A stretch of DNA of 64,000 nucleotides from a virus: IMG/VR virus record IMGVR_UViG_3300036715_000153, positions 1 through 64,000 of that record; one strand, given 5' to 3'. Shown one piece after another: positions 1 through 64,000 of this stretch. Position 1 is the stretch's first letter; the number at the start of each line of letters is the position of its first letter. A model generated the notes under the pieces. That model was not told the origin of the DNA. It searched no databases and was given only the letters and a program-made list of their open reading frames with translations. Both the position numbers and the translations under genes were made by a program.

Positions 1-152
1 CCATAACGGCTTTGTTGTAATAGGAAACTTGTAGTGCGGTCCTATGTAACCAAACAACTTAGGCTTAACTGTAGGTCTGGTGTGTTTCGACCAGTTGAGA
101 GTTAGGTATGTCAACTCACCCAGTGACTCAGTTCGCTTGTCGTATCGCAGTT

Positions 153-584
153 TCATTTCGATTCTTCCAAGGCTTTTAGACACGCTTCTTCAATTCTTCG
201 CACATGCTCTCGATTGAACCCTTTAGAGCTAATAACATACTGGGCATCTTCAAACAACATCTCAACCATTACTGTCTTTGGCTTGGGTGGATTCCACGAC
301 CATTCACTAGGTATAGAAAGCTCATCTATTCTTTGTGCTGATTCATAGGCCGGGTGATACATATAATCACCCTTGAACACTGGCTTGCCTTCAACAATGG
401 TTAGACATGCTTCATATCGGTCAGGTGATGAGTCAAAGTTGATGTGATGACTATTAAAAGGTATCCCGTTGAGTTTAAAACAATCTCCCACCCTTAAATT
501 AGTACCTTCAATCATCTTCACAACTCGTGCTGCTTCTAAATACAATTCTGCTAATGTCATTTCATTCTCCAATTTACTCAGCAT
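153..584 (-). CDS. hypothetical early protein
   Basis: 143-aa ORF with AGGAG-like SD, co-oriented with neighbours. Confidence 0.6.
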   Translation of the reverse strand: MLSKLENEMTLAELYLEAARVVKMIEGTNLRVGDCFKLNGIPFNSHHINFDSSPDRYEACLTIVEGKPVFKGDYMYHPAYESAQRIDELSIPSEWSWNPPKPKTVMVEMLFEDAQYVISSKGFNREHVRRIEEACLKALEESK

Positions 585-1266
585 CTATTTTACGGGTAGT
601 CCCTGCCATCTGATTCTTCTGTAAAATGTTTTCCATCATGCCAGTAAACATTAATTGTTACTCTTGCCCTCAGGTTCTTTGCAATCCATTCGACAAAATA
701 TGAAATTAAATTTTCAATGCTTGGTGGTGGAATAAAAAGTTTTGACATTCTGCTATCTCCTTTTGTTGATCTAATTGATGTGGACATTATATGAAATGTC
801 ATCGCAATTGATCATAATATTTTCACTAATCTAGCTCGTAAAACAGATGGTTGAACTGTTTCACCTGTAATCAAATCTTTGACTATCCATAAGCCTTTAT
901 TAAATGCCGGCATTATCAGAACTTCTCCCTTAGCGACAAGTACATTATCACCTAAGTAAACCATGACTAGGTCGCCAACGTGAATATCATCCTTCATCGA
1001 AACTTGCCATTACAAGAGTTGTATGTGTCATATCCTCGTACAGTTTCATTTCTTAATACCCAAAGTTTCATTTCAATTCCTTACCTATAATTTCTACATC
1101 AGTCCATGCTGCCAAGTGGCATATTTCACCATACTCAGTATAACACAATGAATAAGAGCCGTCAATATGATCGAAGTGAAAATTCTGATCATCGACTCTG
1201 ATCCACATTCCATTAGGTACGTTATATAATTTCATCGTGGTGCATCGCTTGTTAATATGTCTTTGC

Positions 1267-2382
1267 TCATAGTCTTTCCTTTAGCCAGTCTGCTCGTTTG
1301 TTAACTGGAAAAGAATTAAACTCATGTATAACATCATTGCCAGTTTTTCGTGCTTTAAAAATTACACCACTTAACTCTAAGTCTTTAACTTGCAATGCAA
1401 ACTCTTTCTGATCTTCGATGTGCTTGAACTTATTGTAATCGGATTCTAATTTTGTAGTCATCCATCCAAACATCTCAATTGCTCTGTCAAACCTATGAGC
1501 ATCTTCCGGAAATACAGACAAATATTCTGATACTTCGTTAATAACTACCAACTCACAGATAGCGTTAACTGTTAAACCATTACCACGAAGACGATGTGCT
1601 GCCAAGTAAACTGCATTCTTGATCTTAACACGCTTACCTGTCAACTTATTGTAAACTACATACCCCTCCTTTAATCCTGTTAGTGCTTCCAGTGCAATCA
1701 TACACTCTTCTTTAGTATTGAATGAATATTGCTCTAAGTGCTTAACATTCCATCCTAGTGTCAGCTCATAGAATGATGGTTGACTATTGTCTGGTAGACT
1801 TTCTTCACCAGTAATATTATTAACTTGACCTAACTCAACAAGATGATTGGTCTTGTATGGTCGTACAATCCTATTATCAGGTCCTACGCCTTCAAAAAGG
1901 TGTGTACGATCTTTATCTAGGTATGCGCAGTCCGATTGAAATTCCTCTTCTGTACGACCCATTGCATTTAAGAAGAAACCGCGAAACGTGCCATACCAAT
2001 CATTATTTCCCTCAGCGAAGGCTGTGCCGCGTGTACCAATTTCCCACTTATCAGTTTGTGGACAGAAGTAAATGAAGCAAAGTGATCCATCGGCTTTCTC
2101 GAATGTAATAGAGTTCTCGAAATCAAATTCCGATACACCGACTTCTCCGAGATTGAAAAATCGATCATACCCCTTACGAACTATATCGCCTTTGTACGAC
2201 ATGATCAATCCACGACATTCTATTACAACTGGATGATCTTTGATGCACTCAATCTGATTGTAGTCTAGCAAGAACAGTTCGAGATCGGGATAATCCCGCA
2301 CATCTACACCGATCTTGGATAATTCGAGTCTAAACTCATCCATGGAATTACATGACTGAAAAAGTTTCTGTATGTTTAACAT
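1267..2382 (-). CDS. rnlA: RNA ligase 1 (T4 RnlA/gp63-like)
   Basis: ECRGLI, RFFNLGE, adenylation motif EKADGSL, EGYVV, RVKIKN; start moved to ATG 2382 after AAGGA SD. Confidence 0.9.
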   Translation of the reverse strand: MLNIQKLFQSCNSMDEFRLELSKIGVDVRDYPDLELFLLDYNQIECIKDHPVVIECRGLIMSYKGDIVRKGYDRFFNLGEVGVSEFDFENSITFEKADGSLCFIYFCPQTDKWEIGTRGTAFAEGNNDWYGTFRGFFLNAMGRTEEEFQSDCAYLDKDRTHLFEGVGPDNRIVRPYKTNHLVELGQVNNITGEESLPDNSQPSFYELTLGWNVKHLEQYSFNTKEECMIALEALTGLKEGYVVYNKLTGKRVKIKNAVYLAAHRLRGNGLTVNAICELVVINEVSEYLSVFPEDAHRFDRAIEMFGWMTTKLESDYNKFKHIEDQKEFALQVKDLELSGVIFKARKTGNDVIHEFNSFPVNKRADWLKERL

Positions 2383-2578
2383 ATTATTTTTCCTTAGCAA
2401 CAAACGCAATATAACCACACGTAGCAAGTATAGCTAAAAACATAAATGCAAATACCGCATTGATTCCGAAATATTCACCTATCACTACCGTGCTAGTTAG
2501 AAAACATCCAAGTGCTAATAGTGTATAGAATGCATGTTTTGTAGCTTCTTGACCATAAATATTGAATTGAATTTAACA

Positions 2579-2995
2579 TCACTTCCTTGTAAAAGTTTTA
2601 ACTATAACTACCTTCTCTTCTTCCTTTACATCTAAAAAATAAGCAGAGTTCATCCAATCAACTTCTGCCGGTGCGGAGTGTTTACCTCCACCATACCAAT
2701 ATGACCAGCCGACATACCCTAGAGGTGTTTTCATTGCAACATCTTTCACTTCATAATATCGCGAATACTCTAGTGGACGTAAACCTGTTTCGATATCACC
2801 TTTCCTGATTTCGGCTCTGGCATCACTAACTGAATCTTCACATTCTAACGTGTCATACAACTCGTCGATATTATTGACATCTGCTTTTTTGATTTCTGCT
2901 GCGATTTCGATTTCAATGTCCTCATAGAGGACTTGCATATCACATGCTCTGAGTAAAATCATATGCTTTAATGTTTGATGTGGTGTCATAATCAA
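2579..2995 (-). CDS. hypothetical protein
   Basis: 138-aa ORF, YWYGGGKH motif, overlaps upstream stop. Confidence 0.65.
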   Translation of the reverse strand: MIMTPHQTLKHMILLRACDMQVLYEDIEIEIAAEIKKADVNNIDELYDTLECEDSVSDARAEIRKGDIETGLRPLEYSRYYEVKDVAMKTPLGYVGWSYWYGGGKHSAPAEVDWMNSAYFLDVKEEEKVVIVKTFTRK

Positions 2996-3333
2996 TACCT
3001 TATTTGTTTATATAGGTTAAAATCTCTGCGGATGTTCTCTTCGATTTCTTCAACAGGAGTATACGCACCTTCGTCATATTCTGTATCACCATTATATACA
3101 GTAACTCTTGTATTATCAACCGCTACGTATATTAAACGGTTCCCGATGTCGACGATTATGTTTTTTGGTTCGATTACGTATCCATCGAACATAATGTCGG
3201 CATCTTCATGTGCAGCTATGATCAAGATTTGACAGATAAGATTGTATGCTGTATTCCAACTCGAATCTGTATTTGTCATCTCAGTAAATGTTTTCATGCA
3301 ATTTGGGCATCTTCGTAATCGCAGTGTGGACAT
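2992..3333 (-). CDS. hypothetical protein with CxxC
   Basis: 113-aa ORF, GGAG SD. Confidence 0.55.
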   Translation of the reverse strand: MSTLRLRRCPNCMKTFTEMTNTDSSWNTAYNLICQILIIAAHEDADIMFDGYVIEPKNIIVDIGNRLIYVAVDNTRVTVYNGDTEYDEGAYTPVEEIEENIRRDFNLYKQIRY

Positions 3334-3860
3334 TTACACTTCTCCGATATATGTTCGAGGGTCATACTTAAAAGATTTTGAGAATTGTTTAGTTCTATAA
3401 TATGTGATTACAAAACCATCATCAGTCTTTTCGTCATATAGCCAATTATCTTCCCCGTAGATTTTGTCTAAGTGGTTAGACCACTCTAGTCTACTTTCAA
3501 ACTTAATCACATCGAGCTTTCTTTAACTGATAATGTTTTAGGGTCGTATCCCTCTTTGATCATAGCAGCCTTAACATCTTTCAGATTCTTGTTGTTCAAG
3601 AAAACTACTTCATCCACCTTGCGACCCGAGACCTTAATAATATATGATTTCATTTGATTCTCCTTAGCGATTTTTCAAACGTTCAAACACACCTCTGATT
3701 TCTGGTGATTCCATCAATGTGAACAATTTCTCTTTGCACATCTCTTGCAATACATCGGTTTCGGCGATAGTAATCGAACCATCTTTACGTTTAGCTTGTA
3801 ACTGATTGTAAACTTCTTCGTTGAATTTGTTTTGCATTTCAATTACCTTTGCTTCGTTTA

Positions 3861-3922
3861 AGTTCATGTAGTGATTATACAGTCTTATAGGAAATAGTCA
3901 AGACAATCTTGCAACTATTTGG
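3861..3922 (-). promoter_or_regulatory. early sigma70 promoter cassette copy 1
   Basis: TTGACT(3901-3896)-N16-TATAAT(3879-3874)-CACTACATGAACTTAAACGAA. Confidence 0.8.
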
Positions 3923-4121
3923 TGTACGTATCACAACACACATGGAGTTAGATTAGCCCCAATTCGCTAAGTCATTGATTATTATAGATACTGTAAGTTA
4001 TTCTACCTATAGTCGTGAGAAAATAAGTCATTATGAATCAATGACTTATATCTAAAGTTATACACAGGTGTTTTTTGGCTGATCTTTGTCGAGGATTGTG
4101 TATATTGTTACACAATCCGCT

Positions 4122-4961
4122 TTAAAACTTATCTAGGTCGTCTAAAAAAGAAGCAGCTAACTGATTAAGTCCACTAGACAACATCCACTTGTAGATTTTA
4201 CCCTTAGATCCCGTTACTGGCTTATCGTACGCTTCTAGTATCTGAGCCTTAATAGATTCTGGGGTTTCGCGTAAATCTATTAGGCTCTTATTTTCCATAA
4301 ACCTAACACGATGCGGCTCTGGGATACCGTTAGCGTACCAATCGGCTACCACAGACTCTCTCAATGGCTTCTGTCTTACACCTTCAACGAAACAGTCGTT
4401 CGGGTTAACGCAACTCGGAATACCATCACCAGAATCGCCTTTAGCGATCTTCAAAAACAGATCCCACTCCAGTTCGTGTTGAGGTTTCTTGTCTATCCAC
4501 ATCTTGCGAATAGGGGAATACTGTCTGACATTAGGGTTTCTTGCCAGTTGATAGAAGTCGCCATCGCTTGCATGTATTAGCGTTGGCTCTTGGGTTGATA
4601 GCGCCAGCGTACCGATGATATCATCTGCCTCCGCACCGGGAACCTCAATCACACGATACGGAAACACTTCGATCAACTCTTGTTTAATCTTGTTGAAATA
4701 CGTGTAGTATGTATCCCAGTCAATCGAACTCGCATCTCGATTAGCCTTACGATGGGCCTTATAATGAGGAAACACTTCCTTGCGCCAATATGGCTTAGAG
4801 TCGATTGCAATAACCACATCTCCGTACTTGTGCCCAAATTTAATCTTAGTAGACAAGATAGAGTTAACCATAGTGTGGCGAAGCATTCCCTCTGATACCA
4901 CATCCACGCCCTGAATATGCATCGAGGCAGCTCCAATATTTGAGAGGTCGAGAAGTATCAA
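4122..4961 (-). CDS. rnh: T4-like RNase H / 5'-3' exonuclease
   Basis: ILLDLS, YWRK..FPHYKAHRK, GAEADDIIG, ASDGDFYQL, KGDSGDGIP. Confidence 0.92.
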   Translation of the reverse strand: MILLDLSNIGAASMHIQGVDVVSEGMLRHTMVNSILSTKIKFGHKYGDVVIAIDSKPYWRKEVFPHYKAHRKANRDASSIDWDTYYTYFNKIKQELIEVFPYRVIEVPGAEADDIIGTLALSTQEPTLIHASDGDFYQLARNPNVRQYSPIRKMWIDKKPQHELEWDLFLKIAKGDSGDGIPSCVNPNDCFVEGVRQKPLRESVVADWYANGIPEPHRVRFMENKSLIDLRETPESIKAQILEAYDKPVTGSKGKIYKWMLSSGLNQLAASFLDDLDKF

Positions 4962-5131
4962 GTGTAGTCCCTCACAATAGAAGCAGCACGCCTAGAGTCG
5001 TATGTATTGCCGTATCTCAGTTTAAGGGATTGCATGATCTCGGCGAATGACATATCCGATTCCGCCATATCTGTAATAGCTGAGATCAATTCTTCGTCTG
5101 ATATTTGGTCTATTTCTAGTAGTTGGTTCAT
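4958..5131 (-). CDS. small ORF (57 aa) not in track, resembles YqeY/GatB C-terminal helical domain
   Basis: MNQLLEIDQISDEELISAITDM...EIMQSLKLRYGNTYDSRRAASIVRDYT; AGGAG SD, overlaps both neighbours by 4 nt. Confidence 0.5.
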   Translation of the reverse strand: MNQLLEIDQISDEELISAITDMAESDMSFAEIMQSLKLRYGNTYDSRRAASIVRDYT

Positions 5132-5670
5132 ACGAACTCCTTAAATGTTTCGATCAATGTTTCTGTTTGTCCACGAGCATCGTCGAGTGCACTATGATGC
5201 CCACCTTGACCATCTCGTAGCTTATCGTTACGAATACCCAGTAAGTTAAATATGGTTCGCAAATCGTTTTCTTGCCAGTAATTCCAATTTCTTTTAATGT
5301 CGCACGCAACATAAGCCGATGAGAGAATACCGAAGTCGAACACGCTACCCTGTGACCACAACATTTGGTTTTTGTCTTTACCGATAAAGTCGTTTAAGTG
5401 GTTGAGCGCATCTGTAACTGGCTTTGGGTTAGACTTCCACATATCGCGAACTTCTTTAGGCTGCTTCATCCACCAGTCTACTGTATCCTTCTCGATATGT
5501 AAACCTATATCTTTACAAGACACAGGGTCTACGTTAACTAAGAACTCGTGTTCGATTCCCCGTTCAAACGTAAACGAACATGCACCGATCGAAACAATAG
5601 TGGCATTCTGTCTACGACTCAAAGTCTCGATATCGATCATTATGTGTTTTTTATTGAGTATCGCGAACAT
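5128..5670 (-). CDS. dexA: DexA-like DEDDh 3'-5' exonuclease
   Basis: IMIDIETL, SQGSVFDF, HSALDDA. Confidence 0.8.
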   Translation of the reverse strand: MFAILNKKHIMIDIETLSRRQNATIVSIGACSFTFERGIEHEFLVNVDPVSCKDIGLHIEKDTVDWWMKQPKEVRDMWKSNPKPVTDALNHLNDFIGKDKNQMLWSQGSVFDFGILSSAYVACDIKRNWNYWQENDLRTIFNLLGIRNDKLRDGQGGHHSALDDARGQTETLIETFKEFV

Positions 5671-5804
5671 TTAATTCCTCTATTGTATTGTAAACTTCTA
5701 CTGCCGAATAAGAATCGCATATTAAGTCGTTTGCACCTGAGATAACTACAGCATTACACACCACCACGGCATTTATCTTAGATGCGTCGAACGTTTTATC
5801 TATC

Positions 5805-6212
5805 TCATTTACTGTTAACACTAATGCTATTAACATTACGAATGCGGTCATTTTCCAATTCCTTGCTAATGATAAACATCAAACAACATGCTGCATGGGC
5901 GATGTGCGTAATGCCTGTTTCTGAATCTACCTTCTCGCCTTGCTTCCATGCTGACATATGACGTAGTGCTGCATCGAAGTATCTGCGATCCCAACCTTCG
6001 ATTTTCTTCCAATTGTCTGGTGCGTACTTCTTTGAACCAAACATCAGTACTTTAATAATCTCTTCTGCCGATTCCATAGGGAGTAGACTCCACTCCAATT
6101 TACCAGCATCGTATTTTACTCCAACTTCTGGGGCTTTAAGTTTTTCATCAATGATTCGATCGAATGCATCATTAAGAGTCACATTCATTACGTTTGCTGG
6201 TACCGTTGACAT
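5805..6212 (-). CDS. dATP/dGTP diphosphohydrolase-like (DUF5664)
   Basis: GVKYDAGKLEWSLLP, FGSKKYAPDNW, AALRH, DSETGITHIAHAACC. Confidence 0.85.
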   Translation of the reverse strand: MSTVPANVMNVTLNDAFDRIIDEKLKAPEVGVKYDAGKLEWSLLPMESAEEIIKVLMFGSKKYAPDNWKKIEGWDRRYFDAALRHMSAWKQGEKVDSETGITHIAHAACCLMFIISKELENDRIRNVNSISVNSK

Positions 6213-7184
6213 AGGTGCTTTCCTTAAACTTTCTCAATAGCAGTTGTGATCGAAAATGAAATGATATGCGCTCGTTTAACCATCTGACCACCAGTAACAA
6301 CATCATCTGTTTTAAATGTAAAATAATATTCAGGAGTCTGACTATCCTGATACCAACTCAAAAAATCATCAAATTCCGATACCGTATCGCCGTTAACAAT
6401 ATCATTGGAAGACGAGTATATTCTTATGGGATCTGTATTTGTTCTTATTGTAAGCCAAGACACCTTTTGCGTCGGATGACAGATAATCTCAGTTGGTTTT
6501 TTAAATATTCTAGATAGATTAAACATTTTTACCTTTCATCAATGCAATAATGATTGGACAATAATTGATTGGAGTTAGATATGGAGTACCACCAACGTTA
6601 ACAACTGCATCGTTTCGCGTATTTACATATATACCTTCGATGCACCTACTTCCATCCTGGAAGTATAGTCTAGTCTGTTGTTTTGAATTTTCATAATCTT
6701 TACTGCGCAGATTTAAAGTCCATTGAATTGTGATAGACAGTATCGCAATAACGATTATCAAAGCAACTATTTTAGTATAGTATAGCCTCATTATTTCTTC
6801 TCAAAGTGTTTTGCACCTTTACCACAAAAACCCGATAGTAGAGAAGTAAACCAATCTACAGTACGTTCTGTTGAACAAAAATATTGAACAGTTATATCTC
6901 TACCAGTGACAGTATCATATTCACGTTTCTTTGGACGAGAGCATCTGGGTGCATATTTATCGTCTGGTTGATCGTAATGCTTACAGTCTTTACAGTATTT
7001 CATCATTTAATCCAATTTGAAATGTACGTCATAACAAGTGCAGTGATTACACTACCAATTGCAGCATTAATAATACCATGAACCTTACGTTTAACGATGG
7101 TATATACTAATCTTACACCTAATGCAGCAATTATACAACCTAGTATGAAAAATGTCAAGTGCTGATGGTAATGTATCCAATTTG

Positions 7185-7610
7185 TCATTTTAGTTTACCC
7201 GATCTCAATAATGTTTCTTGAAGCGCCAACATTTTCTCAAATTCCAAATTGTAAATCTCCTTAATACCAATCAGAGCATTTGATATTTGATCAGCTGTCC
7301 AACCATACACATCGACACCTTCTGTCACCGTATCGATCTGATCTATAATAGACCAGCACTGCATAATTTGTTCTTCAAGGTCGAAGCTCGATGCTGTAGA
7401 GCTTTCGTAATAACTCGGTGAACTTGTTTCTTCATCTATAAGTTCAAACGCATCATTAAACTTAATACCATATCCTAAAGAGTCATCTTCATCATCCGGT
7501 TTATATACATAATGCAAACCATTGTCAGATAATACTACATCAAATACATGTCCGATTAGAGAAGCATACCAGTATGTTTCGTTCGATGCTTTGATAATTT
7601 TAACTTTCAT
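7185..7610 (-). CDS. hypothetical protein
   Basis: 141-aa ORF coupled to ligase; C-terminal FDLEEQIMQCW segment resembles T4-like hypotheticals. Confidence 0.6.
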   Translation of the reverse strand: MKVKIIKASNETYWYASLIGHVFDVVLSDNGLHYVYKPDDEDDSLGYGIKFNDAFELIDEETSSPSYYESSTASSFDLEEQIMQCWSIIDQIDTVTEGVDVYGWTADQISNALIGIKEIYNLEFEKMLALQETLLRSGKLK

Positions 7611-8896
7611 ACAAGTTCTCCTATTGTGTTGGCAACATCCTTATCTTCCCTTACACCGATAAATCTTGGCAGGAATAATGAAGCAGTACCTTTGCTCTTA
7701 GATGTAATCTTTTCATTATACGCAATCTCAACTATTCGACCAATGATACTATTATCGAAGAGGCATCTACGTTCCTCATCGGAGAATCCAGTACCTACAT
7801 TAACTTGGAGCAACCCATCTGATGTCTCACATACAAGCGCACCTAGCATTCCAATATACTTACCAGTACCTTCTATCATATCAACTACGATTAGATCGGA
7901 CACCTCTACTGCCTTTAGTTTTCCCTGCGACCGGACCCTTTTTCCTTCCCACACATTATTGATATTCTTAATGATGGCACCTTCAAGTTTTTTCTTGCGA
8001 CATGCCAAATAAAACTCTTGTGCAGCTGCTTCATCTTGTACGATCACATATTCTGCTATAATAATTTTCACTTTATATGTCGGATCGCGCCTAGCATTCT
8101 TGGCACTAGCGGTCAACGAGTCGATACGATCTTTATATGGGATTGTTGATGTTGTATCAATCTTATCCCACGCCATAAAGATAACTCTGTCTGCCTCTTC
8201 TTTTGAGATTGTTCCTTTAACACCTTTATTCAAAATTCCATTGCCAACCTTACGTTCTGCTATATTACCGGATTCATCGAGTACAAGAAGTTCGCCGTCA
8301 ATTGTCTCGCCTTCAGTAATAATCAATGCAAGGTCTGTATCCAACACACCGTGCAATTCAATCTCTTTACCGTTGCGGGATATAGCAATTGCACGACCAC
8401 CGAATAGCGTAAGATGACACCGCATACCGTCATATTTGACCTCTGCCAGGGCCGGATATGTGATACCAGATGTGTCCTTTGAGCAAAGCATTACTTCATG
8501 CTGAGGTATTAGATCAACCCACACACGAGCTGCAAGTGTATCTGAGCAACCAACTCGTAAATCTCTTTGAATAATACGCTCTAGCACAATGGCATCGTCT
8601 GATGCAATCATATCAAGTACACTAGACAACCAAGCTACTGCATCATTGCCAGTCTTTGCTCGACTAGATAACGCGTCTAATTGTGATATTCCCCATGATA
8701 ATGTTTCTACCGTACCTAATCTTAGTGGCTTATATTCGGGTATCTGTTTAATACCATAGGTGATACTTGAATCATACGCAGCCTTGAACACAGACTTAAG
8801 GACCACATTATCCTTCTCACGCTTAAGGATTTCTACCTTTTCATTGGTACTAGATGTTGCCGCCAGCTCATTTAAGATTGATAAAATTGTTTTCAT
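7607..8896 (-). CDS. 30: ATP-dependent DNA ligase (gp30)
   Basis: EVKYDGMR (KxDG), IDGEL, EGAIIK, KLK, VGTGFSD, SLFLPRF. Confidence 0.95.
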   Translation of the reverse strand: MKTILSILNELAATSSTNEKVEILKREKDNVVLKSVFKAAYDSSITYGIKQIPEYKPLRLGTVETLSWGISQLDALSSRAKTGNDAVAWLSSVLDMIASDDAIVLERIIQRDLRVGCSDTLAARVWVDLIPQHEVMLCSKDTSGITYPALAEVKYDGMRCHLTLFGGRAIAISRNGKEIELHGVLDTDLALIITEGETIDGELLVLDESGNIAERKVGNGILNKGVKGTISKEEADRVIFMAWDKIDTTSTIPYKDRIDSLTASAKNARRDPTYKVKIIIAEYVIVQDEAAAQEFYLACRKKKLEGAIIKNINNVWEGKRVRSQGKLKAVEVSDLIVVDMIEGTGKYIGMLGALVCETSDGLLQVNVGTGFSDEERRCLFDNSIIGRIVEIAYNEKITSKSKGTASLFLPRFIGVREDKDVANTIGELV

Positions 8897-9799
8897 TTTA
8901 CGATAACACCGACGTCATTTAATTCGTCATATACAGTTTCGACCTTATACAGGCTACTATCGCCTAATGACATATTCAGTTTTTTAAATGATTCTAATGA
9001 TAACCAATAACCATTCTGTGCTAAGAATTTGTATCCGAATATCGACAGTTTACGAATCGCATACTTTCCATTTTTAAATTGGACAATTTTCATTTTATGT
9101 GCTCCCACTTAGTTGAGCCGTCTGGTTGTTTAACTAGAACATATACTATCTTACCATTAATAGCATCAACCTGACCGGTCTTATATGCCTTGGCAATGCT
9201 AATTGAGGCAATAATAATAATTACAATTGCGCTCAGTGTTGTACCAGTAAAGAAACTAAAAATCTCACTCAAAATATTCTCCTTCCATGTTGTTTCATTG
9301 CACGATTAAAAAATCTGTTACGTTCATTCTTCGTCATATACCGATGACGTACACCGATACGTATTCTACCATTCTCGATTGTGCTGAAATAAATGTTTCT
9401 CATAACATATTCCTCAACTTACCTAACTTACCTAAAAGAGGTGCCCTTTTATTCGACACAGTTTCTTTTGAAATAGCTATTTCAAGTTCATGCATCGCAG
9501 CAATAATTTCTTCCCTACTCAGTTTCGATTTTATCAATCTAGTATGACGGTTCTTCATGCTATATTCCTTCGTCTCATGTAGTTTAAGATCATCTATCGT
9601 GTCATTCTACGTTTGCCAAGTAGTCCAAAAATTCATCTGCTAGGTAACCAGCTTCCATTGCATCTATTAGTGCGTCACCGTTGCAGACGACTCGTTCACT
9701 TCCGACACTGTGTAACATAATAAATTCAGCATACGCTTCGTCAAATTCACCTTCTGCAAATCTAGTTTCTAATGTTTTCATAGTGTATTGACCTGTTTC

Positions 9800-9887
9800 G
9801 TTTAAGTTCATGTAGTGATTATACAGCCTTATACGAAATAGTCAAGACAATCTTGCAACTATTTGGAGTGGTTGTAAGTCATTGATT
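9800..9887 (-). promoter_or_regulatory. early promoter cassette copy 2 with upstream IHF-consensus site
   Basis: AATCAATGACTTA(9887-9875); TTGACT-N16-TATAAT-CACTACATGAACTTAAACG. Confidence 0.8.
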
Positions 9888-10476
9888 CTTAATATTGCGC
9901 CATAGTGTGTTTGAATACATCATTCTGGAAGATGACTTTCTTATTACCTGTGCCCATATTAATCTCAAATACTACAGCGGGCGTGCGAGTTTCTTTTGCT
10001 GTCTTGATTGATTGCATAGCAGTGTTATTCACATCCAACGTGACGCCGTTACCTTTAACTTCGTATAGGGTGGGCGAATTTGCAAAGTCTACAGATCGAG
10101 CCGCGCGACCTTCTTTTTGTTTTGATCCAACTGCTGATTCTGTTTGTGTTAGTTGACCTTTAATCATCACCATGTTTACTTCTCCTTATACAATCGTTAA
10201 TGTGGGTTTCTTTGATACTGCGGGTTCTGGCTTATTTGTTTTTTGTTTCTCAACTGCTTCTTGATACTTGGTTTTTTCGTCGTTTGCTGATGGTTGGTCG
10301 TGTTGGATACGAGCAGGCGTATATCCTAATGGAATACCCACACCCATGACTCGAACATCTAATCCACATGCGATCGTGATTTCCATATTAACATAAGTGC
10401 GGAACGATAATCATTATCAGGATTCCAAAAACAACCCCGCCCATAATGTCAATTACTCTACTAAACACATACGACA

Positions 10477-11457
10477 TCATACTGTCACCAGATCGAATTT
10501 CTTAAGGATAGCTTCCAGACCGTCATCCTTAGCATTACCTCGTTTGCCATTCCATGAACCCCAGAGTTTAGAGTCTGCCGAAGCACGACCGCTATAATCA
10601 TAAAACTCTGTTAGTCCATTAAGAACACCCCATGCAGTTCCTGCTGTTAGCTCAGACCCCATTCCACGCTTATAACGGGTCATCATTTCACTAACATCTC
10701 GACCAACCGAGACCGACTGGTCTTCTGCAAGTTTCTTAGGATCAGCAACCAGCTCGTAGTAGATATTAGATGCCACTGTATCTGTAACTTTAATCTTAGC
10801 CAGCTCTTGCATTTGAATGCGGAACGTATCCCAAGACTTTTCCAACAGACCCATCTTAGACTTAATGTCCATAGGATCAAATACACGTGAATGGGTAACG
10901 CGAACACGGGAACCAGAATCTGCACCTAGCGCAACCTTCAGCGTATTTGCACATACTACGCGGACAGAGGTAAACTGAGCAGTCGTAGCCATCTTACCAT
11001 CGCAGCTTGAAGTAAGTAACAACATACCTTTAACCAAGTCGTTCTTTACGATCTCAGATGCGTTGTTCGTATTAGCTAGTGCCCAGAAACGTTTGCCGCC
11101 GTATAGCACTCCGGCGGTTTCTAGTGACATTCCTACACCATCAACCATATCTTTAAAGAACTCCAGAACTTCGCCAGGCTGAACAATTTTATAATCGCCA
11201 GATACTTGACTCAGAGGTGCTTTAGTATCTCCACGATACAATACTGTTTGGTTAGGGAATGCAGCCATTTCGTCACCATTATCGAAACGAACTTGTGTCT
11301 GTTTAATTTCCCAATCCATGCCAGCTTGTTGACGCCACGTTTCCAGTGATGCGCCTTGGGTAAGTTCCTGACCCAAGCCATGCCAAATTTGTGAACGGTT
11401 ACCTACGAATGCGATTGCTGCATCGCCATTTGATTTGAAGTCTAATTCATGGGCCAT
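10477..11457 (-). CDS. DUF932 / LGT_TIGR03299 family protein
   Basis: MAHEL, WHGLG, LETAGVLYGGKRFWALA, SCDG, VRVVCANTL, GTAWGVLNGLTE. Confidence 0.85.
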   Translation of the reverse strand: MAHELDFKSNGDAAIAFVGNRSQIWHGLGQELTQGASLETWRQQAGMDWEIKQTQVRFDNGDEMAAFPNQTVLYRGDTKAPLSQVSGDYKIVQPGEVLEFFKDMVDGVGMSLETAGVLYGGKRFWALANTNNASEIVKNDLVKGMLLLTSSCDGKMATTAQFTSVRVVCANTLKVALGADSGSRVRVTHSRVFDPMDIKSKMGLLEKSWDTFRIQMQELAKIKVTDTVASNIYYELVADPKKLAEDQSVSVGRDVSEMMTRYKRGMGSELTAGTAWGVLNGLTEFYDYSGRASADSKLWGSWNGKRGNAKDDGLEAILKKFDLVTV

Positions 11458-11822
11458 ATTATATTCTCCTTAGTGTACTAATGTAACTACGTCGCTAAAG
11501 TAGTATTCAAAGACTGTTACGAGATTATCGTAGTCGTAACTCTTCATCTCTGCGACGATATCATCACCATCCAAACCCATCTTACGAGCTAAACGTTTAG
11601 CGTATCCCATAAGTACAATGGCATTCCCGTCTGGACCCGATAGATCGATTGTTATCATAATATATTCTCCCGATTAATACGTTGTTACAACACAAGCTGA
11701 AGGTTTACGCGATTCACGCATAGAGATGCGTCCGTTACCCATTGAAAGTTTTACACGAGCGTCATGACGTACTGGAGTTGTTTTAGTGTTTTTCATAATA
11801 TATTTTCCTTGTTTAGTTTTAA

Positions 11823-11865
11823 AAGTTCATGTAGTGATTATATACTCAATTCCCCGAACTGTCAA
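11823..11865 (-). promoter_or_regulatory. early promoter cassette copy 3
   Basis: perfect TTGACA-N17-TATAAT followed by CACTACATGAACTT. Confidence 0.8.
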
Positions 11866-11994
11866 GCATTACATACCCAGCATTCTAAATCCAAATTCAC
11901 CTAGTACGTATACTACAACAAACATCCCTAGTAACATAAGACCGAATTCTGCTGCGGCTATCAGAAATTCTTTAAACATTATTACTATCTCCTG

Positions 11995-12076
11995 TTTCGT
12001 TTAAGTTCATGTAGTGATTATACAGCCTTATTTGAATAATTCAACCTTTATTTGGAGTGGTTGTAAGTCATTGATT
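11995..12076 (-). promoter_or_regulatory. early promoter cassette copy 4 with IHF-consensus site
   Basis: AATCAATGACTTA(12076-12064); TTGAAT-N16-TATAAT-CACTACATGAACTTAAACGAAACAGGAG. Confidence 0.75.
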
Positions 12077-12715
12077 CTTATAGTCGCGTATTCTTTTATC
12101 GAGTGCTGCGCATAAATCATAATCAAACGGGTCGAACGTTATGGTATTATGTGAGAACGTGTTCAACTGTAATATCAAGCCTTTCTTAGGTTTACGACCG
12201 CATCGCTCATATATTGCCTGACTATAGAAACATATCTGCAGCTTATAGTCAAAGCACTGTTTTTCGGTCTTGAAATCCTTAAATCCACGATTCTTATAAT
12301 CTAGTACAGTAAGCAATTCATCCCAAATACAAATCATGTCTGTTCTTCCTGCTACTCCAAGACGATCACTATATAACGGAGCTTCTGTCTGAACCACAAA
12401 CGACAAGTGCTTATCTATCTGCCTCTTACCGAACTTAGCCATTTGCTCTGCAACTTTATTTGATTCAGTATGTTCTACCTTTTTGCAGTATGCCTCTAGG
12501 ATGTTGTGCATCGCGGAACCATTAGTGGTTGCTTCGGTTGTTATGCGCTTTGCCTCTTCTTCGCCGACTCGTTTCTTCCATTCGTCTAGAAACGACTTAT
12601 CGCCAGTGGCACTCAGAATGGTCGTAATAGAAGGGTACTTCTTGCCTTCAGGGGTGACGTAATGTCTTTTGCCCGATTCTAGCGTAACGCATTCCAGTTC
12701 TTTAAATACGTTCAT
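12068..12715 (-). CDS. PD-(D/E)XK exonuclease of T4-like phages
   Basis: RHYVTPEG..YPSITTILS, EW.KRVGEEEA, EAPLYS, AGRTD, VLDYKN, LQICFY. Confidence 0.85.
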   Translation of the reverse strand: MNVFKELECVTLESGKRHYVTPEGKKYPSITTILSATGDKSFLDEWKKRVGEEEAKRITTEATTNGSAMHNILEAYCKKVEHTESNKVAEQMAKFGKRQIDKHLSFVVQTEAPLYSDRLGVAGRTDMICIWDELLTVLDYKNRGFKDFKTEKQCFDYKLQICFYSQAIYERCGRKPKKGLILQLNTFSHNTITFDPFDYDLCAALDKRIRDYKNQ

Positions 12716-13100
12716 GGGTATTGGACGTATTGTCTTAAAGAGTTGCGAAGAGTTGCAATTTCATAATTGAGGCTATCGATCTCTCGTTGACGAGCCAGCC
12801 ATACGGCAAACAGTCGCGCAGTCACATAATCGTGATAGTCGCCGTTATCGTACTTTAACGTATTCGCTGTTTTAATTGCAGCCTCAAATTCAGATTGATA
12901 CGTTGGCAGTTTATTCATTTTTCCATCTCCTCAACAGAGTATTCGTTTTGTCTAAAGTGCATCCTCATGTGCTGTAACATGCCATCGAGTTGACCTCGAT
13001 CTTCTGTGTAGTAAACATCGCCAGACCACGTCACTGGCTTCGGTGGTTCTGAGGATCCAGCTGGTTTAACCATAGCTCTATAGTACATATACGTCACTCC

Positions 13101-14114
13101 TTAGTAGATTGCAAGTATTAACCAAGATTCCTTCCCACGTGCTTTAGGAGTAAGTGCGACTCCCTTAATTTCGTTAATCGCCTTCTGTGCTGCTCTAAAC
13201 GCGAGACCTTTAATCTGAGGTAACTGTTCTTCAGGCTTACGTAAGGTCTTAGCAACCGAAGTCGATGCTACGTTGATAAGCGTTGTGCCCTTTACACTAA
13301 GGCCGTCTGTCGTGCCTTCGAAGAACATAATGCGTCTACGTTGTTCGTCGAACACGAGGGCACCCTTAGCACCGACCAACTTAGTAAGTTTCACTCCGTC
13401 CGAGACTTTGGCTTTAAACTTAAGCACAACCTTTTCGGGTAGAACTGCCTTTTTAGGCTTAACTTTGCGGGGCTTCTTGGCTACAGTCGTTTTATCCAAT
13501 GCAGTTGCGATACCCGACATTAACCTAATAAGTGCGTTCACTTCGCGCTTATTACGATAAGCCGACTCGTCGAACGTTTCGTCTGATTCGTATTCTGCGA
13601 TCTTAGACTTAACAAATTTTAAGATAGCTCGCTTATGTACTGGCTTCAAACCATTAAACGTAGGAACCTTAACTGTACCTGTGGTAAGTACATCGTCGAT
13701 TGCGTAGTCGATCGACTCCATAAAGCCGTCTAATACAGTATCTCTAGCCACAACCTTATTAACAGCCGCAGCCTTCCTCTCTTCTTTTACAACAGAGACG
13801 ACCTTAAGAGCAGCAACGTATCTTGACTGAATGTGATCCGATATAGCCTGATCAAACGGTAATCCTCGATCAGTCATGCGCACTAAGAATCCAGCATTGC
13901 CTATAATATCAGACGCAGCTTTAGTTACGTCTGGGAACTTCTTAATAAACCACATCACAGAATCGTCGCGCGTCTTATTAGCGAGGTACCAGTTTAGAGA
14001 CCGCATCATATCAGATTTGGATACTTCCAGAACACCCTTAAACTTAGGCTCAAACCCTAGATGTAAGTCCATAGCATTTGTGCGCTGCGGTTCATTTTCG
14101 ACTTCTGTTTGCAT
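13101..14114 (-). CDS. hypothetical protein with basic C-terminus
   Basis: 337-aa ORF with own promoter; C-terminal KTLRKPEEQL segment recalled from T4-like phages. Confidence 0.65.
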   Translation of the reverse strand: MQTEVENEPQRTNAMDLHLGFEPKFKGVLEVSKSDMMRSLNWYLANKTRDDSVMWFIKKFPDVTKAASDIIGNAGFLVRMTDRGLPFDQAISDHIQSRYVAALKVVSVVKEERKAAAVNKVVARDTVLDGFMESIDYAIDDVLTTGTVKVPTFNGLKPVHKRAILKFVKSKIAEYESDETFDESAYRNKREVNALIRLMSGIATALDKTTVAKKPRKVKPKKAVLPEKVVLKFKAKVSDGVKLTKLVGAKGALVFDEQRRRIMFFEGTTDGLSVKGTTLINVASTSVAKTLRKPEEQLPQIKGLAFRAAQKAINEIKGVALTPKARGKESWLILAIY

Positions 14115-14137
14115 TGTAGTCTCTCCTGTTATCTAAC

Positions 14138-14210
14138 TCTATGTAGACATTATACAGTATTTTTGTGAAATGTCTACCTATTTCTGCAACTATCTGGTAA
14201 GTCATTGATT
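14138..14210 (-). promoter_or_regulatory. variant promoter cassette with IHF-consensus site
   Basis: AATCAATGACTTA(14210-14198); TAGACA-N16-TATAAT. Confidence 0.65.
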
Positions 14211-14216
14211 TCAATA

Positions 14217-14248
14217 GAAAGGGCACGATAACATTAATATCGTGCCCT
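14217..14248 (-). terminator. intrinsic terminator after phoH
   Basis: AGGGCACGATA/TATCGTGCCCT stem then TTC. Confidence 0.6.
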
Positions 14249-14280
14249 AACATTGCGTATGTTACTGTGTAAATCTAGTG

Positions 14281-15021
14281 TTATAGTCCCAGTGATTCTG
14301 CTGCTAACAAGAACTCCTTAACAAACCCACTACGAACGATGTCCTGTGGCATAAACTTTATCACTTCGACTGAAGGACAGCGATCGAGTATCTTAGATAT
14401 ATCGGCGAATCCAGACACGTCGTTTTTCTTAATCAAGTCTGTTTGCTTCTGATCTCCACAGAATATTATCCTACTGCCCTTTCCTAGCCTAGTCGCTACT
14501 GCCATCGCCTCCTGTAAATTGGTGTCCTGAATTTCGTCGAATAAAATGCAAGTATTGTTGAACGTCGTTCCCCTGAGAAATGACGTAGACATGAAATCGA
14601 CTTTATAGTTCTTCTCTAGTTCAGTCCACGCCTGTTTACTATGAAACATCGAGTTAGTCATATCTTTATACACTACAGAATACAAGGCCTCTTTTTCTTG
14701 TTGTGTTCCAGGAGTAAAACCTATGTCCCTCGTCTGTACCGCAGATCGAATAACTAACACCTTCCGTTCGGTCTTTTCTAGCATCCATTTTAAAGCTAGA
14801 TACATACCTAAGTAAGACTTACCTGTTCCAGCAGATCCGCCCATGAACAGATTAGATCCGCGCAAGAATGCTTCTATAGCCTGACCCTGTGGGTACGTCT
14901 TAGGTAATACTTCTGCAAGTTTAAACGTTTCTAGGGAGAAGGCGGGAGTGTGATGCTTATCGATCGGGTGAAGTTCATTATATATTTCAGACTGTGACAG
15001 CTTGCGTTTAGTTGGTCTCAT
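14281..15021 (-). CDS. phoH: PhoH-family ATPase
   Basis: GSAGTGKSY, RSAV..RDIGFTPG, FLRGTTF, DEIQD, TRLG, CGD.KQ.D, DIVRSGFVK. Confidence 0.93.
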   Translation of the reverse strand: MRPTKRKLSQSEIYNELHPIDKHHTPAFSLETFKLAEVLPKTYPQGQAIEAFLRGSNLFMGGSAGTGKSYLGMYLALKWMLEKTERKVLVIRSAVQTRDIGFTPGTQQEKEALYSVVYKDMTNSMFHSKQAWTELEKNYKVDFMSTSFLRGTTFNNTCILFDEIQDTNLQEAMAVATRLGKGSRIIFCGDQKQTDLIKKNDVSGFADISKILDRCPSVEVIKFMPQDIVRSGFVKEFLLAAESLGL

Positions 15022-15113
15022 ATAGTTGGTGTCTGTAGTTGGTTTGACTCATCATTTACTATTCGGTGTCTATTCGATATGTATCACCCCTTGACTGAAC
15101 TATATTCTACGAT

Positions 15114-15389
15114 CTAGTATTTATCCATAGTCGATCCGACTTGCCCTTTTGCCACGCCTGCCTTAATCGCACCTAATACTTCTTTAAAGCTACCCGGGGT
15201 CAACGTAGACAAATCCTTACGCTGGGTATTAAACCCGATCGCCAGTCCTTGTGTATAGTAAATGCTCATTCCGCCGACTTCATGGCACACGGGACATTCC
15301 ATCTCATCTATTTTAAATGAGGAAGAGCTGTAGAACTCGTCCTTAATTATGTTGTTACACTTGCTACACTGCATGTCATGGATTGGCAT
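15114..15389 (-). CDS. FmdB-like zinc-ribbon protein
   Basis: MPIHDMQCSKC...CPVC. Confidence 0.65.
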   Translation of the reverse strand: MPIHDMQCSKCNNIIKDEFYSSSSFKIDEMECPVCHEVGGMSIYYTQGLAIGFNTQRKDLSTLTPGSFKEVLGAIKAGVAKGQVGSTMDKY

Positions 15390-15401
15390 CTTATATATTC
15401 C

Positions 15402-15812
15402 TTATAGTGAATTCTTAATAGTCTCTTTATCTACGTTAGGGTACAATGTATTAAGATCGCCCTTAACTAACGCAATAAGAAAGTCTACTTCGTTTTGGTT
15501 AACAGAGTGGAGAATGTTAGCAAATATCTTATCCTTAGTCTTTTTATCGACACCAGACTTCTTGGTCAACATAATGATTCTATTTAAGTTGTTGGATAAA
15601 GTCTGCGGAGCGAGTCCATTCGGCAACAAATGCGTTGGGTAAACGACATCAGAGAAATCATCCCATTCGCCATTCAGCCACAGCCCCATCAATACTACGA
15701 ATGCACGGTCATTGATATAACCTTTAATGATTTTGGTTTGAGATTCGACATCTGCTGCTGCGTCGATTAATTCTAGGATTTCTGGCACTAGTCTGCCTAC
15801 ATAATATGTCAT
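15402..15812 (-). CDS. conserved T4-like hypothetical protein
   Basis: Probable start MTYYVG at 15812; LVPEILE...IFANILHSVNQNEVDFLI. Confidence 0.6.
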   Translation of the reverse strand: MTYYVGRLVPEILELIDAAADVESQTKIIKGYINDRAFVVLMGLWLNGEWDDFSDVVYPTHLLPNGLAPQTLSNNLNRIIMLTKKSGVDKKTKDKIFANILHSVNQNEVDFLIALVKGDLNTLYPNVDKETIKNSL

Positions 15813-15900
15813 TGGATCTTTCGGTGGTGTTATTATATCGCATTTAGTTAATACACTAGATTGCGTTCCTAATGCTATATCCAGCAACTTTAGTATCAAC

Positions 15901-16881
15901 TCATTCAAAGAAGTCAGTGAGATCATTCTTTTTCTCAGTAGTCCAGCCAATCGCGTCAGTCACTCCTTGCATCGGGCCTAAGAATGCGGATTCGTACATC
16001 TTTCTTCGGTCGATGTATTTATCTATGTTTAGCTCAACTGGGTACGCACCATCTCCCCAACCAAATACATCTGTTCTGTATGGGCTAGGTTTCATATAAC
16101 AAAATTTAATCTTACCGCCACTCTTAATGGGAGCATATTGGGTGAGATTAGCCTTAGCTATAAAGTGATTGTGGGTCAATGCAGCCTTAACGTTTTGTGG
16201 CGTCCCGGGAGCATACAGCGTATCATTAGGAACGGCCCACTTTGCTAAGTCGTTCACACCTCTCGGAAATGATATAGTCTCTACGGGTAACGTGTTAAAT
16301 AATAATTCTGTTTTGTCTATTAATTTCCACAGCGATTCTTGATCTCTCTTAATAACTAACTCGAATGCCTCTGTTAATGTATCTCTACAGAACTTGGGTG
16401 TCGACGATCTGTTTGTTTCTAGTCCAGTAATAGATAACTTCGGCGTAGCATAACGAATTCCTTCGTTGTCGTGTACTAAGCAGAAGTACCTCTTTTTCTT
16501 GCCCGTGAAGCAGATCGTCGATATTACCTTCTCGCGCTTAAACGATAGTCGGTTCTCTGCGGTATTACACCTAGCCCAAATATCTTTACAAAACCCATCC
16601 AATACGTCTGCCAGCTTAGTGTCTGCAAACTGACATAAAAAGTTAATAGGATCTTTGGGTTTGAACTTCTTAACAAAACAATCTAGATTAAGGAAACATG
16701 AGTCTGTATCTGCAGCCAACGTATAGTCGTCTTCTGGGAATCCTAACTTATGAAAGTAATCATTTATCTTAGATTGTAAGGATAAGTTAGATACTTGACC
16801 AGACAGCGTAATCGCCTCAGCGTTGACTATATCATATAAAGCAAAGTACTGGCTGCCTATAGCTCCGTAGAGCGAATTTGC
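15901..16881 (-). CDS. 43B: DNA polymerase B subunit gp43B, exon 2 (palm/thumb)
   Basis: ANSLYGAIG (motif B), AEAITLSGQ, ADTDS (motif C), KKKRY, GLETNRSSTP. Confidence 0.93.
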   Translation of the reverse strand, partial: ANSLYGAIGSQYFALYDIVNAEAITLSGQVSNLSLQSKINDYFHKLGFPEDDYTLAADTDSCFLNLDCFVKKFKPKDPINFLCQFADTKLADVLDGFCKDIWARCNTAENRLSFKREKVISTICFTGKKKRYFCLVHDNEGIRYATPKLSITGLETNRSSTPKFCRDTLTEAFELVIKRDQESLWKLIDKTELLFNTLPVETISFPRGVNDLAKWAVPNDTLYAPGTPQNVKAALTHNHFIAKANLTQYAPIKSGGKIKFCYMKPSPYRTDVFGWGDGAYPVELNIDKYIDRRKMYESAFLGPMQGVTDAIGWTTEKKNDLTDFFE

Positions 16882-17126
16882 CATTTGATGTTCAGAGGAA
16901 TTCGTTATTTTCCTCCCGCGTTTGCTGCTGTATATTCCTATACAGATCGGACTATATCTTCATCCTATTAATAGGAGTTCTGCATTTCGAGGCACTTGCC
17001 CCTACGCCTTTCGGCTAGTCTCTACACCTTCCCATATCAGGGCTTGGCTCGGTATTGTCCGTTCTGGAGTTCCACCGAATTAACAGAATTTTCATTAGAA
17101 ATTACTCTCTAATGCGCCACAATTTT
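16882..17126 (-). ncRNA. ORF-less group I intron (245 nt) in gp43B
   Basis: Minus strand: P AAUUCGGUGGAA, Q AAUACCGAGCC, R GUAGAGACUA, S AAGAUAUAGUCC; 5' exon ends in U, intron ends in G; guide UUGU-GGCG pairs both exons. Confidence 0.9.
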
Positions 17127-17237
17127 AACGGTTTTTAATCCCAGATCTTTGACAGCCAATCTTGAAATTGTCTTAGACAGACTTTCCTTTTTCCTCAAAA
17201 GCTCGTCTAATGGTATCGCTGTTAAATCTTCCAACAT
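17127..17237 (-). CDS. 43B: DNA polymerase gp43B exon 1 (37 codons, not in track)
   Basis: AAGGAG SD then MLEDLTAIPLDELLRKKESLSKTISRLAVKDLGLKTV; splicing restores KTVANSLYG. Confidence 0.85.
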
Positions 17238-18393
17238 CTTCTCTCCTTATAATTGTTTTACCATTTGAATCACTAACATCATAATCGCACCACATCTTTA
17301 TTATAACACCAAATTGAGGATATGTACACCCGTCAAAATCAATTAAAAATTTCATACGTTCTTCATTGGTGTTGAAGTGAGCTTTAAACTTATTATTAAT
17401 TGATTTGGTCGATATCTCTGGGCCAAACACACAAACCTTGTTAAATGTTGATATTGAATCAAACAAATAGCAATCGAATAAAACGTAATAACTATTTGAT
17501 GCCCCAAGTATATAATGAGATGAATTGCGGTGTTCTTCCCTTGTTATAATCCCACGTTCGCCGGTTAACAAGTTCAGCGCAGTCACGTTATTTGGATTGT
17601 TCATTGATAATAAACCGGACTCTGAACCATACAGTCTACCAGGAACAAATCCTGATGGTATAATATCAACAATTGGATCGATTTTGATTTGGATTTCTTT
17701 GTTATTGTACCACCTTAAACGCGATTGAGCGACCGACAGAGCTTGTTTATATTCGTCAGAATGCCCTAGGCTATACCCTGGTGGTATGTTTTTATCGTCT
17801 TTTTCTAAATATAAATTGGGTAGTCCTGGTGATGAGTAAAGGATTTTACCACTAATACCATTATTCAACTTCATTAGTTCCTTTGTTTCGTCAGATCTCG
17901 AAGAACCTGTGTTTATGGGTATATAATCACCAGACGTGTACCTTATGTCATCGACACTTATATATAACCTATCTGTTTCGTCATCTTTGTTTTTTACACC
18001 GAGCATACCAGACGACCGTAAACTTGAATTGCGCTTCTGTTCATCTGATTGTCGTCTACCTTTATTAGATTTACTAATCTGTTCAGATATATAATGTCTA
18101 GCAAGTTCAAACAAAACAGACGTTTTTTTGTCTCCCGGTATAACACGTCGCATTTGGTTAAATGCAAACCACATTTTATCACCATATATCTTTGCTAACA
18201 TCCAGTGACAAATATAGTGTTCTCTACAAGTTAGCACCTTTATGTTGTTTGGATCAAACTCTAAAGACGGGTCAATTGACCTTGGTATAATATGATGTCG
18301 CTCTAATCCGGATTTTGGTGTATATATTCTATTTGGTATTGAATCTAAAAATTTATAATACCTGGTGTTATAATGATTACTTTTTATCTGCAT
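17173..18393 (-). CDS. free-standing HNH homing endonuclease (Mob-like)
   Basis: ERHHIIPRS...NIKVLTCREHYICHWML; NUMOD3-like segments; WYNN...GFVPGR. Confidence 0.85.
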   Translation of the reverse strand: MQIKSNHYNTRYYKFLDSIPNRIYTPKSGLERHHIIPRSIDPSLEFDPNNIKVLTCREHYICHWMLAKIYGDKMWFAFNQMRRVIPGDKKTSVLFELARHYISEQISKSNKGRRQSDEQKRNSSLRSSGMLGVKNKDDETDRLYISVDDIRYTSGDYIPINTGSSRSDETKELMKLNNGISGKILYSSPGLPNLYLEKDDKNIPPGYSLGHSDEYKQALSVAQSRLRWYNNKEIQIKIDPIVDIIPSGFVPGRLYGSESGLLSMNNPNNVTALNLLTGERGIITREEHRNSSHYILGASNSYYVLFDCYLFDSISTFNKVCVFGPEISTKSINNKFKAHFNTNEERMKFLIDFDGCTYPQFGVIIKMWCDYDVSDSNGKTIIRREDVGRFNSDTIRRAFEEKGKSV

Positions 18394-18442
18394 GGTATGG
18401 AGCCCTCTATTATTAAATGCACCATACTATTTAGTTAATTTG

Positions 18443-19987
18443 CTATTCTGTCAATAATCTCCGTCTTATTTCGGCATCAATAGACTCGTATTGTTTCTTT
18501 AGTGCCTTCATTTCGGTCTTCGCTTTAGATCTGTTATCCAGCACCTGTTTAATGAGCGTGGGAATAATACCAATCTTGTTTTTATAATACAGTTGACCGT
18601 TTGCTGCTATCGTCATGTCGTATTTCTTAAGCACATCAGTCATCTCACTAACGTCTTCCCACGCATTTAGAATACTGGTGAGATTCTTTCTATAGTATGG
18701 CGTTAACTCTTCTGGTACATCGTGCATACCAACCATAGTCTCGGGAGAGATGTTGCACGTAATAATCATCGAGGGATACAGTGAAGTTGCGTCGATGGTT
18801 ACAACGTTATCAAACAAACCAGCAGGTGGCTCTTTAACATACGCACCCTCATACGCAACTTCCTTAGCATTGTGTCTTTCTGGTGGGAGGATTATTCCAT
18901 CCTTGATAAGAGAGTTATACACCAAACAAGTCCATAGTTTAACAGGAGAAAATACGTTCTGATAATTTGTCTTTGCGTTATATGCTAGTTCAACCTGTAA
19001 CTGAATCATCTTTAACTTTGCATCCATGCGCACAACGAGGTCCACGTCAATTATGTTGTAATCATTGTGAAGCTGAGGATGTTGTAACCACAAGTCGTCG
19101 ATAGATCCTTCGAACTCTACCTTTGTTTCGCCTGCTCCTAATACTAACTCAGAGATATATCCCAAACGATACGACTCTTCATTACCCGGTGAATATTTCT
19201 TATACAACTCTTGATAGTCTAAATGACTAATGCCTGCGATGTCGTATTCGGTTGTCTTGGACATGTGGTCGCCAGACTCTTTTTCCCGTATAATTCCAAA
19301 CGGTGACAACTGCAATACTGTCTTATCACCCAGAACTCTTTTAATTCTGTTATGGATGTATGGTATATCGAATAACTTAGAATACCACCCAGAGATGATA
19401 TCGGGGTAGTCTGATTTCCAGAAAGTGATAAGTCTGGTCAACAGATCGGTCTCGTCTACGCATCTAACATATACGATATCATCTGCTATAACCTTAATGC
19501 GTTCCACTGTCGTTTTGCTTGTGCTGTATTCAGCAGTAGACCACGTACGAAACTTCTTATCGATCGTAGAGTAAATAGTTATTGCTGTTATCTCTTGAAG
19601 TGCTGTCATTGGGTCGGGGAACCCGGCGTCAGACCTAACCTCAATATCCAAGAAGAATGTATTAATAAGATTCGAATCATACTCGATATCGTCGGGGTAT
19701 GTATCTCTAGCCCACTGCATTTCCCAGTTACGAGTTCCGTGGATGATCATGCCACTCACACCATCATATCTCTTAATGGCGTCTCTGGCGTCTTGGGTTG
19801 TATCGTATACTGTGGGCCTTAGGTTTATATTGCCAGTAAGAGCCTTAAATCCGGTCTCGTCTCTAGTCGGGAAATATAGCGTAGGTGTAAGGTTACATTC
19901 TACTAGATGTTTACGAACACCATTCTCAATGTATCTGTGTAAGATATTGCCACGGTGCTCTTTAATGTACGTAGGAAACTTAGCCAA
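18443..19987 (-). CDS. 43A: DNA polymerase B subunit gp43A (exonuclease + motif A)
   Basis: LDIEV, GWY..FDIPY, YNIIDV, YEGAYVKEP, DATSLYPS..ITCNISPET; ends at fingers helix with TAG; TTG start. Confidence 0.93.
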   Translation of the reverse strand: MAKFPTYIKEHRGNILHRYIENGVRKHLVECNLTPTLYFPTRDETGFKALTGNINLRPTVYDTTQDARDAIKRYDGVSGMIIHGTRNWEMQWARDTYPDDIEYDSNLINTFFLDIEVRSDAGFPDPMTALQEITAITIYSTIDKKFRTWSTAEYSTSKTTVERIKVIADDIVYVRCVDETDLLTRLITFWKSDYPDIISGWYSKLFDIPYIHNRIKRVLGDKTVLQLSPFGIIREKESGDHMSKTTEYDIAGISHLDYQELYKKYSPGNEESYRLGYISELVLGAGETKVEFEGSIDDLWLQHPQLHNDYNIIDVDLVVRMDAKLKMIQLQVELAYNAKTNYQNVFSPVKLWTCLVYNSLIKDGIILPPERHNAKEVAYEGAYVKEPPAGLFDNVVTIDATSLYPSMIITCNISPETMVGMHDVPEELTPYYRKNLTSILNAWEDVSEMTDVLKKYDMTIAANGQLYYKNKIGIIPTLIKQVLDNRSKAKTEMKALKKQYESIDAEIRRRLLTE

Positions 19988-19993
19988 AATAAA

Positions 19994-20050
19994 ACCCTCT
20001 GTGATGTATAATGTATCTTTAAGTATACACGATCAGAGGGTAAATGTAAA
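19994..20050 (-). promoter_or_regulatory. gp43A promoter embedded in SD-occluding hairpin
   Basis: TTTACA-N17-TATACT; ACCCTCTG..TGTATA / TATACA..CAGAGGGT stem followed by TTTATTTTG. Confidence 0.6.
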
Positions 20051-20102
20051 GAACTTTACTACTTTAACAACTTATCGTAATCGTGTGCCAATTCAACCGA
20101 TT

Positions 20103-20591
20103 TCATTTTGGTTCGACCTTTGTCTTAGATTGATACACTCGAATCGCATCTTGCAGTGACTCGACTTGTTGTCTACATGCAGCAGCGATAGCATAGTTGC
20201 CGGCTATCACTTCTTCTGCTTCGGCTAAAGTAACAGTAGACATCACCATAACGTCTTGTGGTACTGTGGGTAAGTCTTGATTCATAGCCGCAGAATTATG
20301 GTGGTCGATAAACCCCCTGTTAACAAATATCGTAGGGTTAACCCAATTAGGAGTCGCATCTGCTATATCTTTACCAGTCTTGTATATAACCTTAGTCTTA
20401 GTTACGTACTCTACGCGAACGTTAGACAGCTCATTGCCCAGTTTAATAGTTAAGTCTTTAACTGCCAGGTCGAATATCTGTAGCTGAACTTTATCTGCGT
20501 TGCCTTTAACGACGTACCCAGAAATAAACGCAGCTACAATGATACCAATACCAACAACTATTTTAATTACCTGCGGCGCGAGAGTTATCAT
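20103..20591 (-). CDS. inner-membrane spanin (Rz-like), putative
   Basis: N-terminal TM helix, helical periplasmic part, C-terminal NY..C..QV.SLQD. Confidence 0.6.
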   Translation of the reverse strand: MITLAPQVIKIVVGIGIIVAAFISGYVVKGNADKVQLQIFDLAVKDLTIKLGNELSNVRVEYVTKTKVIYKTGKDIADATPNWVNPTIFVNRGFIDHHNSAAMNQDLPTVPQDVMVMSTVTLAEAEEVIAGNYAIAAACRQQVESLQDAIRVYQSKTKVEPK

Positions 20592-20719
20592 GTTTTAGGT
20601 ATGATTGGGTTTAGTTGTTGTGGGGGAGCCATGAGCTCTTTACCAATGTCGAACGGAATCTGAACTGGTTTAGTATCACAGCATCCACTCAACAAAATTA
20701 CAAGGATTGCGTACTTCAT
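20588..20719 (-). CDS. lipoprotein, putative o-spanin (Rz1-like), 43 aa, not in track
   Basis: AGGAG SD; MKYAILVILLSGC lipobox then Pro-rich CDTKPVQIPFDIGKELMAPPQQLNPIIPKT; ATGA overlap with next gene. Confidence 0.65.
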   Translation of the reverse strand: MKYAILVILLSGCCDTKPVQIPFDIGKELMAPPQQLNPIIPKT

Positions 20720-20720
20720 A

Positions 20721-21005
20721 TCAATCTCCTGCGTATGTACCAGCTTTATCTGACTTCGCGATCGACGGAGCCGATCCCATGGACTGTGTCTTATGAACTG
20801 CGTGATATTCTTTATGTAAACCTAGATGCTTAAGATGTTCGTTGGCTTTGTCTATGACATCGTGATCGCCTGTAACCTCTATGTGAGTCTTGCCTTTATA
20901 AGCGTTTGGATGAAACGAGTGAACGTTGATATCTTTATTGCCGAGCTCTTGCTTGATGTGATCGTGCTCTACGGTCTCCGATAGAAATTCTTTATATGTT
21001 TTCAT
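20721..21005 (-). CDS. putative internal head protein
   Basis: N-terminus MKTYKEFLSE resembles T4 IP capsid-targeting sequence. Confidence 0.55.
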   Translation of the reverse strand: MKTYKEFLSETVEHDHIKQELGNKDINVHSFHPNAYKGKTHIEVTGDHDVIDKANEHLKHLGLHKEYHAVHKTQSMGSAPSIAKSDKAGTYAGD

Positions 21006-21183
21006 TTCTTTGCCTTTGATTTAGGAGCCTTCGCCCCTGAGCGAGTTGCGATGACCTTTGGTTCTGCTTTAAATGTATCTGGTGCTGGGGTAACAGCTAC
21101 AGGAATTTCTTTAACTTCAGGGATATTATGTACTCTATTGGTAATTTTGTCAACTAGCGCGTCCCACAAACTTTTAAGATATT

Positions 21184-22011
21184 TCATTTTTTAATCCATT
21201 GATGTAATTGTGAATCCTGTCTGCGAGCGATAATAGGCTTAGATGGATATGTTTTTGCAAACTGTCTAATTCTATCAGATGTTTCGTCGTCCCCTAAGTG
21301 CGAATCCCACGACGCACCCTTAACCTTAGGCTGTTTGATTTTATCGAAGTGTTCTGGGGTTACATCAAATACATGGGCACCTGCGACTTTATCTAAGTCT
21401 TTCCACTTATTGCGCTCTTTAGGAACCACAACTTCTCCTGGAGTGGTAATACCGCCAGACACGTTAACTGGGGCGTCTTCTAACAAGACGATCCCTTTAT
21501 CTGCGGCGTATGCAGTAAATAACTCATCCAACGAATCGACAGATATCCCGTCAGCAACACACTGCTCTTTAATCATCGAGTATGCTGAACCCAGTGCAGC
21601 AATTTGTGACCCGCCGGGGATCTTATCAAACAGTCGTTTCAACTTTAACACGAGATTGACGAGAGGTGTTAACTCCTCTTTTTCTTCGTCAGTCTCAGCT
21701 TTACGCAACTTGTTACCGTTAATGTCTACTAGACCCAGCTTATATACCTTCTGTTTACTCCACGGTAATACGAGCATACGAATGATACGAAACGCTATCC
21801 CGTAGTCTACGAGAGTTTTAATTATACCTTCGTTTAGTTCGACTGATTCTTTTATGCCAGCGGACTTCTTAAAGATTCCGGTAATATAATCGAACTCGTC
21901 TTTATGTCCCGCCTTATCCGCGATAGTCTTAGCATTGGACCACAGCGTTTCCAAATCGGTGATAGACTTACCACTGGACTTAGATAAATTTTTTAAATAT
22001 GCAGCTGGCAT
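21184..22011 (-). CDS. hypothetical, probably virion-associated protein
   Basis: Probable start MPAAYLK at 22011, overlapping upstream stop; IKES/LNEG/LLED resemble gp21 cleavage sites. Confidence 0.5.
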   Translation of the reverse strand: MPAAYLKNLSKSSGKSITDLETLWSNAKTIADKAGHKDEFDYITGIFKKSAGIKESVELNEGIIKTLVDYGIAFRIIRMLVLPWSKQKVYKLGLVDINGNKLRKAETDEEKEELTPLVNLVLKLKRLFDKIPGGSQIAALGSAYSMIKEQCVADGISVDSLDELFTAYAADKGIVLLEDAPVNVSGGITTPGEVVVPKERNKWKDLDKVAGAHVFDVTPEHFDKIKQPKVKGASWDSHLGDDETSDRIRQFAKTYPSKPIIARRQDSQLHQWIKK

Positions 22012-22421
22012 TACTTTCCTATCATTTTTCTTAACATAGTGTCTATGGTAGAATCTGTATTGATCGACGAATCTATCGTTAGCGTATCGGATATTAACAG
22101 TGGCTCGTCCATTAAGTCCAAGCAATCCCATATCGTTCGCAATATCGACAAATGCGTGGGCAAGTCTGCGCATCTGTAAAACATGAGGCGCTGACATCCC
22201 TCAACCCCAAACTCGTTAGATATTATTACGAGTTTATTTACAATCATTCGCAAGAGTTGTTCTGTTGGGTCAGACACAAACTTAGTCATATCTCCTTTAA
22301 CAGAGTATAACATATTCATCGAGCGCTTAAACATCTCCCGACTTACAGTTCTCGTCTTGTAGTATTCTATTGCACAAGATTCGAAATTCGAGCTGTCAAT
22401 TAATCTTAGATAACCGTCCAA
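22011..22421 (-). CDS. conserved T4-like hypothetical protein
   Basis: LRMIVNKLVIISNEFG...RLMFYR pattern. Confidence 0.6.
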   Translation of the reverse strand: MDGYLRLIDSSNFESCAIEYYKTRTVSREMFKRSMNMLYSVKGDMTKFVSDPTEQLLRMIVNKLVIISNEFGVEGCQRLMFYRCADLPTHLSILRTIWDCLDLMDEPLLISDTLTIDSSINTDSTIDTMLRKMIGK

Positions 22422-22423
22422 CG

Positions 22424-22795
22424 TTATTCTTCGTACTCTTCTTCGTACTCTTCTTCGTCAGATACTGCCAAATCTTCTTCGATGTTTTCGATATAGTCTA
22501 CATCAGCGAATATAGTATATACGCCCTCAGACAACGAATAGTGTATCACAAACCCGAATCCAGTATCGTTACCATCTTCGTCATCCAGAGAAGTTACTAC
22601 GCTTACGATGTCATCGTCATCCGGCTCGTCGATGGCTTCAATGATGTGGTGTGTAGTTACAAGTCCGTGCGATTCTACGATGTCTTGATATTTACGCGCA
22701 ACTGCAACAACTTCGTCGATCGTATCTAAGTTAGATACGTCTACCTCTTCAAACTCGTCGCATATCGCTTTAATTAGTTCATCTTCATTTATCAT
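22424..22795 (-). CDS. acidic hypothetical protein
   Basis: 123-aa D/E-rich ORF in late operon. Confidence 0.55.
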   Translation of the reverse strand: MINEDELIKAICDEFEEVDVSNLDTIDEVVAVARKYQDIVESHGLVTTHHIIEAIDEPDDDDIVSVVTSLDDEDGNDTGFGFVIHYSLSEGVYTIFADVDYIENIEEDLAVSDEEEYEEEYEE

Positions 22796-23228
22796 TTTTG
22801 CTATTCTTTTTCTTGGTTAATTTAACTTCTTCTGCTTCGACAGATTTAGTTAGATATAACTCAGGATTGATAAACTTGGTGCTTATCAGTAACTCGCCAG
22901 TAGACTTACTAACCCAACCCTTATCGGTCGGGATTGCATCTGGAGCGTATCTAGGGGGACTATTGATGTGACCGATATCCGCAATACCAGACCCAGTTAA
23001 TACTTGACCAGCAGTGAGAACTCCAGATGTTGCTGTGATCTCAGTAAGGTCGGCCGTAGAATTTTTTGTATCAGAATCAGCTAACGGAACGTTTGCTTCA
23101 TCACCGGAGATCGACGCCTCAGTAACTCGACTAACCCAGCCTCGTTTAGTAGCTACTGCTGTTGCTTGCGTGTCTGCTGGTGCTTGCGTGTCTGCTGGTG
23201 CGGTGTCGGTTGGAGAATATACTGACAT
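22785..23228 (-). CDS. hypothetical late protein
   Basis: Two T.(R/K)GWV motifs; upstream CTAAATA late-type promoter at 23280-23274. Confidence 0.55.
   Translation of the reverse strand: MSVYSPTDTAPADTQAPADTQATAVATKRGWVSRVTEASISGDEANVPLADSDTKNSTADLTEITATSGVLTAGQVLTGSGIADIGHINSPPRYAPDAIPTDKGWVSKSTGELLISTKFINPELYLTKSVEAEEVKLTKKKNSKNDK
23163..23198. repeat. 18-bp in-frame tandem duplication (PADTQA x2)
   Basis: tgcttgcgtgtctgctgg repeated twice. Confidence 0.85.
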
Positions 23229-23459
23229 GACGATTTCCTATTATTGTGTTAACTAAAATGTTATTACTCCTACTATTTAGTTAAACCGGATTGTGAGTAG
23301 ACTGAAACGGTTGTAGATTTAAGGATCTATCTATTAACACGTGCTTTACTAAAAACCCGTTAATATACTGTGGAGGAGATAACTCTAATATGCTCTGAGT
23401 CGAACCGTTAAAGTTTAAGTCTCCTGGAACTGTAGAGTATGACACACCATCTTTGTTTA

Positions 23460-24836
23460 TCATACGCTAATTCCCCCACCAGCCTTCTTAATGGCGGGTT
23501 TAGGTGTGTAGTCTTTAGGTTTAATCTCTTGACTAACTTTAGACTGATCATAAGAGCCGGCCTCTGTCAATCTCATTTGATTTAGATTAATCCCACACAC
23601 GAAGCGGTGGTTCGTGCGATCGCTAAATCTCGTCTTCAAAACTTTGAACATAACTTGATCCTGTTCGTCTAGTTCTTCTGTACGGATAATCGCAAACATC
23701 GAATCCACTGTGGATGGTAATCCCATCGACTCCGATGTATTAGTAAGATCTACGTCGGTATTTGCGAACCCCGAACGATTCAACTGTGAGCTCGTAATCA
23801 TAACAGCGTTAAACTCTACTGCGATAGATCTGAGCTCTTCAGCAACAGCCTTAATAATTGTATAGCTATTATTATTGCTTCCAGCTTTATATCTAGAACT
23901 AATCATTAAGTTAAGATAGTCTACTATAATTACATCTGGAGCGAAGTCCTTCTTGATCTTTAACTCGCCCAACAGCGCCCTAATATTAGCGGCGGAGATA
24001 GATGCAGGAGGATACTCTTTAATAAAGAACCGACCATTTGTATTTTTTGCAATCTTCTCGACTTTAGACTTATATGTTTCTAGTGGTATCGCCGGGATAT
24101 CGTACACATCGATACCAAACAAGTTTGCATCGATGCGCTCGCCGATGCGTTCCTCTGATAGCTCAAGTGTAATGTATAAGACATTGTACCCTTGTTTATA
24201 GAAGTGTGCTGCGAGATGCGACTTTACCAGAGACTTGCCGCCACCTGTTTGAGCAAGGAAACAGTTTAACGTCTTACGAGGGAAGCCACCTGCAAGCGCA
24301 CCGTTGATGTCCGATATGTCTGTCTTTAATCTAGCCGTCTGCTCGTGTAACTTTTCATATCGTTCCTCAACGTTTAACGCATAGTCGTGTCCGATTTCAG
24401 TCGACAGGGACACCGAGAGCGCGTCTCTGAGTAGCTCCGGTATAGCTGATCTGGGAAGTTCATCTTCCCCATTAAGTACACCGATAGACCTAACCACAGC
24501 ATTATGACACGCTGCTGCACGAGAGAACTCCTCGGTCTGATCTAGTAACCAATTAATATCCGGAGTTGTAAACGGCTGCTTAACTTCTTCGAGTAGTTGC
24601 AACACCCCCTTAAAGTCAGATTCAGTCAACCCACTTACGTTAGATAACTCCGTCTCGATAATATCAATCGTAGGAATGTTGTTATACTGGGCAGAGTATT
24701 TTTGAATTATATCTAGTAGTTTTTGATCTGCGCGTTCAGTGAAATACTCCGGCTTTAGGAAAGCTGTCGCCTTCCTCGCATACATTGGATTATAAATCAA
24801 GTTACTGAATATTATTTTACTTTGCATTGATAGCAC
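23460..24836 (-). CDS. 41: replicative helicase gp41
   Basis: LAQTGGGKS, VLYITLELSEE, IKEYP, IIVDYLNL, AEELR, SQLNRSG, SESMGLP. Confidence 0.95.
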   Translation of the reverse strand: MLSMQSKIIFSNLIYNPMYARKATAFLKPEYFTERADQKLLDIIQKYSAQYNNIPTIDIIETELSNVSGLTESDFKGVLQLLEEVKQPFTTPDINWLLDQTEEFSRAAACHNAVVRSIGVLNGEDELPRSAIPELLRDALSVSLSTEIGHDYALNVEERYEKLHEQTARLKTDISDINGALAGGFPRKTLNCFLAQTGGGKSLVKSHLAAHFYKQGYNVLYITLELSEERIGERIDANLFGIDVYDIPAIPLETYKSKVEKIAKNTNGRFFIKEYPPASISAANIRALLGELKIKKDFAPDVIIVDYLNLMISSRYKAGSNNNSYTIIKAVAEELRSIAVEFNAVMITSSQLNRSGFANTDVDLTNTSESMGLPSTVDSMFAIIRTEELDEQDQVMFKVLKTRFSDRTNHRFVCGINLNQMRLTEAGSYDQSKVSQEIKPKDYTPKPAIKKAGGGISV

Positions 24837-24890
24837 CGGAATGTGATATGGATTAATATATAGGCATACGATACCTATAAAGTAAAGCTA

Positions 24891-25094
24891 TTAAGACTTT
24901 GTCGGGTTACTCGACGATGAGAATGGGACTCCATTAAACACAAAAGAGGATGTGGCGCTAACCAATCGTTCCGTTTCGTCTCCACACACTGAGCAGAGTA
25001 TGTCTTTCTCAGCAGATGTGTTAATCTCTGACGATTTTAAGATGTAGTCGTCGACATATCCGCATTGTTTGCATTTAAAACTATAAATAGGCAC
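24891..25094 (-). CDS. FmdB-like zinc-ribbon protein
   Basis: MPIYSFKCKQCG...CSVCG...RLVS. Confidence 0.75.
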   Translation of the reverse strand: MPIYSFKCKQCGYVDDYILKSSEINTSAEKDILCSVCGDETERLVSATSSFVFNGVPFSSSSNPTKS

Positions 25095-25095
25095 G

Positions 25096-25392
25096 TTAAA
25101 CCTCCAGATTTGGTGGAGTTAATTCTCCAGATTCAATTTTTGCTGCTACGTCCTTTATCGCGAAATTAATAAACTTTTCTACGACAGATTCGATCTCGCC
25201 ATATAACTTAGTTAGGCGCTCTTCGCCACCCTCAAAATATTGGTTCGTTGCAATATCGTACGCGATAGACGTAAAATCGGAATCGTTAGGTATAAGTCTA
25301 AACATTACACCCGTTAGTTCGCCTTCCAACAATACAAACCATTGCGTATCTTCCTCGGTAAAAATTGTAAATGGCGGTAAGTCTCGTTTCAT
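25096..25392 (-). CDS. hypothetical protein (T4 gp40 position)
   Basis: 98-aa ORF between uvsX and 41; position only. Confidence 0.5.
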   Translation of the reverse strand: MKRDLPPFTIFTEEDTQWFVLLEGELTGVMFRLIPNDSDFTSIAYDIATNQYFEGGEERLTKLYGEIESVVEKFINFAIKDVAAKIESGELTPPNLEV

Positions 25393-25588
25393 TTCCTGTC
25401 TGTCCCTGTGATATGCATCATGTCTAAGTCGTTGTCTTGTGGTAACTTAACTAAAATCGTCTGTTTAAGTCCCGAATCGGACTTAGGGGCAGAAGAAAGA
25501 ACCCTGACGCTCTTCTTCATTAAGTCTTTGGAAAACTTAGCGCGGCGGCGCCGCTCCAGGTAGTTTTGTATTAAGGAAAATAACCACT

Positions 25589-26668
25589 TCATATAATTTC
25601 TCCTGTCTCTTTGTCAATAGTTTCCTCGATGGATTCGATTGAAGAGTCGTGTCCTTTACCGTACCCAAAGATCGACTTACACCCTTCGTCGATTTTATCT
25701 AGTAGCTCTTTAGTGTAAACCTCTTCTGGGTTCTCATTAATAACTTTACCATAAACAAGGCGACCGTCTGCTAACTTATATCGAACACCCTCTTTAACGA
25801 TAGCACCACAACGTTCGGCGATCTCCAACAATCCATAGTAACGGGACAAACCAGTTTCAAAATCAATCAGACATTCTGCCTGGGAGAATTCTTTTGTAAA
25901 CCTAGATTTCTCGGCTACAGCCCTGATGTTGTTACCTATAACATCCTTTCCATCTTTCTCCTTACGCTTGTTGAGCATAATGATCGTAGATGCCACATAT
26001 TTTAAGCTGTTCCCCCCGCCAATTTCGCGTGGCCGGTACTGATCCATTGTTGCGTAAGCGTGCTGAGTCATCAGTAATGGTACATCTGTACGACCTAACT
26101 TCAATGCGATAACACGGAACGTCGCCTTAATAATTTGATTGCGAGTCATATCCTTTGTCTCAGAGCCTTCAGCCGTATCTGTTATCTCTTTAGTCGTAGA
26201 TAGCATACCGAGCGAGTCGAGTATCATCAACATGGGAGGTCTCTTCGACTTATCCCTATCAGACTGTTCGTACTTATCCAAGATAGTAATACACTGGTGT
26301 CGGAATTCTTGAATAGTAACCACAGGAAGGACAGCAACACGATTAATATCAATACCGCGTGATACAAACATGTCCTTACTAATAGCTGACTCAGATTCAA
26401 AATAGAAACAGAACCCAGTAGGGTTATTATCTAAAAATAGCTTTAGGGCAGTCAGGAATGCGAAACTTTTCCCTGCACCGGGATCTCCAGACATCACCGT
26501 AGCTTTACCCAACGGATAACCACCATAGATAGACCCAGAGATAAGAGCATTCAAACTATATGAACCACTATCCAACCAGCCAGCTACGTCACCACATGCT
26601 ACGCCATCTGCCACGATACTGGCATCTTGATTTTTTGTTGCTTTCAACATTTCTGTGAATAAACTCAT
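25589..26668 (-). CDS. uvsX: RecA-like recombinase UvsX
   Basis: DSGSYSLNALISGS, GDPGAGKS, YFESE, ILDSLGMLST, KDMTR, GGGNSLKY. Confidence 0.95.
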   Translation of the reverse strand: MSLFTEMLKATKNQDASIVADGVACGDVAGWLDSGSYSLNALISGSIYGGYPLGKATVMSGDPGAGKSFAFLTALKLFLDNNPTGFCFYFESESAISKDMFVSRGIDINRVAVLPVVTIQEFRHQCITILDKYEQSDRDKSKRPPMLMILDSLGMLSTTKEITDTAEGSETKDMTRNQIIKATFRVIALKLGRTDVPLLMTQHAYATMDQYRPREIGGGNSLKYVASTIIMLNKRKEKDGKDVIGNNIRAVAEKSRFTKEFSQAECLIDFETGLSRYYGLLEIAERCGAIVKEGVRYKLADGRLVYGKVINENPEEVYTKELLDKIDEGCKSIFGYGKGHDSSIESIEETIDKETGEII

Positions 26669-26693
26669 ATACTATTCCTTATTTTCTTAATTA

Positions 26694-26984
26694 CTAAAAA
26701 TCTTCTTTGAGCGTACCTGTAATAATACGATACGCCGTAGTAACTGCATCGTTTTCATGTTCGACTGCATCAATAGACGCTTTATAGTGGATCTTAGCAA
26801 GTTTTGACAACACCTTCTTGGGAATATCGAACTTCTCAGACAGTGCAGCAATAGCATCTTTTACAAATTCACGTTCAGCGGAAGCACGAATCCACGCGTT
26901 ACCAATTTCTTCAAAGGCATCGACGATCTCTTTCTTATCGGCCGGGTTACTTGGTAAGATTACTTCTAGTTGTTCGACGGACAT
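26694..26984 (-). CDS. dsbA: T4 DsbA-like dsDNA-binding protein
   Basis: EREFVKDAIAALSEKFDIPKKVLSKLAKIHYK pattern and size. Confidence 0.7.
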   Translation of the reverse strand: MSVEQLEVILPSNPADKKEIVDAFEEIGNAWIRASAEREFVKDAIAALSEKFDIPKKVLSKLAKIHYKASIDAVEHENDAVTTAYRIITGTLKEDF

Positions 26985-27322
26985 TATACAGTCTCCTTAT
27001 TCTTAAAGGCAGTGGAACGCATGTCGCAGAATGTTTGATAGACGGTGCTGTTACGACCATACACGTTACCAGTCTTTTCCAGTTTGCGAGATAGCTTGCT
27101 ACCTGCTGGATTGTGGCTATGTTTATGACCAACCTTACGACATTGTTTTCCTTTTGCATCGCGCGCAGCCTTCATCCATACGTTCAAATCATGAATTTGT
27201 TCGGGGGTCATTTGTTGGGTTTGATCTGCCTGCGATACTACTGTGTCGCCTGTAATCTCGTTAACTACTTCTACGTCTTGCACGTTATCTTCTTGCATTG
27301 TGTTCTCCTTAGTGTTAATCAT
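26984..27322 (-). CDS. hypothetical protein
   Basis: HNPAGSKLSRK motif; AAGGAG SD suggests start at MQED. Confidence 0.5.
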   Translation of the reverse strand: MINTKENTMQEDNVQDVEVVNEITGDTVVSQADQTQQMTPEQIHDLNVWMKAARDAKGKQCRKVGHKHSHNPAGSKLSRKLEKTGNVYGRNSTVYQTFCDMRSTAFKNKETV

Positions 27323-27349
27323 ATATTATATTACAGATACAGTATGTAG

Positions 27350-27691
27350 TCAATCGTTATATACGATCGCACCGTTTTCTTCATCTTCGTTAACTTCACA
27401 TCTAACTAATCCAAATTCATTAATGAGTTCGGTTGCAATCATTTCACACGACTGCGATCCAAAAAAGCAAACGCCATGACCAGTATTATACTTACTCAAC
27501 AGATACTGTTTTATCTTATGACCAAGCTGAATAAACTCGACATCTCGATCTGAATGTGTTACGCCTACGAATGCCTTAATTCCAAACAAGTGACGATGTG
27601 GATGTTTTAAATAACTAACTTCGTCGATATCACAATTTGCCCAATTATGAATACCTTCGATTTTTAGTGTGCAATATACTTCTGTTTTCAT
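27350..27691 (-). CDS. dpdL: T-fold protein, DpdL-like (predicted CDG decarboxylase)
   Basis: EGIHNW, LKHPHRHLF (LxxxHRHxF), DRDVEF, SCEMIA, EDEENGA; end of deazaguanine operon. Confidence 0.7.
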   Translation of the reverse strand: MKTEVYCTLKIEGIHNWANCDIDEVSYLKHPHRHLFGIKAFVGVTHSDRDVEFIQLGHKIKQYLLSKYNTGHGVCFFGSQSCEMIATELINEFGLVRCEVNEDEENGAIVYND

Positions 27692-27692
27692 G

Positions 27693-28721
27693 TTATAGTT
27701 CCCTGAGTTTGTTAATTAGTATTGTTGCTGAGAAGAAATTCTCTTTTTGGAACTGTCTATTCCGAATCATCGAATGGACAAAATATTCGTACCCCTCGAT
27801 CAAATCTGTAATACGATTTGCTAAGTACCTAATATCGGTCATATCCTTACGTTGATACCTAAATACATCATCTACGTACATCTCGGCGTATGATAAGTGG
27901 TTTGGTACTAGGGGTAAACAGTTTGCAACCATTGCCTCATACTGACAGATACCGAGCGTCTCTAAATCTGCTGCAGAGAACATAACCTTAGCCCTGGCTA
28001 ACGTAGCATGATACTGGTCTTTGGTCATGTTGTGTCTTTGTGGGACGATAAACTCATACTGCGGTAACATCTTTGCCAGCGCATCAAATACTTCGACGTG
28101 CTTCTCTGGAGAGATTCTATGTGGAAACACAACTACGTTTTCTTTCATTATACCCGGGAATGGAATGTCGTTAATATACTCCATCGGAAATCCAGAACGC
28201 AGGATGCGTTGATCATATGCACTTCCGCCCAGAGTATCTATAAACTGATCGATGTGTGATTCAGTTGCAAAGACATTTACGTCCGCTGCGTTAAACATTG
28301 CTCGCTCTGCGTGATATGACCAGTTCTTGTCCATCATCCGTCCAAGTGGATCTTCTGCAATATAACTACCAGCATGCCAAAGTGAAACTATCTTAAACTT
28401 CTTGCCGAGTAGGTCTTTAATATACTTCAACATCAACACAACTGGATTCCAGCCGTCGGTTACCAAGATAACATCTTCGTCTTTAACTGCGCCAGAATTA
28501 ATTAACGAAATTATCTTAATAGCTTGTTGAGATTTCCAGATATTTGTTTCTGCGAAATTAAGAAACGCACCTGGAGTGGATTCGACCATGCCCATATCAC
28601 CATCAACAGATTCTACTTCAAATCCCGAATCGCTTAACAGGTTAGGGATGTGTCTATACCACTGACCGGTGTATCTCGTTGGAACGGATTCTAAACTTAA
28701 TATCCAAATCTTCTTACTCAT
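27693..28721 (-). CDS. GT-B glycosyltransferase
   Basis: WHAGSY, VFPHRISPEK, ETLGICQYEA..ANCLPLVPN.LSY.EM (GT4-like Ex7E). Confidence 0.8.
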   Translation of the reverse strand: MSKKIWILSLESVPTRYTGQWYRHIPNLLSDSGFEVESVDGDMGMVESTPGAFLNFAETNIWKSQQAIKIISLINSGAVKDEDVILVTDGWNPVVLMLKYIKDLLGKKFKIVSLWHAGSYIAEDPLGRMMDKNWSYHAERAMFNAADVNVFATESHIDQFIDTLGGSAYDQRILRSGFPMEYINDIPFPGIMKENVVVFPHRISPEKHVEVFDALAKMLPQYEFIVPQRHNMTKDQYHATLARAKVMFSAADLETLGICQYEAMVANCLPLVPNHLSYAEMYVDDVFRYQRKDMTDIRYLANRITDLIEGYEYFVHSMIRNRQFQKENFFSATILINKLREL

Positions 28722-29232
28722 TAATAATTATATCCTTTCCGTACTTTTCCCATGGGGTGAACGTGTTTGGTTGTTTCGCATTATGTACCCACACCCCGGT
28801 ATTAGTCGCATTAAAGTCCACATCATCGACTTTAATATATAAGTTCTTAATACTATCAGCATACGGCAACTTACACGAAACAGTCAAACAAAATAGATCG
28901 CTATCTGCTAGACTGTATGAATGCAACAGTGTCGAAATTTGTTTATACAGTATAACATCTAAGTCTATCGTTGTAAACGATTTGTAGGTGTTCACTAACC
29001 ATGATGCCAACTCGACCCACTTATGTAAGTTGGTTGATGTGATAGAATGATTCGCACCTAAATAGACATGCTCGCAATCATACATCTCATAATTTTTAAC
29101 GATCTCTTTAATATCTGTATCTGGGTCAGAAACAAACAGAGTCGTCCTGGAAACAAATATCGTTTGTTCTATCTCTTCCCCGATAAACATATTCACACCA
29201 GATGCGGTACCTGTGGTGTACTCTCGTTTCAT
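28714..29232 (-). CDS. hypothetical protein in deazaguanine operon
   Basis: FIGEEIE.T, HVYLGANHS, KVDDVDFNATNTGVWVH; overlaps both neighbours. Confidence 0.7.
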   Translation of the reverse strand: MKREYTTGTASGVNMFIGEEIEQTIFVSRTTLFVSDPDTDIKEIVKNYEMYDCEHVYLGANHSITSTNLHKWVELASWLVNTYKSFTTIDLDVILYKQISTLLHSYSLADSDLFCLTVSCKLPYADSIKNLYIKVDDVDFNATNTGVWVHNAKQPNTFTPWEKYGKDIIINE

Positions 29233-30497
29233 GCAAAGAACTCCGATAATGTATTGGGTTGCGAACTATTGATTCTATCTGAGGAACAGTGTTTACCTAC
29301 GTGTGTATTCCAGTGATTGAAGTCGTCTAGTGTATGTACGTCATACAATGAATTAAAGATTGCTTCCTCTTTCCTGGTTCCGGCAACCACAACAATCTTA
29401 TCACGCGTATTAGTATTTGCAACGTTTTCCATAAAGTTAGCTGCCCCACTAAGAATCCAAATAACCATAGACTTAATTGCGCTATGTCTTTTGCCATACT
29501 TAGCTTCGAACTTCTTAGAAGCCAGGTTCACACCATCGAAGAACTCATTATGTCCACAGTGGATATCAAACCATTTACTCACGTCGTCATATATAGATTT
29601 TATTACACCTGGCTCTAAATGTCTAGTGATATTAATATCTGCAGAACCTGTGCAGTATCTTCCATAATGTGGAGATGATGAGTGTGTAGTAGAATCGAAG
29701 CTAATGTGGGTATCTTTATACAAACCATTATTCACAAAAGTAATCGTAGGCAGCATGCGAGATAAAGACCCAACACCCAACAAGTGTAGATGTTTGTGCG
29801 TTACGTCTAATGGTAGTTGTGTATAGTAAAACGCACGACTAATATCTTCTAATGTACCCCTTCCATGCGCACCAGAAGATAGCGCAACACCGCCGATGTA
29901 CTGATGTAGATCCGTTGGAATTTCTTTAATGACTAGATCTGCCCAGTTCATAAAACTATCGTAGTCGTTACCATGACAGATCATCACAGGACGAGTAGAA
30001 CACTTAGCATTATTGAAAAACTCGATCTGCTCTAATAGATTGAGCCCAGACTGCTTAGCACACGCGTCAACTTTATTAAAGTCAAACCAACGACCAGATG
30101 TATCTAATCGCTTAGACCGGTCGCCAGACATAGACAGTGGAATTTCATCAAACGACATACCAACAGAGGCAGACTCAGACTGATTCAAATATACCTTACG
30201 TTTCATTTCTGGAGTAATCTTCGCTCCAAGCGTAATTGCTTGTAGACCTCCAGAATCTGCATACAAGTTCTTAATATGATTCCCGTATGTGCCTTTAATT
30301 AACTTACCGAACCTAGCCTCAGAGAATGCGTTATACAGTAACGAGAAGTCGTATCCCCTACTGTTCATACGATCAAACATATCAGCGATGTCTTGAATAA
30401 GTTCTGGGTCGGTTAGTGCCTCTTGAAACAAGATACGAGTAAAAGATACCCCAGATAAAACATATTCATATCTATTGCCGTTTGCTGTTTCTATCAT
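29229..30497 (-). CDS. dpdA: DNA guanine transglycosylase, DpdA/TGT family
   Basis: YADSGGLQ, SFDEIP, CHG, GGVAL, HLHLLGVG, SFDSTT; context with folE/queD/queE. Confidence 0.85.
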   Translation of the reverse strand: MIETANGNRYEYVLSGVSFTRILFQEALTDPELIQDIADMFDRMNSRGYDFSLLYNAFSEARFGKLIKGTYGNHIKNLYADSGGLQAITLGAKITPEMKRKVYLNQSESASVGMSFDEIPLSMSGDRSKRLDTSGRWFDFNKVDACAKQSGLNLLEQIEFFNNAKCSTRPVMICHGNDYDSFMNWADLVIKEIPTDLHQYIGGVALSSGAHGRGTLEDISRAFYYTQLPLDVTHKHLHLLGVGSLSRMLPTITFVNNGLYKDTHISFDSTTHSSSPHYGRYCTGSADINITRHLEPGVIKSIYDDVSKWFDIHCGHNEFFDGVNLASKKFEAKYGKRHSAIKSMVIWILSGAANFMENVANTNTRDKIVVVAGTRKEEAIFNSLYDVHTLDDFNHWNTHVGKHCSSDRINSSQPNTLSEFFA

Positions 30498-31315
30498 TTG
30501 ATGCCTTTAAAAGTGACGTACCTAAAACCACCGGATACGTAATGATCCCAAACTGGGCGTGTAATTTCTCTTACCTCTATATTAACACCAAACACCCCTC
30601 GAAGTCTAGAAGAAAGTTTAGCATTGTCTGCGAACTCGTCGCTCAAAATATATACGTCAACGTCACTAGCTTTAGTTGCGCGATTGAAACCGTACGATCC
30701 ACCGATTAAACAGTCTTGCCCGAGAACGTCGCCGAACAATTCTAGTTCTTCGTCAGATAAGATACGTTTAATCTTACCTAACATATCTTTAAAGATTAGT
30801 TCTCGATCAATACGCTGCACATACACACCGTGAATTAATTCCAACTCGCCGATAAGTTTACACAGATGACGATCTACGTTATCTCTAAACGATTCAGGAG
30901 GACGACTACCGTCATCGTGATATTTTAGTGGACTGAGGTAGTATAGTGTGTCGTATGTCCTGCACCAGTTAACAACAAAGTCCCACACATAGCCAATCCT
31001 ACCATACTGGTATTCCATGTACGCATAAAAGTCTAAGACAGATCGGTCAGATACGATTACATCTGTACCGTCTCTCAAAAGCATTTCGGTCTCTTTGCAG
31101 ACCATATTGAATACGACATTATACTGTGCGAGGATATCTGTCTCGAGCTTTTCACGATCAAAACAAAGACGGCGATCTTGTTGTAAGACACCGTCAGCCA
31201 AGATACCAAGGCGCTTGAGTTTACCCATTAACTCGTAGACTAATGTAGTCTTACCTGCAGAAGATGTACCAATAACTGCAAACTTAGTTTTAGGTATTTG
31301 TACTTGTTCTGTCAT
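30494..31315 (-). CDS. P-loop kinase (AAA_28/NMPK-like) fused to minimal nucleotidyltransferase
   Basis: GTSSAGKTT, SDRSVLD, DDGSR; C-terminal GGSYGFNRATKASDVDVY. Confidence 0.7.
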   Translation of the reverse strand: MTEQVQIPKTKFAVIGTSSAGKTTLVYELMGKLKRLGILADGVLQQDRRLCFDREKLETDILAQYNVVFNMVCKETEMLLRDGTDVIVSDRSVLDFYAYMEYQYGRIGYVWDFVVNWCRTYDTLYYLSPLKYHDDGSRPPESFRDNVDRHLCKLIGELELIHGVYVQRIDRELIFKDMLGKIKRILSDEELELFGDVLGQDCLIGGSYGFNRATKASDVDVYILSDEFADNAKLSSRLRGVFGVNIEVREITRPVWDHYVSGGFRYVTFKGIK

Positions 31316-31318
31316 ACG

Positions 31319-31999
31319 TTACTTTCTAGAGAGAGCCATAAATTCATTACGAACCGTGGGATTTGTTTTAAATAGTCCGCCGAGCTTAGACGTCACGGTA
31401 GAGCTATGTGTGTCTTCCACTCCACGCGCCTTAACACAGTAATGCACACCCGATACGATCACAGCAACGTTGTCTGTTTCAAGAATATAACACATCGCAT
31501 GGAAGATTTGCTCAGTCATACGCTCTTGAATTTGTGGACGCTGTGCGAAGAATTTAGCAATGCGATTCATCTTACTCAAACCCAATACCCGTTTATTAGG
31601 AATGTACGCAATCGTTGCCTTAGAGTCGATCGTCACTAAATGATGTTCGCAGCTAGAAATGCAAGTTACATCTTTCTCGACTACCATTTCATCATAATGC
31701 ATCTTATTATCTACTGCTGTACACTTTGGAAACAGATCGTAGTTTAGACCACGAAAGATTTCGTCTACGTACATCTTAGCTACTCGATTTGGGGTATCTA
31801 TCAGAGAGTCGTCGGTCATATCAAGACCAAGCGCTGTCATGATATCTTTAACCGAAGATTTAATAATAGCGCGTTTAGATTCTGCAGACTCGTTTACTAG
31901 ATCTGTCAGGGGAGTTTCTACTCCCTTCGATACTAAGTATTCGTGAATTTGTTTTCCAAGTTTAGGATCGCTTTTGTGTGCCATGTGAATGTTCCTCAT
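31319..31999 (-). CDS. folE: GTP cyclohydrolase I
   Basis: DTPNRVAKMY, SSCEHH, GLSKMNR, RPQIQER, HYCVKARG. Confidence 0.96.
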   Translation of the reverse strand: MRNIHMAHKSDPKLGKQIHEYLVSKGVETPLTDLVNESAESKRAIIKSSVKDIMTALGLDMTDDSLIDTPNRVAKMYVDEIFRGLNYDLFPKCTAVDNKMHYDEMVVEKDVTCISSCEHHLVTIDSKATIAYIPNKRVLGLSKMNRIAKFFAQRPQIQERMTEQIFHAMCYILETDNVAVIVSGVHYCVKARGVEDTHSSTVTSKLGGLFKTNPTVRNEFMALSRK

Positions 32000-32034
32000 T
32001 TAAAATATAATTATAACGTACATCTCAGTAGACA

Positions 32035-32607
32035 TCAACCGTAATATCTAGCAATAGACTTTGGTGTTTCTGACCACTCAATACATGTAACCTTAACATG
32101 ATTAAATTGACTCATCTTAGCAGCTACGATATCGTAAATCCATTTAGCAAGGTTCTCTGAAGTTGGAACGAAGTCTACGATAGTGAAACCTTCGAGCGTT
32201 TCGTATTCTGACGTGTCTGCCGGAACGTGATCCATATTAACCGAATGCCCAACAACTTTACACATATCTACAAATATAGGTTCAAACTTAGGCTCTACGC
32301 CACACGCTACTTCATATACGCCAGTGACAAGTTGATCGAACATCGGATCGTGTCTGGCAATAATAAACTTATGATCCACGATATCGTCGATAAAGTCTTT
32401 TAACCATCCAATTTCTTTGAAGTCTACGACCATACCCCGACAGTCTACGTCATCTGACTCTAGATGAACTGTAATCTTACCCTCGTGACCGTGTAGATGT
32501 CTACACTTCTGTTTCGTGTCGCCCTTGGCACAGAAGTCTGTATTTAACGACTGAGTGAACACCCTATGTCCGTAACAGGCGGAAAAATCCTTACTAATCT
32601 TGTACAT
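32035..32607 (-). CDS. queD: 6-carboxy-5,6,7,8-tetrahydropterin synthase
   Basis: GHRV, CRHLHGH, GMVVDF, DHKF, PTSENLA, SETPKS. Confidence 0.93.
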   Translation of the reverse strand: MYKISKDFSACYGHRVFTQSLNTDFCAKGDTKQKCRHLHGHEGKITVHLESDDVDCRGMVVDFKEIGWLKDFIDDIVDHKFIIARHDPMFDQLVTGVYEVACGVEPKFEPIFVDMCKVVGHSVNMDHVPADTSEYETLEGFTIVDFVPTSENLAKWIYDIVAAKMSQFNHVKVTCIEWSETPKSIARYYG

Positions 32608-32647
32608 TTTTGCAATTCCTATATCGGTTTAAAATTTAACTAATCGA

Positions 32648-33529
32648 TCACGTATTCATGCCGTTTCCAAGCAAATGCGCGTGGAGTCGACCGCTTACGT
32701 GATACCCATTATTTAGAGCCCGATAAACGATCCGTTTCGTTTCATCGGTTTCTTGACTTTCCTTAGTCGCCCCCATCGGCATCACAAACACCATATGATT
32801 AGATAGTCCGCCGTATAGTTCCTCATACGTCTTAATTGCTGTATCGAGTTCTGCCCATGCTTTGTCGTTATTGTTCATAACGAACTTTAGATCGGCAGTG
32901 TACCCTAGATGAAGTAGTTTGTGAATTACCTCGTAGTCTACTCCAGCCGGTTCCCCAGATACATATTTCAATTTAGGTGATATATTAAAGCAGACAGCGA
33001 TTCCGAATTCTTCGCTTATAAAGTTGACATACTTAACAAATTCTTCTTTAGGTGCAATGCTGCCGTTCGTCTCAATTTGAATAACCGTCGGAAAGTCCCC
33101 TCTGTCCAACATCACCGTGATCGTAGCCATAATAGACCTTTGTTGCATCATGGGTTCGCCGCCAGTAAAACACAAGTGCGGTGACTGCTGAGTGACTGGA
33201 TGTGGCTTGAAAGTCTTATTAGGCAGCAACGAATAGATCTTATCTGCTAACGTTTCTTCGGTGTAGTCTGTTGCAAGATGTTTATACTTAGCACTAACGC
33301 TGTAGTCGCTGTCGCATCCGTAATCTAGTACAGGTAAGTCTTCCATTTTACTGTACTGAGAAACATCGATATGGCGAATAACATACGTATCTGGTAATTC
33401 TGGGGACGCTTGCCCGAAACCCTTACATTGTTTGTTGCAGCCCATTACTCGGACCCAGACCGATGCAGTTCCGGTATATCTGCCTTCGCCTTGGAATGAA
33501 AAGAAAGTTTCACTTACACGTATCTTCAT
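32648..33529 (-). CDS. queE: 7-carboxy-7-deazaguanine synthase (radical SAM)
   Basis: SETFFSFQGEG, GCNKQC...GCDS, FTGGEP, IETNG, ISPKL, RLH. Confidence 0.93.
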   Translation of the reverse strand: MKIRVSETFFSFQGEGRYTGTASVWVRVMGCNKQCKGFGQASPELPDTYVIRHIDVSQYSKMEDLPVLDYGCDSDYSVSAKYKHLATDYTEETLADKIYSLLPNKTFKPHPVTQQSPHLCFTGGEPMMQQRSIMATITVMLDRGDFPTVIQIETNGSIAPKEEFVKYVNFISEEFGIAVCFNISPKLKYVSGEPAGVDYEVIHKLLHLGYTADLKFVMNNNDKAWAELDTAIKTYEELYGGLSNHMVFVMPMGATKESQETDETKRIVYRALNNGYHVSGRLHAHLLGNGMNT

Positions 33530-33585
33530 GTGACTGCCTTATTAATTAATTAAAATGGTATTGTAACATGTATTTTGGCATTAGT

Positions 33586-34026
33586 CTACACAGACCACGG
33601 AAACATAATCCAGTCTGCACAATTCTCCCTACGAACAAACTTCTTAAAGTAGTCTGGCATGTAAACATCAGAAGCAGTAGACTTATGAACTAGCGTTGCA
33701 AACTTTGTATCTTGTGGTAGCAACTCTGATAGTTCCCGTAGCGTGTGTCCGGAATCTGTTAGATCATCAACAACAAGCAATCCGCCTTCTGTGTATGAAG
33801 GAACGATGTTATCGTGATCCCGATTATCTCCATTCCCGCATTTTGCAGAGTATGAGATTAGTTCTAGTGGTAGACCTAGTTTTGCAGCGACGAGTGCTGC
33901 TGGGATCGTTCCACCAGATGCTACACCAATTACTTTAGAAAACGAACAACCGTCTTCCTTCGATAGAGCAACGATATGGTCAACACACGCTTCTACTTCC
34001 GCCCACGTCATATAAGTTTTTTTCAT
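33586..34026 (-). CDS. purine phosphoribosyltransferase (Gpt-like)
   Basis: GVASGG, LVVDDLTDSGHTL PRPP-binding motif, WIMFPW. Confidence 0.88.
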   Translation of the reverse strand: MKKTYMTWAEVEACVDHIVALSKEDGCSFSKVIGVASGGTIPAALVAAKLGLPLELISYSAKCGNGDNRDHDNIVPSYTEGGLLVVDDLTDSGHTLRELSELLPQDTKFATLVHKSTASDVYMPDYFKKFVRRENCADWIMFPWSV

Positions 34027-34889
34027 AGTTCATATACCTTATGTATCACATTTTTATAAATTTCATTGCCTTCGTTTTTGTAGCCAACTGCATTATTAAT
34101 CATCAAACATTGTTCAAAAAACTCTTCTCTCTGAAAATGAGAGTGACCGAAACACCAATGTGTTATGTTAGCGTTATCAAGTATAACATCACTTAGGTCG
34201 CTAGCGTAATAAGCATTCGCAGTATCTCCTTTATAGTAGGGATCGCCTACATGTTCAAGCGGAAGATGATGTGTAATAACAAATATCTTCTTGTCTTGAT
34301 TGTTACGTGCGACGTGGTCGATATACTGTCTGTGCTTCTTGTGAGTATCGCACCACTTATCAGCAGTAAACCTCTCAAAGAATTTACCTTGTATATCGTA
34401 TGCTATATTTCCATCCTGAAACATTACATTACGAAGGTCCATCTTAGCACTCGGGGAACCCTTAAACATGTCAGTCCATAGAGTACAACCAACAAAGATA
34501 TAATCCTCATGTTCCCATGTGGTCATATCTAATACTAGCACGTTATCGTAACCAAAGTCTTGAAGCATAGCATTACACTTGTCTGCTCCGTTCATAATGG
34601 TTATAGCTTGATTTGTGTTCCAGTAGCAATGATTTCCTAGTACCACAAGGACTTGCTTAAATCTTGGCGCAACTTTACCAATCCACGAATGACCAGCATA
34701 TTCAATCCATTTTGTATCAGTCCATAGATCACCTGCTAAAATTAAGATGGTGTCTTTATCGTCTGGTAAATCTTTTGGATACCAGAACGGATCGAAATCA
34801 TCTGGTTTAGTTGGATCGTATATACGAGTTTGATGCATCTCACGTGCATAGCCATCTAAGTGCAAATCGCTGTAGCATCTAACCTTCAT
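34023..34889 (-). CDS. calcineurin-like metallophosphoesterase
   Basis: SDLHLD, LAGDL, LGNH, ITHHLP, FGHSH; start moved to 34889 because the track start overlaps a tRNA. Confidence 0.85.
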   Translation of the reverse strand: MKVRCYSDLHLDGYAREMHQTRIYDPTKPDDFDPFWYPKDLPDDKDTILILAGDLWTDTKWIEYAGHSWIGKVAPRFKQVLVVLGNHCYWNTNQAITIMNGADKCNAMLQDFGYDNVLVLDMTTWEHEDYIFVGCTLWTDMFKGSPSAKMDLRNVMFQDGNIAYDIQGKFFERFTADKWCDTHKKHRQYIDHVARNNQDKKIFVITHHLPLEHVGDPYYKGDTANAYYASDLSDVILDNANITHWCFGHSHFQREEFFEQCLMINNAVGYKNEGNEIYKNVIHKVYEL

Positions 34890-34916
34890 AATATACTTTC
34901 TGCCAATAATTAAATA

Positions 34917-34992
34917 TGGACCCGAAGACAGGACTCGAACCTGCATAATGCCTGAGTAGAATTCAGGTGCCTTTCCATTAGGCTACCTCGGG
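34917..34992 (-). tRNA. tRNA-Arg(UCU)
   Basis: CCCGAGG/CTTCGGG acceptor, CCTGA-ATTCTAC-TCAGG, GTTCGAGT T-loop, CCA encoded. Confidence 0.8.
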
Positions 34993-35001
34993 GTGTTGTA
35001 G

Positions 35002-35090
35002 TGGTAGTCCAGACAGGATTCGAACCTGCAACGATCTTTCGATAATGAATTATGAGTTCACTGCCTCCGAACCAATAGGGCTTCTGGACT
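35002..35090 (-). tRNA. tRNA with CAU anticodon (Ile2/Met?) and long variable arm
   Basis: AGTCCAG/CTGGACT, GTGAA-CTCATAA-TTCAT, ATC-GAAA-GAT variable arm, GTTCGAATC, ACCA. Confidence 0.8.
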
Positions 35091-35199
35091 AATGTTCTGT
35101 TTTACTTACTTTAAAAAGTGTCAAGGTTAATGTTTGTGTATATTACAAATACAAATACAAGACCAATAAGTGCACCTACTACATATTCCATAAATTCGT

Positions 35200-35556
35200 T
35201 CATTTTAGTTCCTCAAATTTTGATGATACTTGATATGTCTTAAGAAACTGTTCTAATGTTGTATATTTCCATTTAGAACTACCAACAGCCCAATGAAATG
35301 GACTAGACTTAAAGATTTCATCTATATCTGTAGACCTGCCAATTGACCAACCTGTCCCGGTTTGCATAGGTTTATCTGTCTTATAATTTCCACTAAAATT
35401 AACACAACCTAAATCATATCCAAATGATATGACCTTAGCTCCTACATCATCGGTGAATATTCCATATGTACCTGACCCAGAGATAAATACACGATAACCT
35501 TTTGCCTTTATGTCGGCGGCTACTTCTGCAATGAATTTCTGTGTCGTGGTGGCCAT
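35200..35556 (-). CDS. hypothetical protein
   Basis: 118-aa ORF, AAGGAG SD. Confidence 0.6.
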   Translation of the reverse strand: MATTTQKFIAEVAADIKAKGYRVFISGSGTYGIFTDDVGAKVISFGYDLGCVNFSGNYKTDKPMQTGTGWSIGRSTDIDEIFKSSPFHWAVGSSKWKYTTLEQFLKTYQVSSKFEELK

Positions 35557-35566
35557 CCTATTCTCC

Positions 35567-35974
35567 TTAATGTAATATTCGGGTATTGGGGATGGGAGTT
35601 GAATCGAAATCCTCTACCTCTACCTCGTCTTCTTCAGACTCATCCATATATTCACGTAGGTCTATATCGTCGATAACTTTATCGGTTTCGCCATCTACTA
35701 CAGACACGATAGCACTGAATTTAGAAAACATGATAGAGAGAGCTTCGAATCCACGTTGTATAGCTTCATCGACTGTCAGCGTATTAATTTCTGTCACGAT
35801 AGTAATACCTCTCGTACCTCGTGCCGATTCATCACTCTCATCGAGAAAATATGTCATCGTAACATTGTACCACGTATTACCATCGCTAGTATATTTAAAA
35901 ATGTCCATCGCAACATTGTCTACAGTTGTGAACGTCCAGTTAGGTATGAATTTCTTAGTTTTCTTAGTTGTCAT
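35567..35974 (-). CDS. hypothetical acidic protein
   Basis: Probable start MTTKKTKK overlapping the end of the upstream gene. Confidence 0.55.
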   Translation of the reverse strand: MTTKKTKKFIPNWTFTTVDNVAMDIFKYTSDGNTWYNVTMTYFLDESDESARGTRGITIVTEINTLTVDEAIQRGFEALSIMFSKFSAIVSVVDGETDKVIDDIDLREYMDESEEDEVEVEDFDSTPIPNTRILH

Positions 35975-36398
35975 CTTCGTGGTCGTCTTCTTCGTAGTCG
36001 TCTTCTTCATAACAAGTTGATATTGTAATATCTAAATCATTACTTGTAAAGGTGTAAACTCCACCCACATACGTAACTGTAATAGGAGAGTCGGAATGTA
36101 CAGTCGTTCCAAGGTAAAACAGGTCACATTTAGACCCACCGAACAAGCCTTCTGGGATTATTCCGATACATCCCGAGTCTACAAAATATTTGAAGCCGTT
36201 AGATCCTGGATAAGAACCATCGCCGCATTCTGTTGAATGAATCCACATCTTGAGATTGTTAAGTTCCAACTCCCCTTCAACACATGCAGAATCTGTATCT
36301 GGGTCCATTAAGTCACAAACTTTGTCCCAGGTATCATGCATAATGTAACATGGGTCGCCTATCCAATATGTGCCTGAAGGTAATGTTGTTCTGTTCAT
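35964..36398 (-). CDS. hypothetical early protein
   Basis: YWIGDPCY, GDGSY, VDSGCIGI; AGGAG SD before MNRTT. Confidence 0.65.
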   Translation of the reverse strand: MNRTTLPSGTYWIGDPCYIMHDTWDKVCDLMDPDTDSACVEGELELNNLKMWIHSTECGDGSYPGSNGFKYFVDSGCIGIIPEGLFGGSKCDLFYLGTTVHSDSPITVTYVGGVYTFTSNDLDITISTCYEEDDYEEDDHEDDN

Positions 36399-36409
36399 TT
36401 TGTATTCTC

Positions 36410-36504
36410 CTGTTTCGTTTAAGTTCATGTAGTGATTATACAGTCTTATACGAATAAATCAACCTTTATTTGCAACTATTTGGAGTGGTTGTAAGTTGTT
36501 GATT
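36410..36504 (-). promoter_or_regulatory. early promoter cassette copy 5 with IHF-consensus site
   Basis: AATCAACAACTTA(36504-36492); TTGATT-N16-TATAAT-CACTACATGAACTTAAACGAAACAGGAG. Confidence 0.78.
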
Positions 36505-36515
36505 ATTAAAGTCGT

Positions 36516-36539
36516 AAAAAATCCCCATTTCTGGGGATT
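36516..36539 (-). terminator. intrinsic terminator after tmRNA
   Basis: AATCCCCA-GAAA-TGGGGATT-TTTT. Confidence 0.85.
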
Positions 36540-36820
36540 AGTGATTAGATTGGGTAATAAGGTTCTAATCGACCCCAAGCAGTTATTACGCTGCTAGTGC
36601 GTATGCGCCCATTGAGTCATTTGCGTTTAACAAATTGCTTGATTTACTGTCATCGCCTACAGTGTTGCATTCTTCGTTATCTCACGTCAGTCGATTCCAA
36701 TTCATCCCCATTATTAAGTATACTCGAAATCGCAACTCCCTGAGCCGTTTGCGTCTGGAATATACTTAATGGTGGAGATGGAGGCATCGAAGCCTCGTCC
36801 TGCATGCCTTCACTAAAAAT
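36540..36820 (-). ncRNA. ssrA: circularly permuted (two-piece) tmRNA
   Basis: 3' part GGACGAGGCTTCGATGCCTC-CATCTCC-ACCA (ends 36770) precedes 5' part GGGGATG-AATTGGAATCGAC (starts 36709); G3.U70; tag ANDSMGAYALAA** at 36624-36583. Upstream boundary uncertain. Confidence 0.92.
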
Positions 36821-37040
36821 GACGAGTCAAAGTCACAAGGACGAATGACTCGTGGGTACAACAATTCTGTCTACCATTAAGTCCTTACGAACCGACCGAG
36901 AAACCTCGATCCAGTATTGCTACAGGTCGTAGACACCTTTGATACCCGAGACTTCGGTCTCTGTTGCTTTCTTAATTTAGTTGAATCACTGTTGAATCTT
37001 GTTCGTTACCCCAGCGGATGCGAGTTGTTTCCATATCAAT

Positions 37041-37388
37041 TTAACGACCATGTGAATTTAGATCGGTAGCCGATATGACATCGATCTTATATATTTTACC
37101 TGTATCTTTTTCCATTGCTGCCTTTACATCCTTTTGCCATGAAAATAATTTCTCGTGCATAAGACTAGAGCATCCTTCCCAATCCTTGATACACGTATAA
37201 ACAGAGCCAGAATGATTGGTGATGATATATCTGTCGGTCTCTTCTGTATATGACATTATACCTGAACTGAGTCTCCACGAGTCTCCACTCAAATATCCGC
37301 CATAATAGCCTGAAAGAATTTTATCGGTGACTTCACCGTTATAATTCATTCGAACTATGACCCATCGATCTGGTTGGTAATCGTTCAT
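37041..37388 (-). CDS. conserved phage hypothetical protein
   Basis: YQPDRWV...GGYLSGDSWRLSSGI...HSGSVYTC. Confidence 0.7.
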   Translation of the reverse strand: MNDYQPDRWVIVRMNYNGEVTDKILSGYYGGYLSGDSWRLSSGIMSYTEETDRYIITNHSGSVYTCIKDWEGCSSLMHEKLFSWQKDVKAAMEKDTGKIYKIDVISATDLNSHGR

Positions 37389-38291
37389 ATTAACGCTTTC
37401 ATATTACTGTAACAACGGGCGACAATCTTTATCGAATTGTTCTTTTGTCATGACGAAATATTTAAGTTCCTTTACAATCTCTATCGGCAATTTGAATTCT
37501 TCATCTGTAGCAATCTCCGTATAGAATTTCGATATGTCGTTTTCTGTCGGGTGTGACTCTGTTCCGATGAAATGGTAAAAAGTTCTAGTCGATTCTTTAT
37601 CAATGAAAAAAGCGACATAATATAAAAACCCATTCAATTGGTTTAATCGATCTGGTTGATATTCATTCATAAAAGTCCTTTTAAACGGTGCATCAGTCTT
37701 TAGCTGTTACGCAGTCGACATCATCTACAACGTATATTAGGCCGTGTATATCAATGTGGTTCATGGTCTCAGTCTACTCATAATCTGGTCTTCAGCGCTT
37801 GATTCTCTCGGTATTTAAAAGATGGGAATGAATCTTCTAGTATTCTTCAAATACTTCGATAGACACTTTACTCATTATTTAACTTCCAAACACATACAAA
37901 AGTCACCATATCCACATGCCATATCAGTTCTACCAAAGAACTGCGAATAACCAGAATACCTTATAAATTCCATTATCTGAAAATATTCTCCTTGTTTAAT
38001 AGGATGTAAACATACTCTATCATATATTCTACAAATAATAACTGCAGTTCCTCCATGTGAAGCTACTGGACAAGTAGATGCATTGGCATAACTATTTGAT
38101 GCATTAGTGATTCCTGATATAGTTAGTAAAATTAAAATTAAAGTCATTTTATACATTTCATTTACTCCTTACGTTGTAGTCATGTTTAATATAGCCACCG
38201 ATGCAGACCCAGTATAGACTCTTCGAGGGACATGCTAGGTATATCCGATGCCGAGTCGATCGGACAGCTTCTCCTCGGCTCTAGTTAAAAC

Positions 38292-38381
38292 TGGTGGGCA
38301 AGGTTGGAGTCGCACCAACACTTTGTCTAGCAAACTACAGATTTACAGTCTGTGGCGACTTAGCTGATATTCACCTCGTAC
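38292..38381 (-). tRNA. tRNA-Tyr(GUA), degenerate acceptor/D arm (possible pseudogene)
   Basis: ACAGA-CTGTAAA-TCTGT, long variable arm, GTTGG/CCAAC, ACCA; two acceptor mismatches. Confidence 0.6.
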
Positions 38382-38401
38382 ACGTTCTTCTTGCAAGAAA
38401 T

Positions 38402-38465
38402 TGGCGGCTCCTGCCCCGCTCTATGTGGTTATGAGCCACATGTGCATCTTATACACTACCTCGCA
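38402..38465 (-). pseudogene. tRNA-Met(CAU)-like fragment lacking a T-arm
   Basis: GCGAGG-TA-GTGT..GCAC, TGTGG-CTCATAA-CCACA, ends CCA, no TTC loop. Confidence 0.5.
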
Positions 38466-38475
38466 ATTGTAAAAC

Positions 38476-38550
38476 TGGTCTCTCCTGTCAGAATCGGACT
38501 GACGATTTCTGCGTCCCAAACACAGCGACTTACCACTAGCCTAAAGAGAG
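38476..38550 (-). tRNA. tRNA-Pro(UGG)
   Basis: CTCTCTT/AGGAGAG, CTGTG-TTTGGGA-CGCAG, GTCAG/CTGAC, ACCA. Confidence 0.85.
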
Positions 38551-38560
38551 ATAAAACTTA

Positions 38561-38634
38561 AATCAACTATCTGGAATCGAACCAGTCTCGCACTAATAAG
38601 TTAGCCGCTCTGCCGATGAGCTATTAGTTGATTT
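38561..38634 (-). ncRNA. tRNA-like RNA with 4-nt anticodon loop, no CCA
   Basis: TAGCTC-ATCGGCA-GAGC D arm, GCTAA-CTTA-TTAGT, CTGG-TTCGATT-CCAG, AAATCAACTA/TAGTTGATTT. Confidence 0.55.
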
Positions 38635-38641
38635 ATAAAAA

Positions 38642-38717
38642 TGGCTCCCCAGCGTGGGCTCGAACCACGGACCTAACGATTAACAGTCGTTTGCTCTACC
38701 TACTGAGCTACTGAGGA
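38642..38717 (-). tRNA. tRNA-Asn(GUU)
   Basis: TCCTCAG/CTGGGGA, AACGA-CTGTTAA-TCGTT, GTTCGAG, GCCA. Confidence 0.93.
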
Positions 38718-38828
38718 ATTGTTTAATTTGTATGGCAGACACACGAACACTGTGTCCCTTAAACGCTATTATGATACAAAACTTGGTTTGACCTGTTGGC
38801 GTATCTGCTAACCAAAAGTCGAAATATC

Positions 38829-38915
38829 TGGTGCGAGAGACGGGGGTCGAACCCGTATGTCTTTACGGACGAGAGATTTTAAGTCTCTTGAGTATACCAA
38901 TTTCTCCACTCTCGC
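38829..38915 (-). tRNA. tRNA-Leu(UAA)
   Basis: GCGAGAG/CTCTCGC, AGAGA-CTTAAAA-TCTCT, variable arm, GTTCGAC, ACCA. Confidence 0.92.
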
Positions 38916-38943
38916 GTGTAATTAACTTTACATGTTGCCGAAT

Positions 38944-39056
38944 TGTTTAGTAAAACAGTATTATCGCCCTGATTCGAACAGGAAAGTCGATTAATCAACT
39001 GCGGTCCACGCTAGGAGAAGGCCTTCCCCTTTGCGATAACACTGTTTTACTAAACA
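38944..39056 (-). ncRNA. tRNA-like domain closed by ~24-bp stem
   Basis: TGTTTAGTAAAACAGT.TTATCGC inverted repeat enclosing CCTG-TTCGAAT-CAGG T-arm and three other hairpins. Confidence 0.55.
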
Positions 39057-39154
39057 CCCTCTCTCGAAGATGTAAGACTTAAATTATCAAAGAACGTTTA
39101 CTGTATCCCATTAACTGAGAATTCGACTTAATAGTTTAAAAGTCTGTGTTGCTC

Positions 39155-39228
39155 AGTTCATGTAGTGATTATACAGTCTTTTAGGAAATAGTCAACCTAA
39201 TTAGCAACTTTCTTGTAAGTCAATGATT
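39155..39228 (-). promoter_or_regulatory. promoter cassette copy 6 driving the tRNA cluster
   Basis: TTGACT-N16-TATAAT-CACTACATGAAC; near-IHF site at 39228-39216. Confidence 0.78.
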
Positions 39229-39332
39229 CATTTAGATCGCTTAAGAAAAAGCCCCGTGTATCGCTACGCAGGGCCCAAGATATCGCGCATATTCATTTCT
39301 TCACAAAATGAATAATCTGGAAAAATATACGT

Positions 39333-41054
39333 TTAAACGATGCGACTAAAGTTTCCTTGTTTTTCTATTGTAATAACAGACCTACAATATGAAGATATAA
39401 GATCTGGTTTGTGGCTAATGATCCACACATTACTTTCTTCGCCCACTTCTTTCATTAAAGACATGACGGACTCTACGTCAGAGGCAGACAATGCTGAATC
39501 TATAACCTCGTCGAAGAAGATTAGGTTTGTGCTTACAGCGTTTCTACTCATTGCAACCTTACGCCACGCTAGGGTGATTGCAAGCCCTATCCTAGATTGT
39601 TCGCCTTGACTAAGGCTACCAAACGACATACTGTCTCTGAACCTAGCCAATATAGTTTCTTCGAACTCTTCATTTAATGAGAACCTCATGTGGAATCCCA
39701 TCGTATCTAAATATCTGTTAATGGTATCGTTGAGTAAAGGTATATACGACTTAATAATAGTAGACTTGATGCCGTCCTCTTTCAAAAACTGTTGTGCTAC
39801 TTGTATATATCTATTTTCTTCACCCAGCGCAGCCTTATGTTCAACTAAAGCTGACACCTCATCGTGTAGTGAAACGATACGCTGTGCTATATCCTTAACC
39901 ATCTCTGTACCTTGAGTAGAGACGGTCCTTAGATCATGCTCTTTACTCTGCAACGACTTAGTATGTACGTCTAGCGATAGTTTCAGTGAAACTGCCTGCT
40001 GCTTTAGCGTTGATAAGTTCGACTCTATTAATTCTAACTCTTTTAATGACCCTAACATGTCTTCGATATTACTGTTTAATATTGAAGTCTGCTTATCAAT
40101 GGAACTTAACTCGGCTTCCCTTACCTCGATTAACTTTGACGCGTGGTCGGTGTCGATAGACTGAGCACACGCCGGACACGATGTATTAGAATTAAAGAAC
40201 CCTATGTCTGTTTTAAGAAAATTGCTTCGATTAGATAGTTTCTGCAATGCAGCGCGAAGGTTATCTAGTTCTTCAGTTATATGGCTCTTATTAACCATAC
40301 TAGATGCTATCGTCATTGCAGTGGAGGCTAACTCCGTTAAGTCTGAATTAATTTCGGCAATTCTTATTTTTTCAGATTCAACTTGATCTTTAATTAATTG
40401 TACTCTCGATTCATCTTGTGACTGTAAGGTAATAAGATTATCTTTAAGACCTTTAATAGATGTTTTGAGTCCTACTATTGTGGATTCCGTAGTAGTTATG
40501 TTATTCTTAATCTCAGATTGAAGTTCTCGCGATTTAACCAGCATCTTCTGGAAAATACCTGTACCTAGAATTTCATCTACAAACAATCTCCTGTCAGATG
40601 CCTTTAACCAAAGGAATGGGCTGTAGTTAGCGTAGCCTAACACAACAACTTGAACCCACGTCTTATAACTAATGTTAAGTATAGTCTCCTCTAGGTAAGA
40701 CTGATAGTCTCGTACATGTGCAGATTGATCTACTAATACACCGTCGATATATATTTCAAAAACAGAAGGCTTTAGACCACGCACAACAACATAATCTGTC
40801 GTGCCAATCTTAAATGACACCTTAGTCTCGCAGTCTTTTAGATTAACAGTGTTAGTCATATCTTTTTTAGATATGTTCCTGAACGGGACACCATACAAAC
40901 AAAAAGTGACTGCTTCTAGGATTGTACTTTTTCCAGACCCAGATACGCCCTGTACTAGGGTAGTGGGTGAGCGGTTTAGTTGTATAGTAGTAGGAGTATT
41001 CCCAAAACTCAGGAAGTTTTTAAAGGTTACTTCTGTAAAATTAATATGAGGCAC
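39333..41054 (-). CDS. 46: recombination endonuclease ATPase subunit gp46 (Rad50/SbcC-like)
   Basis: FKNFLSFGN, GVSGSGKST, CPAC zinc hook, LSQGE, FFDEVIDS, ISH. Confidence 0.95.
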   Translation of the reverse strand: MPHINFTEVTFKNFLSFGNTPTTIQLNRSPTTLVQGVSGSGKSTILEAVTFCLYGVPFRNISKKDMTNTVNLKDCETKVSFKIGTTDYVVVRGLKPSVFEIYIDGVLVDQSAHVRDYQSYLEETILNISYKTWVQVVVLGYANYSPFLWLKASDRRLFVDEILGTGIFQKMLVKSRELQSEIKNNITTTESTIVGLKTSIKGLKDNLITLQSQDESRVQLIKDQVESEKIRIAEINSDLTELASTAMTIASSMVNKSHITEELDNLRAALQKLSNRSNFLKTDIGFFNSNTSCPACAQSIDTDHASKLIEVREAELSSIDKQTSILNSNIEDMLGSLKELELIESNLSTLKQQAVSLKLSLDVHTKSLQSKEHDLRTVSTQGTEMVKDIAQRIVSLHDEVSALVEHKAALGEENRYIQVAQQFLKEDGIKSTIIKSYIPLLNDTINRYLDTMGFHMRFSLNEEFEETILARFRDSMSFGSLSQGEQSRIGLAITLAWRKVAMSRNAVSTNLIFFDEVIDSALSASDVESVMSLMKEVGEESNVWIISHKPDLISSYCRSVITIEKQGNFSRIV

Positions 41055-42133
41055 TAGATTATAGATTCCTGTAAGGTCTTATCATAGATATCTTTCATTA
41101 ACGTCTTCAACTTATCTTTATCTATTGAATCTGTATCCTGTAGTCCATCTATAGCTGAAGAAATAACAACGTTTATGTTTGTGACTGTATCAGATACAAC
41201 GCTGTCCTTATATGCAGAGTTTAATAATATTGTTTCGTCTACTACCGACAGCTCTGCTGGGTTTTGATTAGATATATAAGACATGACGCTCTCGAACCCT
41301 AGTACGTCTGTCTTACTACGAACTATAAGTTTAACAAACTTATTAGATAAACTCAACTGCTTAATGCTATCGAGAATATCTGTATCTACAGAATCATTAT
41401 ACACGATGCGATTAAATAGCTTGTCGGTATATTCGTAGGGAACGAGTTCCATCGTTTCTGTATCTATCGTATGAAAATATTTCTTATCAAATACGTCTGC
41501 CCAACTCATATCATACGCAGTTCCTAAGTAATATATATTCTCACGTTGGGACTTGCTGTGGTAATGACCAGATAATACTTTGTTAAACGTCTGGAATGGC
41601 TCCATCGTCATCCCATCAGTAGATACAACTCCGGCGTGCATTAAAAACCCAGAACATTCTAGATGAGCACACAAGATGTCCGCAGATGAATTTTCTATAA
41701 TAGATTTGTATTCATTATAATGTTGATTTTGCATCCAGGGAACCATTAAGAATTCAGTAGAGTCGAATTTAATAGTAACCGGTTTATCTACGACAGTTAT
41801 GTTTGGGTAGTGGTCGGTGTCTAATAAAGTAGTGAGCGAGTTAACCTCGTTAGTGTTTCTGAAATAAACATCATGATTACCACATATTACCGTAAGTTTA
41901 ATTCCTCTAGCTTTAAGCACATCGAAGAACCGAGTCCTAAATAAAGTGAGTGTTTTGATATTAACGGATGCTCGAACGTCGAACATATCCCCTAGATGAA
42001 ATATCTGGGTAATGTTGTTCTCCTGGATATAGTCTAGTATATACTCGTGAAACTTTAAGATGTGCTGTTCTACTATATTATGAGAACTGCGGGCACCGAG
42101 GTGTGTATCAGTTAATAAAAGTATTTTACTCAT
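41054..42133 (-). CDS. 47: recombination endonuclease subunit gp47 (Mre11/SbcD-like)
   Basis: TDTHLGAR, HLGDMFD, GNHD, AHLE, SGHYH. Confidence 0.95.
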   Translation of the reverse strand: MSKILLLTDTHLGARSSHNIVEQHILKFHEYILDYIQENNITQIFHLGDMFDVRASVNIKTLTLFRTRFFDVLKARGIKLTVICGNHDVYFRNTNEVNSLTTLLDTDHYPNITVVDKPVTIKFDSTEFLMVPWMQNQHYNEYKSIIENSSADILCAHLECSGFLMHAGVVSTDGMTMEPFQTFNKVLSGHYHSKSQRENIYYLGTAYDMSWADVFDKKYFHTIDTETMELVPYEYTDKLFNRIVYNDSVDTDILDSIKQLSLSNKFVKLIVRSKTDVLGFESVMSYISNQNPAELSVVDETILLNSAYKDSVVSDTVTNINVVISSAIDGLQDTDSIDKDKLKTLMKDIYDKTLQESII

Positions 42134-42755
42134 CTGTGGGACTCATGATGTCTTCTACGGATCTCATTTCATGTTGCTCGAGTTTTTTAAGTCTTGACGC
42201 CTTAACAGAATCTTCGTGTTTAGCAATAACGTCAGATGACCTAAGTTGTAGTAACTCAGTAGACACATTAACAAAGTGCGAGTCTTCGTCTTGAAGCTCT
42301 TGAGATATATCGTCTAACAACGTGCCCAGAGAACTGGCAATATATGCCTTAACCAGCGTTTGATGTTTTTCCTTTTTGATTCTGAAGATAAAAGAATTAA
42401 AACACGCTTGTGTGAAGTATGCGAACGGATTATCTCTATTTCGATAATCGAATTTGTGGACATATTGTATCATGTTAGCCACCGCGTCTGCTACCATCTC
42501 GTCTTTATACGAGTAATTGATAAAGTTGTGCTTTCTACTGTTAAACATAGCAATATCACTAAACACTTTACCAATTGCATTAGGAATCTGAGGTATTGGT
42601 AATCCTGCCGCTAGAGCATCTTCTCGCTTAATTAGATATTCTTTAATGTCTGCATAAAACTTTTCGTTATCTACATAATTAAACTTAGGATCCGCTTTCG
42701 CAGTCTTTGCTACGCCGCCTTGTTTTAATGTTTTACGGGTTTCGTATATTGCCAT
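42126..42755 (-). CDS. 55: late sigma factor gp55
   Basis: NYVDNEKF, NFINYSYKDEMVAD, NPFAYFTQACFNSF..RIKKEK. Confidence 0.92.
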   Translation of the reverse strand: MAIYETRKTLKQGGVAKTAKADPKFNYVDNEKFYADIKEYLIKREDALAAGLPIPQIPNAIGKVFSDIAMFNSRKHNFINYSYKDEMVADAVANMIQYVHKFDYRNRDNPFAYFTQACFNSFIFRIKKEKHQTLVKAYIASSLGTLLDDISQELQDEDSHFVNVSTELLQLRSSDVIAKHEDSVKASRLKKLEQHEMRSVEDIMSPTDE

Positions 42756-42940
42756 GGGAGTGAAATGATTAGTTAGTTAGAGTATTAATATTAACACGCA
42801 ACCATCTAACTGTCAACCTAATCCTTGCTGTTAGAAAAAAATAGGTTGACAAGCGAAAAAAAAGGTGTAATAATCTATAGATAGGTAAGTACATACGGCT
42901 GCCGCCCAATGCTATGTATTTACTGCAAATATGTTACTAG

Positions 42941-44455
42941 CTAGAGATTAATACTTCTGATTCTAAAGTTCATCTCTTGTTCTGCATATATGCTGAATCT
43001 ATGCTGAGCATGACTTAATGAGAAGTTTGGCTTAGACTGTTCAAAGTTATCAAACAAGTCATACACAGTACATTCTTCTTTATCTGATGCTAATCTAAGA
43101 CCTCTACCTATTGATTGAAGTATTCTAACAATAGACTTAGAAGATGAACTAAATATTATATTGTGTATTCTCTTAACCGAAACTCCAGTTGACATAGTAC
43201 CACTCGAGGCAAGAACGATTGCGTTATCCTCTTTCTCTACGATCGATCGTATATCATTTCTTTCAGAACCCTCGACACCTCCGTGTATATAGAATATACT
43301 TCTATCTGGTAATTCTGAGGTAAGCAATTCATTAAGAACGTCTCCGTGTTCCTCGATACGATTAAACAGAACGAGCGTATTACCCTTTAAGTTCTTAACT
43401 AGATTTAATATAAAGTTATTGCGTTTCTCGAATCCATTTAAGAATGATGTTTCTGCTTGATAGTCCAAACTCTTAGTATAGCTTTTCGTATCTGTTGGGT
43501 ATTTCAACTCTATACATTCTATCTTGAGAGGCGATACTCTACCAGACTCTGTTGCCTGTTTAATCGACTGTATTTTGACTACAGGTCCCAGACTAGACTT
43601 AATTACCATTTCGTTGGTTAGTGATCCGTCTAGCGTACCTGTCAATCCTATCTTATATTCAGCCTGAGTGCAAGCATTGACTAATTTCTGTAAGCTATCT
43701 CCCTTAGCCAAATGACACTCGTCGACAACTACCGATTTAAACTGTTCGAAGAACTCAAAGTCTTTTGCTTTGTAGATAGGCAGAAGAGATTGCCAGGTGC
43801 TGATTAAGATTTGAGTCTTACCAGTATATGAATATTCTGAATACAACTTCTCGACGTTGTGTTCTACGATCCATTCGTCATCTAGCTCCGAATAGTCCTT
43901 GAAGTCCCCATACAGTTGTTCTACTAATGATACAGATGGTACAATGATTAATAGTTTGTCTGTTGTGAGTTCTTGTAACAGTCGGTTAATTAGGTATATC
44001 GAGGCAGACTTACCAGTTGATGTGGCAGACAGGAATACTTGACGTTTGTGTTTAATTGCATAATACGCCATCTTGAGTTGGTAGTCGTACGCGTTAATCA
44101 CATTACCCCCAGATGAGAGAGGGATATTCTTTAATGCAGATGTGAACATGTCCTTAGAAACGATTGGATTGGAAAAACACTCAACCACTTCTTTGTCTAT
44201 CGAGATATTATATCCACGATCAGTTACGAACTTAGATAGTTCTGGAACGAGCCCCACGGGTAAAGTAGACTTCGCAGAATTATATAAACGGATCTTTCCA
44301 TCCCAACGTCTTGCCTTAACTAAGGGGTGGTGTTTGGCATTTTCTATGTAGAACGAAAACGTTTCAGATAGCTCCATCCTGACATCGTCTGGACAGTGGA
44401 TCTTTACGTTTGAGTTATTTAAGAATGATACTTTGATGGTTTCCATAATACTCAT
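42941..44455 (-). CDS. uvsW: UvsW RNA-DNA helicase
   Basis: WDGKIRL, YDYQ, SATSTGKS, VDECH, GLTGT, STGVS, LQSIGRGLR. Confidence 0.95.
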   Translation of the reverse strand: MSIMETIKVSFLNNSNVKIHCPDDVRMELSETFSFYIENAKHHPLVKARRWDGKIRLYNSAKSTLPVGLVPELSKFVTDRGYNISIDKEVVECFSNPIVSKDMFTSALKNIPLSSGGNVINAYDYQLKMAYYAIKHKRQVFLSATSTGKSASIYLINRLLQELTTDKLLIIVPSVSLVEQLYGDFKDYSELDDEWIVEHNVEKLYSEYSYTGKTQILISTWQSLLPIYKAKDFEFFEQFKSVVVDECHLAKGDSLQKLVNACTQAEYKIGLTGTLDGSLTNEMVIKSSLGPVVKIQSIKQATESGRVSPLKIECIELKYPTDTKSYTKSLDYQAETSFLNGFEKRNNFILNLVKNLKGNTLVLFNRIEEHGDVLNELLTSELPDRSIFYIHGGVEGSERNDIRSIVEKEDNAIVLASSGTMSTGVSVKRIHNIIFSSSSKSIVRILQSIGRGLRLASDKEECTVYDLFDNFEQSKPNFSLSHAQHRFSIYAEQEMNFRIRSINL

Positions 44456-44640
44456 TTAGTGGAGAACTAAACAGAGTTAGGTATTAGGAAAAGTGTGAAA
44501 ATGACGGTTGTAAGTTACTGATTATAATGGGGAAAAAATCACAAATTTCACGATTTTTCCAATCTACGTATCTACGACTGTATTTTAAGTCTTATCTCGA
44601 CGTTAAAGTGCGAGATAATTGTAAGTCATTGATTTTAATA

Positions 44641-45066
44641 CTAAACTACGCCGTTTATTAGCTTGTTATAATCTATGATATTCTTAAGTAAGAACTGACG
44701 CGAATTGATTGCTTTTATTGCCTCAAGTAACAACTCTACTTTAGTTTCCTGAACAGCAATCTTAGACCTAACTTCCTGCAATATCGTATCTGCTTCTAAG
44801 AATATGGATATATCCCCACGCAATACTTTAAGATCGAAGTTCTCTTCTTTATATTGTTGAGGATTAGCCTTACCGCTGTAAAATAACCATCGTTCTTGAT
44901 AAACTCGTTGGAGTTCTAGTTGGAGTGACTTTAGCGTTAAGTTCTCGGTAGACCGGATCTTAAGCAACTTGCCGTGTATGATCGGAATACGCTTTGCTTC
45001 TACAGATACATCATCTGAAATGTGTTGGTTATCGTCGATTAACTGTTGTATTTCGTTTAGGGTCAT
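44641..45066 (-). CDS. uvsY: recombination mediator UvsY
   Basis: IPIIHGK, WLFYSGKA, FDLKVLR.DI..FLEAD, SRQFLLKNIID. Confidence 0.88.
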   Translation of the reverse strand: MTLNEIQQLIDDNQHISDDVSVEAKRIPIIHGKLLKIRSTENLTLKSLQLELQRVYQERWLFYSGKANPQQYKEENFDLKVLRGDISIFLEADTILQEVRSKIAVQETKVELLLEAIKAINSRQFLLKNIIDYNKLINGVV

Positions 45067-45323
45067 GTTAGTATTTAATGTAGAAATTTACATTAAAGTT
45101 TACTACATCTACTATCGTCTGTCAACTTCATAGTGACGGTATACCCCTTGAGTCTTTGCATAATTGATTGCATCTCTTGCCGACAGTAACAATTCTACGA
45201 TCTGTTCTGCATTCTTACACGACATTGGCAATACTTCATTCTGAGTACCTGTACAATTCTTCTCGATGAAAACACATACTTGAGATAACTCGTCTAGTAG
45301 CATATTGATATTATGATAGGTCA

Positions 45324-45833
45324 TCATAATGTCCTGGATATATCCATTGTAGTAAAGTCAAACGTAACATCACACGACACAGTCAAGATATCTGAATCTG
45401 TTTGCGTCATCTGGAACCCCGATAGTGAGGTAGGTAAACATCTGCGGTAATTGATATTAAGCAGAGGCTTTTTGTAATTAGATAATATCGTCATTGTTAT
45501 ATCAGTAAACAACGAATCTTCATTACCAGATGGTTCTGTTATCGTAGCGTACTGACCGTAATCCTCGGGATATGCTGCTCCCTTCATCCAATTAACAATC
45601 TCTTCCCAGTTAGAAAGATCTTCGTTTAGTTTAAAGGATAGCGTTATTTGATCATACTGTAACCGGTCACCAACGCGAGAGATATTCGAGAACGGGTTCC
45701 CTTGTTGTGGGTTAGACATAGTGATACCAGGAACAGATACGTCTGTAGTCATAAACGCAATATTCTTAAACCGCTCGACGACAACTATGAAACTCGTCGC
45801 ATTAAGAAAGTCTGTGGTTTGTAATGATGTCAT
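45324..45833 (-). CDS. 3: tail tube terminator / gp3-like
   Basis: FLNATSF, VPGITM, GDRLQYDQ..F.LNEDLSNW.EI.NWM, PTSLSG. Confidence 0.8.
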   Translation of the reverse strand: MTSLQTTDFLNATSFIVVVERFKNIAFMTTDVSVPGITMSNPQQGNPFSNISRVGDRLQYDQITLSFKLNEDLSNWEEIVNWMKGAAYPEDYGQYATITEPSGNEDSLFTDITMTILSNYKKPLLNINYRRCLPTSLSGFQMTQTDSDILTVSCDVTFDFTTMDISRTL

Positions 45834-45859
45834 AATAGGATCAGATTAATTGAGTTCAA

Positions 45860-46954
45860 TTATTTAGTTTTGAGTATAGTCCTCGCCTTAGCTCGATATT
45901 CCGACATCGTTATGTTTGGGTACATTTCACGTGCAATGAGATATCTCTTAATAGTCGATCCGTCGATATTGAGAATTTTCTTTGCATCTGAGATAGAGCT
46001 GTATGATACTCCGTCGATAGTGACGGACTTACCTTTTAGTTTTCTTGCTGCGAGGCTGTTAATATCACATTGTTTTTTGTATTGCGTTAACCATTCATCG
46101 AACGAAGTTACTATTCCATCCTCTACATATTTCTTTATCAGTCGGTTGTCTGTATTATTTGCTATTGCTGCTTTGGATATCGACGAATATACTATGCAAT
46201 CGACCACAACAGATTTACTAGATGATTTAAGTCTGCTTTGATTATTATTCTCTTTTTCTAAATCAAGCCATTCCTTAAATGATTTATCACCTTGATAATT
46301 ACTGTATCGTTTGATGATTTTGTAAATCATACTCTTTTTAATGTTGTGTGTTTGAGCTACATCTAATATGGACGGGTATACTACACCGTCAATTTCAATA
46401 ATAGTTGCGTGTAGGGTCTTCCTGACTTCCTTGCTGCGTTTACTCAAGTCATATTCAAATTCGTGTACCGCTGTATCGCTTGAATATTCTGAATTATACT
46501 TTCTTAAATTTTGATACGATATCCCGGTTGCTTTAGTTGCATCCCTCATACATCCATATTCCAACCCATCAACTATAATTGGAACTGCAGACGGATTATC
46601 TCCACCAGACAGCGAATCTCTTTTAGCAATGCTAGCGTATTCGTATATGTGGGCAAACTCGTCTAAGTTAGACTCGTCGACTTCTTTAGTGTTACACATC
46701 CAAAACAACGCGTGAGCCATCTTAGATATTTCGTCTTTACTACCACATTCACGGAGCGCATCTAACAGAAGGTAATGGGCTTTGAGGTGATTGTACGGTG
46801 ACAGATATACTGTTTGGTCATTATCACCAAATATTGCCCGAGGATATACGTGATGCGACTCGTCATACTTATCTGGTACAACTTTATTATCCGAGCAAAA
46901 TTCTAAATATTTGGATAATTTGGCAGACGTGAAATTAAAGTTTAGTGTATTCAT
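45860..46954 (-). CDS. HNH homing endonuclease with four NUMOD1-like HTH repeats
   Basis: ESHHVYPR..FG...LSPYNHLKAHYLL; repeats (I/V).IDG..Y.SI..A. Confidence 0.8.
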   Translation of the reverse strand: MNTLNFNFTSAKLSKYLEFCSDNKVVPDKYDESHHVYPRAIFGDNDQTVYLSPYNHLKAHYLLLDALRECGSKDEISKMAHALFWMCNTKEVDESNLDEFAHIYEYASIAKRDSLSGGDNPSAVPIIVDGLEYGCMRDATKATGISYQNLRKYNSEYSSDTAVHEFEYDLSKRSKEVRKTLHATIIEIDGVVYPSILDVAQTHNIKKSMIYKIIKRYSNYQGDKSFKEWLDLEKENNNQSRLKSSSKSVVVDCIVYSSISKAAIANNTDNRLIKKYVEDGIVTSFDEWLTQYKKQCDINSLAARKLKGKSVTIDGVSYSSISDAKKILNIDGSTIKRYLIAREMYPNITMSEYRAKARTILKTK

Positions 46955-47141
46955 ATTATCACATACTAACATTATTCGCATAGAATGTCAAATATTTAAG
47001 TCGTAGAAAAAGCCCAACTTAATGAGCTTTTCTTATTACCAGCGGAGATTCACGACAGATTGAACTAAATAGAATGGTAGCCGCGATATTACTAGTATCC
47101 GCTACCTCTAGTCACTCTAATAACAATTGAAAGGCAATCGT

Positions 47142-48287
47142 ATGACCAGCAATCTAATTTATACAACGTTAAAACTCAAATCCAAGAACGAACATTATCT
47201 AATTAGGTATTGTAACTTCATTCGATCACTAAGTACACAACTTTCTTCCGGAGGCACAGAGGCTCACCATATTTGTCCGGTTGGCGAATATCCAGAATAT
47301 TCTGATTTCGAATTACACCCATGGAACTGTGTACACCTAACAAAACACCAGCACTTTATCGCGCACTGGATGCTATGGAAAATCTTAGGATTATCTCAGA
47401 CCCGCGCGTTCAATATGATGAGTACAACCCGTGATGGAATTAGGATTAAATCTGGTCGGGTATTTGCACAGTTGAAGGACGATTATCACGCTGAGCAGAT
47501 CAGGTTGGCTGAGTTAGGGTTACATGCAAATCAGACACAAGAGTTCAGAGATCAACAACGGGCTGTGCAGAACGCCATAGTCGCCGCAGGTGAGCATCAC
47601 TGGTTAACTGAAGAACATAGTATATTTAAGAGTGAAATGGAAAAGAAGAGATATGAAGATGGTACTCATCCGTGGTGTAGTAAAGAGTTCCAGGAGGAGA
47701 ATGGCGCGCGTGCTTCGGCTAGGCAGAAGGCATTAGTTGATGCAGGTGTGCATATTTGGCAGAGTGAAGAGTGCAAGGCAGAAACATCGAGGAGGCTCTT
47801 AGAACTATCTGCCAAAGGAGAACACCCCTTCCAAGATGCGGAGTTCAAAGCTCGTAATTCTGCTAGACAAAAAGAATTATCGGCCAAGGGAGAACATCAT
47901 ACACAACAGAAAGAGTGCATCGAATTACACAAGGAAGGGTTATTGTGTAAAAGAAACAGGAATAATGTTGCTATATTGAAGGGTCACGCGGAAAGACTTC
48001 GAATGGTCTTAGGTTCGGGCTATGATTTAAAATCGGATGAATGGATAAACGAAAAGATTAAAGAATTAGAGTTAATTGAATATATAGAACCACCAAAGGC
48101 ATATCAGTGCAACTCAGACGAATCTCTAAAGGCATCTGGATTGAGAATAAAGAATAAGTCGAATAGGGAATGTGTTGTAGAGTTAAGACTTCTTGCTAAG
48201 GACAAAAATGTTACCCTATCTAGGGGATATAGCATGAAACCAGATGAATGGATATTAGAAAAGATTAAGGAAATACAAAAGTTGTAG
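47142..48287 (+). CDS. HNH homing endonuclease with repeated C-terminal modules
   Basis: EAHHICP...WNCVHLT..QHFIAHWMLWK; upstream CTAAATA promoter. Confidence 0.8.
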   Translation: MTSNLIYTTLKLKSKNEHYLIRYCNFIRSLSTQLSSGGTEAHHICPVGEYPEYSDFELHPWNCVHLTKHQHFIAHWMLWKILGLSQTRAFNMMSTTRDGIRIKSGRVFAQLKDDYHAEQIRLAELGLHANQTQEFRDQQRAVQNAIVAAGEHHWLTEEHSIFKSEMEKKRYEDGTHPWCSKEFQEENGARASARQKALVDAGVHIWQSEECKAETSRRLLELSAKGEHPFQDAEFKARNSARQKELSAKGEHHTQQKECIELHKEGLLCKRNRNNVAILKGHAERLRMVLGSGYDLKSDEWINEKIKELELIEYIEPPKAYQCNSDESLKASGLRIKNKSNRECVVELRLLAKDKNVTLSRGYSMKPDEWILEKIKEIQKL

Positions 48288-48291
48288 ACGT

Positions 48292-48321
48292 GAAAAAGCC
48301 TCTATTGCTAGAGGCCTTTCT
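48292..48321. terminator. bidirectional terminator between HNH gene and gp23
   Basis: AAAAA-GCCTCTA/TAGAGGC-CTTTC. Confidence 0.65.
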
Positions 48322-48358
48322 TATTACACTAATATATTGCTATATCAGAGGTTACTTA

Positions 48359-49765
48359 TCACCCATGGAGGTTCTGTACGGAAGCAATCCTATAAAAACC
48401 GTTCGACCGGAATGTTGCACCACCGAATGGGTTTGTAGCAAAGCCAGCACGACTCTTCAAAGCCATCAGAGGTTGGAAGCTCGTTGGATCAGTTGCGCGT
48501 TGCAATTGAGCTGCGACATACGGAGCGTAGAACGCGCCAGCTGCATAAGGGCTAGAACCTTTGTAACCAACACAGTAGAAGTCAGCGCTTGCATAAGGGT
48601 CAACAAACACTTTCATCTTACCACCGATTGTACCAACGAATGTGCTTTGTGTAAAGTCTGCATTCAATGTTTCCAATTGTTGGATTGCTGGAGCGTATGA
48701 CATGCTACCTGCTGCTGCCAATGCGGATGCTACGTCACCGGAACAGATAAGGATGTTACCTTTACCCATACGCAGATCGTAAGCAATAGCGTTAGCATCG
48801 CGTTCGATTGCAAACAACAGACCTTTGAACTTCTCATTCGACCAACGACCATCTGTATCAGCTGCAAAGTTAAACACGCCTGGGAGGGTAGCTTTCTGTG
48901 CACCTGGCTTAGCCAAGTTATAGATAGTACGCAGTACACGACGGTTTGTTTCTGTGATCAGTTCAGTTGACATAATATGGCTCAACTCTGACTCAGCGTC
49001 CAGACCATGCAATGCTTTCATGTCCTGTGCCATTTCCAGAGAGTAACCAGATGCCAATTGATAAGTAGCAGCAGTAACAGTCAACTTCTCGATCGACATT
49101 GCCACTTTAGCAGTTATGTCACCTTCACCAGTCGCTGTAAGGATACCACCGCCGTTAGCGTTACCCAGCTGAATAGTAGTTGTTGCGTTGGTTGCAGTTG
49201 CGTTCGAAGAAGCTACAAACACTGTACCGTTGGTAATAGAAGCTACAGTTGTACCAGCAGCGAATTCAGTAGCAGCCAGTGGTTGACCTACTTGGATGTT
49301 AGCTGTAGAAGTAACAGTAACGTTAGCAGAACCAGAAGTAACTGCTGCAGACATTACTTGAACGCCGAGGTATGAACCAAACACGCCAGAAGAACCACCA
49401 ACAGAACCAGAAGTACCACCAGAGAAGCTGGTATCGGATTCGTTCCACAATGCTTCTGTACCAGCTTGTGTTGAGTAACGACTACGCAGTGCGAACACCA
49501 AACCAGTTGGAGTTGTCATTGGCTGCAAACCGCATACATCGAAAGCGATCAAGTTAGGAGCAGCACGACGAACCATGCTGATCAGAACTGGGTCATAACC
49601 TGCAACACCAGCGGCAACGTTAGTAGGAGCGGCTTCTTGCAAAGCCTTTTCTTGGTTTTCCAATAGGATTGCAGTTACGTTACGACGATATTCGTCCTTG
49701 ATTTCTGGAAGAGTACTTTCGTTCAGTACTGGTGCCCATTTTTCATTAAGAGCTTGATCTTGCAT
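48359..49765 (-). CDS. 23: major capsid protein gp23
   Basis: EKWAP, ILLENQE, YDPVLISMVRR, QPMTTPTGLVFALR, AQDMKALHGLDAE, FYAPYV, DPTSFQP. Confidence 0.97.
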   Translation of the reverse strand: MQDQALNEKWAPVLNESTLPEIKDEYRRNVTAILLENQEKALQEAAPTNVAAGVAGYDPVLISMVRRAAPNLIAFDVCGLQPMTTPTGLVFALRSRYSTQAGTEALWNESDTSFSGGTSGSVGGSSGVFGSYLGVQVMSAAVTSGSANVTVTSTANIQVGQPLAATEFAAGTTVASITNGTVFVASSNATATNATTTIQLGNANGGGILTATGEGDITAKVAMSIEKLTVTAATYQLASGYSLEMAQDMKALHGLDAESELSHIMSTELITETNRRVLRTIYNLAKPGAQKATLPGVFNFAADTDGRWSNEKFKGLLFAIERDANAIAYDLRMGKGNILICSGDVASALAAAGSMSYAPAIQQLETLNADFTQSTFVGTIGGKMKVFVDPYASADFYCVGYKGSSPYAAGAFYAPYVAAQLQRATDPTSFQPLMALKSRAGFATNPFGGATFRSNGFYRIASVQNLHG

Positions 49766-49829
49766 GTGTTTCCTTTTATATAAAATGTTATTACAATATT
49801 ATTTAGTAAACTACCTAAATGTCCGCTAC

Positions 49830-50858
49830 TTAGCGGCTACGCCTAATAGCAGCCAAGTAAGAAGTCATCTTCTCGTCCACTTTCGGTTTAGATGTACCTT
49901 CAGACTCATCAATAGATTTATTTTCTGGTACATCAACTTTCGCTACTGATTCGTCGACAGACTTAGCAACTGGAACAGTAGAGAAGTATTCTTTAATAGC
50001 TTGTACTTTAGTCTCGAACGATTTAACATCTTCGTTCATAAATTCTTTAGCCAGACCATGGAACTTGTCGACTTGTGTATCTGTAAGACCTACACATGCC
50101 TCGTCAACGATAGACACTTTCTTATCGACGATCGCTTTTTCCTCAACTTCTTGGATAGTAACGATTGCAGACTTAAGAGCAGTTTGTGTGGCCTTTAATT
50201 CTTCTTGCAAACTCTCAACGAGGTCTTGCTTCCCAGCAGGAACTTCGATGTTGTGCGATTCAAACAAGTCTTTAAGACCACTAATAAATGACTCGGTCAA
50301 CTTAGTTTGAACTTTAGACTCAACGGCTTCTTTGTTTTCTTCCAACCACTGCTCAGATACATAAGTCAAATAAGAGTCGATAGATGCTTCTTGTTCTTTA
50401 GCTTGCTCATCTAATTGCTTAGCAATGCGCTTTTCCAACTTAGCATATTTAGACTCAGCTAACTTAGTAGCAGCTTCTTTAACAGCAGCGATAAAAGTAA
50501 CTTCTGCTTTAGCTTTGAATTCTTCAGTAAGACCTTCTACACCAGAGAACATAGCTGCCACAGATTCCTTAACATCACCTGCGACTTTCATCGCTTTGTC
50601 ATCGTCTTCTTTGTCTTCGTCGTCGTCTTCTTCGTCATCATCCATAGATTCTTTAGCATCAAAAGGATTTACACCTTTTTTACCAGCCATAGATTTCATG
50701 TCCATGTCTTTATCTTTGGCTTCACCAGCCTCGTCCTCGTCTTCTTCCTTATCTTCGCCTTTGGCTTCAATAAGATCTGCGAGGTTGTTTAATCCTTGCT
50801 TGCGCAGTTCTTCAATGTTAAGTGGCATTTCTATTCCTTTGTTAAAATTGTGTTTCAT
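49830..50858 (-). CDS. 22: prohead core scaffold gp22
   Basis: LTEEFKAKA..F.AAV, DSYLTYVSEQW.EEN, ESFI.GLK.LF..H.IEVP; start may be 50828. Confidence 0.9.
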   Translation of the reverse strand: MKHNFNKGIEMPLNIEELRKQGLNNLADLIEAKGEDKEEDEDEAGEAKDKDMDMKSMAGKKGVNPFDAKESMDDDEEDDDEDKEDDDKAMKVAGDVKESVAAMFSGVEGLTEEFKAKAEVTFIAAVKEAATKLAESKYAKLEKRIAKQLDEQAKEQEASIDSYLTYVSEQWLEENKEAVESKVQTKLTESFISGLKDLFESHNIEVPAGKQDLVESLQEELKATQTALKSAIVTIQEVEEKAIVDKKVSIVDEACVGLTDTQVDKFHGLAKEFMNEDVKSFETKVQAIKEYFSTVPVAKSVDESVAKVDVPENKSIDESEGTSKPKVDEKMTSYLAAIRRSR

Positions 50859-50889
50859 TAATATTTAGTTAACTACCAAAACAGGTCGC

Positions 50890-51564
50890 TTAAACTTTAA
50901 ACGACTTCAATAAGCTGTCAAACGCAGATATCGACATCTGATATCTTTCACCTGCCTTGGCTTGCTTAATTTCTTTACGTTGCCCGAGGAATCTATCGAA
51001 TTCCTCCAGCATCGCATTATTACTTAGTAATGTCAATAAACCATCAGACTCTACGATAGATGAAACAAACGCATCCGGCGCACTCGGGTTAAGCACAAAA
51101 TCTACAGTAAACAGCTTATATCCTGCTTGAATCTCGTTAATACCATTTTTATTTAGTTTAACGGAACCAGAACCGCGTGTAGACATCCCACCTTGTACAC
51201 CATTGCGGATAAGACCAGCAACTACATCTCCTAGTGGTGTACCTTCTAATATACGGGCTTTACCTATATAATTGTTGCCGTCTTTGTTAAACTCTGTAAT
51301 GAGTAAACATGCCCTTTCTGCATTTATCCTAGGCCCACCGTCTGCTGGATGATCTAATTCGCCGAGTGCTCTGTTAGTCTTAACCATAGACTCTGTAAAC
51401 GATTTTGCAGCTGGGTCGAATATAGATTCACTGTATATTCTGTTGTTTCTATTCGCTACATTCGTCTGTGCAAATACACCGGTTACGTATAATTTCTTGT
51501 CGCCATTACTATCACTTTCTGTGATCGTAGTAACATCCTCAAAATGTTTTTCAATTAGAATCAT
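50890..51564 (-). CDS. 21: prohead protease gp21
   Basis: NRNNRIY, RALGELDHP, GMSTRGSGS, DFVLNPSAPDAFV. Confidence 0.95.
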   Translation of the reverse strand: MILIEKHFEDVTTITESDSNGDKKLYVTGVFAQTNVANRNNRIYSESIFDPAAKSFTESMVKTNRALGELDHPADGGPRINAERACLLITEFNKDGNNYIGKARILEGTPLGDVVAGLIRNGVQGGMSTRGSGSVKLNKNGINEIQAGYKLFTVDFVLNPSAPDAFVSSIVESDGLLTLLSNNAMLEEFDRFLGQRKEIKQAKAGERYQMSISAFDSLLKSFKV

Positions 51565-51594
51565 GTCGTGCTTTCTTTTCTACTAAGTACATGG

Positions 51595-51909
51595 TTATTT
51601 CCCGAAAATCGATTTACGCTTACGAAGACTAATCTTCAGTTTGCGTTTAGTTTTAATCACGCGACTGGCCTTACCTTTTCGCCACGCCTTCACCATCGCC
51701 ATTTTACGATGTCTCTTTTCCTGAAAAGACATACGTTTCAATTTTATCTGACCGCCTTTACCTTTAGTTACCTTAAACCCTTTTTTAGGCTTAACTTTCA
51801 TAACCATCTTGCCGCCACGAACTACCTTAATCTTTTTAAGTTCATTGAGAACTATGTCCTCACATAGTTCTGTCAGTCGCGCATGAACAGATGTTATAGT
51901 AAGTGTCAT
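51595..51909 (-). CDS. 68: prohead core protein gp68-like
   Basis: Basic protein, KVVRGG...RKLKISLRKRK; directly upstream of 21. Confidence 0.7.
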   Translation of the reverse strand: MTLTITSVHARLTELCEDIVLNELKKIKVVRGGKMVMKVKPKKGFKVTKGKGGQIKLKRMSFQEKRHRKMAMVKAWRKGKASRVIKTKRKLKISLRKRKSIFGK

Positions 51910-52229
51910 TTGTTTGTTGTCACTATCACCGCATTGCTACGAGTATCGTGTTTAACTGTCGCTTCGTGTCCACTGGGATGTGAGTACGTAGTATGAGCAA
52001 ACGTCTTAGGGTTCTGTGTGTATCCCTTAGATATTAAATGTTTGTGAACCTCACCTTCAGAACTCTTGGCAGCTTCTGCAGAACTATGTTGCTTTGTGTG
52101 TTCTTGCATATGCTTTCCTTTCCAAGAAGGACCTTTAGTAAATCCTTGCCCAGATAAAGCCTCGTGATGAGACTTACCCATATCAGACCCTGCTTCTAAT
52201 ATCGCTTTAACAGTATCTACGATAGCCAT
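51906..52229 (-). CDS. hypothetical head-module protein (His-rich)
   Basis: ILEA cleavage-like motif; inside head operon. Confidence 0.55.
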   Translation of the reverse strand: MAIVDTVKAILEAGSDMGKSHHEALSGQGFTKGPSWKGKHMQEHTKQHSSAEAAKSSEGEVHKHLISKGYTQNPKTFAHTTYSHPSGHEATVKHDTRSNAVIVTTNK

Positions 52230-52230
52230 A

Positions 52231-52962
52231 TTAGTCGTCTACTTCCATATCTTTAACTGCCTTGCTAGCCGAACGAGTCTTCGACTTTTTATCATCTTCA
52301 TCTTCATCATCAGCCGCCGACTGTCTTGATTTATGTATAGTAACCTTAGACTTTTGATTGCCGCCCTTTTCATTATCTTCTGGCATATCGTCGGTACTAA
52401 CCATAACAACATCAGCAAACGAAACAGTCATAGTTTTATCTGTGTTATCGTCGTTATACTGTTTAGGAGTAACAACATAGAATTCTTTATCTTTAAGATC
52501 GGATGAAACTACGTAGAAATAGTTATTACCCGACTTCTTAGTTTTAACTTTAACTACCTTATCTGCCTTTGTACGTGACATTGGTATCCAGTCCTCAGAT
52601 ATAGCAGATTCGGTCTTAACAGGTTCCTTGCCTTTGTCGTCCAGCGCATTAGCCTTTACATCTTTGTCGGTGATTTTAATTTCGTCCTTAGCAGAGCCAG
52701 AATTTACATCTTTTGGTTTAGCTTCTTCTGTGACTGGATCGAGACTGATTCCCATTGCAATAATGATCGAGTTAATCTTGGCAGCAGATGTACCTTGTTC
52801 GGCAGCAATCTTATTAATCAGCGTAGACTTATTAATTTTAGGATTGGTTAGTATAGCCTTAAGTACAGCCAGCGTCGCAGTAGCTGCATCTGGATTAGAT
52901 GTGGACAGTTGCTTTAACTTAGTAGTATCCAACGATTCGTTTAGATAAGATTTAAAAGACAT
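52231..52962 (-). CDS. putative internal head protein
   Basis: MSFKSYLNES resembles a capsid-targeting sequence; VTEE/ISED cleavage-like motifs. Confidence 0.55.
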   Translation of the reverse strand: MSFKSYLNESLDTTKLKQLSTSNPDAATATLAVLKAILTNPKINKSTLINKIAAEQGTSAAKINSIIIAMGISLDPVTEEAKPKDVNSGSAKDEIKITDKDVKANALDDKGKEPVKTESAISEDWIPMSRTKADKVVKVKTKKSGNNYFYVVSSDLKDKEFYVVTPKQYNDDNTDKTMTVSFADVVMVSTDDMPEDNEKGGNQKSKVTIHKSRQSAADDEDEDDKKSKTRSASKAVKDMEVDD

Positions 52963-53093
52963 TATTTAGATACCTGTTTAGAAATAGATTTACCCATAGA
53001 CTCAGATACTAACTTTTCAGTCTTAGCAACCTGTTCTTGTTTCTTTTGTTCTAGCGCGGCCTTAATTGCCGAAAGACTTGTATTGTCTGACAT
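52962..53093 (-). CDS. small prohead core protein gp67-like (43 aa, not in track)
   Basis: AAGGA SD; MSDNTSLSAIKAALEQKKQEQVAK...; directly after portal. Confidence 0.55.
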   Translation of the reverse strand: MSDNTSLSAIKAALEQKKQEQVAKTEKLVSESMGKSISKQVSK

Positions 53094-53124
53094 AGTATAA
53101 TCCTTAAATATTTGTATAATTTAG

Positions 53125-54792
53125 TTATTGTGGAGATTGATCATCTGGTGCAGCTGGCTCGTCGGTTGGAGCTGAATCTGGTTGCTGTGCCGGTGCTGCG
53201 GTATCTGCGAACTGTGTAGGTGCATCCGCGGCATCTGGCGGAGTTATTCCTTCATCGTCTATTTGTTTATTCATTTCATCGTATTCTTCGTCAGACATTA
53301 GTAAGATCTGTTTCATAACATATTCTTTAGAAACATACTTACCAACGAACATATCTGCCATCTGAACAGTAGTAAACCTCTCGCGGATAATCTCCGTCTC
53401 TTTTAACTCTGTGTAGAAACTATCCTTAGACCATTCAACAGAAAGTTGACGTTTGATATCTTCACTCTCTTCGGCCCTAATAATCTTCTTGACGATCAAC
53501 TGTGTAATTAATAAGTCGATCAACAACAAAGAAAACTTATTACGTAGTCTGTCTATAAACTTTTGAAACTTAATCTCATCGCGAGTAATTTCGGATGTTC
53601 TTCCGAGACCACCGACCATAGGAGCTTCATCACTAAGTCTAGACAACGGAACGTTCAGAGACTTATACAACTTCTTTTTCATTAACTCTAGGTCATCTAC
53701 TTCACCTAGATTAGCGCCAGACTCCAGCGTAGATATTTCGGTAGACTTACCATCCCCTCTACGTGGAATCCAAAAGTCCTCGAGCATCGACATATTACGT
53801 CTAGCGTCTTTGACTTCTCCTGTCAGTGCATCGTATGTTAAGTTCGTACGGAACTTATTCATCATGTCTTTCATATACTGCTCTGCCTTTTGTGGAGGCA
53901 TGTTACCTACGTCTACGTAGAAGATACGACGTTCTGGTGCACGAGCAATACGATACAAAACCATAGAATCTTCTAAGGTGCGTAAGTTATTCGCAGTCTT
54001 TAATGCTGGGTGTAAATATGAAAGAATACAAGAATACTCTTCGTCATATAAACCAGACGTAACGTATGCAATCGCGTCTGGTGCAATCTTAACAAGTTGA
54101 TCGATCGAGCCTAGCGATGAAGATCCGTTATATCCTGGGGCAGTTAATACCCCAGACATACCATTACCGCTATCGTTAATAGCAATAGTGGAACCCTTAC
54201 GAGCCGCCTGATATGTAAAGTATTCTTTCTTAGTCTTATTAGTCTCTACTCCAGTCTGGTTTTTAGACTTTTCAATTTCAACGACTCGTCTAATGGTAGT
54301 AGGACTGATATACCTGGCCTCAATCAGTCCTTCATTTTGATCCCAAATCTTATGGAAGTAGATACGTCCGTCGATATACCAGCGGCGGACTAAGTCGTAT
54401 GCCTTTTGATTAAACTGGATGCGAGTCATGACTTCGTCAAACTCGTTGGATATTTTATTCTTAATAGAGTTCGAAAACTTTAAGTCGTCGGTATTTAACT
54501 TAACAACATTACCTTCGGCGTCTTCAGACATCATCTCATTAACTATTTCGTCGATGGCATATGACACTTCAGGGATGCGCGATATATCCCTATATCTGCG
54601 GATTAACTCAACTTCGTTAGTAGACGCCGATGGGTCTAAGTCATACGAGAAGTTAACTCTGTTTGATTCTACTACGATAGCGCCGTCGGCGTTTGGTAAT
54701 ACAAAAGATTCGACTTCGGTAGATACGTCCATCTCCTTTTCGGGATTTTTTGTATAACCGAACATGTTTGAGATTTGTTCTAAAAGATTCAT
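53125..54792 (-). CDS. 20: portal protein gp20
   Basis: LIRRYR, RRWYIDGR, YRIARAPERRIFYVDVGN, MLEDFWIPRR, EITRDEIKF. Confidence 0.97.
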   Translation of the reverse strand: MNLLEQISNMFGYTKNPEKEMDVSTEVESFVLPNADGAIVVESNRVNFSYDLDPSASTNEVELIRRYRDISRIPEVSYAIDEIVNEMMSEDAEGNVVKLNTDDLKFSNSIKNKISNEFDEVMTRIQFNQKAYDLVRRWYIDGRIYFHKIWDQNEGLIEARYISPTTIRRVVEIEKSKNQTGVETNKTKKEYFTYQAARKGSTIAINDSGNGMSGVLTAPGYNGSSSLGSIDQLVKIAPDAIAYVTSGLYDEEYSCILSYLHPALKTANNLRTLEDSMVLYRIARAPERRIFYVDVGNMPPQKAEQYMKDMMNKFRTNLTYDALTGEVKDARRNMSMLEDFWIPRRGDGKSTEISTLESGANLGEVDDLELMKKKLYKSLNVPLSRLSDEAPMVGGLGRTSEITRDEIKFQKFIDRLRNKFSLLLIDLLITQLIVKKIIRAEESEDIKRQLSVEWSKDSFYTELKETEIIRERFTTVQMADMFVGKYVSKEYVMKQILLMSDEEYDEMNKQIDDEGITPPDAADAPTQFADTAAPAQQPDSAPTDEPAAPDDQSPQ

Positions 54793-54876
54793 TGATTATA
54801 TGTTACAAATAATAATTTTTATTTAGTTGAACTACATGTATTGACATTTAGTCTTTGCTAGTATATCATTTTTAAT

Positions 54877-55497
54877 ATGAAAAACATTAAAATAACAGAT
54901 TACCTAAATGAACAAAGGTTGTTCCCTATATTAACTACAATATTCGATGGCTGTCTTATTACCAAACAACATCGAATGAAAATCGATGGAAAATTATTAA
55001 TTGTAGATTTTTTAATAATCACCAAATTTGGTCAATTGATCATCGAGTTCAATGGTAATCTTCATTATCAGAGAGCAGAAACTCAACTCAGGGACAACAT
55101 GTTACGCGACTACTGTATGGTAAACGATATTATGTTAGTCGAGATACCATATTTCATACAACTCACCAATGATACGGCCGCATTCCTTTTTAGTAAAGAT
55201 GTAGTCAAATATTATTTATCAAAATTCAACATATCTACAACATTTCCACATGGATTTATTTCTCCAAAACTAACTCTACCGTGCGATTTTAATATTGCTG
55301 GTTGGAATAGATTTATGTCCGATATTCATAACATAATTCCACATGACCACAACCTCGCAATAACACGTCAGATATGGGATAGTTTATATCATAAGATGGA
55401 GTCATCTACATACCCGTCTATATCTTGTACGGTCGGGGTAGATATGTACACCCATTTTATCACTCCATCCACTTTCTTTGAAAATTATCCAACATAG
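54877..55497 (+). CDS. DUF559/Vsr-like endonuclease, putative homing endonuclease
   Basis: VDF...IIEFNG..HY...RD....Y...IPY; opposite strand between 19 and 20; own TTGACA..TATCAT promoter. Confidence 0.65.
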   Translation: MKNIKITDYLNEQRLFPILTTIFDGCLITKQHRMKIDGKLLIVDFLIITKFGQLIIEFNGNLHYQRAETQLRDNMLRDYCMVNDIMLVEIPYFIQLTNDTAAFLFSKDVVKYYLSKFNISTTFPHGFISPKLTLPCDFNIAGWNRFMSDIHNIIPHDHNLAITRQIWDSLYHKMESSTYPSISCTVGVDMYTHFITPSTFFENYPT

Positions 55498-55541
55498 ATA
55501 TTATTAAAAGGACCTAAGCGATTAAGTCCTTTAGATAATAC

Positions 55542-56069
55542 TTATTCTATACCAGCATCGCCTCTAGTCCACCACTGATATTCCATAGTTACAGTATACT
55601 CCTGGATGGTATCAATCTGCTCATACCCCAGATCAATCGTACTCAGATCAGTTGGGAATCCGCCAACAAAGTCATACTTGGCAAGCGACAAACCATTACG
55701 ATCAAACTGTTCAACTGTAAAGTCTGTTTGATACTGAGTAGCACGAGTAGCACCGATATTCTCAGCATGACCGTTAATAAGATTCATCCAGCGTTCGAAT
55801 GCTGTACGAGTCTTCCAATCAGAATCGTTAATAACTGTAAGCGTAATTGGCTGGAAATCACGATCACCTGCGATCTTGATATTTCGACCTTGATACGGTA
55901 CTTGGATAGGGTTAATAGTCGCACCTGGGATTTGTGCTACCTTTGCGTCAAACGACAACTTGAGCGATGCGCTACCGCCGTCGACACCGTCTGGAAACTT
56001 TACAGTTACTCTATACAGTGTTGGTCGTGCACCGCCTAGGAACTGCGATCTAAATTCTGCTAATGACAA
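55542..56069 (-). CDS. 19: tail tube protein gp19
   Basis: GGARPTLY, PYQGRNIKIAGDRDF, VINDSD, FERW.N.IN, YQWW. Confidence 0.95.
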   Translation of the reverse strand: MSLAEFRSQFLGGARPTLYRVTVKFPDGVDGGSASLKLSFDAKVAQIPGATINPIQVPYQGRNIKIAGDRDFQPITLTVINDSDWKTRTAFERWMNLINGHAENIGATRATQYQTDFTVEQFDRNGLSLAKYDFVGGFPTDLSTIDLGYEQIDTIQEYTVTMEYQWWTRGDAGIE

Positions 56070-56118
56070 AATAATACTCCTTAAAAATTATATTAGGGGG
56101 ATTTGCTCCCCCAGTTTA

Positions 56119-58308
56119 TTAAGCCAATTCGGCGAAGTTAGCACCAGTTGCAGTAGCTACGAATTCCAACTCGATGAATGAAATGCTACGTGCTGGCTTG
56201 ATCAAGAACTTAGCTAAGAAACCATTGCTATCAATTACTTGAGGTGTATTGTTCGACTCGTCGCAAATAACCTTAAAGTCGTATATACCTCTGCGACCTT
56301 GGATATCGCGCAAGTATGGAGTAACTGTATTAGTAAATCTAGTACGAGTAAACGCATCGTTAAACTCGAACAAGATAAACTTGCTGTATGAGGCCAGCGA
56401 CTTCTCAAGCAAGATAAACAATCTACGAACGTTAATACGACTAAACGCACCTTGATCTGTAACCATAGTCTTATCGCCATACAATACAGTACCTACGCCA
56501 GGGAAAGTAACTACTGGGTTAATACCAAGCTGATACATATTATCGCGAGAAGCTTTGCTAGTAGGGTTCCACGCTAGTTGGATTGTATTCTTAATAAATC
56601 CACGATTGAAACCAGCAGGGCTCCACCATGTATCAGCTACAGAGTCTACAGACGCACACAATCCCATAGTCGAAGGGTTCAGAGGAATCCAACGATACGC
56701 ATCATTGTAACGGTCATACACTTGCTTCCAACCAGTGTCATATACAATATAAGACGAGCTGTTCAGGGCATTGCGGAAGCTAATAACATCGCGCTCTTCG
56801 TTGCCGGTATTATTTTGTACTGCTGCTAGTGGAGGAGAAATACCGCCAACGCAATCCTTACGGAAAGTACACAGTTGATCATTAATATAAGTAGCAATGC
56901 CTTGAGTACATACGCCACCTACGATCAAAGTAACGTCGATTGCTGTTTGGTCTTTATACAGCGCAAAACCAGAAATACGGTTTGCATCAGTAATAGTGCT
57001 GTTACCAGTTGCACCTGAAGTGAACGCATATACAGGGGTTGCTGAATAGCTACCGAACTTGCTAGCAGAAGCAGAACCAAACAATGCAGTGCCAGCGCCC
57101 ATCGTATCAGAAGCAGTAACAGCAGTTTCATGCGCAGTTACCCAAACATAGGCCGACGCATTGTTAATAACGTTTAAGTAATAGTTCTGTGAGCCAGCAG
57201 CAGTCTTAGAATCGATAGCCTTAGACAAGCCAACAAACTTCTCTAAGACAGTTCCTGGAGTTCCAGTAAATACACCGCTCTTATCAATAACAACTGCGTG
57301 GATTTCATCGTTTAATCCGCCGAGGTTCTTAACATAAGACGAAGTAGCAGGAGCTCCAGGCCAAGTTGTAATATAAACAACCAAGCCGTTAACTGTACCT
57401 GTTACAGCAAGCGTAGTAGAGGCAGCAGTTGCCGCTGCGCTCATTACAACAGCAGAAGCAGAAGTAATAGAAACGATAGTTGTTCCTGTTGGGATACCTG
57501 TACCTGTTAATGTTTGACCTACAGCCAACGCACCAGATGCAACAACGATATTGGTTAGGTTGGTAGAGCCGACAACAGTAGTGGCACCGGTAATGCTAAC
57601 AGTCTGGACTGTAGTAATCGACAAACCAGGAGTCGTTGCAGTTGCTGCAGCAGACATAGTTACAGTGGTATCGTTAACGATATCTGTGATTTTAGTACCT
57701 ACAGGAATACCGGTTGCTACAAGAGGCTGACCGATTGCAAGAGATCCGCTGGTCAATACAATGTTAGCCAGTGTAGTAGATCCGATAGAAATATCACCGG
57801 TACATGTCATCGAAGTTGTGCGAGACGATACAGATGCAGAAGAAGCAGAGCTAAACAATGAACGGTATTTCCACTGTGGGAAAGTATCTGCATCTGCTAA
57901 GCTAAACTCAAGTCCGTTACCCATCGAGCCGGGATACTTAGCGATAGATTTATTAGCTGCGAGGGCTGTAAGACCTTGATTGGCAAAGTCTATATCATTT
58001 TTAACTAAAACTGCGGTACCAGAAGCTACGCCGTTCTTAGCATCAGAAGATACTACGCGAACAGTCTTAAGATAACCAGAATAGGTCAAATAATCGGCAG
58101 CACACCACCAGTCAGTCCCGACTTCGTCGTTAGGACCGCCGAAGATCTTTTTAAGTGTGTCTTCAGAGTCGATGTTAACTACTTTAAGAGCTGGACCCCA
58201 TTGGAACGTACCAGCATAAGCGCCGATAGCTGTTGCTACGCTGGGTACAATCTTCGATAAGTCGGTTTCTTTAACCGCTACCGAAGGGGAAAGTGAAAAA
58301 TTAGGCAT
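56119..58308 (-). CDS. 18: tail sheath protein gp18 with inserted beta modules
   Basis: LSPSVAVKETD, FQWGP, WWSPAGFNRG, YGDKT, RINVRRLF, FEFND..TR, IKPARSI. Confidence 0.96.
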   Translation of the reverse strand: MPNFSLSPSVAVKETDLSKIVPSVATAIGAYAGTFQWGPALKVVNIDSEDTLKKIFGGPNDEVGTDWWCAADYLTYSGYLKTVRVVSSDAKNGVASGTAVLVKNDIDFANQGLTALAANKSIAKYPGSMGNGLEFSLADADTFPQWKYRSLFSSASSASVSSRTTSMTCTGDISIGSTTLANIVLTSGSLAIGQPLVATGIPVGTKITDIVNDTTVTMSAAATATTPGLSITTVQTVSITGATTVVGSTNLTNIVVASGALAVGQTLTGTGIPTGTTIVSITSASAVVMSAAATAASTTLAVTGTVNGLVVYITTWPGAPATSSYVKNLGGLNDEIHAVVIDKSGVFTGTPGTVLEKFVGLSKAIDSKTAAGSQNYYLNVINNASAYVWVTAHETAVTASDTMGAGTALFGSASASKFGSYSATPVYAFTSGATGNSTITDANRISGFALYKDQTAIDVTLIVGGVCTQGIATYINDQLCTFRKDCVGGISPPLAAVQNNTGNEERDVISFRNALNSSSYIVYDTGWKQVYDRYNDAYRWIPLNPSTMGLCASVDSVADTWWSPAGFNRGFIKNTIQLAWNPTSKASRDNMYQLGINPVVTFPGVGTVLYGDKTMVTDQGAFSRINVRRLFILLEKSLASYSKFILFEFNDAFTRTRFTNTVTPYLRDIQGRRGIYDFKVICDESNNTPQVIDSNGFLAKFLIKPARSISFIELEFVATATGANFAELA

Positions 58309-58374
58309 TTATATTACATCCTTTATTATGGTGAGAAGTTATTACTAATTAAATTTAGTAAAACAGCAAAACAT

Positions 58375-58770
58375 CTATTTCTTAAGAACATCTTTCTTAA
58401 TGAGCGCGCCGATTGATAGTTTAACTGGCTCGTTGTCCTGAATAACGTCTCTAACCGATTCACCTATCATCTTAGATGCAATACGAACGGGGGTTTCGAC
58501 GAGAATTTGTTCTGTTAGTGGAGTATAGAACTTTCCGTCGACTACGATCTCGAGACGAATATTCTTCTCGCCTTCTGATAACATACCTTCTAGTACAGGT
58601 ACGTCACATTCGACGATACCCTCTTCTGAATTATACTTAGAAGGAACCTTAATCTCGTATCCTAGTCCAGACTCTATAATAAGGGATACAGAATCCACTG
58701 TCTTGATCTTGCCGTCTATTTTCATTTCGAACTGAAATGATTGAGCTTCGTTTATTTTAAATTGAATCAT
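58375..58770 (-). CDS. hypothetical beta-rich protein
   Basis: 131-aa ORF, LEIVVDGKFYTP. Confidence 0.6.
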   Translation of the reverse strand: MIQFKINEAQSFQFEMKIDGKIKTVDSVSLIIESGLGYEIKVPSKYNSEEGIVECDVPVLEGMLSEGEKNIRLEIVVDGKFYTPLTEQILVETPVRIASKMIGESVRDVIQDNEPVKLSIGALIKKDVLKK

Positions 58771-59180
58771 TTTAATATCCTCTTTACTGATATATCCGTA
58801 GGTTTTTCATTCACACTTATATCAATAGGTGTGGTGTTAATAGAATTTAGTTTTGTTGTAAACAACGAAGAGATAATCCTACTAGATATCATATAGGTAG
58901 ATATACGTAGTTCTTTAAACTTAACATATATTCGAGCAACAGTGTCGAACAATATGTTTCTGTATGACTTTGTTATTACTCGACTGTCCCACCTAATAAT
59001 AAACGTAATGTCGTAATGGACTGTATTATCATATATGTATCTGCCGCCACCACTGGATACTGTTGGTGCTGGGGTAATGATTACTTCGACCGAATAACCA
59101 AACCCTAACTTAGCAAATATCTTATGTGAGAATACTGTAGGAGCAAGTCCTTCTGAAGCGATAGATAAGTGATTGCTCAT
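58767..59180 (-). CDS. hypothetical protein
   Basis: 137-aa ORF overlapping downstream start. Confidence 0.55.
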   Translation of the reverse strand: MSNHLSIASEGLAPTVFSHKIFAKLGFGYSVEVIITPAPTVSSGGGRYIYDNTVHYDITFIIRWDSRVITKSYRNILFDTVARIYVKFKELRISTYMISSRIISSLFTTKLNSINTTPIDISVNEKPTDISVKRILK

Positions 59181-59220
59181 GATTGTGTACTATATGCGCA
59201 GTATATCGAGCAAATAAGCA

Positions 59221-59874
59221 TTACACTCTGGTGACAGTAGTCGAACCCGCATTAGAATTAATCTGCTGAGATATTGTACCTGCTGTTCTTGATGTATCAG
59301 TTACAACTAAGGGTTTAGTCATATCAAGACCATACAACGCATAGATTTCCTGTAACATAATCAACTGATTAGGAGTTAATCCATCTACTTGAGCAGATAC
59401 CTTAGTATCAATATCCCCTGCAAGCGACAGCGTATCTTTAACTAACTTACCTGCTGTGCCTGCTATATTATATGTTGATAAATCTGTTGCCCAAGGATCA
59501 CCTACCTTAACGTTTATCAAACCAGCTGAGTTATGAGGTACTATTGATACTTGATTTAGATTTCTCTTACTGTGTATATTATTGTTGCTACCAGTTATAT
59601 TTACTTGATATTGACCATCTTCGAATGTAATACTATATGGGTCCAATATCTCGATAGTTCTTGCATAAGTCAATCCGTCGATTGTAACTTCTGTGTTGTG
59701 TCGGTTTGTATCTGGCATATACATACCATCTTCACTATCGGCCCAGTCATTTAACGCATTTCTAAAAGCATTGCTATCCAATTCATAAATTTCGAATGGC
59801 AGAGATTGTACCAAAGTCATAAAAGATTTTGGTACTGATATAATGAACGTAGCTGGGTCGATTGTTATTGCCAT
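59221..59874 (-). CDS. hypothetical virion-associated protein
   Basis: 217-aa ORF after TATAAATA late promoter (59887-59880). Confidence 0.6.
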   Translation of the reverse strand: MAITIDPATFIISVPKSFMTLVQSLPFEIYELDSNAFRNALNDWADSEDGMYMPDTNRHNTEVTIDGLTYARTIEILDPYSITFEDGQYQVNITGSNNNIHSKRNLNQVSIVPHNSAGLINVKVGDPWATDLSTYNIAGTAGKLVKDTLSLAGDIDTKVSAQVDGLTPNQLIMLQEIYALYGLDMTKPLVVTDTSRTAGTISQQINSNAGSTTVTRV

Positions 59875-59936
59875 ACTATTATTTATACGAGCATAAACGT
59901 AACAGCCTTTTTAGCTGTTACGCGGTCTACACTTCA

Positions 59937-62900
59937 TTATTCATCTCTGGTTAGTAGGACAGTCAAGTCTAAGCCAGCTGCACCAACCGTTGCTGATATT
60001 GTATATGCTTTATATAAAGTTCCAGCTGCAACAGTTGCTCTACGAACTTGACCTTGTACATCCTGGATATATTGTGTTGTTCCTGTTATAACCCCAGACG
60101 AGTTTGTAGTTCCTGTAAGCACTAAGTTCGATCCAACCGTTGTAATAATTCTAACTCTTGCATTCTGTACTGGTGCAAGGGTAACGCCGTCTTTAACTGT
60201 TACAGTAACCGGAACAGTATCTAGCGGATACTGAGTAGCCATCGCCGCAGCAGTAACCACAGTCGGTACAGCAATCGTTGTCAACAAGTTATTTGCAGCA
60301 TACGTGTTTGTCTTGGTTTTAATTTTCATCTTAAAGCCAGTACTACTAACAATTGAGTTCTCGTTATGTATACTTGCAAATGCCAATGCCTGAGATGCAG
60401 CATTCGTACCAGCAACAGACATCGTAAATACAGTTGCCGATGTTATAGATGCAACCGTTGATGTAGCAGGAATGTTAGCAGGAGTTGTGATGTCAAAAAT
60501 ATTATCACCAACTAATATACCATAAGTAGAGCTTGATCCTGTTATCGCAGTTGACGAAACAGTTTGGTTTGTCGCCGATATAGTTGGGTTACTCGTACCA
60601 CCTGGAAAAGCAATTGTACTGACTTCATATGTACCAGTCTTACCATTCTTAGCATCAATGACACGAGTAATTATTGTGTTAGCAGCAATACCTGTACCAG
60701 TTACAATATATCCTTCATACAATTTACCAGAAGTCCATGCCGAGACTGTCAACACGTTGCCTGAAATTGATCCTGTCACAGATGTAGATAACGGAGTCAA
60801 CGTTACAGTAGTTGTAGATGATATAGTCCAACCTGGGTGTGCAGCGAAAGCGGTAGTTACGTTTGATCCTTTAAAGTAAAGATTTTTCCATACTCCAGAG
60901 AATCCTGAGCCTACATCCAAATCATAAAAGAAGTCATGATTAATTGGATTTGTAGCGGTAAATGTTGGTGCTGTCATTGTATATGGAGCAACAGTACCAT
61001 TCGTAAATCTACTATGACCATATATCTGATATGGTGTAGTCCACTCTACCTCATCTGCAACGTTCAATAGTGCAAGCGTACCGACAGATGTAAAACCAGA
61101 GCCGACATCCATCTTGTTAATTGTATATGATGAAGCGGATGGTTCTTTATTTGTTTTCTCATTCATCTGTACCACTATCTTACCAGATACTGGGCTAGTG
61201 CTACCGCCTGAAGTCCAAACGTCTGGATTAATAGGAGCAGCAACAGAGAATGAAGTTGCAGTTGGTGCAGGCGATGACAATACTGTCCACGTACCATTAT
61301 ATCCAGATGTCATTTGATATGTTGTTGCGGATAAAACACCAGATACAATAACTTTATCACCTGCTGATAATCCGTTTGTACCAGTGTTGACAAAGTTTAT
61401 CTGTCCGCCGTTTGTAGTAGTCCAAGCAGTTCCAGTTGTGATAGGAACTGCTGTTTGGGTGTACATATCTTCCCAGTGATGCCCATATACAGCAGTCTGA
61501 CCTGTAGTTGAGTTAGTGCCGCCGTATTTTCTTAATACAGTGTTAAGTGGAGTGTTTGTATATACAACAGCTGCGCCTACCCAACAGTCTTCGAATGTAA
61601 TACCAGAGTATGAGTTATCTACAGCATTCATGATACCTGTTGCTGTAAGTGTAGTATATACTCGCTGCACTGAAATATTATATGCTGCACCACCTGCTGC
61701 GCCTACCATGATATATGTTAATGGGTTAGCAGAACCAGCAGATAGAGGGGCAGCGATCGTTCCAATGTTTCTAACCTTGATATTGTTAGAACCAACCAAA
61801 GCAGAGAATATGCCAGAAAGTGGCTGAGTGTTAGCAACAATACCTCTAGCGAATGTAACTCCATTGATAGTGATGCCAGTAGAGTTTGATGTCATGCCAA
61901 ACATCACCTGACCAGTAGTGGCAGTGGTTGCACCTTCTAAGGTGTCCATGTAATCGTTATCTGTCCATGTGTTATTAGTACATGTGGTTATGAGATTAGT
62001 ACCACCGGTTGTCCTAGTTCTGGTGAATGTACAGTTAGCAACACGAGTCAACGATCTTGATCCAGATGTAGCATTACGTGCAGTAGCACCTGCTGTCGCA
62101 GTTGTTCTTAATATTAAACAAGAATCGTTAATAACTGTAACACCAGTCATATCCGCCCATATTTGAGCATACCAACTAGCTGTACCGTTATGAAATTTTC
62201 CCCATGTGCAGTTTGATATTGTTCCACCACCATAACACAAACCAATATTCAAGACAGATGCTTGAGCAGAAGATGCTACAGCTGATATGCCAGTATTCAC
62301 GTTATTCAGTTTAAATGAAGAAGCAATCTCTGAGAAGTTTAACGACTCGGATTGTATGACGTGATTGTATGTGAATGAATATGCTTGTGGTGATTGAAAA
62401 TACCAAGGAATTGAAGCTCTGGTAACCGATATTGTACCGATAACACCACCAGTTGCAATCTTTGGTCTTGTGGTTAATGTTGATGCTGGTGTTATTTGTG
62501 ACAATACCCCAGCCGTAGCTGCTTTTGCAGAATCCGAACATATAACGTTTGGTATAAGAATTCTCATACCATGAGCAGGCAAATACCCCCAAACGTTAGT
62601 GCCGTCTCCGCCAAATCTACATGAACCGGAAGCAGAAAAGAAGTGTACGTGTTTACCTTGTTCACTATTCGTTGGGAATGCTGATGCAGTAACAGCCATA
62701 TTACCTAAACCAGTATAAAACTCATACTGCAATAACTTAGCGAATGAGAAAGTACCAGGGTCAGTTGCCATAGCAATTCTAAATGTGGTTGTGCTAGGAC
62801 AGTCAAATATTTCAAATATACCATCATACGTCAATGGTACAGTGAAATCTAATTCGATCACTTGACCAGCATATAATCCGTGTGCCTTATTTGTTGTGAT

Positions 62901-63998
62901 TGTAGTATAGCCGCCAGCCCATGAAGTAGAAGAAATAGTTAAGTCTGATGTTAATGAACCACCAGATGTATATGTTCCGGGATTATTGACCATCGCAGCA
63001 GTTATTGTTACAGTGGTTGTTGATGCATAAGACTTACCAGTAACAACAAAGATACCATTGTATGCAGCAGGTGTAACGTTTAAAACTTGGAACTGATCAC
63101 CAACTATCAGTTTATCAATAAATGGCCCGAGGGTTGTTGTCGTGAAGGTAACAACGTTCGCTGCCCATGATGCTGTAGATATAACGCCGAACGTAGATGC
63201 TTTCTCTACCCATGCACCTGCATAAGGGGTTAATGCTGTGGATGAGCCGCCTGATGCCGGAAACTGGACGATCTGTTGCGCAGTATTATTTGTTGTAAGT
63301 CTTGCGTACCCAACACCACCAGTCGATGCTCCTAAGCCAACAAACGTATTATCTGTTATCGTAAATGTTGTGGTGCTTGGAACAGTAGTTACTAACCACG
63401 AACCATTTAATGCAGCAACCGATTGACCATTTAATGTAACAGTAGATCCAACAACTAACCCGTGGGTCGATGTTGTAACAGTCACAGAATTCGCTACAGC
63501 TGCCGTAGATGATGTAACAGTAAACGGCATTGTTTTAGGAGTAAACCAATCACCATTAATTGTAAAGGAAGCGACACGAGGAATTGTATGAGAAGAAGTT
63601 TCTGCACCAACTACTTCGATCCAACCCCTTTGTTCTTGTCCTGCACATGTAGCTACTGCTGTTACTGTGCCATTACCGGATAATGCAAGAGCTACACCTG
63701 ATCTGAAAGGTCCATTAGAAATATTTTTTACTTTTATATAGCCTAATGGAGACACACTGCCAGCTGTGCCTGGACCAGCAGTCCATGATGACCATGCACC
63801 TAAGAATACCGATCCGACTGTCTTTGTAATCGTACCAGCATTCTCTGTTGCAGGATTTGATCCAATTGTAAAAGTGAATACAGTCGGCGATACGACCGAT
63901 GCCACTGTAACTGTACCGTTGAAGTTTGTTGTACCTGTAATGACAACCGAGTTGCCTACTGCAACAGTGTGAGCTGCGATTGTAGTTGCTGTTGCTAC
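59937..63998 (-). CDS. large fibre/adhesin-like virion protein, 5' end beyond window
   Basis: Frame stays open to the window edge; HGL..G repeats, beta-helix-like T/N/S/G region, C-terminal Ig/carboxypeptidase-regulatory-like domain. Confidence 0.75.
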   Translation of the reverse strand, partial: VATATTIAAHTVAVGNSVVITGTTNFNGTVTVASVVSPTVFTFTIGSNPATENAGTITKTVGSVFLGAWSSWTAGPGTAGSVSPLGYIKVKNISNGPFRSGVALALSGNGTVTAVATCAGQEQRGWIEVVGAETSSHTIPRVASFTINGDWFTPKTMPFTVTSSTAAVANSVTVTTSTHGLVVGSTVTLNGQSVAALNGSWLVTTVPSTTTFTITDNTFVGLGASTGGVGYARLTTNNTAQQIVQFPASGGSSTALTPYAGAWVEKASTFGVISTASWAANVVTFTTTTLGPFIDKLIVGDQFQVLNVTPAAYNGIFVVTGKSYASTTTVTITAAMVNNPGTYTSGGSLTSDLTISSTSWAGGYTTITTNKAHGLYAGQVIELDFTVPLTYDGIFEIFDCPSTTTFRIAMATDPGTFSFAKLLQYEFYTGLGNMAVTASAFPTNSEQGKHVHFFSASGSCRFGGDGTNVWGYLPAHGMRILIPNVICSDSAKAATAGVLSQITPASTLTTRPKIATGGVIGTISVTRASIPWYFQSPQAYSFTYNHVIQSESLNFSEIASSFKLNNVNTGISAVASSAQASVLNIGLCYGGGTISNCTWGKFHNGTASWYAQIWADMTGVTVINDSCLILRTTATAGATARNATSGSRSLTRVANCTFTRTRTTGGTNLITTCTNNTWTDNDYMDTLEGATTATTGQVMFGMTSNSTGITINGVTFARGIVANTQPLSGIFSALVGSNNIKVRNIGTIAAPLSAGSANPLTYIMVGAAGGAAYNISVQRVYTTLTATGIMNAVDNSYSGITFEDCWVGAAVVYTNTPLNTVLRKYGGTNSTTGQTAVYGHHWEDMYTQTAVPITTGTAWTTTNGGQINFVNTGTNGLSAGDKVIVSGVLSATTYQMTSGYNGTWTVLSSPAPTATSFSVAAPINPDVWTSGGSTSPVSGKIVVQMNEKTNKEPSASSYTINKMDVGSGFTSVGTLALLNVADEVEWTTPYQIYGHSRFTNGTVAPYTMTAPTFTATNPINHDFFYDLDVGSGFSGVWKNLYFKGSNVTTAFAAHPGWTISSTTTVTLTPLSTSVTGSISGNVLTVSAWTSGKLYEGYIVTGTGIAANTIITRVIDAKNGKTGTYEVSTIAFPGGTSNPTISATNQTVSSTAITGSSSTYGILVGDNIFDITTPANIPATSTVASITSATVFTMSVAGTNAASQALAFASIHNENSIVSSTGFKMKIKTKTNTYAANNLLTTIAVPTVVTAAAMATQYPLDTVPVTVTVKDGVTLAPVQNARVRIITTVGSNLVLTGTTNSSGVITGTTQYIQDVQGQVRRATVAAGTLYKAYTISATVGAAGLDLTVLLTRDE

Positions 63999-64000
63999 GT

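Follow-up and report, generated by a model that had tools for sequence, protein, structure and literature searches.

How a replicative DNA polymerase is encoded by a gene that is broken in two, and what an endonuclease gene and an intron are doing at the break, is the question raised by gene 43 in the window analysed here, a 64,000-nt stretch of a viral contig (IMGVR_UViG_3300036715_000153). As read from its open reading frames, gene 43 is split into 43A and 43B at the tip of the fingers domain, with 43B having its own predicted Shine-Dalgarno (SD) sequence and ATG. The locus (Table 1) is, on balance, probably that of a two-subunit family B replicative polymerase into which a two-part mobile element has inserted itself, its HNH gene and its intron homing collaboratively.

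Table 1. Features of the gene 43 locus, in the order in which they are read
Feature	Positions	Strand	Description
gp43A	18443..19987	(-)	514 aa, TTG start, ends EIRRRLLTE followed by the stop; N-terminal, exonuclease, palm (motif A) and first fingers helix
gp43A/HNH spacer	18394..18442	(-)	49 nt, from gp43A stop to HNH start; weak hairpin, includes HNH SD AGAGGG, abuts the AUG
Free-standing HNH homing-endonuclease gene	17173..18393	(-)	406 aa, between gp43A and gp43B
gp43B SD AAGGAG	17243..17248	(-)	5 nt before ATG 17237; in-frame TAA at 17249-17247
gp43B exon 1	17127..17237	(-)	37 codons, second fingers helix and motif B as far as K-T-V, ends G-L-K-T-V
ORF-less group I intron	16882..17126	(-)	245 nt, IA-like, terminal G at 16882
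Internal guide sequence UUGUGGCG	17115..17122	(-)	from covariance-model alignment; GGCG part to P1, UUGU part to possible P10
gp43B exon 2	15901..16881	(-)	A-N-S-L-Y-G onward: rest of motif B, palm with DTDS (motif C), thumb; 326 aa + stop

Two cistrons of gene 43 and a hidden exon

gp43A is part of a family B DNA polymerase (Pfam DNA_pol_B_exo1 3e-18, DNA_pol_B 6.6e-19), and its alignment covers positions 7–500 of RB69 gp43 (E-value = 2e-73). By extrapolation from this alignment the stop lies near RB69 residue 510, a position at the fingers tip if the RB69 fingers limits are, as we take them to be, about 469–572. In the alignment, gp43A stops where the gp43A of other split relatives does, and the break point coincides with the break points of phage 25 and Lazarus in the fingers domain. 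The second large piece, exon 2 of gp43B, matches RB69 gp43 positions 564–902 starting from its N2, the equivalent of RB69 N564 (E-value = 1e-35), and also shows a Pfam DNA_pol_B match. gp43A and the spliced gp43B add up to 877 aa, of which residues 1–876 give a single match with a gap-free joint in most unsplit relatives. The two cistrons together constitute a complete family B polymerase broken in the fingers domain, and the coordinates and the alignments to RB69 and relatives agree with the initial annotation, which had placed gp43 in two genes with gp43A ending at the fingers tip. The fold of the spacer hairpin downstream of gp43A (−11.1 kcal/mol, z = −1.19) is not significant. Among relatives, bare splits and splits with other cargo are known at the identical site, bare splits of 8 nt among them.

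Exon 1 overlaps the 3′ end of the HNH open reading frame by 65 nt. Its aa sequence aligns without gaps to the N-termini of 359–363-aa gp43B proteins and to unsplit polymerases. Homologous mini-exons are found in loci L092, L093, and L095, and a mini-exon with its own start is kept in six loci besides that of the window. Start regions were read in five relatives, and in four of them an SD-like sequence precedes the exon-1 ATG, that of L097 being weak. Excision of 17126–16882 joins GTT to GCA and restores the motif-B sequence K-T-V-A-N-S-L-Y-G (K-x3-N-S-L-Y-G) in a gp43B of 363 aa, compared with 359–363 aa in intron-less split relatives. The predicted ligated-exon junction is AAAACCGTT followed directly by GCAAATTCG. 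The exon-intron boundaries in L092, L093, and L095 are identical to these, and U17127/G16882 was the only in-frame U/terminal-G choice found by hand that restores K-x3-N-S-L-Y-G. Both the hidden 37-codon exon, with its SD and its ATG inside the HNH 3′ end, and the GTT-to-GCA join had been proposed beforehand; the positions and the polymerase homology bear out the former, and the gap-free protein alignments the latter.

The public gene call for this region, P0001, is a 327-aa MANSLYG protein that begins with the last three bases of the intron. It had been remarked that this call has no motif-B lysine, which is confirmed, and the whole second fingers helix is missing from it as well. If the call were correct, the intron would be retained, gp43B would begin at Met 16884 (MANSLYG...) and the 42-codon open reading frame at 17237 would be spurious. 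This is very improbable, as such a protein would be without both the lysine and the helix, no SD-like sequence is seen just upstream of Met 16884, and the mini-exon is homologous to the polymerase of relatives and keeps its own start in the other loci. In addition the ATG at 16884 is the terminal AUG of the intron, and the same artefact is found in an Acinetobacter phage polA intron. That the polymerase halves are instead joined covalently through a split intein is scarcely credible. A search at the break for an N-intein, and for a C-intein ending in HN followed by Cys, Ser, or Thr, gave no such signature, and in relatives whose split is a bare 8 nt the two halves end and start at identical positions. 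Polymerase similarity runs to the stop of gp43A and sets in at about residue 12 of gp43B, and thus there is no room for N- and C-intein blocks.

The group I intron

A covariance-model scan with Rfam RF00028 matches positions 17137–16928 (model positions 1–253, the full P1–P9 core) at 90.2 bits, where the gathering score is 50. The E-value is 7.2e-23 in a 5-kb search and 9.2e-22 in the whole window. [quoted passage not shown] The insertion, two codons past the motif-B lysine, separates the counterparts of RB69 L562 and I563. The 245-nt sequence shows no sense-strand open reading frame beyond a 5-codon read-through from exon 1. The intron would splice itself out of a polycistronic transcript.

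Among six homologues of the intron, 93% of cells are paired, as opposed to 38–42% in slid controls. Compensatory changes are present in 38 of 66 pairs, a count reached in none of 500 shuffles. The P7 strands (GACUA at 17020–17016 and UAGUC at 16954–16950) are invariant in the homologues, and P7 is therefore uninformative for covariation. P7.1 and P7.2 hairpins are present (helices 9 and 10; columns 146–157 and 161–174), 100% paired and with compensatory changes in six of their eight pairs. Two such hairpins between the P7 5′ strand and the P3 3′ strand presumably denote subgroup IA, as in T4 td and nrdB and in phage 25; the assignment is at the IA level, with IA1, IA2, and IA3 taken together.

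P1 is formed by exon-1 CGUU (17130–17127) and GGCG (17118–17115), with a U17127.G17118 wobble at the splice site, and displays one compensatory change among relatives. P10, between GCAA of exon 2 and UUGU, can be paired by hand here but is not conserved in the homologous introns and is therefore weak evidence. Of the splice-site features listed in the initial annotation, P1, the U at the end of exon 1 and the terminal G of the intron stand, and P10 stands only as a pairing present in the window.

From P7 through the last hairpin to the closing AUG, the 3′ half of the intron matches the polA intron of Acinetobacter phage vB_Ab_1137_KEN_01 (PP841126) with 76% identity over 143 nt (E-value = 3e-20), and the last hairpin shows compensatory changes between the two. 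The PP841126 intron, also of group I, differs in that it interrupts polA, which encodes a family A DNA polymerase, and not polB, and in that it carries an internal HNH open reading frame of 143 aa. The latter is unrelated to the HNH protein of the window (BLASTP E-value = 0.66).

The HNH gene and its occurrence with the intron

The product of the gene between the polymerase halves shows similarity to phrog_655, "homing endonuclease" (1.5e-31), and also to the HNH groups phrog_12434 and phrog_144. Residues E31, H33, H34, N50, H59, and H63 are invariant in a 10-member family and belong to the HNH catalytic motif, with its general-base His, its Asn and its metal-binding His, read here as E-R-H-H-I-I-P ... 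N50 ... H59 ... H63. These matches uphold its earlier designation as a free-standing HNH gene. A Pfam search of the protein (E-value up to 10) gave no HNH match (PF01844) and only a sub-threshold NUMOD3, and a PDB sequence search gave no relevant match; one distant family member, P0132, carries PF01844. The conserved catalytic residues in a full-length protein would fit an active nuclease. The gene ends 47 nt upstream of the intron 5′ splice site.

At least six further contigs of uncultured T4-like phages carry the HNH-intron module as well. All six HNH family members with genomic context are situated directly after gp43A and are followed by a mini-exon and the intron, which makes 7/7 with the window. 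No Rfam group I intron was found in eight scanned split loci without this HNH family, and no insertion is seen at motif B in unsplit loci, where a single match runs across the motif. The introns fall into two site classes 12–13 nt apart, all within a 13-nt stretch of motif-B DNA. HNH divergence (27–42%) and gp43A divergence (30–49%) are about equal. The HNH-plus-intron loci form a basal grade in the gp43A tree. As the tree is compatible with a single ancient origin, the 7/7 co-occurrence may come from shared descent and not from functional coupling. A search of 5.8 billion proteins gave no close relative without the HNH gene or the intron; the nearest gp43B is only 44% identical and thus there is no presence/absence polymorphism that shows recent mobility.

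[quoted passage not shown] According to the summaries in PMC2993671 and PMC2988022 of work by Petrov, Ratnayaka and Karam (J Mol Biol 2010), its gene 43 consists of 43A, the endonuclease gene seg43(25), and 43B with the ORF-less group IA2 intron 25.g43B. The intron is predicted to depend on the free-standing homing-endonuclease gene for its mobility (PMC2993671), and the split polymerase halves co-purify and have polymerase activity (PMC2988022). Phage 25 and the window share the order of parts on one strand, the split at the fingers tip (tblastn query residues 7–510, resuming at 543) and a short 43B exon 1, of about 58 codons in phage 25 and 37 in the window. The endonuclease in phage 25 is a 267-aa GIY-YIG (seg-like) protein whose gene does not overlap 43B, unlike the 406-aa HNH protein and its overlapping gene. 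By a reading of the sequence the phage 25 intron is in the Leu codon after N-S-L-Y-G-A, and the window insertion, between K-T-V and A-N-S, is 22 nt upstream. The phage 25 intron is also longer (Rfam match of 329 nt, 64 bits, versus 210 nt), and gp43 of the two phages is only about 30% identical. The phage 25 endonuclease reportedly cuts intron-free 43B alleles and the intron is said to self-splice, both in work of 2010 by Petrov and co-workers.

Aeromonas phages 44RR and 31 also display a two-cistron gp43 broken in the fingers domain, and the gp43A and gp43B of the window presumably assemble as theirs do. Unlike the window they have only untranslated sequence between the cistrons, with no homing-endonuclease gene and no intron (PMC2988022). 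With 44RR, 31, and 25, the remark in the initial annotation that split gp43 occurs in some Aeromonas T4-like phages is accurate (PMC2988022). Acinetobacter Lazarusvirus phages (e.g. vB_AbaM_Lazarus, MN782535) resemble the window in carrying an HNH "intron-associated homing endonuclease" between gp43A and gp43B, with the same split position (query residues 8–512 and 516–877). These HNH proteins are the nearest named relatives of that in the window (24–26% identity over 71–76% of the length, E-values down to 5e-14). However, their HNH gene is on the opposite strand, five small open reading frames are also in the gap, no Rfam group I intron is detected and gp43B is uninterrupted.

Probable collaborative homing and its alternatives

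F-CphI of S-PM2 with the psbA intron is a collaborative, or trans, homing system, and T3 gene 5.3 with the DNA polymerase intron of phage PhiI is reportedly another, from work of 2009 by Bonocora and Shub. T4 mobE with the nrdB intron also belongs here (PMC2790892). The window has the layout by which collaborative homing is recognised, a free-standing homing-endonuclease gene adjoining an intron without its own open reading frame (defined in PMC3984707). As in the window, the known systems pair a free-standing endonuclease with a neighbouring group I intron that interrupts a conserved gene and whose own ORF is absent or defective, with the insertion site as the proposed nuclease target. They differ in host genes and nuclease families, and cleavage was measured there, whereas for the window it is predicted.

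By this mechanism the HNH enzyme would cut, within or close to motif-B DNA, those gene 43 alleles of co-infecting relatives that have neither the HNH gene nor the intron. Recombinational repair would then copy the HNH gene and the intron together, and the donor genome would be protected because the intron breaks the nuclease target there. gp43A and gp43B would assemble non-covalently, by analogy with the reported Aeromonas split enzymes. That the HNH protein cuts intron-less motif-B alleles and the intron protects its own allele, as first suggested in the initial annotation, is plausible, and the idea is strengthened by the 7/7 co-occurrence of the HNH family with the intron.

The two parts could also be functionally independent, the HNH gene homing to the 43A/43B gap of HNH-less split alleles (intron-less homing, as with T4 Seg/Mob) and the intron being an old ORF-less passenger 111 nt away in the co-conversion tract. 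The distant HNH genes (about 25% identity) in the intron-less Lazarusvirus splits are in keeping with this, and bare splits or splits with other cargo at the identical site could be landing sites. Such independence is unlikely, although it deserves serious attention: the intron is found in 7/7 loci of this HNH family, always in motif-B DNA though at two positions, a pattern more readily accounted for if there is a specific sequence that the intron has to disrupt. It is distinctly improbable that the module in its entirety is an ancient relic, passed on vertically and past homing, with the HNH gene kept for another role (excluding competing phages, or as an accessory to the split polymerase) and the intron tolerated. 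The about equal divergence of HNH and gp43A, the basal grade with its possible single origin, and the integrated arrangement in which the HNH open reading frame overlaps the gp43B start in five of six loci measured (by 4–83 nt) would all suit a relic. Against it are the conserved residues and length of the putative nuclease and a hint of some exchange, as L092 and L093 are the closest pair in gp43A (49%) but not in HNH (39%). Nor can this alternative be sharply separated from exclusion-type homing.

The locus provides a second, independently assembled natural case of the phage 25 layout of split polymerase, free-standing endonuclease gene, and ORF-less intron. It departs from phage 25 in nuclease family and in insertion site, and its arrangement is kept in uncultured phages, at least seven of them, that have diverged deeply. 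New here are the module in six other uncultured contigs, the intron covariation, and the invariant HNH residues in a ten-protein family; the conceptual gain is moderate, since earlier work had described layout, logic and split enzyme alike. Automatic annotation truncates gp43B at the terminal AUG of the intron and drops the catalytic motif-B lysine, which matters for polymerase-based phylogenies of T4-like phages. The loci also provide a comparative set on which collaborative homing could be examined, either as a lasting state or as a brief step on the way to intron-encoded endonucleases. Tentatively, and with some doubt, the HNH gene and the ORF-less intron might be a two-part mobile element that is stable, co-evolves and specialises on the motif-B DNA of split gene 43, and that was kept while a T4-like lineage, so far sparsely sampled, diverged deeply. 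The two intron positions 12–13 nt apart would then record re-targeting inside one nuclease recognition site. If true, such a stable two-part element would run against the quick fusion into an intron-encoded endonuclease that the collaborative-homing model holds.

Organization of the split gene 43 and its predicted splice junction

[quoted passage not shown] Its coordinates are correct for every part of the locus.

Features of the gp43 locus, of the rest of the window, and of loci used for comparison (L handles; other phages or contigs)
Locus	Feature	Position	Strand	Remarks
Window	gp43A	19987-18443	-	514 aa; C-terminal EIRRRLLTE, then stop
Window	Spacer	18442-18394	-	49 nt
Window	HNH ORF	18393-17173	-	406 aa
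Window	gp43B exon 1	17237-17127	-	37 codons; frame open for five more codons in the intron, stop 17111-17109
Window	Intron	17126-16882	-	245 nt
Window	gp43B exon 2	16881-15901	-	326 aa plus stop
Window	Public gp43B call	16884-15901		327 aa, start MANSLYG
Window	phrog_655 HNH gene	45860-46981	-	373 aa
Window	phrog_655 HNH gene	47127-48287	+	386 aa
Window	Permuted tmRNA	36515-36874	-	RF04321, 97 bits; RF01850, 114 bits
Window	Five tRNA genes	34920-35090 and 38479-38915	-	Rfam
L010, L025	Between split halves			no gene, only about 8 nt
L014, L015, L017, L031	Between split halves	about 3680-4420 in L014		248-aa ORF
L042	Between split halves	2836-3899		two ORFs, 90 and 264 aa
L085	Overlapping polymerase calls	3527-6017		506-aa and 338-aa calls, 47 nt overlap
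L090	Two polymerase CDSs flanking an HNH ORF	2078-2651		Acinetobacter phage vB_Ab_1137_KEN_01
L092	Exon 2 insertion	6710-8118		beside DTDS motif C
L097	Exon 2 insertion	5825-6375		beside DTDS motif C; in-frame, about 183 aa

Within the HNH gene, the exon 1 ATG falls in the final 65 nt; it is preceded at 5 nt by AAGGAG and is the first start codon past an in-frame TAA located four codons upstream. The public gp43B call includes the terminal ATG of the intron. Scans for sigma-70 promoters and terminators gave matches at chance level only. A hairpin in the spacer, just before the HNH start, contains the HNH Shine-Dalgarno sequence and abuts the AUG. It resembles the hairpins that sequester ribosome binding sites in T4 homing-endonuclease genes, but a role in translational control was rejected, the hairpin being no more stable than those of shuffled sequences (z = -1.19).

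The group I assignment is borne out by a match to the entire RF00028 model at positions 17137–16928 (90.2 bits against a gathering score of 50, E-value = 7.2e-23), and this is the sole group I intron found by Rfam scan in the whole genome. In the model, P1 is formed by exon CGUU (17130–17127) and GGCG (17118–17115), with U17127.G17118 at the cut. One extra hairpin lies beyond the 3′ end of the model, followed by CAUCAAAUG and the terminal G16882. The predicted spliced junction joins AAAACCGTT to GCAAATTCG, giving K-T-V/A-N-S-L-Y-G and a gp43B of 363 aa; by hand check, no other combination of a P1 U and a terminal G was seen to preserve the reading frame. P1, the U at the 5′ splice site and the terminal G thus stand as initially proposed. 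The proposed P10 (GCAA with UUGU) is able to form in the window intron, but hand pairing shows that it is not conserved among the homologous introns.

The polymerase alignments are in accord with this junction. gp43A aligns with residues 7–500 of RB69 gp43, and exon 2, from its second residue, with residues 564–902. This places the intron between the equivalents of L562 and I563, two codons past the motif B lysine K560. Joined to spliced gp43B, gp43A forms an 877 aa sequence that gives a single match over residues 1–876 to most unsplit IMG/VR polymerases, with zero alignment gap at the exon joint. Gaps are confined to the fingers tip, at the end of gp43A and the beginning of exon 1, where length varies among relatives.

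A break in the polymerase chain can also be read as a split intein. Split relatives in IMG/VR break at the identical point, their gp43A ending in LLNE or LLHE and their gp43B having 359–363 aa. These matching ends and starts rule out the split intein and identify the mini-exon as genuine coding sequence. Rfam detects no group I intron in any of the eight split loci scanned among these relatives. Public polymerase fragments of 338 aa beginning MAKKISLNS are common and were considered as further motif B interruptions; the one examined (L085) is a frameshift or assembly artefact, with an upstream polymerase call that overlaps the 338-aa call. Such fragments can come from frameshifted or overlapping gene calls and not from an intron.

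The HNH gene and conservation of the module

The HNH protein matches phrog_655, annotated as a homing endonuclease (E-value = 1.5e-31), and sequence searches yield no Pfam model match and no solved structure. Nine full-length relatives with 32–42% identity are found in a large protein collection, and E31, H33, H34, N50, H59 and H63 are invariant across all ten proteins. The public entry for this protein, P0121 (342 aa), apparently begins at the internal Met65, a start that would drop invariant H33, H34, N50, H59 and H63. Since homologues align from residue 1, the product is probably the 406-aa form. The best relatives in named phages, 24–26% identical, are HNH genes of Acinetobacter Lazarusvirus, which also lie between gp43A and gp43B, but on the opposite strand and in loci where Rfam finds no group I intron.

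Flanking DNA is available for six relatives (L092, L093, L095, L097, L098 and L099), which come from ENA, JGI/NCBI and Logan assemblies. In all six, gp43A is followed directly by the HNH gene, and 3′ of this lie a short gp43B exon, which has its own start, and then a homologous group I intron (96 bits for L093 in Rfam). The gp43B start and the HNH 3′ end overlap by 4–83 nt in the four relatives measured. The intron of L098 was excluded from the alignment, its contig ending within it. The six alignable introns are 56–79% identical, compared with 30–49% for gp43A and 27–42% for the HNH proteins. Covariation was assessed on an explicit 66-pair structure comprising P1, P2, P3–P9 and the hairpins after P9, with the P7 pseudoknot included. 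A standard pair is formed in 93% of cells, against 38–42% in controls with partners slid by 1–3 columns, and 38 of the 66 pairs display compensatory changes (shuffle mean 18.6). None of 500 shuffles attained the observed values, and RNAalifold agrees.

L092, L093 and L095 share the window's exon boundaries (K-x-x/x-N-S-x-Y-G). By hand reading, that of L099 is apparently shifted 1 nt, and the intron site of L097 and L098 is 12–13 nt further on (N-S-L/Y-G). L097 and L092 also display an extra insertion in gp43B exon 2. Pfam Intein_splicing hits are faint or weak in these loci, and the insertion is probably an intein. If so, these polymerase genes would carry three kinds of interruption.

In a quick maximum-likelihood tree of gp43A, the loci with HNH gene and intron form a basal grade on long branches, adjacent to Aeromonas phage 25 and to Acinetobacter Lazarus and excluded from a clade of 69 cyanophage-like sequences that has good support. 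The tree is compatible with a single origin of the module, and the perfect co-occurrence of HNH gene and intron may thus reflect inheritance and is not proof of functional coupling.

Genome setting and likeness to known loci

The IMG/VR record is 140,394 bp with direct terminal repeats, the window being its first 64 kb. Genes for a PhoH-like protein, a DnaB-like helicase and a UvsX-like recombinase neighbor the gp43 locus, a setting consistent with a T4-like phage. The locus has no megablast match among 50,697 phage records, and the best gp43B identity is 42% in named phages and 44% both in IMG/VR and in a set of 5.8 billion proteins. By sequence, the phage is an orphan in these collections, and thus there is no intron-less near relative for direct comparison of the junction. 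The window also carries two further phrog_655 HNH homing-endonuclease genes, back to back, the second 35% identical to the gp43-locus HNH over its first 120 residues, as well as a permuted tmRNA and tRNA genes.

Over its 3′ half, the window intron is 76% identical to the polA intron of Acinetobacter phage KEN_01 (L090), and both end in AUG. As in the window, the downstream CDS of KEN_01, annotated two bases past the homologous stretch, apparently starts from the intron's terminal AUG. The family A polymerase is annotated there as two DNA polymerase CDSs flanking an HNH ORF, and the RNA between these CDSs is a homologue of the window intron. The window HNH as an escaped ORF of this intron was rejected, the proteins being unrelated.

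The closest arrangement is that of Aeromonas phage 25 (NC_008208). Its record lists 43A, a homing endonuclease gene, and a 43B "split by group IA2 intron", the latter confirmed here (RF00028, 64 bits). The N-terminus of the 267 aa nuclease, the segD-like endonuclease seg43(25) (PMC2988022), reads as a GIY-YIG motif from its sequence. Exon 1 of phage 25 43B extends through K-I-L-I-N-S-L-Y-G-A-L, and in our reading its intron is 22 nt downstream of the window's site. The initial claim that no polymerase locus combines a split gene, an endonuclease gene and an intron is therefore incorrect. The layout is already known from phage 25; what differs is the nuclease family (HNH against GIY-YIG), the insertion site inside motif B, the overlap of the HNH gene with the gp43B start, and conservation of the module in seven or more uncultured phages that have diverged deeply, against a single Aeromonas case.

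PMC2988022 describes co-purification of the two Aeromonas polymerase halves, 43A and 43B, together with polymerase activity. Collaborative homing has been described (PMC3984707), as has trans homing by T4 mobE (PMC2790892). The structural interpretation of the window locus as split gp43, HNH gene and intron is well supported. Collaborative homing, in which the nuclease would cut intron-less gene 43 alleles and the HNH gene and intron would be copied together, is the most likely candidate mechanism.

Follow-up and report, generated by a model that had tools for sequence, protein, structure and literature searches.

A complete, circularly permuted tmRNA gene in the genome of an uncultured T4-like aquatic phage

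Introduction

When a T-arm, an acceptor strand and a CCA end lie ahead of a short reading frame on one strand of a viral contig, does the arrangement constitute a working ribosome-rescue RNA, to which family of permuted tmRNAs does it belong, and what could a phage gain from it? We address these questions for a locus in the first 64,000 nucleotides (hereafter the window) of IMG/VR record IMGVR_UViG_3300036715_000153, which is 140,394 bp long and bounded by direct terminal repeats. A preliminary description, made from the letters of the window, had read the locus as a phage-encoded, circularly permuted (two-piece) tmRNA, named Rfam models, ARAGORN and phylogeny as ways of checking this, and suggested that the permutation might reflect either host lineage or an independent event.

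Precursors of two-piece tmRNAs are cut at the ends of the tRNA-like domain by tRNA-processing enzymes (PMC11915505, PMC9004378). Buchholz et al. (2022) described a two-piece tmRNA in phage Melnitz and found tmRNA in 402 of 18,146 phage genomes, 53 of them with the two-piece form and mostly aquatic (PMC9004378), and a 2025 tmRNA database holds 79 unique phage tmRNAs (PMC11915505). GenBank annotates tmRNA in the Stenotrophomonas phages Marzo, Bhz51, Yut2 and Yut3. Two-piece tmRNAs of phages are thus already published (PMC9004378) and present in GenBank, and the gene described here is a further, divergent example.

Results

The minus strand of the window carries a complete, circularly permuted (two-piece) tmRNA (ssrA) gene, extending from about 36863 to 36516 (Table 1). 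Two Rfam models recognized it above their cut-offs: RF01850 (beta_tmRNA) with 114.2 bits (E 5e-34; cut-off 84) and RF04321 (tmRNA_permuted) with 97 bits (E 1.4e-17; cut-off 47). These scores, along with the covariation presented below, bear out the reading of the locus as a phage-encoded permuted tmRNA. The alpha-type model RF01849 reached 29.6 bits, under its cut-off of 50, and the cyanobacterial permuted model 25.2 bits, again below cut-off. The predicted precursor is more stable than shuffled sequence (z = -4.85) and its match to tmRNA is far past chance; in its minimum-free-energy (MFE) fold the T-arm reappears, as do the stems of the acceptor and the spacer. Within the family the gene is not a high scorer, ranking in the bottom half among the 15 beta-type loci with scores.

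Direct reading of the minus strand between 36400 and 36960 located every element that the preliminary description had listed, each at the position given there, with one amendment to the gene's extent: the start had been placed at 36820, and the 5′ strand of helix P2 at 36863-36857 moves it to near 36863. ARAGORN gave a divided answer. At default settings it missed the gene; at 80% of its default thresholds (-ps80) it called a permuted tmRNA starting exactly at 36863, with the tag ANDSMGAYALAA. In silico, deleting the 32-nt hairpin of P2 or lengthening the T-loop by one base failed to restore the default call, and detection returned only at the relaxed threshold; no single feature therefore accounts for the miss.

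Table 1 Features of the permuted tmRNA gene, in order of transcription
Feature	Position	Strand	Basis
Complete transcription unit of the permuted ssrA, from the acceptor piece through intervening segment and coding piece to the terminator	36516..36863	-	RF01850; RF04321; ARAGORN -ps80
P2c 5′ strand TGTTGTA, partner TGCAACA (36663-36669)	36857..36863	-	Covariation; 81% of cells paired
32-nt hairpin ACGAGTCA ... TGACTCGT inside the P2 5′ strand	36822..36853	-	8 perfect pairs, read directly
P2b, TTTTT (36819-36815) with AAGAA (36674-36670)	36800..36819	-	Window sequence only
P2a, CATG-CAG (36806-36800) with CTG-(A)-CGTG (36690-36683)	36800..36819	-	Covariation in part
T-arm, 5-bp stem GAGGC/GCCTC and 6-nt loop TTCGAT	36781..36796	-	98.5% paired; in MFE fold
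Acceptor 3′ strand CATCTCC, discriminator A, CCA	36770..36780	-	100% paired
60-nt intervening segment, expected to be excised	36710..36769	-	9-bp closing stem, 36769-36761 / 36722-36714
Acceptor 5′ strand GGGGATG, 5′ end of the coding piece	36703..36709	-	Direct reading; Rfam; covariation
Hairpin at the PK1 position, CTGT-AGGCGATG-ACAG	36647..36662	-	Rfam alignment; covariation in 2 pairs, 71% of cells paired
Tag reading frame, GCA resume codon, ANDSMGAYALAA, TAA TAA	36583..36624	-	Direct reading; ARAGORN -ps80
3′ H-type pseudoknot	36543..36577	-	S1, S2 and conserved A-rich loop ATTACCCAA
Pseudoknot stem S1, (T)GGGG with CCTT(A)	36577-36573 with 36562-36558	-	87% paired; two pairs covary
Pseudoknot stem S2, GATTAGA with TCTAATC	36570-36564 with 36549-36543	-	S2-type stems in each relative
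Intrinsic terminator ATCCCCA-GAAA-TGGGGAT + T5	36516..36538	-	Aligns to the RF01850 terminal hairpin

To find relatives, we used the conserved start of the coding piece as the query for a scan of IMG/VR; this returned 119 loci, 39 of them permuted in appearance. Rfam classed the 16 most similar loci as beta-type in 14 cases and alpha-type in one, and the last passed the cut-off for the general permuted model only. We aligned the window gene with 12 relatives (13 sequences; alignment A2) and evaluated the window's own pairings on this alignment. Overall, 83.7% of cells were paired, compared with 72.2% in shuffles and 40-52% when partners were slid, and 23 pairs showed changes on both sides.

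All seven acceptor pairs (GGGGATG/CATCTCC) formed in every sequence, and G3.U70, the alanine determinant already noted in the preliminary description, was read in the window and occurred in 13/13 sequences. The closing pair of the T-stem covaried (CG in seven sequences, UA in five and GU in one), the T-loop was of the TTCGA type, and the columns of the D-loop analogue (GGAC / TGG..TCGAC) were invariant. The window's T-loop has 6 nt, one fewer than the canonical 7, making its T-arm 16 rather than 17 nt long.

Between the two pieces, the intervening segment is closed by the stem TTAAGTATA/TATACTTAA, in which 9/9 pairs changed on both sides and 98% of cells were paired, and the MFE fold adds an inner stem, CGCAA/TTGCG; no ORF was found within this spacer (36769-36710). 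An RNase P site is expected before G36709, by analogy with the established biology of two-piece tmRNAs. Viral genes mostly have long spacers (14-143 nt), and in the bacterial beta-type genes sampled the spacer measures 18-32 nt.

The tRNA-like and mRNA-like parts are linked by the long helix P2, of which P2c covaries and P2a does so in part; in the outer helix, P2c, double-sided changes were seen in 4/7 pairs of the 13-sequence alignment. The 32-nt hairpin inserted in the 5′ strand of P2 belongs to the window phage only, with a gap at this place in 12/12 aligned relatives. The opposite strand of P2 runs on uninterrupted, implying that the hairpin simply bulges out. We looked by eye for a second stem that would complete a pseudoknot at the PK1 position and found none that was convincing; the loop is invariant among the relatives, so covariation is uninformative there.

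The tag frame opens with the resume codon GCA at 36624, directly after TTAAAC, and closes with a double stop (TAA TAA, 36588-36583). ANDSMGAYALAA thus combines an alanine resume codon, a hydrophobic degron ending in AA, and a stop. The frame is open in every relative, each tag having an alanine start, a beginning of the form AND, ANN, ADY or AAND and an AA end; the sequences themselves vary (examples are ANDSYYAMAA, ANDSYYGEDRLAA, ANDERFALAA, ANDEKFALAA, ANDSVYDVALAA and ANNEAFMLAA). The AND...Y pattern resembles the SspB-binding portion of proteobacterial tags.

Downstream of the tag lies a single pseudoknot, for which the preliminary description had proposed the stems GATTAGA/TCTAATC and TTGGG/CCCAA. 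The former is present as S2. The latter was abandoned as a conserved stem: it is paired in 47% of cells with zero compensatory changes, it would bring the two 3′ strands together with no nucleotides to separate them, and CCCAA is part of the conserved A-rich loop motif AAC(C/A)(C/G)AA. Its place is taken by (U)GGGG/CCUU(A), S1, which is paired in 87% of cells in a comparison of 17 sequences, two Rhodocyclales genes among them. One pseudoknot followed by a terminal hairpin is the 3′ domain specific to the beta type, whose model also scored best, and S1 is common to the Rhodocyclales genes. The terminal hairpin (36538-36516) was not listed by a simple consensus scan for terminators.

A maximum-likelihood tree of 64 permuted tmRNAs separated the alpha-type genes from a beta-type group (support 99/93), within which lay one clade from Rhodocyclales, another uniting Stenotrophomonas copies with phage Marzo, and many unresolved viral lineages. 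As for the phylogeny named as a check, the window gene fell within the beta-type group, together with L058 (from a 144-kb contig) and L082/L111 (99/93) and, next, L059 (95/90), though on a long branch and with at most 68% identity to any relative. Model scores and tree together indicate that this tmRNA is of the betaproteobacterial type, because it scores 114 bits with the beta model versus 29.6 and 25.2 with the alpha and cyanobacterial models, and is nested among viral beta-type genes. The same evidence speaks against an independent permutation; given the tree position, the permuted order was inherited with the beta-type family. At the nucleotide level the gene is isolated: blastn against 50,697 GenBank phage records gave zero matches even at E = 1, and megablast of 15 kb of the window gave none either.

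Our search pattern picked up 26 other permuted genes in IMG/VR (loci L004-L114), and 22 of them have a 16-nt T-arm with a 6-nt loop, while the Rhodocyclales and Stenotrophomonas genes sampled all had the canonical 17-nt arm. Across the genomes of 185,579 species the short form occurred in only 42 places, mostly in Mesorhizobium and Aliihoeflea with scattered others. ARAGORN calls the Mesorhizobium and Aliihoeflea loci permuted (alpha-type) tmRNAs with the tag ANDNYAEARLAA, and the short T-loop therefore seems compatible with function. Default ARAGORN missed 13 of 42 short-T-arm genes and 0 of 26 canonical ones.

The genes around the tmRNA all lie on its strand and are phage-like. They include genes for an SbcCD-type nuclease and for a UvsW-type helicase, and a 7-deazaguanine module is represented by QueE and FolE. 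Cyanomyophages, Melnitz and the Pelagibacter phages HTVC008M and Mosig have helicases with 38-40% identity to the one encoded here. With identity to aquatic myophage proteins no higher than this, the phage is a distant aquatic T4-like myophage lacking a close cultured relative. tRNA genes flank the tmRNA at 34917-35090 and 38476-38915, and a position between tRNA clusters recurs in the relative L059 and in phage Marzo. Two of the ARAGORN tRNA calls are atypical, one (38562-38631, minus strand) having a two-letter 'anticodon' and no assigned identity and the other being a tRNA-Met(CAT) of 89 nt, unusually long for its type (35002-35090, minus strand).

The preliminary description had noted that smpB is absent from the window, and this absence extends to the whole 140,394-bp record, though a CheckV completeness of 78% means that smpB could in principle lie outside the assembly, despite the terminal repeats. 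No tyrosine integrase gene was found in the record, and a glutamine riboswitch looked for near the tmRNA was absent. Searching IMG/VR with the downstream 154-aa ORF and the SbcC-like protein returned no close relatives, and the 119 viral loci contained no tblastn match to any of 17 ORFs neighbouring the tmRNA, so that synteny was not usable. The 154-aa ORF (36428-35964) belongs to PHROG 20074, of unknown function; among the neighbouring small ORFs only one had a PHROG match, to a family of unknown function, and none had a confident Pfam match (one was sub-threshold).

We found no sigma-70-like promoter directly upstream of the tmRNA. A conserved (T)AGAAT immediately ahead of TGTTGTA was considered as a -10 box and rejected: in the bacterial Rfam model these A-T..G residues belong to the RNA itself, downstream of that gene's own -10, and the tmRNA sequence of phage Marzo comes directly after tRNA-Leu. 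The non-coding stretch upstream of the tmRNA (36864-37040, minus strand) folds like shuffled sequence (z = -0.27), and the adjoining 36821-36863 is taken up by the P2 strand and its insertion hairpin. A sigma-70-like promoter, TTGATT-16-TATAAT (36435-36462, minus strand; 10/12 matches), lies between the tmRNA terminator and the 154-aa ORF. Elsewhere in the window, Rfam placed a group I intron at 16928-17137 (minus strand; RF00028, 90.2 bits).

Discussion

The locus is, with good probability, a functional beta-type two-piece tmRNA gene carried by a lytic T4-like phage. Its anatomy, family, structural conservation and lack of an accompanying smpB are described above; expression, processing, charging, tagging and benefit are what we infer from them. 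A single precursor of about 348 nt would be transcribed from the unit. Host RNase P would cut before G36709, trimming would expose the encoded CCA at 36770, and the 60-nt spacer hairpin would be removed. The acceptor piece (about 94 nt) and the coding piece (about 194 nt) left behind would be held to each other by the acceptor stem and by P2. G3.U70 would let host AlaRS charge the RNA, and host SmpB and EF-Tu would deliver it to stalled ribosomes, where translation would resume at GCA and append ANDSMGAYALAA, whose ALAA end, the ClpX degron, would direct the product to ClpXP-type proteolysis.

Because the whole record holds no SmpB, the window tmRNA must rely on that of the host, with which we assume it to be compatible. 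The benefit to the phage may be that ribosomes stay free and amino acids are recycled during host RNA destruction or nuclease cleavage of mRNA and tRNA. Such a role in maintaining translation is consistent with the place of the gene inside a phage tRNA-gene region, an arrangement that recurs in relatives.

A functional RNA could also serve mainly in counter-defence, relieving stalls caused by abortive-infection nucleases, or in the selective degradation of host proteins to feed phage synthesis, the latter an idea put forward for Melnitz (PMC9004378). We regard this emphasis as possible but unlikely. Linkage to tRNA genes fits it, and the sequence itself gives nothing by which to tell counter-defence from general rescue; however, no defence or anti-defence gene was identified adjoining the tmRNA. 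The usual interpretation of phage tRNA clusters is that they maintain translation or counteract nucleases.

The divergence of the gene raises a different question, namely whether it is a decaying or repurposed copy that is transcribed without tagging, for instance as a tRNA-like decoy that titrates SmpB. There is precedent in the RNA of mycobacteriophage DS6A, which consists of a tRNA-like domain (TLD) only and has been proposed to titrate SmpB (PMC4131195). The long branch and the identity of at most 68% to relatives would suit such a fate, as would a score under ARAGORN's default threshold, a T-loop one base short and a 32-nt insertion in P2, and either of the last two could impair function. 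Yet all modules are whole and the tag frame is open, with a canonical ALAA end and two stops, whereas the DS6A-type mimic has no tag frame. The short T-arm is common to 22 other viral genes and to the permuted tmRNAs of Mesorhizobium and Aliihoeflea, and the insertion is a clean hairpin opposite a continuous P2 strand. Our data thus make decay or conversion to a decoy quite improbable. That the gene is not the phage's own but a host ssrA fragment at a prophage site, contamination or an order-swapping assembly artefact is highly improbable: tmRNA genes are frequent integration sites and their fragments do occur in prophages (PMC9004378, PMC4383910), but this gene is full-length rather than a 3′ fragment, is embedded 36 kb into a contig of 140 kb that has terminal repeats and lacks an integrase, has same-strand phage genes and phage tRNAs on both sides, and shares its swapped order with more than 20 independent viral contigs and with cultured phages.

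A functional beta-type tmRNA invites comparison with the bacterial genes of that type. The Rhodocyclales genes (RF01850; Methyloversatilis, Rhodocyclaceae) share with it the gene order, P2, the PK1-position hairpin, one 3′ pseudoknot whose loop reads AAC(C/A)(C/G)AA, and TAAAC before the resume codon, and their tags, ANDERFALAA and ANDERYALAA, are likewise of the form AND...ALAA. They differ in having a 7-nt T-loop (6 nt in the window) and a spacer of 18-32 nt (60 nt in the window) and in lacking the extra 32-nt P2 hairpin; moreover, the window gene is phage-borne and falls outside the Rhodocyclales clade.

Among cultured phages, the Stenotrophomonas phages Marzo, Moby, Mendera and IME-SM1 (Menderavirus; annotated in MZ326868.1) also carry a beta-type permuted tmRNA among tRNA genes and, like the window phage, have no reported smpB. 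The tmRNA of Marzo scores 94.6 bits with RF01850 and 119 bits with RF04321, confirming that it is permuted and beta-type. Unlike the window gene, it has a canonical 7-nt T-loop, directly adjoins tRNA-Leu, encodes the tag (A)ANDDSYTVRIAA, and sits on a separate branch with chromosomal Stenotrophomonas copies. Melnitz (Methylophilales) and Mosig (Pelagibacter) are closer in kind, being T4-like aquatic myophages of about 141 kb with a permuted tmRNA and no smpB, and their UvsW proteins are 38-39% identical to that of the window phage. Their tmRNAs, however, are alpha-type (RF01849, 106.7 and 67.6 bits, respectively) and their neighbouring genes differ. In Melnitz a glutamine riboswitch, lacking in the window, lies immediately 3′ of the tmRNA, and the annotated tmRNA feature (MZ577097.1, 45984-46436) includes the RF01739 aptamer (52.8 bits). 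The nearest relatives (L058, L082/L111 and L059) share the 16-nt T-arm and a long, stem-closed spacer, and their tags start ANDSYY... or AANDAY...; they differ from the window in lacking the P2 hairpin and in having non-homologous neighbour genes (tblastn), at no more than 68% identity.

These comparisons count against the suggestion that the permutation reflects host lineage. Melnitz, a phage of an OM43 methylotroph, carries an alpha-type gene, and Stenotrophomonas phages carry beta-type genes though the four Stenotrophomonas genomes checked have a one-piece tmRNA. The tmRNA type is an unsafe and poor guide to the host. A broader possibility is that beta-type two-piece genes are mainly phage-borne and move horizontally, rather than marking betaproteobacterial descent, and that the window copy, with its short T-loop and P2 hairpin, is adapted to the phage, whether to suit a factor of the phage's own or to stay distinct from the host tmRNA. 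Most beta-type lineages found here are viral, and the gene of a cultured Stenotrophomonas phage is sister to second ssrA copies in Stenotrophomonas chromosomes that retain a standard tmRNA; even so, we offer this only as a speculative and rather unlikely extension.

What the locus adds is one more large aquatic phage with its own ribosome-rescue RNA, reliant on host SmpB. The understanding of tmRNA is unchanged by it; its value lies in the correct annotation of this genome and in the caution that the type of a phage tmRNA alone should not be used to predict the host. In addition, ARAGORN, the program most used for surveys of such genes, overlooked the window gene at default settings, as it did 13 of the 42 with a short T-arm, and phage tmRNAs are therefore probably undercounted in published surveys.

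The Stenotrophomonas lineage offers an observation of its own. Several species of this genus have, on chromosomal contigs (L177, L180, L186, L179), an additional ssrA that is permuted and beta-type, and the tmRNA of phage Marzo (L171) is the sister of this group of copies (support 99/94). The copy in L177 sits among chromosomal genes (for an amylase-family enzyme, a histidine kinase and a HAD hydrolase) with no obvious prophage. In four Stenotrophomonas genomes the permuted copy is accompanied by a one-piece tmRNA of the standard kind, scoring about 190 bits, and the Methyloversatilis genome has a permuted tmRNA only.
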